Shown: positions 1 through 64,000 of the stretch, one piece after another
Layout: the number at the start of each line of letters is the position of its first letter
Position numbering within the stretch: the first letter of the stretch is position 1
Assembly (NCBI RefSeq): GCF_003790525.1
Contig: NZ_CP033635.1
Direction: 5' to 3' (one strand)
DNA from: Escherichia coli
Lineage (GTDB): Bacteria > Pseudomonadota > Gammaproteobacteria > Enterobacterales > Enterobacteriaceae
Length of the DNA stretch: 64,000 nt
Notes under the pieces: model-generated
Told to the model about the DNA's origin: nothing
Seen by the model: the letters and a program-made list of their open reading frames with translations, nothing else
The model's database searches: none
Translations under genes and position numbers: made by a program

Positions 1-2226
1 GCCTTTTTTGATCCCGTCAGTCACCACCGCGCCTGTCAGAATCTGACCACGTTTGTTCCAGACACGCACCAGATCGCCATTCGCAATACCAAAGCGAGCA
101 GCATCTTCGGTGTGAATAGTGATCGGTTCACGATCGGCAACCGCATATTTTTTACGCAGTTCCGCATAGTTAAGCTGACTGTGTAAACGGTGTGCCGGAT
201 GCGCGGTCAAAAGCTGCAACTGCTTCTCATCGGCGGTACCTTTCCACTCATCAGGCGCAAGCCAGGTTGGGTGTGCCGGGCAATCTTTATAGCCAAATTT
301 TTCCAGCGTTTTGGAGTAAATCTCAATTTTGCCGCTTGGCGTACCCAGCGCATTTTTCACCGGATCGGCGCGGAAATCACCATAACGAACGTACTGTTCG
401 TTCTTCTCGCTGCGGCGCATTTCGATCAGTTTATTTTGCTGCCAGAAAGCATTAAACATCGGCATAGTCACGCGTTGCGCACGCGCACCTTTCTGAGCGG
501 CATCATAGAAAAATTTCAGCCACGCCATTTCATCTTTACCTTCGGTATAGATCTCTTTTCCGCCAGGTTTGAGTAATTCAGCAAGATCGGCAAACACATC
601 AAAATCGTTACGCGCTTCAAATTGCGGAGCCACAGCCTGCTTCATCGGCACAATATGCTGGTTGCTGTAATCACCGGTCATCGTTAAGTCATTTCGCTCA
701 AACGATGTGGTGATCGGTAATACGATATCTGCATGTTTAGCAGCTGCGGTCCAGTAGCATTCAGAAACGACGATCATCTCCGGTTTCTGCCATGCTTTAA
801 TCAGACGATTAGTATCCTGGTGATGGGTAAAGTTACCGCCACCCGCCCACCAGATCATTTTGATATTCGGATACGTTTGTTCTTTACCGTTATGCTGATA
901 TTTGCCGCCAGGATTTTCCAGCGCATCGACGATACGGGCAACAGGAATCGCCGTCATTCCGCCATCATCAGCGGCCTCGCTGGCCTGTCCGGCAATCGCC
1001 GCAGACATTTCCGGCAGCACGCCGCCAACACGCGTCGGGTTGCCACCATTGGAGTAATGATAAGAGAAACCAAAACCGCCGCCCGGTGTACCAATCTGCC
1101 CTAACATCGCCGCCAGCGTCACCAGCATCCAGTGTTTCTGTTCACCATATTGCTGGCGCTGAATTCCCCAGCCTGCCATCAGCATTGTGCGATTCGCCGC
1201 CATCAGTTCAGCGAGTTTGACTATCTGCGCTTCCGGTACGCCAGTAATTTCCGCCGCCCAGGCCGCGCTCTTCGGCGTATTATCGCTCTTACCTATCAGA
1301 TACTCTTCAAACTGCGGGTAGCCGGTGGTGTATTTTTCCAGGAAGGCCTTATCGTGCTTACCTTGTACCATCAAGGTGTGCGCAATCCCTAACATCAACG
1401 CCACGTCGGTACCCATATTTGGGGCGATCCAGGTGGCGTTATCGCCAAAGAACTCGATTGTTTCGGAACGGATAGGGTCGATGGCAATCACAGGTTTGCC
1501 CGATTTTTTCAGCTGATGGAAGTATTCCAGCCCTTGTTCATCGGTACTGCTCCAGGCAATTTTTAAGGTATTCAGCGGGTTCATCCCCCACAGCACCACA
1601 ACCTGGCTGTTTTCCAGAATCAGCGGCCAGGAGGTCTGCTGTTCATACACCTCTACAGAACCGACCACATGCGGCATGATCACCTGTGCTGCCCCGGTTG
1701 AATAATCGCCGCTATGCCCGGAATAACCGCCCGCCAGGTTCATATAACGTTGCAGTAAGGTTTGCGCTTTATGCAACACGCCAGAAGAGCGCCAGCCGTA
1801 AGATCCGGCAAAAATGGCCGATGGTCCGTTAGCTTTACGAATACGATCGTGTTGCTCATGAATCAGTTTTAATGCTTGCTCCCAGCTCACCTGTACATAG
1901 ATATCTTCGCCACGACCTTTCGCCGGTTGCAGTGGATTATCGAGATAGCTTTTTCTCACCATCGGATGCTGAATACGCGCCGTGGTGTGTACCTGATCCG
2001 CCGCCGTAGACTGTAAGGAGTTCGGTATGGTTTTCGCCAGCGCGCCTGTCGAAGAAACAATCTTGCCGTCCTTCACTTCTACGTTCATCGCTCCCCTACG
2101 GCCCGCGGTGAGAATTTTGCCGCCCTTCTCTTCTGCCCATGCAGGTAACGGTGCAGCCGATGTCACCACCAGCGCCCCTGCCGCAATACCGCTATGTTTA
2201 ATAAATTCACGTCTTGTTAATGTCAT
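1..2226 (-). CDS. torZ: TMAO/N-oxide reductase catalytic subunit TorZ (BisZ), 3' part truncated by window edge
   Basis: Reverse-strand translation from ATG at 2224-2226 gives [31 protein letters not shown] (Tat signal) then ...[40 protein letters not shown], matching TorZ; runs off window start so absent from ORF track. Confidence 0.85.
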
Positions 2227-2250
2227 AACTTCCTCCCTGATCAACGAGGA

Positions 2251-3351
2251 TCACTGTTTCTCGGTAATATCTTTGGCGTTGTACTGGAAGTACCGCGTCA
2301 AAATGTCCAGTTCGTTTTCGCTCATGCTGGTTCGCGCACCCATTCCTTTGGCAATGGACGGCCATGTATTGACGGTGTAATGGTCGGCGGCAATAGGGGC
2401 ATGGCAGCCAGCGCAATAGGTATCGTCAAGTTTTTCAGCGTATTGCCATAGCGGTTTACGGTCCGCTAATGCGGGATCGGTAAGCGCACCCTGTAAAGAC
2501 GCCTGACGCCATTGATTGCCGTATTCGTCAGCCTGCCATTCCCCGTTTACCGCTAGCGCCTTGATACCTTCTTCACTTAATGTGGCTAGCGCCAGCCGTT
2601 GACCTGCCGCCCGGTAGAGCGTGTTTTCACTGCCCTGCATTTGATAACCCTGCAACCGAACAATTGGCTGTTTGCCACTGGCATCAACGACGGTGAGATC
2701 GGTACCAGGAGTCACGGTAGCCAGTTCGCCTATGCGAGAAGTTTTGAAAGGATAAATATGTGCGCCATTAGTCACTGAAGTAGCGGCCTGACTTTCCAGC
2801 TCATGCGCCGCGTTGTCATCCATTTTTATTTCTGGCGGGAAATGGGCAATGCCTTTATGGCAATCGATACAAGTTTCGCCGTCCTTTTGCGCTTTATTAT
2901 GCATTTTCTGCGCAGATTCACTTTGCGAAGCAATATCCATGGCATCAAAAGAATGGCAACTACGGCAGGTTGCAGAGTCAGTTGCTTTTAATTCTTTCCA
3001 TACTGTTTCGGCCATTTCCTGGCGATGAGCTTCGAACTTATCGTCACTGTCTATTTTGCCGCTAACAAATTCATGATAAATATCTTTAGATGCTTTTAAT
3101 TTAGCAAATAAATAATCCATCCCTGACTTTGGAATATGGCAATCGGCACATTCCGCACGTATACCTTTCTGGTTCGAAAAGTGGGCAGTTCCCTGATATT
3201 CCTCAAAAGGTTTACTCATCGAGTGGCAGGAAAGACAAAATGCGGTATCCGACGTTTTATGTAAGGCTTTTTGCGCCAGCAATAACCCGCCGCCACCAAC
3301 CACAACCGCTATCAGCAAAAACAATAACCCAATGCGTTTTTTCCCTCGCAT
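2251..3351 (-). CDS. torY: pentahaem c-type cytochrome TorY (NapC/NirT family)
   Basis: 366-aa ORF with five CxxCH haem motifs (CLSCH, CADCH, CRSCH, CIDCH, CAGCH), immediately upstream of torZ. Confidence 0.9.
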
Positions 3352-3659
3352 AGATTCCTCTAATTAAATTCCAGGACACCGACACCATTGTATAAATAAA
3401 TATACAACGAATTGACTACTTGCTTAATTCGGCACAACACTGCCTGAAATAATCGATAAAGAATATGATTTATTACAATGTAATCATTAATTGCTAAGGA
3501 ATAACCCAGTTGTTATTTAGAATATATATTTGTCAGTTTTGGCAATTTAAATCACATAATGAATGTGAATATATAAAATATTTTTAGCACAACGCTATGC
3601 GCACTGTCACCCGCTCAACAGATCACGGCAATCGTTCGTTTTTTATACTGCTCAGGGAT

Positions 3660-4494
<835 letters not shown>

Positions 4495-4498
4495 TTAG

Positions 4499-5065
4499 TT
4501 ACGCCGACTGCTCGCTGGCAACGATCTCTTCAATGGACCACGGATGAAACTTAATGGTTGTTTTACCATCGGTGACCGCCAGCGTCGGATTCGGTAATCG
4601 TTCATGCTCACCTTTTGGCGAACTGGTTTTAACTGAGATCCCCGGCAGGCTGAGTCCTTCATCAGAAAGCAATGCCAGCGCACGGGCATTCAGCGTTTCT
4701 GGATCACCCGGCAGAACGATTTCAATATGTTCCCAACCTTCGTGCGGGTAACGTTTTTCCCCAGGCCACGGTAGCTCCACAATGGAAAACTGCCAGTGAG
4801 CAACCTGTACCGGTTCATGCAATTTAAACAGACAAATCGGTCTGCCATTGATCATATTTTCTGACAAAAGCTCGCCGCACTGTTCAAACCCGCGACGCCA
4901 GCGCTCAGCGGTGGCGTTTTGATGGCAACGCAAGGAAATGTGATCGGCAGTCAGCGGAGTGATATCCAACCCCAGACGGCGGGAAAGTTCATCTAATGCG
5001 TGGGTAAATCGCGGTAAATCCGATGCAATATCCTGCAGCTCGTCGATAGATTGCCAGTTCGCCAT
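4499..5065 (-). CDS. yecM: YecM (VOC-fold protein of unknown function)
   Basis: ORF MANWQSIDELQDIASDLPRF...; K-12 start taken at MANWQ (188 aa). Confidence 0.9.
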   Translation of the reverse strand: MANWQSIDELQDIASDLPRFTHALDELSRRLGLDITPLTADHISLRCHQNATAERWRRGFEQCGELLSENMINGRPICLFKLHEPVQVAHWQFSIVELPWPGEKRYPHEGWEHIEIVLPGDPETLNARALALLSDEGLSLPGISVKTSSPKGEHERLPNPTLAVTDGKTTIKFHPWSIEEIVASEQSA

Positions 5066-5280
5066 AATCACTCTTCGTCTTCCAGTAAAAGCGTTAATTT
5101 ACCCTGTTGCCCTGCGCCAACCAACCGCTGATTTCACGCCGCTTCTGATGCAATAGTGAAAACGACAATACGCCACGCACACGTTGCTGACGAAAACAGC
5201 CATTTGCAGTATACTCCCGCCCTAATTTCTTTAACTGGTGCGGGCAAATTTTGCTCGCTTCATCAATGTAAGGTATTCCG

Positions 5281-7014
5281 GTGAATATTCAGGCTCTTCT
5301 CTCAGAAAAAGTCCGTCAGGCCATGATTGCGGCAGGCGCGCCTGCGGATTGCGAACCGCAGGTTCGTCAGTCAGCAAAAGTTCAGTTCGGCGACTATCAG
5401 GCTAACGGCATGATGGCAGTTGCTAAAAAACTGGGTATGGCACCGCGACAATTAGCAGAGCAGGTGCTGACTCATCTGGATCTTAACGGTATCGCCAGCA
5501 AAGTTGAGATCGCGGGTCCTGGCTTTATCAACATTTTCCTTGATCCGGCATTCCTGGCTGATCATGTTCAGCAGGCGCTGGCGTCCGATCGTCTCGGTGT
5601 TGCTACGCCAGAAAAACAGACCATTGTGGTTGACTACTCTGCGCCAAACGTGGCGAAAGAGATGCATGTCGGTCACCTGCGCTCTACCATTATTGGTGAC
5701 GCAGCAGTTCGTACTCTGGAGTTCCTCGGTCACAAAGTGATTCGCGCAAACCACGTCGGCGACTGGGGCACTCAGTTCGGTATGCTGATTGCGTGGCTGG
5801 AAAAGCAGCAGCAGGAAAACGCCGGTGAAATGGAGCTGGCTGACCTTGAAGGTTTCTACCGCGATGCGAAAAAGCATTACGACGAAGATGAAGAGTTTGC
5901 CGAGCGTGCACGTAACTACGTGGTAAAACTGCAAAGCGGTGACGAATATTTCCGCGAGATGTGGCGCAAACTGGTCGACATCACCATGACGCAGAACCAG
6001 ATCACCTACGATCGTCTCAACGTGACGCTGACCCGTGATGACGTGATGGGTGAAAGCCTCTACAACCCAATGCTGCCGGGTATCGTAGCGGACCTGAAAG
6101 CCAAAGGTCTGGCAGTAGAAAGTGAAGGCGCGACCGTCGTATTCCTTGATGAGTTCAAAAACAAGGAAGGCGAACCGATGGGCGTGATCATTCAGAAGAA
6201 AGATGGTGGCTATCTCTACACCACCACTGATATCGCCTGTGCGAAATATCGTTATGAAACACTGCATGCCGATCGCGTGCTGTATTACATCGACTCCCGT
6301 CAGCATCAACACCTGATGCAGGCGTGGGCTATCGTCCGCAAAGCAGGCTATGTACCGGAATCCGTACCGCTGGAACACCACATGTTCGGCATGATGCTGG
6401 GTAAAGACGGCAAACCGTTCAAAACCCGCGCGGGTGGTACAGTGAAACTGGCAGACCTGCTGGATGAAGCCCTGGAACGCGCACGCCGTCTGGTGGCAGA
6501 GAAGAACCCGGATATGCCAGCCGATGAGCTGGAAAAACTGGCTAATGCGGTTGGTATTGGTGCGGTTAAATACGCAGATCTCTCCAAAAACCGTACCACT
6601 GACTACATCTTCGACTGGGACAACATGCTGGCGTTTGAGGGTAATACCGCGCCATACATGCAGTATGCTTACACGCGTGTATTGTCCGTGTTCCGTAAAG
6701 CAGAAATTGACGAAGAGCAACTGGCTGCAGCTCCGGTAATCATCCGTGAAGATCGTGAAGCACAACTGGCAGCTCGCCTGCTGCAGTTTGAAGAAACCCT
6801 CACTGTGGTTGCCCGTGAAGGCACGCCGCATGTGATGTGTGCTTACCTGTACGATCTGGCCGGTCTGTTCTCTGGCTTCTACGAGCACTGCCCGATCCTC
6901 AGCGCAGAAAACGAAGAAGTGCGTAACAGCCGTCTGAAACTGGCACAACTGACGGCGAAGACGCTGAAACTGGGTCTGGATACGCTGGGTATTGAGACAG
7001 TAGAGCGTATGTAA
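5281..7014 (+). CDS. argS: arginine--tRNA ligase
   Basis: 577-aa [22 protein letters not shown]..., HVGH motif present; recognised as ArgS. Confidence 0.97.
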
Positions 7015-7028
7015 TCGCGTTATACGGC

Positions 7029-7062
7029 AAAAGCCGATGTCATGGCAGACATCGGCTTTTTT
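7029..7062. terminator. bidirectional intrinsic terminator between argS and flhE
   Basis: Hairpin gccgatgtc-atggca-gacatcggc flanked by A-run and T-run. Confidence 0.75.
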
Positions 7063-7066
7063 ATCA

Positions 7067-7459
7067 TTAACGATAATTCACAATCACTTCATTCCGTTGT
7101 ACCTTTAGCGGCGGAATTAACCGCCCACCGCCAGGCACTTCCCAGATAAAGCGCAACGGTTCTGCCGCCGGTATACCGGAAAAGGCCACGGTGGTTCCGC
7201 TCTGCCCCTCTAATTCGACACAACGAGATTGTGAACACAAGCGAACCCGCAGCCCTACGGGAGTTGGGCCGATAAGCTGATAACGCCACGCCACCAGCGT
7301 CATCAATCCTGAAGCAGGTTGTCGAGTAGAAAGAGGCGCTGACGACATCGACTCACCACGGTGATTCAGCGTAACGCCCACACTACTCGCCTGCCACATC
7401 CCCTCTCCGGCGGCTTGCACCAGCAGCGGAAACAATAATATTGCTAATAAGGTTCTCAT
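7067..7459 (-). CDS. flhE: flagellar protein FlhE
   Basis: ORF MRTLLAILLFPLLVQAAGEGMWQ... recognised as FlhE. Confidence 0.93.
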   Translation of the reverse strand: MRTLLAILLFPLLVQAAGEGMWQASSVGVTLNHRGESMSSAPLSTRQPASGLMTLVAWRYQLIGPTPVGLRVRLCSQSRCVELEGQSGTTVAFSGIPAAEPLRFIWEVPGGGRLIPPLKVQRNEVIVNYR

Positions 7460-9537
7460 CATTTACCGCCAATTGTCGCCGTCATGCGGATATGTCGGTT
7501 ATCAGACAGTTCCAGATTCGACAGCACCACTAACTGCGGCAGACTGCGGCGCAGGAAGCGAGACAATAAAGGTCGCAGCGCGTGGTTCACCAATAAAACT
7601 GGCGGCGCACCCAACATCTCCTGACGGGATAGCGCTTCCTGAGTTTGCGCCAGTAAACGATCCGCCAGCCCTGGCTCCAGTCCGCCCCCGCCCTGCAGCG
7701 CCTGTAGTAACAAACGTTCCAGCGGTGTATCGAGGCCAATAACATGGACTTCATCTTTGCCAGGAAACCACTGCTGGGTAATCGCCCGTCCCAACGCCAC
7801 GCGCACGACGGCGGTTAATTCATGTGGATCGCTTTGGATGGGCGCATGTTCCGCCAGCGTTTCGAGAATAGTGCGCATATCGCGAATCGGTACTTTTTCA
7901 TCGAGCAGATTTTGCAGCACTTTATGCAGTGTGGTGAGCGTGACGACGCCAGGAACGAGATCTTCCGTCAGCTTTGGCATCTCCTGGGCGACGCGATCCA
8001 GCAGCTGTTGCGCCTCCTGACGACCAAACAGCTCTGCGGCATGCTGGCTAATGAGGTGGTTAAGATGCGTTGCCACCACCGTGCTGGCCTCAACCACGGT
8101 GTATCCCTGAATCTGCGCCTGTTCTTTAAGCGCACTTTCAATCCAGATAGCATTCAGGCCAAATGCCGGATCGACGGTCGCCTCACCAGGTAACGTCCCG
8201 GCAGCGGTACCAGGGTTAATCGCCAACCAACGCCCCGGATAAGCATCACCACTGCCTATCTCCACGCCTTTCATCAAAATGCGATAGCGGGCAGGTTGCA
8301 GATCCATATTGTCGCGAATGTGCACCACCGGCGGCAGAAACCCCATCTCCTGGGCAAATTTCTTGCGAATACTGCGTATACGGCCCAGCAACTCACCATC
8401 CTGCTGGAAATCGACCATCGGGATCAGGCGATAACCCACTTCCATTCCCAGAGAATCTTCCAGTTGTACATCGTTCCACGTCGCTTCGACAACGGTATTA
8501 TTCTCTGCCATTTTTACCGGTTTTGGTTCGGCAGGCGCTTTTTGTTCACGTCCACGGATCCACCAGGCCAGCCCCAGCAATCCGGCAGTGAACAGCAAAA
8601 ATACCAGGTTTGGCATTCCAGGCACCAGGCCGAGTAAACCGAGCACGGCGGCGCTTAACAACATAACGCTTGGGTTACTGAAAAGCTGATTCACCATCTG
8701 CTCGCCAACATCCTGATCGGTGCTGACACGCGTAACGATGACCCCCGCGGCGGTAGAAATCACCAACGCCGGAATTTGTGCCACCAGACCGTCGCCAATG
8801 GTCAATAGCGTATAACTTTCCGCCGCGTGTCCCATGCTCATGCCATGTTGCAGCACGCCGACCAGCAACCCGCCGACAACGTTAATGACCATGATGAGGA
8901 TCCCGGCGATGGCATCGCCGCGAACAAACTTACTTGCCCCATCCATTGAGCCGTAAAAATCGGCTTCCTGAGTCACTTCGGAGCGGCGTTTTTTCGCCTC
9001 ATCTTCACCAATCAATCCAGCGTTAAGGTCGGCGTCAATCGCCATCTGCTTACCCGGCATGCCATCGAGAACAAAGCGCGCACCCACTTCTGCGATACGC
9101 CCGGCACCTTTGGTAATGACCATAAAGTTGATGATCACGAGAATGACAAACACCACGATACCGATAGCGAAATTGCCACCAACGAGGAAGTGACCGAACG
9201 CTTCGACCACCTTTCCAGCCGCCGCCGCGCCGGTATGCCCTTCCATCAAAATGATACGGGTTGAAGCCACGTTAAGTGCCAGACGCAACAGCGTGGTAAA
9301 CAACAGGATGGTCGGAAACGCAGCAAACTCAAGCGTGCGCTGGGTAAACATCGCCACCAGCAACACCATGATCGACAAGGCAATATTGAAGGTAAACAGC
9401 AGGTCGAGTATGAATGCGGGCAGTGGCAGTACCATCATCGACAAGATCAACAGGATCAAAATCGGTCCGGCAAGGATCTGCCATTGTGTCGATTTCAGGT
9501 TTGCGGGCAGGCGCAGCATCGCGGCCAGATTACTCAT
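7459..9537 (-). CDS. flhA: flagellar export apparatus protein FlhA
   Basis: 692-aa ORF MSNLAAMLRLPANLKSTQWQILAGPILILL... Confidence 0.97.
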   Translation of the reverse strand: MSNLAAMLRLPANLKSTQWQILAGPILILLILSMMVLPLPAFILDLLFTFNIALSIMVLLVAMFTQRTLEFAAFPTILLFTTLLRLALNVASTRIILMEGHTGAAAAGKVVEAFGHFLVGGNFAIGIVVFVILVIINFMVITKGAGRIAEVGARFVLDGMPGKQMAIDADLNAGLIGEDEAKKRRSEVTQEADFYGSMDGASKFVRGDAIAGILIMVINVVGGLLVGVLQHGMSMGHAAESYTLLTIGDGLVAQIPALVISTAAGVIVTRVSTDQDVGEQMVNQLFSNPSVMLLSAAVLGLLGLVPGMPNLVFLLFTAGLLGLAWWIRGREQKAPAEPKPVKMAENNTVVEATWNDVQLEDSLGMEVGYRLIPMVDFQQDGELLGRIRSIRKKFAQEMGFLPPVVHIRDNMDLQPARYRILMKGVEIGSGDAYPGRWLAINPGTAAGTLPGEATVDPAFGLNAIWIESALKEQAQIQGYTVVEASTVVATHLNHLISQHAAELFGRQEAQQLLDRVAQEMPKLTEDLVPGVVTLTTLHKVLQNLLDEKVPIRDMRTILETLAEHAPIQSDPHELTAVVRVALGRAITQQWFPGKDEVHVIGLDTPLERLLLQALQGGGGLEPGLADRLLAQTQEALSRQEMLGAPPVLLVNHALRPLLSRFLRRSLPQLVVLSNLELSDNRHIRMTATIGGK

Positions 9538-10678
9538 GGGACGGTTTCTCGTTAATAAAATCCAGGGCTTCCGGCACCGGAAGATGAGTAGGTTGTACAG
9601 GGCGCTGTCCTCCAGCCAGACGCCAGCGTTTCAGTTGCCAGACCCAGGCCAGCACTTCCGCTACCGCGGCGTACAGTTGACCCGGGATTTGTTGACCGAT
9701 CTCCGCATGTCGATACAGCGCTCGCGCCAGCGGCGGCGCTTCAAGCGTAGGGACGTTATTTTCAGCACCAATTTCACGAATGCGCAGCGCGACCAGTCCT
9801 GCACCTTTAGCGACCACTTTCGGTGCGCTCATTTTGTTTTCGTCATACTGCAACGCTACCGAATAGTGGGTTGGGTTATTGACAATGACATCCGCTTTCG
9901 GCACATCGGCCATCATCCGACGCCGCGCGGCAGCTCGCTGCATCTGACGTATCCGCCCTTTAACATGGGGGTCGCCTTCGCTTTGTTTGAACTCATCACG
10001 AATATCCTGCCGCGACATTCGCAGCTTTTTCAGGTGGCTGAAGATTTGGAAAAAGACGTCAAATCCCACCATCGGAATAACACCAAGCACCACCAGCAGT
10101 GCGCATAGCCCTACCAGATCCATCGCATTACCCATGGCGGTAATCGGAGACTCGGCCATTAAGCGCATCATCTGCGGCCAGTGATGCCAGAGAAAAAACC
10201 CCGTCACGCTGCCAACCAGGATGGTTTTCAAAATTGCCTTAAGCAACTCCGCGCCAGTCTGTGCCGAGAACATCCGTTTAATGCCCGGTAGCGGGTTGAG
10301 TTTGGAAAACTTCGGCTGCAAGGATTTGCCGCTAAATACCAGCCCCCCCAGCATAACCGGAGAAATAATCGCCACCAGCACCACGCCGCTAATCAGCGGT
10401 AGCAGCGCCAGCATGGCTTCTCTGATCAGCAGAATAATCTGCCCGAGGATCAAATTCGGGTCATTGATAATACTGTGATCAAAATGCAGCCCAGCGGAGA
10501 GCATGCCCGACAATCGACGGGCCAGCGACACACCGCCAAACCAGATAACACACACGCCCACTAACAAAATCAGCAGCGAGGTCAGTTCACGGGAACGCGG
10601 GATTTGCCCCTCTTCCCGCGCTTTTTCTAGTCGGTGAGGTGTGGGGGCTTCTGTTTTGTCGTCGCTCTCGTCAGACAC
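9530..10678 (-). CDS. flhB: flagellar export apparatus switch protein FlhB
   Basis: 382-aa ORF with NPTH autocleavage motif (VIVNNPTHYSVAL). Confidence 0.97.
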   Translation of the reverse strand: MSDESDDKTEAPTPHRLEKAREEGQIPRSRELTSLLILLVGVCVIWFGGVSLARRLSGMLSAGLHFDHSIINDPNLILGQIILLIREAMLALLPLISGVVLVAIISPVMLGGLVFSGKSLQPKFSKLNPLPGIKRMFSAQTGAELLKAILKTILVGSVTGFFLWHHWPQMMRLMAESPITAMGNAMDLVGLCALLVVLGVIPMVGFDVFFQIFSHLKKLRMSRQDIRDEFKQSEGDPHVKGRIRQMQRAAARRRMMADVPKADVIVNNPTHYSVALQYDENKMSAPKVVAKGAGLVALRIREIGAENNVPTLEAPPLARALYRHAEIGQQIPGQLYAAVAEVLAWVWQLKRWRLAGGQRPVQPTHLPVPEALDFINEKPSHE

Positions 10679-10914
10679 GTCGCCAATCCTGGAAAGAGTA
10701 TTAAGCGTAAATGATGCCAGATCGCAAAGCGTTCAATGGTTTGAGTAAGGGGCAAAACAGGCGGGATTTAGGGCGTTTATGCAAAAAACAGGTTCAGTTG
10801 CAGAACGTTTTGCGAACCATTTTCCAGTTCTGATATTTAGCCATTTAGCCTATAGAATCGCCCACCGCCTCTCTGTTAGTTTGCTAATAATTAAATTATT
10901 ACAAAGGCGATCAA
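10679..10914. promoter_or_regulatory. divergent intergenic region: flhBAE class-2 promoter region (minus) and putative promoter of the inserted cassette (plus)
   Basis: 236-bp gap between divergent starts; candidate sigma70-like elements ttgcga (10810-10815) and tatagaat (10851-10858); RBS aagg 9-12 nt upstream of ATG 10915. Confidence 0.4.
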
Positions 10915-12423
10915 ATGGAATGGCAACAATTGCTTAACTGCAACCGTCGGAAAGATAATCTAAAAAAAACCAGCATAGAATTTTTACATCCCCTTGCTAG
11001 CGGAAGACAAGAGATCGAGCGGGATTACGACCGATTACTTTTTGCTGCGCCAACTCGTCGGCTTGCGGATAAAACACAAGTTTTCCCGTTAGATCAAAAT
11101 GACAGTATACGGACGAGGCTGACTCATTCTCACGAAGTAGCAAACTTTGCTCGCGGAATAGGAATGAGACTCGCTTTCGAGATGAAGGAACACATCTTTG
11201 GCGAAATACCCACGGGGATTGTCGTTGAACGCGACGTTCCTGCTCTGTTAGCAGCGATCGGACTGGCACACGATCTCGGTAATCCACCATTTGGGCATCA
11301 AGGTGAAGCAGCGATGCGCGCATGGTTTAATAAAAATCTTCCAGGCCTTCTTGATAAAGAAGTAAACAGCGAAATATATAACGACTTTCTGCAATTTGAT
11401 GGAAACTCACAAACCCTACGCCTGGTTACCAAATTACAAATTATTAACGATAACTTTGGTCTGAATCTGACCTATGCCACGCTGGCTGCACTGATCAAAT
11501 ATCCCCGAGCTTCATATTCATCGGACAAACATTGGAAAAAGCACGGTTTTTTCTATTCTGAGCATGAGGTTGTCATGGATGTCTGGCAGCAAACGGGCCT
11601 TGGCGTACCAGGTAATGATGCCGGTTGCCGCCACCCATTTACCTGGATAATGGAAGCTTGCGACGATATTGCCTACTCTGTGCTTGACGCAGAAGATACC
11701 ATCAAGAAAGGATTTGCCTCATACCAGGATTTGCGTGATTTTTTGATGTCACAATCCGAGCCGAACGATGTAATTCAACATGTTATTGAAGCTGTAGAGG
11801 CCAAAAATGACGCCTGGAAAGAGCAAAGAAATGCACTTTCACCGGCGGAAATTAATGAACTCAGTATGCAAATGTTCAGAGTTTATGCCACCAGTGCATT
11901 GATTAATGCCGTAGTAGAAGCCTTTCGCGAACAATTACCCACGCTGATGCAGCGTGACTGCCCGTTCAAAGATTTAATCTCGCAAAGCAAAGGTCACGCT
12001 CTCTGCACTGCCCTGAAAATGTTCGACCGAACACGAGGCTACCTTCATCGTTCAGTCTTGCAACTGGAACTTAGGGGATCTAATTACATTACTAACTTGA
12101 TGGATATGCTCTGGATTGGCATCCATGGACACAAAACAAAGAAACAACGAGACGGAGAACGCGAGTCCGCGTCTGCAGATAACCTTTTTGTTTCTCGTGA
12201 AGAATACCTGTCGGATACTCCCTTTGGTCGCTATGCTTACGGGACAATCTCTGAAAATTATCGCCGTGTGTTTGAAGATCCCGCCAATACACTCCCTGCT
12301 CTTTATAAAGAAGCGCAGTTGCTTACCGACGCAATCTCAGGCATGACGGATAGTTATTTAATGCGCCTTCACGATGAGCTAAAATCACTGTATGAATGTG
12401 GTCTCAAACACCCAACAGCTTGA
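10915..12423 (+). CDS. dGTP triphosphohydrolase (Dgt)-family HD-domain protein, extra paralog in non-native locus
   Basis: 502-aa ORF; motifs RRLADKTQVFPL, RTRLTHSHEV, HDLGNPPFGHQGE, FDGNSQTLRL, WIMEACDDIAYSVLDAEDTI, ISGMTDSYL align with E. coli Dgt by eye; AT-rich; opposite strand to flanking flagellar genes. Confidence 0.8.
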   Translation: MEWQQLLNCNRRKDNLKKTSIEFLHPLASGRQEIERDYDRLLFAAPTRRLADKTQVFPLDQNDSIRTRLTHSHEVANFARGIGMRLAFEMKEHIFGEIPTGIVVERDVPALLAAIGLAHDLGNPPFGHQGEAAMRAWFNKNLPGLLDKEVNSEIYNDFLQFDGNSQTLRLVTKLQIINDNFGLNLTYATLAALIKYPRASYSSDKHWKKHGFFYSEHEVVMDVWQQTGLGVPGNDAGCRHPFTWIMEACDDIAYSVLDAEDTIKKGFASYQDLRDFLMSQSEPNDVIQHVIEAVEAKNDAWKEQRNALSPAEINELSMQMFRVYATSALINAVVEAFREQLPTLMQRDCPFKDLISQSKGHALCTALKMFDRTRGYLHRSVLQLELRGSNYITNLMDMLWIGIHGHKTKKQRDGERESASADNLFVSREEYLSDTPFGRYAYGTISENYRRVFEDPANTLPALYKEAQLLTDAISGMTDSYLMRLHDELKSLYECGLKHPTA

Positions 12424-13144
12424 ACAGCGTATCGCCGATTTTTTTACGCTTAGTGATGAGCATAAGAAAGCCAGAGTATTACTTGATACTCTGGCCTGTT
12501 CCTGTCCGGCCTGGATTTTTGGCGGGATGGTGCGTGACTTAGGCTTGTTTGGCGTCGAGGGATTCTCTTCAGACCTTGATATCGTCATCGGTCGCTCCCG
12601 TGAGGAACTCTTCCGGACATTGGCTGAACTGCCCGTCAAACAACTGCGTTTTAATAAGTTCGGTGGGATCCGTTTTCGTTATCACGACTTCGAATTTGAT
12701 ATCTGGAACCTCAATGAGACATGGGCATTTCGGGAAAAACTTATATTTTGTGAGGATGAATCAAGTCTGTTAAACACTACGCTGATGAGTTGGGATGCCG
12801 TGCTCTATGATCTACGTAGTGAAAAAATTATCAGTAAAGATAATTATTTGACCGACTTAAATCGCAGACATCTTGAACTTGTTCTTCATACTAACCCCAA
12901 TCCAAGCGGTTCGGTAACGAAAATTTTACGCACTATTTTTACTAAGCAGGTAAAGAGTTTAGGTCCGGAACTCTGTCATTTCTTGCACCATGAACTGACG
13001 AAAAAACGTTATGAAGTTTGGCATCATTACGATGTACTGCACTACCAGTCATCGTCATTTTCTCGTTCACAATTTAATGCGTTGATAAATTTACTGGCGC
13101 AACAATCACGCTTCGCTGATCTAAAATTATCAAATTACAAATAA
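12392..13144 (+). CDS. Pol-beta superfamily nucleotidyltransferase, CCA-adding/poly(A) polymerase head-like
   Basis: 250-aa ORF with IFGGMVRDLGLFGVEGFSSDLDIVI, matching the GGxVRD...DxD head motif of class II tRNA nucleotidyltransferases; overlaps preceding gene by 32 nt; very AT-rich. Confidence 0.55.
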   Translation: MNVVSNTQQLEQRIADFFTLSDEHKKARVLLDTLACSCPAWIFGGMVRDLGLFGVEGFSSDLDIVIGRSREELFRTLAELPVKQLRFNKFGGIRFRYHDFEFDIWNLNETWAFREKLIFCEDESSLLNTTLMSWDAVLYDLRSEKIISKDNYLTDLNRRHLELVLHTNPNPSGSVTKILRTIFTKQVKSLGPELCHFLHHELTKKRYEVWHHYDVLHYQSSSFSRSQFNALINLLAQQSRFADLKLSNYK

Positions 13145-13231
13145 CCATCCTCCACATACTTCCTGAACGATACCCGCCCCCCTGCTATCGGCCTGGCATC
13201 ATCGCGCAGGCCGAAGTTAAGGCAATACAAA

Positions 13232-13876
13232 TCAAAATCCAAGACTATCCAACAAATCGTCCACCTGATCCTGACTGGCTACCACACCGGCTTTGCTGGT
13301 ATCGACCTGAGGTCCATTAAGCAAACTCTGGTTTTCACGTTTTGGACGCGACTCCTGTTCCGGGATGTTTTCCAACAGCACCATCAGCAACTGACGTTCG
13401 ATCTCCTGAATGACATCCATCATCCGCTTAATGACCTGCCCGGTGAGATCCTGAAAATCCTGCGCCATCATGATTTCCAGCAGTTGCGCGTTAGTAAAGC
13501 TGGTATGCGCGGGGACATCTGCCAGAAATTGCCGCGTATCTGTTACCAGTTCACGGGCGTCGGCAAGGTCAATCGGATCGGCAAACCAGTCATCCCAACG
13601 TTGGGTTAACGCTTTTGCTGATTTCTCCATTTGATCCTGATGCGGTTGTGACGCCTCAACACTGTTCAGCGCCCGCTCCGCAGCCTGGGCGGTCATCTGC
13701 ACAACATAGTACAAACGATCGCGCGCATCGGGGATGGCTTCCGCCGCTTCGGCAATGGCCTGATCCAGCCCCAGCTCCCGCAAACTGTCGCGCAGCATAC
13801 GCGTCAGGCTGCCGATGCGCGCAATGATATCGCCAGCTGAATGCTCGTCAGCAGGTTTGATTGATGGTTGCATCAT
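13232..13876 (-). CDS. cheZ: CheY-P phosphatase CheZ
   Basis: [35 protein letters not shown]... (214 aa from MMQPS). Confidence 0.96.
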
Positions 13877-13886
13877 AGTCGCATCC

Positions 13887-15340
<1,454 letters not shown>

Positions 15341-15342
15341 CG

Positions 15343-16203
15343 TTAATCCTTACTTAGCGCATACACCGTCTGACCACGCAGCGTGAAGCGGCGCTCAAGG
15401 TGGCTAAAGTTTTCAGAGTGACCCGCAAACAGCAATCCGTCGGGTTTAAGGAGCGGAACAAAGCGGCGCAAAATCTCCTGCTGGGTAGTTTGATCGAAGT
15501 AGATCATGACGTTACGACAGAAGATCGCATCAAACGGCCCCGGCACGGTGTACTGTTTCGCCAGTAAATTCAGCGGGGCAAAATCAACATAGTTCGCCAG
15601 CTCCTGACGCACGCGTACCAGCCCTTCATGCGGTCCCGTCCCTCGCATGAAATACCGTTGCAGTTGCTGCGGCGTCAGGTTTTTCAACTCTTCATGGCGA
15701 TAAATACCGCTTCTGGCTTTTTCCAGCACTTCGGTGTCGATATCGCTGGCAAACACTTTCCAGCGTCCGGGCACGGTGCCCAATGTTTCAGCCAGCGTCA
15801 TCGCAATGCTGTACGGCTCTTCGCCGGTCGAAGCCGCCGCGCTCCATACGCGATACTCGCCAAAACGGCGACGTGCGTGATCCGCGAGCAGAGGGAAATG
15901 GTGTGCCTCACGGAAAAATGCCGTCAGATTCGTGGTCAGCGAATTGATAAACGCCTGCCACTCACCGCTGTGCTGATTAGATTCCAGCAAGTTCAGGTAA
16001 TGGCCGAAATCCGTCAGTCCCAGCGAACGCAAACGACGAACCAGTCGGTTGTAAACCATGTCGCGTTTATGGTCGGCCAGGACGATCCCGGCTCGTTGAT
16101 AGATCAATTGACTTATCCGCCGAAAATGCGCGTCGGAAAGCGCCAGGCGCTCGGTCATCTGTAACAATAAAGACGTTTGCCCACAGGGCAGAGATGAAGT
16201 CAT
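15343..16203 (-). CDS. cheR: chemotaxis methyltransferase CheR
   Basis: 286-aa [27 protein letters not shown]... Confidence 0.97.
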
Positions 16204-16221
16204 AGCGCCTTCTCAATCACT

Positions 16222-17823
16222 TCAGGATACCACTGGCGCAATTTGTAACTGCGCCGACTCATGTCGTGCTACTTCATGCTCTTCAAGGGTAAATACCGCC
16301 ACGCGCGACGAAAGATGGTCGGCCTGATTCGCCAGTTGTTCCGTTGCCACCGCCGCTTCTTCTACCAGGGAGGCGTTCTGCTGTGTCACCTGATCCATCT
16401 GGCTGACAGCCTGTGCAACCTGCTCAATCCCCCGCCGTTGTTCTTCCGAGGCCGAAGCAATTTCTCCCATAATGTCGTTCACGCGGGTCACCGAACTGAC
16501 AATATCGGTCATGGTCCCGGCGGCGTTATTCACCAGTTTCGAACCCTGCTGGACACGATTGACTGACTCTTCGATCAGCCCTTTGATCTCTTTTGCTGCC
16601 TGGGCGCTACGGCTGGCAAGATTGCGCACTTCACCTGCCACGACCGCAAAACCACGCCCCTGCTCTCCGGCGCGAGCCGCTTCCACTGCCGCATTCAGGG
16701 CCAGAATATTGGTCTGGAAAGCAATGCCGTCGATAACGCTGATAATGTCGCCAATTTTTTGCGAACTGGTGGCGATCTCCTGCATGGTGTGAGTCATGGT
16801 ACTGACCTGAACACCGCCCGCCTGCGCCGTTGTCGCGGCATTTTTTGCCAGTTCCGACGCCTGTCGTGCGTTATCGGCGTTTTGCCCTACCGTGGCGGTT
16901 AATTGCTCCATACTGGCGGCCGTTTGTGCCAGCGATGCCGCCTGCTGTTCGGTGCGACTTGAGAGATCGTTATTGCCTGCGACAATCTCCGCGATACCAA
17001 TGTGCATCTCCTGGCTTCCCTTACGCACATCACTTACCGTCCCACGCAAAGCCTGCTGCATGGTCTTCAGACTGGCAAAAATGGCGGTGATCTCATTGCG
17101 ACCATATACCGCAATCGGACGCGCCAGATTACCCGCAGCAATGCTGTCAAAATGGCTACCGATGATGGCCAGTGGTTGAACAATCATCTTGCGCGTCCAC
17201 CACAGCGCACTGCTGATGTAGAGCGCTGCAACAATAATCATGCTGATAAACACCAGCGCCGAAATGTGATAGTTACGCTGGCTTTGCGCACTGGCACCTT
17301 CCAGCACATGGTTGATCTCCTGCTGCCAGACCTCAAAGTTAACGTCAAACGCATTTTGTGATTCCTGCACCGGCGCTGAGAGGAAATCCGAAAGTTGATT
17401 ACTTTCAAGCCAGGTCGCCTGATGTTCGAGATCGTTGTGCCAGCGGGCAAAACTTTTCTCCGTCTCTTTTTGCAACGCCCTGACGTGCTCGTTGCCCGCA
17501 GTCATCGCCATAAAACTTTTAAACAGCGTGGTGGATTGCGTCAGACTGGCGCGCGCCGTCGTCATCAACGTTTTAATGTCATCCGCCGGATAGCTAAGCG
17601 CCGTCAGAGTGCCCGCTTTGTTCAGCGCGGTACTGGCCTGTAACATTACCGCCCGAGTTTGCGCTAAAGCCGCACGTTGCTGATTGCTCTGCTCGACCTG
17701 ATTCAGTCGTTGCACATCGTCGCGAAATGCCCAAAAAGACATGCCGTTACTGCCAATCTGCAAGATCCCGCAGAGAATCAAAATTAAAAACAGCGTGGTC
17801 GAAATTCGAATACGATTAAACAT
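16222..17823 (-). CDS. tap: methyl-accepting chemotaxis protein IV (dipeptide/pyrimidine) Tap
   Basis: ORF MFNRIRISTTLFLILILCGILQIGSNGMSFWAFRDD...; MCP signalling domain. Confidence 0.95.
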   Translation of the reverse strand: MFNRIRISTTLFLILILCGILQIGSNGMSFWAFRDDVQRLNQVEQSNQQRAALAQTRAVMLQASTALNKAGTLTALSYPADDIKTLMTTARASLTQSTTLFKSFMAMTAGNEHVRALQKETEKSFARWHNDLEHQATWLESNQLSDFLSAPVQESQNAFDVNFEVWQQEINHVLEGASAQSQRNYHISALVFISMIIVAALYISSALWWTRKMIVQPLAIIGSHFDSIAAGNLARPIAVYGRNEITAIFASLKTMQQALRGTVSDVRKGSQEMHIGIAEIVAGNNDLSSRTEQQAASLAQTAASMEQLTATVGQNADNARQASELAKNAATTAQAGGVQVSTMTHTMQEIATSSQKIGDIISVIDGIAFQTNILALNAAVEAARAGEQGRGFAVVAGEVRNLASRSAQAAKEIKGLIEESVNRVQQGSKLVNNAAGTMTDIVSSVTRVNDIMGEIASASEEQRRGIEQVAQAVSQMDQVTQQNASLVEEAAVATEQLANQADHLSSRVAVFTLEEHEVARHESAQLQIAPVVS

Positions 17824-17868
17824 CAACGCTCCCCATCAGGCGGCAATGACCGCGTTAGTAAATACTCG

Positions 17869-19530
17869 TCAAAATGTTTCCCAGTTTGGATCTTGTTCAG
17901 TAATTCGCAGTCGTGGCTGTGCCGGTGGTTGCTCACTGGCAGGACGGGATGGTGTTTGCGGTTTATTGGTGAGTGGGCTGGCTGCCAGACGGAACGCGGA
18001 AACCGCTTGCGTTAAACGACTCGCCTGTTCTTCCAGCGCAGCTGCGGCGGCAGCTGATTCCTGCACCAGCGATGCGTTCTGTTGCGTGACGCGATCCATT
18101 TCCGAAACCGCCAATGCGACTTGATCGATGCCACGGCTCTGTTCATCCGATGCCGATGCAATCTCGCCCATAATGTCAGTCACGCGAGTGACAGCATTGA
18201 CGATATTGTTCATTGTTTCCCCGGCGCTTTCGACCAGCACCGAACCGGTATCAACGCGCGAGACGGAGTCTTCAATGAGGGCTTTGATCTCTTTTGCCGC
18301 CTGGGCGCTGCGACTGGCAAGATTACGCACTTCGCCCGCCACCACGGCAAAACCACGGCCCTGTTCACCCGCTCGCGCGGCTTCAACAGCGGCATTCAGC
18401 GCGAGTATATTAGTCTGGAAGGCAATACCGTCGATAACGCTGATAATGTCGGCAATTTTCTTCGAACTATCGGCGATCTCATGCATCGTTTTCACTACGC
18501 CATCCACCACTTTGCCGCCGTGCTGGGCGGTGTCGGAGGCACTTTGCGCCAGTTGCGAGGCCTGGCGGGCGTTATCGGCGTTTTGCTTCACTGTCGCGGT
18601 GAGCTGCTCCATGCTGGCGGCAGTTTCTTCCAGCGCGGATGCCTGCTGTTCCGTACGGGAGGAAAGATCGGTGTTGCCCGCCGCAATTTCACGGGTACCG
18701 GCATAGATGGCATCTGAACCTTCACGCACATGAGTGACGGTGTCAGTCAAAGAGCGTTGCATATGTGAAACGCTCTGCGCCAGGTCGCCCATTTCACTGC
18801 GCCCGTCAATGGTCAGGGTATTCGCCAGGTTACCACCGGCGATTTCGCGAATGTGAGCAATAATTTTTGCCAGCGGTGTAAGCAACATACGGCGAATGCC
18901 GTACCACGCCACCAGCAGAATCAATATCACCACCAGCGCGATAACCGCCAGTTGCCACTGGGCAAATCGGTAATCATCTGCGTTGTCAGTGACGATATCG
19001 CGATACAGTTTTTCACTGCTGAGGGCGTACTGAGCAAACGCTTCGCCCATTGCATTTTGCATTCCCTGGGTTGGCTGAGCGAAATAAGCTCCAGTATTGC
19101 CATAATCAAGATAATCAATCAGTTCAGTTAACGCTGTGTGATAGTTTTTATATTTTTCATCAATATTACGACTGGTAGCGACCATTTCAGGTAACGGTGC
19201 CATGCTTTTGAATTTTTTATAATGCGTCGCGGCCTGGGCCAATGTTTTCCTGGCGCTATCGAGCAATTCAACTTTGGCATTACTTTGCTGATTGGATGAA
19301 TCCATCATCATCCGCACCGCTGAACGACTCAGGTTAATGCGCGTTTGCAGCATTAAATCCCAGGTTGACGTCAGCTCGCCCTGCTGTTCCCGTAATTGAT
19401 TGGAAACCACAAAGCTCTTCTGGCTATGGTGAAGGGAAGAAAAAAACAGACTGCCGGAAATAAGCTGTAACAGTGCAAATACCCCCAGCACCATTACCAA
19501 CAGCGTGACTACGCGGATACGGTTAATCAT
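17869..19530 (-). CDS. tar: methyl-accepting chemotaxis protein II (aspartate/maltose) Tar
   Basis: [29 protein letters not shown]... ending NWETF pentapeptide. Confidence 0.96.
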
Positions 19531-19561
19531 AAGGCACCTTCCTGAAAACAAGTTGATCTCG

Positions 19562-19588
19562 TTATCGGCAAGGAAGGGGGAAACTTTA
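19562..19588 (-). promoter_or_regulatory. sigma28 (FliA) class-3 promoter of tar-tap-cheRBYZ operon
   Basis: Minus-strand TAAAGTTT-N11-GCCGATAA, perfect consensus. Confidence 0.9.
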
Positions 19589-19616
19589 TTGCTGATGCCA
19601 CCCGCCGCGAAATTGA

Positions 19617-19647
19617 AATAAAAAACCCGATGCGCAGATCATCGGGT
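19617..19647 (-). terminator. intrinsic terminator of motAB-cheAW (mocha) operon
   Basis: Hairpin cccgatg/catcggg followed on minus strand by a long T-run. Confidence 0.75.
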
Positions 19648-19674
19648 TCATTTCAATTGAGGAAATCGGGAGAA

Positions 19675-20178
19675 TTACGCCACTTCTGACGCCGCGCTAT
19701 CTAACAGCGCCATCTCTTCGCTGTTCAGCAGTTTTTCGATGTTCACCAGAATCAACATCCGGTCGCCCAGTGCGCCCAGTCCTGTGAGATATTCGGTTGA
19801 AAGCGTCACGGCAAATTCCGGTGCCGGACGAATTTGCTCCGCCGTCAATGAAAGCACGTCTGAGACGCCGTCAACCACGATGCCGACCACCCGCTGTCCG
19901 AGATTCAGGACGATAACTACCGTGTTGTCGTTATAGTCCACATCCACCTGGCTGAACTTAATTCGTAAGTCAACAATCGGCACAATAACGCCGCGCAGAT
20001 TCGTGACGCCTTTGATAAACGCTGGCGTGTTCGCAATCCGTGTCACCTGATCGTAGCCACGGATCTCCTGCACTTTCAGAATATCAATACCGTACTCTTC
20101 ATCACCAAGGGTAAATACCAGAAATTCCTGGCCTGACGGCTCGCTGGCCAGCTTTGTTACATTCGTCATACCGGTCAT
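19675..20178 (-). CDS. cheW: chemotaxis coupling protein CheW
   Basis: 167-aa [37 protein letters not shown]... Confidence 0.97.
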
Positions 20179-20198
20179 ATTGTTACCTTTTTACTCAT

Positions 20199-23090
<2,892 letters not shown>

Positions 23091-23094
<4 letters not shown>

Positions 23095-23978
23095 GCTTCC
23101 TCGGTTGTCGTCTGTTGTTGCGGATTTTTCACCGCACGCACATGCTCTTCCAGTTCAATAAACGACGGACGTTCGCTGGAATAGAGCGTTTTGCGACCAA
23201 ACTCAACGGCGATAGGCGGTGCGTAACCGTTCAGATTAGAAAGCAGAGTGACTTTGACGCACTGCATCATTTTGCTGGTTTCGGCGCTTTTCTGACGTAA
23301 AACACTCGCTAATGGGGAAATAAATCCGTAAGCCAATAAAATGCCGAGGAAAGTCCCCACCATCGCATGTGCGATAAGCGCACCCAGCTCGGCGGCAGGA
23401 CGATCGGCTGAACCTAACGCGTGAACGACCCCCATTACAGCCGCGACAATACCAAACGCCGGAAGTGAGTCCCCGACCAGCGCCAGACTGTTCGCCGGGA
23501 CTTCTGCCTCGCTTTCGTGCGTCTCAATCTCTTCATCCATCAGGGCTTCGATTTCGAAGGTGTTCATATGACCGCTGATAATCAGACGCAGATAATCGAC
23601 GATAAAATCAAGCATGACGCTATCCGCGAGGATGCGTGGGTAGCTGGCGAAGATCTCGCTCTCACGGGGATTTTCAATATCACGTTCCAGCGAAAACATC
23701 CCCATCTGCCGCGATTTCGCCATCAACCGATAAAGCAGAGCCAGCAGATCCATATACATTGCTTTGGTGTATTTGGAGCGACGAAACAGCAACGGCAGCG
23801 CCTTCAGCGTGCCTTTAATCGCTTTGCCATTATTGCCGACGATAAACGACCCAATCCCTGCACCGGCAATAATCACCAGTTCAGCGGGTTGATAGAGTGC
23901 TCCAAGGCTTCCACCGGTCATCAAATAACCGCCGAAAACTGTACCGAGAACAACCAGGTAACCTAATAAGATAAGCAC
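23091..23978 (-). CDS. motA: flagellar motor stator protein MotA (GTG start)
   Basis: 295-aa [26 protein letters not shown]...; overlaps motB by 4 nt. Confidence 0.97.
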
Positions 23979-24046
23979 GACATCATCCTTCCACTGTTGA
24001 CCATGACAGGATGTTCAGTCGTCAGGCGTTAACGCGCGATTGGGGC

Positions 24047-24078
24047 AAAAAAAAGCAGCGGTACGTCGTTACCGCTGC
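24047..24078 (-). terminator. intrinsic terminator of flhDC operon
   Basis: Hairpin gcagcggta/taccgctgc followed on minus strand by T8. Confidence 0.8.
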
Positions 24079-24104
24079 TGGAATGTTGCGCCTCACCGTA
24101 TCAG

Positions 24105-24683
24105 TTAAACAGCCTGTACTCTCTGTTCATCCAGCAGTTGTGGGATAATATCGGCAGGATTCTGGGAAAGTTTACGTCTTTTTACTGCCCGGGATGGCGG
24201 TTGACATAAGCTGCAGGCAAAGCTGCCAACAGGCTGGTGAGCGTGGGTAATAAAATTGCCGCCGCAGCAGTTGCAGCTGGAAAGTTGCAGTAATCCACTT
24301 TCAACAAACCGCACCAATGTCCAGGCACGGGTTAATGCCAGCAGTGGTCCTTCTTCTGCTTGTGGGCACTGTTCAAGGTATAAACGGTAGGCTTTGATCA
24401 CCGCATCGACGCCATTACACAAACCGGTTTTCAGTAAAAACTGCCATGCATTACAGAACATCGAAGCATGAACGTTTTGTTCCCAGGTCATAAACCAGTC
24501 GGTTGAGAATGGCAGCATGCCTTTCGGCGGTGGGCTTCCGCGCAGTTCTTTATAAAGTTTTATCAGGCGTCCGCGACTTAACTGTGTTTCGCTTTCCAGC
24601 ATCTGCAAACGAGCGCCCAGGGTGATCAATTCCATTGCCAGCTGAATATCCCGCGCTTCCTGAACAATGCTTTTTTCACTCAT
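24105..24683 (-). CDS. flhC: flagellar master regulator FlhC
   Basis: 192-aa [30 protein letters not shown]... Confidence 0.97.
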
Positions 24684-24685
24684 GA

Positions 24686-25036
24686 TCAGGCCCTTTTCTT
24701 GCGCAGCGCTTCTTCAGGCTGATTAACATCATTCAGCAAGCGTGTTGAGAGCATGATGCCGGTATGAATTTGCTGGAGATCGTCAACGCGGGAATCTTGC
24801 GTCAACTGAGTAATCGTCTGGTGGCTGTCAAAACGGAAGTGACAAACCAGTTGATTGGTTTCTGCCAGCTTAACCATTTGCGGAAGAGTCAGTGCCGCTA
24901 ACGTTGTCGCCATTTCTTCATTTATGCCGAGACGAAACATAGCGGACGCTTTGTCCTGAACAATCAAACGCTGTGCAAGTAGTAAATATGACAAGTTGAT
25001 GTCATAAATGTGTTTCAGCAACTCGGAGGTATGCAT
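24686..25036 (-). CDS. flhD: flagellar master regulator FlhD
   Basis: [32 protein letters not shown]... (116 aa). Confidence 0.97.
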
Positions 25037-25815
25037 TATTCCCACCCAGAATAACCAACTTTATTTTTATGCGGTTTCACCGCACCCCGTGATGTCGCCG
25101 GGAAGCCCCGGTAAAAAATAATTAGCATTAGAATAGTTGCGATAAGCTGCAATAAGCAGAACCACCTTTTTGGTTTAATATGTCCTTACAAATAGAAATG
25201 GGTCTTTACACTTATCTAAGATTTTTCCTAAATCGACGCAACTGTACTCGTCACTACACGCACATACAACGGAGGGGGGCTGCGATTTTCAATAATGTGT
25301 GATGCAGATCACACAAAACACTCAATTACTTAACATAAATGTATAAGTCATACTTTTGTTTTGGGTGTATTTCAATCTGTTAAAAAGTTTTTCGCTACGC
25401 TAGCAAGCAAAAATGAAACAGGAATAATCGAAATGGGATGTTGCGCACAGTTAAAATAACTCACCGTAAATAATCATCTGCTATAAATAATCACTTTCAT
25501 GCAATACCAGATAAGCTATTTTTAAACAGACACTTACCGCACAACAAACTAATTAAATACAAAGAAAGGCAACAATCAACTTAATGTTAATGAAATGTTT
25601 TACATATATTAACCACTTGTTTAATGCGGAGAATCAGTACACTATTTTCTTATAATTACATTTGAAATTATATGATCACCGGGAGTGATTGATTAATTGT
25701 CTTTACTAATAATCAGACTAATATTTACCTGTTTGACCGAGTTGGGATTGCGTCGTTTCTCCATTAGGAGTAAAGCTTTAATGTCACCTGAAGTTCACAG
25801 AATAAGGAACAGGTT
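25037..25815. promoter_or_regulatory. flhDC promoter/long 5' UTR and divergent uspC promoter region; no IS element present
   Basis: About 780-bp AT-rich intergenic region between divergent flhD and uspC, uninterrupted by any transposase ORF. Confidence 0.6.
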
Positions 25816-26244
25816 ATGAGCTATAGCAATATTCTTGTCGCTGTTGCGGTTACACCGGAAAGTCAGCAACTGCTGGCAAAAGCGGTATCTATCGCCAGGC
25901 CAGTAAAGGGACACATCAGTTTAATTACTCTCGCTTCCGACCCGGAAATGTACAATCAATTAGCCGCGCCGATGCTTGAAGATTTACGCAGCGTGATGCA
26001 GGAAGAAACGCAAAGCTTTCTTGATAAGTTAATTCAGGATGCGGGGTATCCCGTTGACAAGACGTTTATTGCCTACGGTGAGTTAAGCGAACATATTCTG
26101 GAAGTATGTCACAAACATCATTTCGATTTGGTGATTTGCGGTAATCACAATCACAGTTTCTTTTCGCGAGCATCCTGCTCGGCGAAAAGAGTGATTGCCT
26201 CAAGTGAGGTCGATGTGCTGTTAGTTCCACTTACGGGTGATTAA
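25816..26244 (+). CDS. uspC: universal stress protein C
   Basis: 142-aa ORF MSYSNILVAVAVTPESQQLLAKAVSIARP... Confidence 0.95.
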   Translation: MSYSNILVAVAVTPESQQLLAKAVSIARPVKGHISLITLASDPEMYNQLAAPMLEDLRSVMQEETQSFLDKLIQDAGYPVDKTFIAYGELSEHILEVCHKHHFDLVICGNHNHSFFSRASCSAKRVIASSEVDVLLVPLTGD

Positions 26245-26250
26245 CCGCTC

Positions 26251-29606
<3,356 letters not shown>

Positions 29607-29617
29607 ACTCTCCTTAC

Positions 29618-31132
29618 TCAGGCAACTGCCTGGCTGACTTTAGGCATCGCAAGGCTCAGTGCCTGACGCTCATCTGCCTGCTCGTGTAACAATTCACCGG
29701 CGATTTCACCTTCCCGCATCACCACAATCCGGTCGGCAACGCCGAGGACTTCAGGTAAGTCGCTGGAGGCAAACAGCACCGCCACACCCTGCGCCGCCAG
29801 CGCATAAATCACGTTGTAAATTTCATGCTTAGCACCAACATCAATGCCGCGCGTAGGTTCATCCAGCAAAATGACCTTCATCTCTTCCGATAACCAGCGG
29901 CCCAGAATGGCTTTTTGCTGATTTCCGCCTGAGAGATTCATGATCAGTTGCTCAGCGCCCGGCGTTTTGATGTTGAGCGAACGAATGTGGTGATCGGCAT
30001 TGTTTTCTTCCCAACCGTTGTTGATTACACAACCGCCGAGCACATGTTTACGTCTGGCACTGATGTTGATATTGTCGCGAACGGAGTGCACGGGAATAAT
30101 GCCTTCCGCTTTGCGATCTTCCGGGCAGAGCATCATGCCTGCGGCAATGGCGTGGCTCGGTTTACGAATATCGATCGGCTGTTGGTCGATATAAACCTGA
30201 CCGGCGGTGATTTGCGTCCCGCCAAACAAGCCTTTCATTAATTCGCTACGCCCCGCTCCTACCAGACCAAACAGACCGACAATTTCACCACTGCGAACCG
30301 CCAGACTTATTGGCGTACGCACGCCTGGTGCTTTCACAGCATCAAGACGCAGGCGCTCCTCGCCATAACTACGAGGTTGCCAGCCGTAGATATCGCCAAT
30401 GTCGCGCCCGACCATCGCCTGCACCAGCGCGTCGTGGTCAACCTGCTGCATATCGGTAAAGGTTTTGACATAACGTCCATCTTTAAAGACGGTGATGGCA
30501 TCGCTGAGGGCAAATATTTCTTCCATACGGTGAGAAACGTATAAGATCACCCGCCCCTCTTTTCGCAGTTCACGAATAACGCGGAAAAGATTGTCGATTT
30601 CGCGGGCAGAAAGGGAGCTGGTTGGCTCATCAAAGGCGATAATTTTGGCGTTACGCGCCAGCGCCTTGGCGATTTCAACCATCTGCCACTGACCAATGGA
30701 GAGATATTTCAGCGGCGTGTCCGGGTCAATATCCATACCAAGATGTTTAAGTTGTAAACCCGCCTCATAATTCAGCAATGAGCGATTCACAATGCCGCCT
30801 TTATGCGGCAGCTGGCCGAGATAGATGTTTTCCGCGACGGTCATTTCCGGCACGAGATGCAGTTCCTGGTAAATAATCGCCACACCCGCATTAAGTGCTG
30901 CGGTCGTGTCGGAAAAGGACATTTCCTGCCCATTAATCACTACAGAACCCGTGGTTGGCGCATAGTTGCCGCTGAGGATTTTTAAGAGAGTTGATTTTCC
31001 TGCGCCATTTTCACCCATCAACGCATGAACCTGACCGGCATAGCAATCAAAACTAATATCCGTCAGCGCCTTAACGCCGGGAAATGTTTTACCGATGCCG
31101 CGAAATGAGAGATACGGGGTAGACTGTTGCAT
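29618..31132 (-). CDS. araG: L-arabinose ABC transporter ATP-binding protein AraG
   Basis: [36 protein letters not shown]..., two Walker A motifs. Confidence 0.96.
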
Positions 31133-31201
31133 AACGTCTCCGTGAATCACTGGTCGTTCACACCCCCTCTGCATCATGCAGAGGGGAATTTTTCCGGCAA
31201 A

Positions 31202-32191
31202 TTACTTACCGCCTAAACCTTTTTTCTCCAGTTCTTCTTTAAAGTTGTCACGCGTGATCAGTACCACGTCGGTAACTTCGGTAAATTTTGGCGGTTCAAC
31301 GTCTTTTGCTACCCAGTTGTAAAGCATTTCGCTGGATTTATAGCCATGTACGTCCGGGCTTGGCAGCAGGGAACCGTAGAAGCCGGTTGCCTGTGCTTTA
31401 GACAGTTCGCTCACCGCATCCACACCGTTAATGCCAATGCCGATGATATCGGCCGCTTTAAAGCCCTGACCTTCCGTCGCGCGTACGCCGCCCAGCACGG
31501 TGCTGTCGTTCATACCGACGATCAGCCAATGTTTAACTTCCGGATGTTGAACCAGCATTGAGTTGGCAGCGTCAAATGCCCCCGGGATGTCGTTAGATTT
31601 GGTAGGTACCTGATAAATTTGTTTTTCCGGGAATCCGGCCGCTTTCAGCGCATCCATAGATCCCGTAGTACGGCGGCGGGCGGTATCCAGTTCGTTGGCG
31701 GTAATCGCCATCACCGCGCTTTCTTTGACATCCCAGCCACGTTTCTGCATCTCTTTATACAGTTCCTGGCCCTGACGTTCGCCAATTTTAGTCGCCGCCA
31801 TCATCACCAGCGGAACGGTATCCATTGGCTTACCTTTGGCGTTAACAAACTGGTCATCCACGGCAATGACTTTCATATCGTAGCCACGCGCTTTCGCGAC
31901 GATGGCAGAGCCGAGTTTGGGGTCCGGAGTACAAATAACGAAACCTTTTGCGCCACTGGCAGCCAGGCTGTCGATCGCGTTCAATGTTTTTTCGCCATCC
32001 GGCACGGCAATCTTAATAACCTCAAACCCTAAATCCTTCCCGGCTTTATCGGCAAACTTCCATTCGGTCTGGAACCACGGCTCTTCCGGTTGCTTCACCA
32101 GAAAACCGAGCTTCAGGTTCTCCGCCATAGCGGATTGTGACATAACGGCTGCCAGACCAATGGCTGCCAGGGCTTTAGTAAATTTGTGCAT
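31202..32191 (-). CDS. araF: L-arabinose-binding periplasmic protein AraF
   Basis: ORF MHKFTKALAAIGLAAVMSQSAMAENLKLGFLVKQ... Confidence 0.96.
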   Translation of the reverse strand: MHKFTKALAAIGLAAVMSQSAMAENLKLGFLVKQPEEPWFQTEWKFADKAGKDLGFEVIKIAVPDGEKTLNAIDSLAASGAKGFVICTPDPKLGSAIVAKARGYDMKVIAVDDQFVNAKGKPMDTVPLVMMAATKIGERQGQELYKEMQKRGWDVKESAVMAITANELDTARRRTTGSMDALKAAGFPEKQIYQVPTKSNDIPGAFDAANSMLVQHPEVKHWLIVGMNDSTVLGGVRATEGQGFKAADIIGIGINGVDAVSELSKAQATGFYGSLLPSPDVHGYKSSEMLYNWVAKDVEPPKFTEVTDVVLITRDNFKEELEKKGLGGK

Positions 32192-32986
32192 GGTTCTCTC
32201 CAGCTTTAGTGTCGTTTTGTGTAGGGCAAAAACGAATGACATTCGTTAAATTAATCGGAAAACAAAGCATTACCTTTTAACTAAAAGATAAGTGACCGTG
32301 TTGACATAGTTTTAGCGAGAAATTAATTCTCCATAGGAGAGCAATATCACATCGCAGAATTACAGTGAGAACGTGCATAAATTTAGCGGGAAAAGACATA
32401 AGGAAAAGCCAATTTGTCTGACAAATTGTCTAGTGCACAGCAGATTAATCCATAAGATTAGCCTGGAAATCCTTGTTGTCTTTGGTACCCAGCGGGATGT
32501 CTTTTTTTTAACCAGTCAATAGGCCACATTACCTGGCGTTGAGTTTTTGCAATGGTGTAATAACCGCAACTCAAAGATGTGGAAAAAGCGCGTCATTCAT
32601 TTCGCCATTAATTATCACCGTGTTCATTAATTAACAGAACACGTATACTGAGAGCCATATCGCAAAAATGAAAAAACGTTTTAAAAAATCATTGCTTCAT
32701 CATGAATTCAAATTCACCGATTAATATCAACAAGATACAAAAAGCACTATCATTAAAATTCATTGCAGTTACATTGATTTCATCAATGAAATGTAAAAAT
32801 ATATAAACTTGATGATTTAAGCATTTTCTTATACCCATTCAGACGTTATTCTTATTTCAGATCATCGTCAGAATTGACTCCACGATCACATTTCGGACCG
32901 GCAGAAAGGAATTATTCTGCAAACAGTAATTATGGTGTTTTGATTTATCTTGCACCTCTCCACTTCTGGATATAAGGATATTAGGT

Positions 32987-33490
32987 ATGGCAACCGCTGG
33001 AATGCTTCTCAAACTCAACTCTCAAATGAACCGCGAGTTTTACGCATCCAATCTCTACCTTCACCTAAGTAACTGGTGTTCTGAACAGAGTCTGAACGGC
33101 ACCGCCACTTTCCTTCGCGCCCAGGCACAGAGTAACGTGACCCAAATGATGCGCATGTTTAACTTTATGAAGAGTGTCGGCGCTACTCCCATCGTTAAAG
33201 CCATTGATGTTCCCGGTGAAAAACTGAACTCACTGGAAGAACTTTTCCAAAAAACGATGGAAGAATACGAGCAACGTTCAAGCACGCTGGCACAGTTAGC
33301 CGATGAAGCTAAAGAACTGAATGATGATTCAACCGTCAATTTCCTGCGCGATCTGGAAAAAGAACAGCAGCATGATGGCCTGTTGCTGCAAACCATTCTT
33401 GATGAAGTGCGCAGTGCGAAACTTGCTGGTATGTGCCCTGTGCAGACTGACCAACATGTTCTGAATGTCGTGTCGCATCAGCTGCATTGA
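32987..33490 (+). CDS. ftnB: ferritin-like protein FtnB
   Basis: 167-aa [34 protein letters not shown]... Confidence 0.93.
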
Positions 33491-33568
33491 TCGTCATCGG
33501 CGCTAATGCAATTGCGCCGATGAAGTTTTTGAGAAACCGCTGCCTCATCTTTTTGAAGCAGCGGTTTT

Positions 33569-33820
33569 TTAATGGGATTCGCCCTGTGGGGTAAACTTGA
33601 GTTCAATCAGCGCGATGGCTTTTTGGATTGCCCGCATGGTGACCGGGTCTGCGGCGGCGGGATGGTGAGTAAAGTCGATATTCTTCAGCTGGCTGGACAT
33701 TTTTTCGCGAACTTCAACGGGCGCGATTACATCGAGAACATCCTGAATTTGTTTGATAACAAACTGGCAAGCAACCACATCAGAAACCAGTTCCTGATCG
33801 GCATTCAGCGGCTGGGACAT
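33569..33820 (-). CDS. yecJ: DUF2766 protein YecJ
   Basis: 83-aa [32 protein letters not shown]... Confidence 0.88.
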
Positions 33821-33934
33821 CGTAAACTCCTGATAGCATTTTGAAAGCCGTTATAGTAGCGGCTTCACATCTTCAGCGATAGTCACATCCACCGTCACCA
33901 GGACACAAAAAAACCTGCCGGAGCAGGTTTTTTG

Positions 33935-34021
33935 TTATCGGAACATATTGCCTGGTGGTACGTCTTTGAACGTCTTGCAATAGTTATTGAACATACTTTT
34001 CAGGATCTTGCGCAGTTTCAT
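33935..34021 (-). CDS. azuC: small membrane protein AzuC (28 aa; mRNA also acts as dual-function sRNA AzuCR)
   Basis: Minus-strand translation gives MKLRKILKSMFNNYCKTFKDVPPGNMFR; below the ORF-track size cut-off. Confidence 0.85.
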   Translation of the reverse strand: MKLRKILKSMFNNYCKTFKDVPPGNMFR

Positions 34022-34283
34022 CGCGGCACTCCGACTATTTGTTATGCAGGTGTTATTGTCTTTGCACTTATAATATGACAACCATCACAAAAATCAATCT
34101 TTATGTGATGCAAATCACATAAATACCCTTTTAATGTTATAAAAATGATAATCAAAAAGCAGCACCCCCATTTCTGACACCTACAGATGGCAAGAAATAG
34201 CGCCTGCCAGGCGTCTTTTCCGGCCATTGTCGCAGCGCTGTAACGCGTAAAATAGTGCTTTCTTTTACTCTTCTGGCTGGACC

Positions 34284-34607
34284 ATGAGACTTCTGATTCT
34301 GACTCTTTCATTAATAACGCTGGCGGGGTGCACAGTTACTCGCCAGGCTCATGTGGGCGAAGTTGACACGGCAACAGGTATTGTTCGGTTGGTTTATGAT
34401 CAGGCTTTTTTGCAGCATGCCCATACCGATCGTTATGTCAGTCGCGGGATCGCCGATCGCGCATGCCAGCAGGAAGGCTATACCCACGCGATCCCCTTTG
34501 GTCAGCCAGTAGGCAACTGTAGCCTCTTTGCGGGTTCCTTATGTTTGAATACGGAATTCACTTTGTCATATCAGTGCCATCATTCCGCCTTCCCTGTCTT
34601 TCTCTAA
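34284..34607 (+). CDS. yecR: lipoprotein YecR
   Basis: 107-aa ORF MRLLILTLSLITLAGCTVTRQ... with lipobox LAGC. Confidence 0.9.
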   Translation: MRLLILTLSLITLAGCTVTRQAHVGEVDTATGIVRLVYDQAFLQHAHTDRYVSRGIADRACQQEGYTHAIPFGQPVGNCSLFAGSLCLNTEFTLSYQCHHSAFPVFL

Positions 34608-34778
34608 ACGTTTTAATCAGCGAGGGGGATCTTCGCTGATTAAATAAATAGCGGTAATGCGTTTTATTCCCATTCGTATTTTTAATAAATGATGTTTATA
34701 TTTTACCTTTTGCAAATAATAAAATAACAAATTATAGTGACGCCACAGCAACAAATATAACCTTTGTGGAGCACTATC

Positions 34779-35276
34779 ATGCTGAAACCAGAAATGATTG
34801 AAAAACTTAATGAGCAGATGAACCTGGAACTGTACTCTTCACTGCTTTATCAGCAAATGAGCGCCTGGTGCAGCTATCATACCTTCGAAGGTGCTGCCAC
34901 GTTCCTGCGCCGCCACGCCCAGGAAGAGATGACGCATATGCAGCGTCTGTTTGATTATCTGACTGATACCGGCAACTTACCGCGTATTAATACCGTTGAA
35001 TCTCCGTTTGCTGAATATTCCTCACTTGATGAATTATTCCAGGAAACCTATAAACACGAACAATTAATCACGCAGAAAATTAACGAACTGGCTCATGCTG
35101 CAATGACCAATCAGGACTACCCAACATTTAATTTCCTGCAATGGTATGTTTCTGAGCAGCATGAAGAAGAGAAACTGTTCAAATCGATTATTGATAAATT
35201 AAGCCTGGCAGGCAAAAGCGGCGAAGGTCTGTATTTTATCGACAAAGAACTCTCTACCCTCGACACACAAAACTAA
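34779..35276 (+). CDS. ftnA: ferritin FtnA
   Basis: [34 protein letters not shown]... (165 aa). Confidence 0.96.
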
Positions 35277-35313
35277 TGCTCTCCGGCGGCAGGTTTACTG
35301 CCGCCGTTTCAAA

Positions 35314-35553
35314 TCAGTGACGGCAAATCTTACTCTGATCGGTCGAAAAACCGTCTTCCGAAGGTATAAATTTGCCTTTTGCTGCCAGAAACGCTACCAG
35401 CTCTCCCGCAGTCATCCCTTCTGCCGAGCAGGTGTGAAAACGTGCCTGTTCACCAAAACGCGCTTTAATCGCAGCTTCCAGACTGGCATGCGTATATTGC
35501 TCGCCTGATTCAATCATCATATTTAACACTTCATGACCGTGAATAGAGTCCAT
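35314..35553 (-). CDS. yecH: DUF2492 protein YecH
   Basis: 79-aa ORF MDSIHGHEVLNMMIESGEQYTHASLEAAIK... Confidence 0.88.
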   Translation of the reverse strand: MDSIHGHEVLNMMIESGEQYTHASLEAAIKARFGEQARFHTCSAEGMTAGELVAFLAAKGKFIPSEDGFSTDQSKICRH

Positions 35554-35743
35554 CGTTCCTCCTCAAAAAAAAGCCTAGCGTAGCGATTACCGCTTATGAA
35601 GACTTTGCGCCAGCGCAGGACTGAATGCTTTTATTGTACATTTATATTTACACCATATGTAACGTCGGTTTGACGAAGCAGCCGTTATGCCTTAACCTGC
35701 GCCGCAGATATCACTCATAAAGATCGTCAGGACAGAAGAAAGC

Positions 35744-36955
35744 GTGAAAAACAGAACCCTGGGAAGTGTTTTTATCGTGGCGGGAACCACAATTGGCGCA
35801 GGCATGCTGGCAATGCCGCTGGCTGCGGCAGGTGTTGGTTTTAGCGTCACGTTAATCTTGTTGATTGGGCTTTGGGCGTTGATGTGCTACACGGCGCTAT
35901 TACTGCTGGAGGTGTACCAGCATGTTCCGGCAGATACCGGTCTTGGCACGCTGGCAAAACGCTATCTGGGACGCTACGGTCAATGGCTGACGGGCTTCAG
36001 TATGATGTTCTTAATGTATGCTCTGACTGCGGCATACATCAGCGGTGCCGGTGAATTGTTGGCCTCCAGCATCAGCGACTGGACAGGTATTTCTATGTCG
36101 GCAACCGCTGGCGTGCTGTTGTTCACTTTTGTTGCCGGTGGCGTGGTTTGTGTCGGAACTTCACTGGTCGATTTATTTAACCGTTTTCTGTTCAGCGCCA
36201 AGATTATTTTTCTGGTGGTAATGCTGGTACTACTGCTGCCGCATATTCACAAAGTGAATCTTTTAACCCTGCCGTTGCAACAGGGGCTGGCTCTGTCTGC
36301 AATCCCGGTGATTTTTACGTCGTTTGGTTTTCACGGTAGCGTGCCGAGTATTGTCAGCTATATGGATGGCAACATTCGTAAGCTACGCTGGGTGTTTATA
36401 ATCGGTAGTGCGATCCCCCTGGTGGCATATATTTTCTGGCAGGTGGCGACGCTTGGCAGCATTGATTCAACAACCTTTATGGGATTGCTGGCTAATCATG
36501 CTGGATTAAACGGGCTGTTACAGGCGTTACGCGAAATGGTGGCCTCTCCGCATGTTGAGCTGGCAGTGCATTTATTTGCTGATTTAGCCCTCGCCACGTC
36601 ATTTCTCGGCGTTGCGTTAGGCTTATTTGATTATCTGGCTGATTTATTTCAGCGTTCAAATACCGTTGGTGGACGGTTGCAAACTGGTGCAATTACGTTT
36701 CTGCCGCCGTTGGCGTTTGCACTGTTTTATCCACGAGGATTTGTGATGGCGCTGGGTTACGCCGGTGTGGCGCTGGCGGTACTGGCATTGATTATCCCTT
36801 CGCTGTTGACCTGGCAAAGCAGAAAGCACAATCCTCAGGCGGGTTACCGGGTCAAAGGTGGTCGTCCGGCGCTGGTGGTGGTGTTTCTCTGTGGTATTGC
36901 TGTGATTGGCGTGCAATTTTTGATTGCGGCAGGGTTGTTACCAGAAGTGGGGTGA
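35744..36955 (+). CDS. tyrP: tyrosine-specific transporter TyrP
   Basis: 403-aa [33 protein letters not shown]... Confidence 0.96.
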
Positions 36956-37016
36956 TCAGATAGCCTCAAATTCCTTATTGGGTGCCAGAATTAACGCTGA
37001 CACCCAATTTGGCCTC

Positions 37017-37682
37017 TTAATGCAGGCAGCACTGCTTAAATTTCTTACCACTACCGCACGGGCAAGGATCGTTACGCCCCGGTTTCTCTTCTGCTTTGAT
37101 CGGTTGCTGAACAGCTTTTTCCTGCGGATGCGCCATCCAGTACGCATGTAGATCAAGCGCCGCCAGTCGAATGGCATCTACGCTCTCTTCAAACGCTTCT
37201 GGCGACATCTTTTCTACCCGCTCGAAGTTTTCCTCAGTACCGTGCAGCGCAATCGCCTCCAGCGCTGGTTTTAACGAATCGGGCAACGTTGACCAGTCAG
37301 AAAGTGCCACGCCCCGCATATAACCAAAGCACCACTCCTCAACAATCGTCAGCTCGCTGCCATCAACTTCTCGCAAGCCGAATAACGGCTCAAACTGCTC
37401 CGGGAATTCGTTCAGACGCTCTGCGGTATCGGCCATATGTTGAAAAGCCAGATTCATAAAGCGCGTCATCTCTTTCTCTGACGCCCAGCGCGGCACATAG
37501 TCAGCCCCACCCCACACGGCAACCAGCCACTGTTCCGGTTCAATCTCTTGCGGAGAACTCAACACCGCCGTCAATAAACCGTCCAGCTCCGCCACATCAA
37601 GGATGGCGTGGTCAGTGTTGTATTTGGTCAGAATATCGTCCAGCCATTCCAACTCACTTTCGTTTAACGGTCCCGTTTTCAT
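37017..37682 (-). CDS. yecA: UPF0149 family protein YecA (C-terminal SEC-C zinc motif)
   Basis: 221-aa ORF ending [20 protein letters not shown]. Confidence 0.93.
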
Positions 37683-37810
37683 ACGCTTTTCCTTGTGGAT
37701 CTCAACTCGCCAGCACCTATCTTACATGCCGGTCCGTATCAGAGATACTTTTTGAGTGGCTTTGCTGGTGATTAAAAATTAAGGAGGGTGTAACGACAAG
37801 TTGCAGGCAC

Positions 37811-37833
37811 AAAAAAACCACCCGAAGGTGGTT
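37811..37833 (-). terminator. intrinsic terminator of glyW-cysT-leuZ operon
   Basis: Hairpin aaccacc/ggtggtt followed on minus strand by T7. Confidence 0.75.
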
Positions 37834-37877
37834 TCACGACACTGCTTATTGCTTTGATTTTATTCTTATCTTTCCCA

Positions 37878-37964
37878 TGGTACCCGGAGCGGGACTTGAA
37901 CCCGCACAGCGCGAACGCCGAGGGATTTTAAATCCCTTGTGTCTACCGATTCCACCATCCGGGC
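37878..37964 (-). tRNA. leuZ: tRNA-Leu (anticodon UAA)
   Basis: Reverse complement reads GCCCGGATGGTGGAATCGGTAGACACAAGGGATTTAAAATCCC...GGGTACCA with CCA end. Confidence 0.93.
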
Positions 37965-37976
37965 TCGGGAAGAAAG

Positions 37977-38050
37977 TGGAGGCGCGTTCCGGAGTCGAAC
38001 CGGACTAGACGGATTTGCAATCCGCTACATAACCGCTTTGTTAACGCGCC
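37977..38050 (-). tRNA. cysT: tRNA-Cys (anticodon GCA)
   Basis: Reverse complement reads GGCGCGTTAACAAAGCGGTTATGTAGCGGATTGCAAATCCGTC...CTCCA. Confidence 0.93.
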
Positions 38051-38104
38051 AAATTCTTCAGGCCTTTCAGCCAGACATCCGCTTGACGCCGATGTCTTTT
38101 AAAC

Positions 38105-38180
<76 letters not shown>

Positions 38181-38331
38181 ATTCATCAAGCAATCAGTTA
38201 ATCACTTGATTTTATTATCGTCTGGCAATCAGTGCCGCCGTTCGATGCGTTGCATTCTACTTACCTGGCGCGATGAGTCAACGATATTTTTCACCACTTT
38301 TGATCGTTTGCTGAAAATTACGCCGAAACGA

Positions 38332-38880
38332 TCACTGATCAAGCAAATCTGCACGCGCAGCGCTCAAATATTGCAACATTGACCACAGAGTCAGTACCGC
38401 AGCCACAAAGAAAAGTGCAATACCGGCGTACTCAACCCAAATGTTCGGACGCCACAGCAGCCATGCCAACGCCACCATCTGGGCCGTAGTTTTCACTTTC
38501 CCAATCCAGGAGACGGCCACGCTACTGCGTTTACCCAACTCCGCCATCCATTCGCGTAGCGCAGAAATAATAATTTCACGGGCGATCATCGTTGCCGCCG
38601 GTAATGTCACCCACCAGCTGTGATAATGCTCGGTTACCAGCACCATGGCGATAGCCACGAGAACTTTATCTGCCACAGGGTCAAGGAAAGCACCAAACCG
38701 GGTACTCTGGTTCCAGCGGCGTGCCAGAAAACCATCGAACCAGTCAGTCACCGCCGCGACGCAGAAAATGAGCGCGGCGGCAAACGGCGACCAGGTGACA
38801 GGCAGATAAAAGACCAATACAAAGAATGGGATAAGGATGACACGGAACAGTGTAAGCAACGTAGGGATATTAAATTGCAT
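38332..38880 (-). CDS. pgsA: CDP-diacylglycerol--glycerol-3-phosphate 3-phosphatidyltransferase
   Basis: 182-aa [30 protein letters not shown]... Confidence 0.96.
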
Positions 38881-38936
38881 AATGACGGGTAACTATCTGT
38901 TGTCAGTAAGATTACCCCTATGTTGCTACAGAGACA

Positions 38937-40769
38937 TCAATGTTTCAACGACCAGAAGATCTTTTCTGCCAGACCTTGCGAAATACCCGGCACTTTTGCA
39001 ATTTCCTCGACGCTGGCGTTACGTAAACCTTGCAAACCGCCCATATATTTCAACAACATTTGCCGACGTTTTGGCCCGACGCCTTCAATGGTTTCCAGGG
39101 AACTGGTATTTTTGACCTTCGCCCGTTTTTTACGGTGCCCGCCAATCGCGTGATCATGTGATTCATCGCGAATATGCTGGATAACATGCAGCGCGGGAGA
39201 ATCTGGCGGCAAACTAAATCCCTCACCTTCCGGCTCAAAGAACAGCGTTTCCAGCCCAGCCTTACGATCTGCTCCTTTGGCAACGCCAAGTAGCAGCGGA
39301 TGATTTTTATCCCATGAGACATCCAGTTCGGCGAAGACATTTTTCGCCTGCGCAAGCTGGCCTTTGCCGCCGTCGATAAGGATCACATCAGGGATCTTAC
39401 TGTCGTCAATGGCTTTACCATAACGCCGACGCAGCACCTGATTCATCGCCGCATAATCATCGCCCGGCCTGATGCCTGTAATGTTATAGCGCCGATACTC
39501 CGCACGCAGCGGGCCGTTAGCATCAAACACCACACAGGAAGCGACGGTTTGTTCACCCATGGTATGGCTGATGTCAAAGCACTCCATCCGCTTCACTTCC
39601 GGCAATTTCAACACGCTGGCAAGCGCGGTCAGTCGCTGGTGAACGGTAGATTGCTGCGAAAGTTTGCTGGTTAAGGCCGTCGCCGCATTGGTGCGCGCGA
39701 GTTTCAGATAACGCGCCCTATCGCCGCGAGGTTTGGTTTGAACATTAATCTTGCGTCCCGCCAGTTCTGAAAGGGAATCGGCGAGCAGCGTTTTATCGCT
39801 AAGATTAAAATCGAGCAGGATCTCACCCGGTAAGGTGCGCATCTGGCTGCCTTGTAAATAGAACTGTCCTACGAAGGTTTCCACCACCTCGCTCAGTTCC
39901 GTACCGCAAGGCACTTTCGGGAAATAGCTGCGGCTGCCAAGCACTTTGCCCTGACGAATGAACAATACGTGGACACAAGCCATGCCCGCATCGAACGCCA
40001 CACCAATAACGTCGAGGTCGTCGCCGGTATTGGACACAAACTGTTTTTCGGTGACGCGTCGCACCGCCTGAATTTGGTCGCGAATACGTGCCGCTTCTTC
40101 AAACTCCAGATTCTGGCTGGCAGTTTCCATACGGCTAATCAGTTGCGTAAGCACCTGATCATCTTTGCCAGACAAAAACAGGCGCACATACTCGACCTGC
40201 TGAGCGTATTCTTCTTCACTCACCAGTCCTTCAACGCACGGCCCCAGACAACGTCCTATCTGATATTGCAGACACGGACGCGAGCGATTGCGATAAACAC
40301 TGTTTTCGCACTGGCGAATGGGGAAAATCTTTTGCAGTAGCGCCAGTGTTTCACGTACGGCATAGCCATTCGGGAACGGGCCGAAATATTCACCTTTGGC
40401 ATGCTTTGCACCACGATGCATCGCCAGACGCGGGTGGGTATCGCCACTCAGGAAGATAAAAGGATATGATTTATCATCGCGTAGCAAAACGTTGTAACGC
40501 GGCTGATAGAGTTTGATGTAGTTGTGTTCCAGCAACAGCGCTTCGGTTTCTGTATGAGTAACCGTTACATCAATTTGCTGGATCTGGGCGACCAGCGCTT
40601 CGGTTTTGCGCGAAGCGAGGTTGCTACGGAAATAGCTGGAAAGCCGTTTTTTCAGGTCTTTCGCTTTGCCGACATAGATAACCGTACCACCAGCATCGTA
40701 CATGCGATAAACGCCTGGCTGGCTGGTTACGGTTTTTAAAAACGCTTTTGCGTCAAACTGATCACTCAC
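38937..40769 (-). CDS. uvrC: excinuclease ABC subunit C
   Basis: 610-aa [45 protein letters not shown]... (GIY-YIG). Confidence 0.97.
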
Positions 40770-41422
40770 TGACTTGATAATGTCTCCGCATTACACAGAC
40801 CATGGCGAATTGCCAGGTGAGTCAGCTCAACATCGCCATGAATGTTTAGTTTACTGAACATACGATAGCGGTAGCTGTTCACCGTTTTCGGACTGAGATT
40901 GAGCTGTTCTGAGATCTCATTGACCTTCTGGCCCTTGGTGATCATCAGCATAATCTGCAATTCACGTTCAGACAAACTGGCAAATGGGCTTTCTGTTTTT
41001 TCTGGTTCGATCTGGCTTAACGCCATTTGTTGAGCGATGTCAGAAGCAATGTAACGCTGCCCTGAATAGACAGAACGAATCGCACTCACGACTTCCTGCG
41101 GAGCCGCGCCTTTGCTGAGGTAGCCCGCAGCACCGGCCTGCATGACTTTCGCTGGTAAAGGGTTTTCTGTATGGACGGTAAGCATGATGATTTTGACATC
41201 AGCTGTGGAACGCGCGATTTTACGCGTCGCCTCAAGACCGCCAATGCCCGGCATACTCATGTCCATTAGCACCACGTCAACGGCATTTGTCCGGCACCAC
41301 TTAACGGCGTCTTCACCGCACGATGCCTCACCGACGACTTTTATACCCTTTATATCTTCCAGAATGCGTCGTATCCCTGCGCGCACCAGTTCGTGGTCAT
41401 CAACAAGTAGAACGTTGATCAA
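40766..41422 (-). CDS. uvrY: BarA-associated response regulator UvrY
   Basis: 218-aa [26 protein letters not shown]... Confidence 0.97.
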
Positions 41423-41880
41423 AGGAATATCTCCAGAAATAGGGATAACGCTACTGATAGTTAGTCATTCGTATATTAGCGGTTTTTATTGCAACTTTGA
41501 AACGTTAAAAATGGTGGGTATTCGATTTTTCTCTCGTTTTTGTCAATTCGATTGTCCACAGTTATGGTCACGCCCGTCACCAACGGCTTACCGGATCGTT
41601 TCACAGTAAGCCCTACGATGAAATGTGACAAAAATTGACTTTATTCAGCAAAAATGAAAATCAGCCCGCTGAATATGTAACATTAATTAACCCGAACAAT
41701 ACGGGCAAAAAACATTCATGATAAAAATATTTATTGGTCATTATATTAACGTATTTTATAGCACTGCCGATATCACGCTCAAAAAACAACCACTGCTATT
41801 TTTAGCAAAGCTTATGGTATACTCCGCCGCCTTAACATTTTTCACCGCAAATTTTCATTGCAACATGACGAGGAAAATAA

Positions 41881-42105
41881 ATGAGTACGCCTGATTTTTC
41901 TACTGCCGAGAATAATCAAGAACTGGCAAATGAAGTCTCCTGCCTGAAAGCGATGCTGACGCTGATGCTGCAGGCGATGGGACAAGCTGACGCGGGCCGC
42001 GTGATGTTAAAGATGGAAAAACAGCTTGCGCTGATCGAAGACGAAACCCAGGCTGCAGTATTTTCCAAAACGGTTAAGCAAATTAAACAAGCCTACCGTC
42101 AGTAA
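41881..42105 (+). CDS. yecF: DUF2594 protein YecF
   Basis: 74-aa [34 protein letters not shown]... Confidence 0.85.
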
Positions 42106-42171
42106 TATAAAACCGGCTGAGAGCGTGCCTTTCAGCCGGTTTTTGCATCTGGCACGCAGAAAGAAAAGCGA

Positions 42172-42894
42172 TCAAATTAAGCCAGTAGCGGCCGCGTAAC
42201 AGGCCACCTGGGTCTTATTTGGTGCATTGATTTTTTTCTGCATGTTTTTCTGATGGAAATTGACCGTATTCTCAGAGATTGACAAAATCATCGCTATCTC
42301 TGCTGATGTCTTCCCTTCCGCCGTCCATTTCAGAATTTCTTTTTCGCGCTTGCTGAAATTCATCTCTGGCGTCATCACTATTTCATCATTTAAACGCATC
42401 AGAGCCATCAGACTTTCGCGCACCAGTAACTGCATTTTTAATTGCAGTTCATCACTAAGAATGGGTATTTCGCGAGCGCTGCAACGGGAAAAGGACAAAA
42501 AGCCCAACGCCCGATTTGGCAGCATTAAATACTGAGTGACACCGCGGCGTAAACCATGTGCGCGCGCGGCTTCCCATAACGGCTGTGCTTCGCTGAATAA
42601 GTCATCATTCCACATTAAATGGCCCTGACTAAAGTTTTCAGGGTTCAGCACCGGATCAATTGCGAGAAAATTTTTTGCCTGATAATAACTAACCCACGAC
42701 TCAGGGTAATTGGTGTAGAAAGCCACTTTAGGTCGCGTGAATGGTACCGGGTGGCGAACACATAACGAATAGTAATCGTACTCCAGCTGCTGAGCCTGAA
42801 GCTCTATTTCATGGTAGACCTCTTCTGCGGCCTCCATCCTCTGAAAACGCAACAGCATCGTGCGACGCCAGCTGAAAAAATCCGTATCCTGCAT
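42172..42894 (-). CDS. sdiA: LuxR-family quorum-sensing regulator SdiA
   Basis: ORF MQDTDFFSWRRTMLLRFQRMEAAEEVYHEIELQ... (240 aa). Confidence 0.96.
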   Translation of the reverse strand: MQDTDFFSWRRTMLLRFQRMEAAEEVYHEIELQAQQLEYDYYSLCVRHPVPFTRPKVAFYTNYPESWVSYYQAKNFLAIDPVLNPENFSQGHLMWNDDLFSEAQPLWEAARAHGLRRGVTQYLMLPNRALGFLSFSRCSAREIPILSDELQLKMQLLVRESLMALMRLNDEIVMTPEMNFSKREKEILKWTAEGKTSAEIAMILSISENTVNFHQKNMQKKINAPNKTQVACYAAATGLI

Positions 42895-43123
42895 AGTAAA
42901 CCGCAACGCCCCTGAGAGTGAGTATCATTTATAATGATAATTCAAACTATCACATAAATAAGATTTATATATAATTTATATTATTCAGGCAATGAATTAC
43001 TTTTGCAAGCCATCGCATTCTCTTATGTTATTAATGAGTTATGCTGATTTGTTAAGCAGTTTTATCAGGCTTGAAATGGCGTCCCGCCCCGACAGGTGAA
43101 TCGTCGGGGCTGATTTTTTCTTA

Positions 43124-43876
43124 TTATTGCAGCAGAAACTTCTCGAGGAACTGGCGGGTGCGAGGCTGCTTGGGATCGGCAAATAACGCTTTTGCGGCCC
43201 CCTGCTCGACTATCCGCCCCTGGTCCATAAAAATCGCCCGGTCCGCAACATCCCGGGCAAAGCTCATTTCGTGCGTCACAATCACCATCGTGCGCTTTTC
43301 CTGTGCCAGCTGACGGATGGTGTTCAGGACTTCGCCCACCAGCTCTGGATCCAGCGCCGACGTTGGCTCGTCAAACAAAATCACCTCAGGACGCATTGCC
43401 AGTGCACGCGCAATCGCAACACGCTGCTGTTGACCGCCAGACAAACGACGTGGATAGCTGGTTTCTTTACCGGCCAGCCCAACTTTCGCCAGTAGCTCGC
43501 GAGCGCGCTCCGTGGCCTCTTCTTTCGGTTCGCCTTTGACGATCACCGGCCCTTCAATAATGTTTTCCAGTACCGTACGATGCGGAAACAAATTAAAGTT
43601 CTGGAAGACAAACCCGACGTGCTGACGCAACTGGCGAATCAGCGATTTTTGCTGACTTAATGAACGTGCAGTATCAATAGTGATATCGCCAACGGTGATA
43701 GTTCCCGCTTCCGGTTGTTCCAGCAGATTTATGCTGCGTAGCAACGTGGTTTTGCCGGAACCACTCGGACCGATAATTGCCACAACTTCGCCAGGCTTTA
43801 CCTCAAGGTCGATACCGTGCAGCACCGTCTGACCGTGAAATTTTTTCACCAGGTTCTTAACTTCAATGGCACTCAT
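43124..43876 (-). CDS. tcyN: L-cystine ABC transporter ATP-binding protein TcyN (YecC)
   Basis: 250-aa ORF MSAIEVKNLVKKFHGQTVLHGIDLEVKPGEVVAIIGPSGSGKTT... Confidence 0.95.
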   Translation of the reverse strand: MSAIEVKNLVKKFHGQTVLHGIDLEVKPGEVVAIIGPSGSGKTTLLRSINLLEQPEAGTITVGDITIDTARSLSQQKSLIRQLRQHVGFVFQNFNLFPHRTVLENIIEGPVIVKGEPKEEATERARELLAKVGLAGKETSYPRRLSGGQQQRVAIARALAMRPEVILFDEPTSALDPELVGEVLNTIRQLAQEKRTMVIVTHEMSFARDVADRAIFMDQGRIVEQGAAKALFADPKQPRTRQFLEKFLLQ

Positions 43877-44541
43877 TTTGGTTCTCTCTCCTGGCGATTA
43901 AGTTGATTCTCAAAATGGTTCTGCAACGTCGATAATACTGTCGCCATGATCCAGTAGATGAGCGAAGCCGCCAGGTACATGGTGAACACCTCCAGCGTGC
44001 GCGAGGTAATCAACTGCGCCTGACGGAACAGCTCCGGCACCTGGATTGTCGCGGCCAGCGACGTATCTTTTACCAGACTGATAAAGCTGTTCGACAGCGG
44101 CGGCAACGCCACCCGCGCCGCCTGTGGCAAAATCGCGCGACGCATAGTCTGCCATGGCGTCATACCAATACTGGCAGCTGCTTCCCACTGACCTTTATCA
44201 ATAGAAGAAATGGCGGCGCGAAGCGTTTCGGCGGCATAGGCGGCAGTGTTCAGCGACAGACCAATCATTGCTGACGGAATGGGATCTAATTCGATACCAA
44301 ACTGCGGCAGGCCGTAATAGATCATAAACAGTTGTGCGATGAGCGGCGTACCACGAAAAATAGAGATATAAAAACGCGCCAGCCAGCGCACGGGCCAGAT
44401 CGGCGACAGGCGCATCAGCGCGAGAATAAACCCGAGCAGTAAGCCAAAAAACATGCCGCCGATACTGAGTTGCAGCGTATACCCAGCCCCTTTCAGCAGG
44501 AACGGCAAGGAATCAATAACCAGTTGTATACTTTCTTGCAT
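43873..44541 (-). CDS. tcyL: L-cystine ABC transporter permease TcyL (YecS)
   Basis: 222-aa ORF MQESIQLVIDSLPFLLKGAGYTLQLSIGGMFFG... Confidence 0.95.
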   Translation of the reverse strand: MQESIQLVIDSLPFLLKGAGYTLQLSIGGMFFGLLLGFILALMRLSPIWPVRWLARFYISIFRGTPLIAQLFMIYYGLPQFGIELDPIPSAMIGLSLNTAAYAAETLRAAISSIDKGQWEAAASIGMTPWQTMRRAILPQAARVALPPLSNSFISLVKDTSLAATIQVPELFRQAQLITSRTLEVFTMYLAASLIYWIMATVLSTLQNHFENQLNRQEREPK

Positions 44542-44555
44542 GAGCGTTTCCGGAG

Positions 44556-46447
<1,892 letters not shown>

Positions 46448-46534
46448 ATTCACCCCGAATGTTGTTATGTCTGTTTGCAGTGTAGAGCCATTGTTTGTAA
46501 ACACAAAAACAACTCCGCTACATCTTATTCTTAT

Positions 46535-47086
46535 TTAATATATATCAGAAGCAGGCAGGCTGGAGGATTTCTGCACAAGTCCGGTACACGTTTGACGCTG
46601 ATAGTGTTGATACTTCCGTAATGCGATGCGGTAATTGTTGGTGCTGGTGGTGGGCAGCCACGGAGCGAGGATTTCATCAAGGAAACCGTCCTGCAGCTGA
46701 TCGAGGGAAATATTTTGCTCATGTAGATGATTCCCCAAACGGCGCAAACGAACGACATATTCACGCACCGTACCTGGGCTCATTTCAGTTTGCTCAAAAA
46801 GAAATTGCTTAAAGCCGATAATATCGAAAAAATCACTCTGCGTTTTGCAGTGTAAATCACCGCAAAATCGGCACAATGCCGCCCATGATTGTTGTTCCAC
46901 TTGCCAGCCATTTTCATCAAGCAGCGTGTCCAGGCGGGAAATCTCGATTTTATTCACTATTTTGCCGTCGCGAACTAAGGTAATGCGATCGAGTAATTTA
47001 CGGCAATGCGCGCAATGGGTCTGGCTGTGTTTAAAGTCTTTAAGATAGCGGCTTAATGGCCGTCTTTTCAGGTGCTGCACCATCAT
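46535..47086 (-). CDS. fliZ: flagellar regulator FliZ
   Basis: ORF MMVQHLKRRPLSRYLKDFKHSQTHCAHCRKLLDR... (183 aa). Confidence 0.95.
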   Translation of the reverse strand: MMVQHLKRRPLSRYLKDFKHSQTHCAHCRKLLDRITLVRDGKIVNKIEISRLDTLLDENGWQVEQQSWAALCRFCGDLHCKTQSDFFDIIGFKQFLFEQTEMSPGTVREYVVRLRRLGNHLHEQNISLDQLQDGFLDEILAPWLPTTSTNNYRIALRKYQHYQRQTCTGLVQKSSSLPASDIY

Positions 47087-47131
47087 TAAGAACTCCTGGT
47101 AGTCAAAGTTAAAGTGCGGCATTTACTGACG

Positions 47132-47851
47132 TTATAACTTCCCCAGTTTAGTGCGTAACCGTTTAATAGCCTGGCTGTGTAACTGACTGACCCGCGATTC
47201 CCCGACCTCCAGCACTGCACCAATCTCTTTGAGATTCAGCTCTTCCTGGTAATAGAGGGTTAATACCAGTTTTTCGCGCTCCGGCAACGTTTCGATGGCT
47301 TCCATCACCCGCTGGCGCAGATTACTGTCCAGCAGTTGTTGTAGCGGGTTTTCTCGCTGATGATCATCAGTAACCAGTTCGATGCTATCGCCGTGCTCTT
47401 CGCGCCACTCATCGTAGGAGAAGAGCTGGCTGTTATTGGTGTCGAGCAACATTTGGCGATAATCGGCAATATCGATCCCTAAACGTTCCGCTACCTCAGT
47501 TTCCGTGGCGTTGCGGCCAAGTTCCTGCTCCAGTTGCCCTATTGCCTGTGCCACTTCACGCGCGTTGCGTCGCACGCTGCGCGGCACCCAGTCACGGCTG
47601 CGAAGTTCATCCAGCATAGCGCCACGGATACGCTGCACTGCGTAAGTTGTAAATGCCGTTCCTTGTAGGGCGTCATAGCGTTCGACGGCATTAAGTAACC
47701 CAATGCCGCCCGCCTGTAGCAGATCGTCAAGTTCCACGCTCGCGGGCAGTCGAACCTGCAGGCGCAATGCTTCGTGACGCACCAGCGGGACATAACGCTG
47801 CCACAGCGAGTGTTTATCCATTACACCTTCAGCGGTATAGAGTGAATTCAC
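47132..47851 (-). CDS. fliA: flagellar sigma factor sigma28 FliA
   Basis: 239-aa ORF MNSLYTAEGVMDKHSLWQRYVPLVRHEALRLQ... Confidence 0.97.
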   Translation of the reverse strand: MNSLYTAEGVMDKHSLWQRYVPLVRHEALRLQVRLPASVELDDLLQAGGIGLLNAVERYDALQGTAFTTYAVQRIRGAMLDELRSRDWVPRSVRRNAREVAQAIGQLEQELGRNATETEVAERLGIDIADYRQMLLDTNNSQLFSYDEWREEHGDSIELVTDDHQRENPLQQLLDSNLRQRVMEAIETLPEREKLVLTLYYQEELNLKEIGAVLEVGESRVSQLHSQAIKRLRTKLGKL

Positions 47852-47973
47852 GATAAACAGCCCTGCGTTATATGAGTTATCGGCATGATTATCCGTTTCT
47901 GCAGGGTTTTTAATCGGACGATTAGTGGGTGAAATGAGGGGTTATTTGAGGTTTACCGGTAAATTCCAGGCAG
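47852..47973 (-). promoter_or_regulatory. fliAZ promoter region (class-2 plus sigma28 autoregulation); GCCGATAA -10-like element at 47877-47884
   Basis: Minus-strand GCCGATAA upstream of fliA start; exact -35 not resolved by eye. Confidence 0.45.
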
Positions 47974-47997
47974 AAAAAACCCCGCCGGTGGCGGGGA
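47974..47997 (-). terminator. intrinsic terminator of fliC
   Basis: Hairpin ccccgcc/ggcgggg followed on minus strand by T6. Confidence 0.7.
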
Positions 47998-48028
47998 TGT
48001 ACGTTGCTGACAAATTACGCTTCATGTT

Positions 48029-48128
<100 letters not shown>

Positions 48129-48170
48129 ATTTGGCGTTGCCGTCAGTCTCAGTTAATCAGGTTACGACGA

Positions 48171-49808
48171 TTAACCCTGCAGCAGAGACAGAACCTGCTG
48201 TGGTACCTGGTTAGCTTTTGCCAGCACGGAGTTACCGGCCTGCTGGATGATCTGCGCTTTCGACATGTTGGACACTTCGGTCGCATAGTCGGCGTCCTGA
48301 ATACGGGACTGCGCTTCGGACAGGTTGGTAGTGGTGTTGTTCAGGTTGGTGACCGCGGAATCCAGACGGTTCTGGATAGCACCCAGGGATGAACGGAATT
48401 TGTCGATGGAGCTGATTGCGTCGTCAAGCGCAGCCAATGGATCGGACGTCTTCGATGTTTTATTCTCTGTGCTGTAGACACCATCAGCGTCTTTATAGAT
48501 TTCTTTGCCTGCGCTATTCGTGACCGTGCCATCGGCTTGCGAGTAGTAGGTTGAAACAGTTTGAGCATCCTGGGTTAAGGCATCCCCCGCCAGGAAACCA
48601 TTTGTAGTATTATTTGCGGCAACAGCATAAGTATTCCCACCGGTGTTGGCGGAATATGCAATGCCCGTAAATGCAGATGCTGAAACAGTAGCACCTTCAA
48701 TTTTTACAGTACCTGTATTACCTTCAGCTGTAACTGTTACACCAGCCTCTGTCTTGATGGTTGTTTTAACAGCAGTACCTTTCGCATCCGTATTTCCGAG
48801 AAGCCCAGAAACGGTTGCTTTGTTCGGGTTGCCGGCCTGGTTTTTAGTCAGGTTACCTGTTGAATCCAGATAAAGTTGATCGCCATCACTTGAAGTAATA
48901 TTGCCCGAATCATCAATATTTACATTCTGTGCTGTCCCACCAATAGTAACTGATGCAGCTGTCGTTTTCCCTGCTGCAGGTATGAGATTTGCTGCAGCAT
49001 TCGTTTGGTTTACACCGTCAGCCGTATAGGAGAAGGTATTGCTGGTTGCATTATAAGTATAAGTTGTCGATGTCGCATTATCAGCAAGGCTATTTGCACC
49101 TGTTGCGGTAATTTTATCGCCAGTCTTAAGCGCCGCAAGAATATCAGATCCTTTTGCTGCAGTATTTGCTGTAGTTTTAGTATATGCAGTGCTGCCGTCA
49201 GATGAAGTTAACCCTTTGATATATCCGTCTTTAACCATTCCGTCAGCTGTCGCCGCGACACTTGCCTTATCTGCGCTACCATTCACATTAAACCCACTCA
49301 GCCCCAGCGTATCAGAGTCAATTTTCTTCAGATCAATAGTGATAGTCTGGCCGTCATTCGCACCAACCTGAATTTTCATTGAACCGTCTTTCGCCAGTAC
49401 GTTCACGCCGTTGAACTGGGTCTGGCCAGATACGCGGTCAATTTCGTCCAGACGGGATTTGATTTCGTCCTGAATGGAGTCCAGATCCGAATCGGAGTTA
49501 GTCCCGGTAGAAGCCTGAACCGTCAGTTCACGGATACGCTGTAAGTTGTTGTTGATTTCGGACAGCGCGCCTTCAGTGGTCTGCGCAACGGAGATACCGT
49601 CGTTGGCGTTACGGGCCGCCTGAGTCAGGCCTTTAATGTTAGAAGTAAAACGGTTAGCAATCGCCTGACCCGCTGCGTCATCCTTCGCGCTGTTAATACG
49701 CAAGCCAGAAGACAGACGCTCGATAGAACTCGACAGCGCAGACTGGTTCTTGTTGATATTATTTTGAGTGATCAGCGAGAGGCTGTTGGTATTAATGACT
49801 TGTGCCAT
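48171..49808 (-). CDS. fliC: flagellin FliC, 545-aa non-K-12 H-antigen variant
   Basis: Conserved N-terminus [54 protein letters not shown] and C-terminus ...[12 protein letters not shown] flanking a T/S/N/G-rich variable central region. Confidence 0.96.
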
Positions 49809-49884
49809 GATTCGTTATCCTATATTGCAAGTCGTTGATTACGTTTTGGGTTTCCACCCGTCGGCTCAATCGCCGTCAACCCTG

Positions 49885-49911
49885 TTATCGTCTGTCGTAA
49901 AACAACCTTTA
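49885..49911 (-). promoter_or_regulatory. sigma28 promoter of fliC
   Basis: Minus-strand TAAAGGTT-N11-GACGATAA. Confidence 0.85.
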
Positions 49912-50003
49912 GAATTTTTTTCACAAACAGCCATTTTTTGTTAGTCGACGAAATACTCTTTTCTCTGCCCCTTATTCCCGCTATTAAAAAAAACAATTAA
50001 ACG

Positions 50004-50030
50004 TAAACTTTGCGCAATTCAGGCCGATAA
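50004..50030 (+). promoter_or_regulatory. sigma28 promoter of fliDST
   Basis: Plus-strand TAAACTTT-N11-GCCGATAA. Confidence 0.85.
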
Positions 50031-50073
50031 CCCCGGTATTCGTTTTACGTGTCGAAAGATAAAAGGAAATCGC

Positions 50074-51480
50074 ATGGCAAGTATTTCATCGCTGGGAGTC
50101 GGGTCAGGTCTGGATTTAAGTTCAATCCTTGATAGCCTCACCGCCGCGCAAAAAGCGACGCTAACCCCTATTTCAAATCAGCAATCGTCGTTTACCGCTA
50201 AACTTAGCGCCTACGGTACGCTGAAAAGCGCGCTGACGACTTTCCAGACCGCCAATACTGCATTGTCTAAAGCCGATCTTTTTTCCGCCACCAGCACTAC
50301 CAGCAGCACCACCGCGTTCAGTGCCACCACCGCGGGTAACGCCATCGCCGGGAAATACACCATCAGTGTCACCCATCTGGCGCAGGCGCAAACCCTGACC
50401 ACGCGCACCACCAGAGACGATACGAAAACGGCGATCGCCACCAGCGACAGTAAACTCACCATTCAACAAGGCGGCGACAAAGATCCGATTACCATTGATA
50501 TCAGCGCGGCTAACTCGTCGTTAAGCGGGATCCGTGATGCCATCAACAATGCAAAAGCAGGCGTAAGCGCAAGCATCATTAACGTGGGTAACGGTGAATA
50601 TCGTCTGTCAGTCACATCAAATGACACCGGCCTTGATAATGCGATGACACTCTCGGTCAGCGGTGATGATGCGCTACAAAGTTTTATGGGCTATGACGCC
50701 AGTGCCAGCAGCAACGGTATGGAAGTCTCGGTCGCCGCCCAGAATGCGCAGCTGACGGTCAACAACGTCGCCATTGAGAACAGCAGCAACACCATCAGCG
50801 ACGCGCTGGAAAACATCACCCTGAACCTGAACGATGTCACCACGGGCAACCAGACGCTAACCATCACTCAGGACACCTCCAAAGCGCAAACAGCGATTAA
50901 AGACTGGGTGAATGCCTATAACTCGCTAATAGATACCTTCAGCAGCCTGACCAAATACACCGCCGTAGATGCGGGAGCTGATAGCCAGAGTTCTAGCAAT
51001 GGCGCACTGCTCGGCGACTCCACGTTGCGGACGATTCAGACGCAGTTGAAGTCGATGCTGAGTAATACCGTCAGTTCTTCCAACTATAAAACGCTGGCGC
51101 AGATTGGTATCACGACCGATCCCAGCGATGGCAAACTGGAACTGGATGCCGACAAACTCACCGCTGCACTGAAAAAAGATGCCAGCGGCGTAGGTGCATT
51201 GATTGTTGGCGATGGTAAAAAAACCGGCATCACGACCACCATCGGCAGCAACCTGACCAGTTGGCTTTCGACAACGGGCATTATTAAAGCCGCTACCGAT
51301 GGCGTTAGTAAGACCCTGAATAAATTAACTAAAGACTACAACGCCGCCAGCGATCGCATTGATGCGCAGGTCGCGCGCTATAAAGAACAATTTACCCAAC
51401 TGGACGTTTTAATGACCTCGTTAAACAGCACCAGCAGCTACTTAACGCAGCAGTTCGAAAACAACAGTAATTCCAAGTAA
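50074..51480 (+). CDS. fliD: flagellar filament cap protein FliD
   Basis: 468-aa ORF MASISSLGVGSGLDLSSILDSLTAAQKATL... Confidence 0.96.
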   Translation: MASISSLGVGSGLDLSSILDSLTAAQKATLTPISNQQSSFTAKLSAYGTLKSALTTFQTANTALSKADLFSATSTTSSTTAFSATTAGNAIAGKYTISVTHLAQAQTLTTRTTRDDTKTAIATSDSKLTIQQGGDKDPITIDISAANSSLSGIRDAINNAKAGVSASIINVGNGEYRLSVTSNDTGLDNAMTLSVSGDDALQSFMGYDASASSNGMEVSVAAQNAQLTVNNVAIENSSNTISDALENITLNLNDVTTGNQTLTITQDTSKAQTAIKDWVNAYNSLIDTFSSLTKYTAVDAGADSQSSSNGALLGDSTLRTIQTQLKSMLSNTVSSSNYKTLAQIGITTDPSDGKLELDADKLTAALKKDASGVGALIVGDGKKTGITTTIGSNLTSWLSTTGIIKAATDGVSKTLNKLTKDYNAASDRIDAQVARYKEQFTQLDVLMTSLNSTSSYLTQQFENNSNSK

Positions 51481-51504
51481 TCAATATTCATCGGGAGACA
51501 GGTC

Positions 51505-51915
51505 ATGTACGCGGCAAAAGGCACCCAGGCCTATGCACAAATTGGCGTCGAAAGCGCCGTAATGAGCGCCAGCCAGCAGCAGCTGGTCACCATGCTATTT
51601 GATGGAGTGCTAAGCGCACTGGTTAGAGCGCGCCTGTTTATGCAGGACAACAATCAGCAAGGCAAAGGCGTCTCTTTGTCAAAAGCGATCAACATCATTG
51701 AGAACGGACTGCGGGTGAGTCTTGATGAAGAGAGCAAAGACGAATTAACCCAAAACTTGATTGCTCTTTATAGCTATATGGTCAGGCGTTTGCTGCAAGC
51801 CAATTTACGCAACGATGTCTCCGCAGTCGAAGAAGTGGAAACATTAATGCGCAATATTGCCGATGCCTGGAAAGAGTCGTTACTCTCCCCTTCTTTGATT
51901 CAGGACCCAGTCTGA
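51505..51915 (+). CDS. fliS: flagellin export chaperone FliS
   Basis: 136-aa [37 protein letters not shown]... Confidence 0.96.
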
Positions 51916-52280
51916 TGAACCATGCACCGCATTTGTATTTCGCCTGGCAACAACTCGTCGAAAAAAGCCAGCTCATGTTACGCCTGGCAACGGAAGAACA
52001 ATGGGACGAACTCATCGCCAGCGAAATGGCGTATGTTAATGCGGTGCAGGAGATTGCACATTTGACTGAAGAGATTGACCCGTCCACCACGATGCAGGAG
52101 CAGCTCCGCCCGATGCTGCGCCTGATTCTCGACAACGAAAGCAAGGTAAAGCAGTTATTACAGATTCGGATGGATGAACTGGCGAAACTGGTCGGTCAGT
52201 CATCGGTGCAAAAATCGGTGTTAAGTGCCTATGGCGATCAGGGCGGCTTTGTGCTGGCTCCGCAAGATAACTTATCGTGA
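51915..52280 (+). CDS. fliT: FliD chaperone / anti-FlhDC factor FliT
   Basis: 121-aa [36 protein letters not shown]... Confidence 0.95.
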
Positions 52281-52357
52281 ATCTTAACGAGCTAATGGCT
52301 CGCGAATAATCCGATTACGGCTACGCTTCAAATGTTCCCCTTGAATGGAGTCGAAGA

Positions 52358-53845
52358 ATGCGTAATCCCACGCTGTTACAATGTTTTCACTGGTATTACC
52401 CGGAAGGCGGTAAGCTCTGGCCTGAACTGGCCGAGCGCGCCGACGGTTTTAATGATATTGGTATCAATATGGTCTGGTTGCCGCCCGCCTATAAAGGCGC
52501 ATCGGGCGGGTATTCGGTCGGCTACGACTCCTATGATTTATTTGATTTAGGCGAGTTTGATCAGAAAGGCAGCATCCCTACTAAATATGGCGATAAAGCA
52601 CAACTGCTGGCCGCCATTGACGCCCTGAAACGTAATGACATTGCGGTGCTGTTGGACGTGGTAGTCAACCACAAAATGGGCGCGGATGAAAAAGAAGCTA
52701 TTCGCGTGCAGCGTGTAAATGCTGACGACCGTACGCAAATTGATGAAGAAATCATTGAGTGCGAAGGCTGGACGCGTTACACCTTCCCCGCCCGTGCCGG
52801 GCAATACTCACAGTTTATCTGGGATTTCAAATGTTTTAGCGGTATCGACCATATCGAAAACCCTGATGAAGATGGCATATTTAAAATTGTTAACGACTAC
52901 ACCGGCGAAGGCTGGAACGATCAGGTTGATGATGAATTAGGTAATTTCGATTATCTGATGGGCGAGAATATCGATTTTCGCAATCATGCCGTGACGGAAG
53001 AGATTAAATACTGGGCGCGCTGGGTGATGGAACAAACGCAATGCGACGGTTTTCGTCTTGATGCGGTCAAACATATTCCGGCGTGGTTTTATAAAGAGTG
53101 GATCGAACACGTACAGGAAGTTGCGCCAAAGCCGCTGTTTATTGTGGCGGAGTACTGGTCGCATGAAGTTGATAAGCTGCAAACGTATATTGATCAGGTG
53201 GAAGGCAAAACCATGCTGTTCGATGCGCCGCTGCAGATGAAATTCCATGAAGCATCGCGCATGGGACGCGACTACGACATGACGCAGATTTTCACTGGGA
53301 CGCTGGTGGAAGCCGATCCTTTTCACGCCGTAACCCTCGTTGCCAACCATGACACCCAACCGTTGCAAGCCCTCGAAGCGCCAGTCGAACCGTGGTTTAA
53401 ACCGCTGGCGTATGCTCTAATTTTGTTGCGGGAAAATGGCGTTCCTTCGGTATTCTATCCGGACCTCTACGGTGCGCATTACGAAGATGTCGGTGGTGAC
53501 GGGCAAACCTATCCGATAGATATGCCAATAATCGAACAGCTTGATGAGTTAATTCTCGCCCGTCAGCGTTTCGCCCACGGTGTACAGACGTTATTTTTCG
53601 ACCATCCGAACTGCATTGCCTTTAGCCGCAGTGGCACTGACGAATATCCCGGCTGCGTGGTGGTCATGTCGAACGGGGATGATGGCGAAAAAACCATTCA
53701 CCTGGGAGAGAATTACGGCAATAAAACCTGGCGTGATTTTCTTGGGAACCGGCAAGAGAGTGTAGTAACCGACGAAAACGGCGAAGCGACCTTCTTTTGC
53801 AACGGCGGCAGCGTTAGCGTGTGGGTTATCGAAGAGGTGATTTAA
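52358..53845 (+). CDS. amyA: cytoplasmic alpha-amylase
   Basis: 495-aa [50 protein letters not shown]... (GH13). Confidence 0.96.
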
Positions 53846-53878
53846 ATTCATCCCCGGCGGCAAGCCGGGGAGATTTCA

Positions 53879-54295
53879 TTACGGCAATGGCGTCGGTAAC
53901 GGCGCTTTATCCAGCGCAGCGGCACACTCTGCCGTCGGGCGATCCACACGCTCCATCGTCATACCATCGTACTCAATGGTGTTACCGTCACGCTCAACCT
54001 CGTACAGCTCACGTTTTACGGTAACGTTAGTGAGATCATCAGACATCAATGTCAACTTGCCCGGCACAGCAATCACCCGCTGCCACTGACGGCAATCCAG
54101 AGTATCGCCCTCTTTAATGACAATCAGGCTGCCTATCGCTTCCGGACTGACCAGCGCACGTTGCGGCCCTTTGGTCTGCCAGTAGCCCGCCAGCCAGTCC
54201 GGCGCGGGGGTTTTCACGACATTGTTATAGTTTTCGACTTCGGCACAGCCCGCCAGCAACATGAGCGCGCCTGCAATTGCGAGTTTTTTCATCAT
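53879..54295 (-). CDS. yedD: lipoprotein YedD
   Basis: ORF MKKLAIAGALMLLAGCAEVENYNNVVKTPAPDW... with lipobox. Confidence 0.9.
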   Translation of the reverse strand: MMKKLAIAGALMLLAGCAEVENYNNVVKTPAPDWLAGYWQTKGPQRALVSPEAIGSLIVIKEGDTLDCRQWQRVIAVPGKLTLMSDDLTNVTVKRELYEVERDGNTIEYDGMTMERVDRPTAECAAALDKAPLPTPLP

Positions 54296-54478
54296 TCGTC
54301 CTGCATGAGAAGAAAAGAGGATTGTGGCATTAAAGCCCTGATGTCGCCAGCCTTTCCAGGTTCAGAGAGAAATTTGATCTAACTATTATTTTTGTGAATT
54401 ATTACCCCGAAAATAAATTTGCATGGTGTATGATTCGCGACTCTTGTTTCAAACCTTCTGAGTTCAGAGGCTACATTC

Positions 54479-64000: not shown

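Follow-up and report, generated by a model that had tools for sequence, protein, structure and literature searches.

Which flagellar antigen is specified by the fliC gene of this Escherichia coli segment, and what would its long central region build on the outside of the filament? The window, meaning the whole stretch of 64,000 nucleotides that was analysed (contig NZ_CP033635.1), carries an intact fliC coding sequence on the minus strand, which begins with ATG, is bounded exactly by positions 48171..49808 and encodes 545 aa followed by a stop codon. The encoded protein matches Pfam Flagellin_N (PF00669) over residues 5-140 (E 1.4e-46) and Flagellin_C (PF00700) over residues 459-543 (E 1.8e-31), with PF12445 'FliC', the enterobacterial variable-region family, spanning residues 338-451, and its score with the NCBIfam model NF005953 'FliC/FljB family flagellin' is 758.8 bits, the cut-off of the model being 619. 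With domain and family scores far above chance, it is a member of the FliC/FljB family, and the 545-aa flagellin that the initial annotation placed here is borne out both by the bounds of the open reading frame and by these scores. The gene is flanked by tcyJ(fliY)-fliZ-fliA on one side and by fliD-fliS-fliT-amyA on the other, in the order seen in K-12, being divergent from fliDST, upstream of fliAZ and provided with a sigma-28 promoter (see below). This canonical fliC position rules out a second-locus flagellin of the flkA, fllA or flmA type.

Comparison with the FliC protein of K-12 (b1923; 498 aa), the H48 type, divides the gene into three parts. The conserved N-terminal D0/D1 part (codons 1-175; 49284..49808, minus strand), which includes the TLR5-recognised helix region, is 94% identical to K-12 FliC at the amino acid level and the conserved C-terminal D1/D0 part (codons 453-545 plus stop; 48171..48452, minus strand) is 95% identical (BLASTP), whereas for the hypervariable outer-domain region between them, which defines the H34 antigen (codons 176-452; 48453..49283, minus strand), BLASTP yields no alignment to K-12 FliC. 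At the nucleotide level, identity to K-12 is 92-100% up to gene nt 300, drops as far as 62% at nt 481-537, remains between 23 and 48% per 60-column window until nt 1376 and is back at 95-100% from nt 1437, such that the stretch with less than 65% identity runs from about nt 480 to 1376. The intact D0/D1 termini described in the initial annotation are thus confirmed by ends that are 94-95% identical to those of K-12, and the hypervariable region that it placed at roughly residues 180-450 was measured as 176-452.

The same locus, promoter, 3'UTR and terminator are found in K-12 (98-99% identical), and the difference between the two flagellins lies in the centre, that of K-12 being 47 aa shorter and without detectable sequence similarity. 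The window gene cannot therefore be the K-12 H48 fliC, since the two centres are unalignable, and the identity to K-12 fliC that would have spoken against a different H type is contradicted by the 23-48% nucleotide identity of the centre. The earlier proposals that length and sequence are unlike those of K-12 (545 versus 498 aa), and that the H serotype is other than H48, both hold. The description of the centre as T/S/N/G-rich is correct by composition (T 17.3%, G 11.2%, N 9.0%, S 8.7% over residues 176-452) but leaves out alanine, the second commonest residue (16.2%). The sum of T, S, N and G is 46% in both the H34 centre and the K-12 centre, the bias being a general property of flagellin outer domains, and composition is therefore no discriminator between types; length and sequence are. 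The GC content of the gene is 0.45 in the centre and 0.50 and 0.55 in the two ends.

Three lines of evidence identify the antigen. The whole gene is 100% identical at the nucleotide level to the fliC of strain SMS-3-5, with the same locus, no difference and the AY250016 primer sites present, and to that of about 35 other complete genomes. SMS-3-5 has been given as O19:H34 (PMC2806823) and as O19:H34, phylogroup F, ST354 (PMC11537424). AY250016 is the H34 reference sequence, from strain BP 12665 (PMC4753304), on which PCR primers 'targeting the fliC H34 gene' were designed (PMC7238078). The H34-specific reverse primer, within the variable region, matches exactly at 48938..48959 (plus strand; 22/22, with none expected by chance), and the forward primer matches 20 of its 21 positions at 49488..49508 (minus strand), the one mismatch falling at gene nt 315. 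Chance would be expected to produce neither site, and the pair would give an amplicon of 571 bp on the window fliC. The forward-primer mismatch is specific to the window allele, the match being exact in a 560-aa allele described below and in the 545-aa alleles of strains RM14723 and 2017.17.01CC. In a Spanish bacteraemia study, ST354 isolates of phylogroup F were typed O153:H34 and ONT:H34 with a full set of H antisera (PMC6646471). From the identity with the SMS-3-5 gene, the AY250016 primer matches and the antisera typing of ST354, we conclude that the gene is fliC-H34, the link to AY250016 being by way of two primer sites (43 nt) together with the published serotypes of strains with the identical gene. 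The H34 flagellar antigen and this fliC allele are already known, and in this sense the gene is an ordinary one.

Of 5426 complete E. coli genomes, only 61 gave a match to the central 831 nt in a sensitive blastn search, and in the search with fliC the best match was at least 99% identical in 38 genomes, with at least 80% of the gene covered in 60. H34 thus narrows the field to about 1% of genomes and does not by itself identify a lineage. Positions 36000-60000 of the window are 100% identical in SMS-3-5, KFu014, 702/18, XH992, 573, CS5L, GN03139, EC332 and E22, and positions 1-25000 are 100% identical in XDL, LS45, M172-1, 702/18, XH992, GN03139, E22 and others, with SMS-3-5 scoring 5 bits lower over this second segment (about one base different). 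Across the two segments, 49 kb in all, at least four genomes (702/18, XH992, GN03139 and E22) are equally good matches at 100%. Assignment to a single strain is ruled out by the ties in both large segments; the window belongs to a clonal lineage to which, since many genomes tie at 100%, no one strain name can be attached. The initial annotation had called the gene useful for identifying the strain, which holds at the level of serotype and lineage and fails for the single strain.

The cassette also occurs on other chromosomal backgrounds. RM14723 and 2017.17.01CC share 97.8-98.0% identity with the window over the 17 kb that surround fliC, in contrast to 99.8% (RM14723) and 99.2% (2017.17.01CC) over a 500-nt window that opens the fliC centre. 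The conserved fliC ends of these two strains (L006 and L007) are 96.6-97.8% identical, below this first central 500-nt window, a pattern which suggests that the breakpoints of recombination lie within the conserved parts coding for D0/D1. The H34 allele would then have been acquired by recombination of a central cassette within the conserved fliC ends, cassette recombination being the usual route by which H antigens move between E. coli lineages. As the same cassette sits in several chromosomal backgrounds, it is a serotype marker and not a strain marker.

Two alleles of the H34 centre are in circulation. Among the 61 carriers, 43 are at least 99% identical to the window and have the 545-aa form, and 18 are about 93.8% identical, carry 45 additional nt and have a 560-aa form, found at L003 976-2658 and L008 8476-10158 (NCTC11023). 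The 560-aa allele, as in NCTC11023, is longer by 15 aa, GTHTNTDGVPDSFTD, inserted after residue 365, and carries seven substitutions (N329S, T340M, D341A, K343D, K348E, A410D and Q413L), such that the window allele differs from it in seven residues and in being without the 15-aa loop. The substitutions cluster at residues 329-348 and 410-413. By alignment to the NCTC11023 fliC, the 45-nt indel junction lies at 48710..48711 (minus strand), after gene nt 1098 (aa 365/366), and is flanked by microhomology, GGT|ACT ... GGG|ACT. An AlphaFold2 (AF2) model places the indel in the loop that connects the predicted strands 358-361 and 367-376, the stretch with the lowest confidence within the outer region, which fits a tolerated surface-loop polymorphism.

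The structural class of the centre was approached through sequence and structure searches. The flagellin of EPEC O127:H6, identified as the protein in PDB entries 7SN7 and 7SQJ (PMC8931119), is the closest solved structure, aligning over the full length at an E value of about 1e-190 with identities of 99.4% (N-terminal part), 42.5% (centre) and 96.8% (C-terminal part). The two proteins are alike in their near-identical D0/D1 ends, in a centre that can be aligned end to end and in an identical TGNLTKN motif, and they differ in that the centre, at 42.5% identity with several indels, makes a distinct antigen. The classical EPEC 1 group was defined by these two H types, as the 'H6/H34 strains', H34 being found in the classical typical EPEC serotypes O86:H34 and O142:H34 (PMC2732489). 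With the centre alone as query against the PDB, H6 was matched at 1.5e-25 over 274 residues and nothing else, H7 included, reached an E value of 0.01 or below, although a 77-residue central segment reached 0.0041 against H7. No H34 flagellin structure was present among the solved structures searched.

The AF2 model, built from a 25-sequence alignment, has a mean pLDDT of 82, mostly 85-95 across residues 180-450, with helices at 7-100, 106-129, 457-513 and 517-544. Its best Foldseek matches are 7SN4, 9N59, 7SN7 and 7SQD, with E values of 1.5e-43 for EHEC H7, about 1e-43 for Azotobacter vinelandii and EPEC H6, 1.6e-29 for Achromobacter and about 1e-26 for Salmonella FliC. EHEC O157:H7 (7SN4) is thus the best structural match and has N319 and N323 at the same positions, but is longer (585 aa) with only weak similarity in the central sequence. 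Against the solved sheath flagellins the global TM-scores reach only 0.37-0.47, which fits differences in domain orientation, an attribution that stops short of proof at the level of single domains. From the H6 match and the Foldseek results the outer region is homologous to D2-D3-D4 of the solved sheath formers, and we are highly confident that the H34 centre belongs to the H6/H7 class, with three outer domains (D2-D4), and not to the Salmonella/K-12 class.

An exhaustive HMMER search with the centre as query against 1.84 billion cluster representatives returned 36 matches at E values of 1e-3 or below and 16 at 1e-10 or below, a count that understates the diversity of the family, since clustering at 50% whole-protein identity merges many flagellins. 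Identities were mostly 31-45%, with a few short fragments at 51-94%. All eight of the long matches checked in Pfam carry both Flagellin_N and Flagellin_C, and seven of them PF12445, such that the H34-type outer-domain fold is confined to flagellins as far as these eight long matches go.

Within the centre, the equivalent of the D4 dimer-interface motif, T-G-N319-L-T-K-N323, is encoded by codons 317-323 (48840..48860, minus strand) and aligns column for column with H7 G318-N319-L-T-T-N323 and H6 TGNLTKN. The wider context is LYLDSTG-N319-LTK-N323-QAG in H34, LYMDATGNLTKNNAG in H6 and AYVDDAG-N319-LTT-N323-NAG in H7. Flagellins of H6, H7 and Achromobacter have three outer domains (D2-D4), which dimerise or tetramerise into an outer-domain sheath (PMC8931119). 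The H7 sheath needs the conserved D4 dimer interface, with mutation of N319 and N323 disrupting the sheath and impairing motility (PMC8931119). Because the D4 motif with both asparagines is kept, H34 filaments probably carry an outer-domain sheath of the H6/H7 type. Homology by itself cannot show sheath formation, and the type of lattice is not predictable from it, since H6 and H7, though homologous, build different lattices; the types seen among H6, H7 and Achromobacter are a dimer, a tetramer and a tetramer with a seam, the last of these in H6 (PMC8931119). The review searched makes no mention of the Lawn/Orskov flagellar morphotype of H34.

The sequences on either side of the gene bear on its expression. 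The fliC-fliD intergenic region is 99% identical to that of K-12 and contains a predicted sigma-28 (FliA) class 3 promoter for fliC at 49885..49911 (minus strand), TAAAGGTT-N11-GACGATAA, with two mismatches to the consensus, and the sigma-28 site of fliD at 50004..50030 (plus strand), TAAACTTT-N11-GCCGATAA. Six sites in the whole window lie within three mismatches of the sigma-28 consensus, against 0.65 expected. The fliC and fliD sites are two of them, and two more are assigned by position upstream of tar (19562-19588, minus strand, a perfect match) and upstream of motA (24148-24174, minus strand). A sigma-70 promoter scan was at the level of chance, with 3 found and 3.1 expected. Downstream, within a region 98% identical to K-12, the fliC 3'UTR at about 47974..48167 (minus strand) is the equivalent of the K-12 small RNA FliX by alignment to the annotated K-12 fliX (L001 6913-7107), and an Rfam scan of 44000-54000 at the gathering threshold gave no match to FliX or any other RNA. 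A terminator scan placed the intrinsic terminator of fliC at 47980..47996 (minus strand), CCCCGCCACCGGCGGGG followed by a T run, with a stem-loop identical to that of K-12. The sigma-28 gene fliA, needed for fliC transcription, is an intact ORF of 239 aa at 47132..47851 (minus strand), annotated fliA in the identical SMS-3-5 sequence, and flhDC, motAB, the che genes and flhBAE are annotated as intact in the matching SMS-3-5 stretch. As far as can be judged from these features, the sequence appears to hold nothing against expression of fliC.

Two further loci of the window differ from K-12. A two-gene insert lies between cheZ and flhB at 10915-13144 (plus strand), an interval that is not known to hold genes in K-12. 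The first ORF (502 aa, dgt in SMS-3-5) matches the PADLOC anti-phage 'dGTPase' model (E 5.8e-71) and a Pfam HD domain. In searches of Pfam and PADLOC no match was found for the second ORF (250 aa), which overlaps the first. The insert may be a small defence island within the flagellar/chemotaxis region. At about 57419-58884, between fliE and yedL, the SMS-3-5 annotation has part of an integrase gene together with an intact gene for a 'T3SS effector leucine-rich repeat protein EspR3', in an interval that in K-12 presumably holds pseudogene remnants only (yedN/intG).

Three other readings of the gene have to be weighed, the one with most substance being that H34 outer domains form no sheath and project independently, as in K-12 and Salmonella, serving as an antigenic surface only. 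A centre that is only 42.5% identical to H6 and that misses an E value of 0.01 against H7, the variation of lattice type among H6, H7 and Achromobacter and the modest global TM-scores would all be compatible with such a filament, but the D4 dimer motif is kept, including both asparagines on which the H7 sheath depends, the outer region is as long as is usual in flagellins that form sheaths and the best structural matches are sheath-forming flagellins. Taken together these points make filaments lacking a sheath unlikely, if still a reading of some weight, and a sheathed H34 filament the probable one. A more elaborate version of the sheathed filament, in which H34 forms its sheath by way of D4 dimers and the 545- and 560-aa alleles are structurally, perhaps antigenically, distinct sub-types with different lattices or motility, is put forward on the basis of the 15-aa surface loop and the nearby cluster of charge-changing substitutions and is speculative, being more doubtful than not.

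The remaining two concern the antigen itself. That the intact fliC is not the expressed H antigen, the strain being non-motile or drawing its flagellin from flkA, fllA or flmA, is a reading for which it counts that the visible sequence amounts to 64 kb of the genome, with expression beyond the reach of sequence, and that in another H34 carrier, 2017.17.01CC, fliA contains an internal stop and is annotated as a pseudogene. That pseudogene lies at L007 10433-11152, and because of it the H34 fliC of 2017.17.01CC is probably silent; an intact fliC is no guarantee of an expressed H antigen. In the window, by contrast, fliA is intact, the sigma-28 promoter and the flanks match K-12, the flagellar and chemotaxis genes named above are annotated as intact in the matching SMS-3-5 region and isolates of the same lineage react with H34 antiserum, such that silence of this fliC is very unlikely. 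Smaller still is the probability, close to negligible, that the gene represents a distinct unnamed H type which bears the H34 label only by in-silico transfer from related strains. The comparison with AY250016 is confined to the primer sites, the two alleles are set apart by a 15-aa loop and seven substitutions and a published study found heterogeneous PCR behaviour among H34 strains, all of which would leave room for such a type, and against it stand the full 22/22 match of the AY250016 reverse primer in the variable region, a search at the blastn level in which a related centre was seen in no further group of E. coli and the antisera typing of ST354 isolates as H34.

The explanation that best accommodates these observations, and which the sequence makes very probable, is that the gene is fliC, encoding the filament subunit in its H34 form, transcribed by FliA, with a centre of the H6/H7 class and acquired by cassette recombination. 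FliA (sigma-28) would transcribe the gene from the conserved class 3 promoter, and the flagellin would be exported through the flagellar type III system with FliS as chaperone. In flagellins it is the D0/D1 helices that assemble the core of the filament, interact with FliS and bear the TLR5 epitope. In the H34 flagellin the conserved ends (residues 1-175 and 453-545) accordingly form the D0/D1 coiled-coil core, polymerising into the filament and bearing the TLR5-recognised surface, and the H34 antigen consists of the outer domains into which the central 277 residues fold and which are exposed at the surface. On these, D4 dimers (N319 and N323) would probably assemble an outer-domain sheath as in H6 and H7.

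For typing, the gene assigns the source genome to H type H34, which aids provenance and in-silico serotyping, and together with its flanks it places the window in an SMS-3-5/ST354-like lineage of phylogroup F. It is also a classic example of how H-antigen cassettes are exchanged between the conserved ends of fliC. What goes beyond routine typing is the placement in a sheath class and the presence of two natural length variants of H34: on the grounds of homology and of the conserved motif, H34 can be assigned to the sheath-forming flagellins of the H6/H7 class, and should the tentative proposal of two sub-types be true, H34 would offer a natural allele pair for testing the effect of an outer-domain loop on sheath packing.
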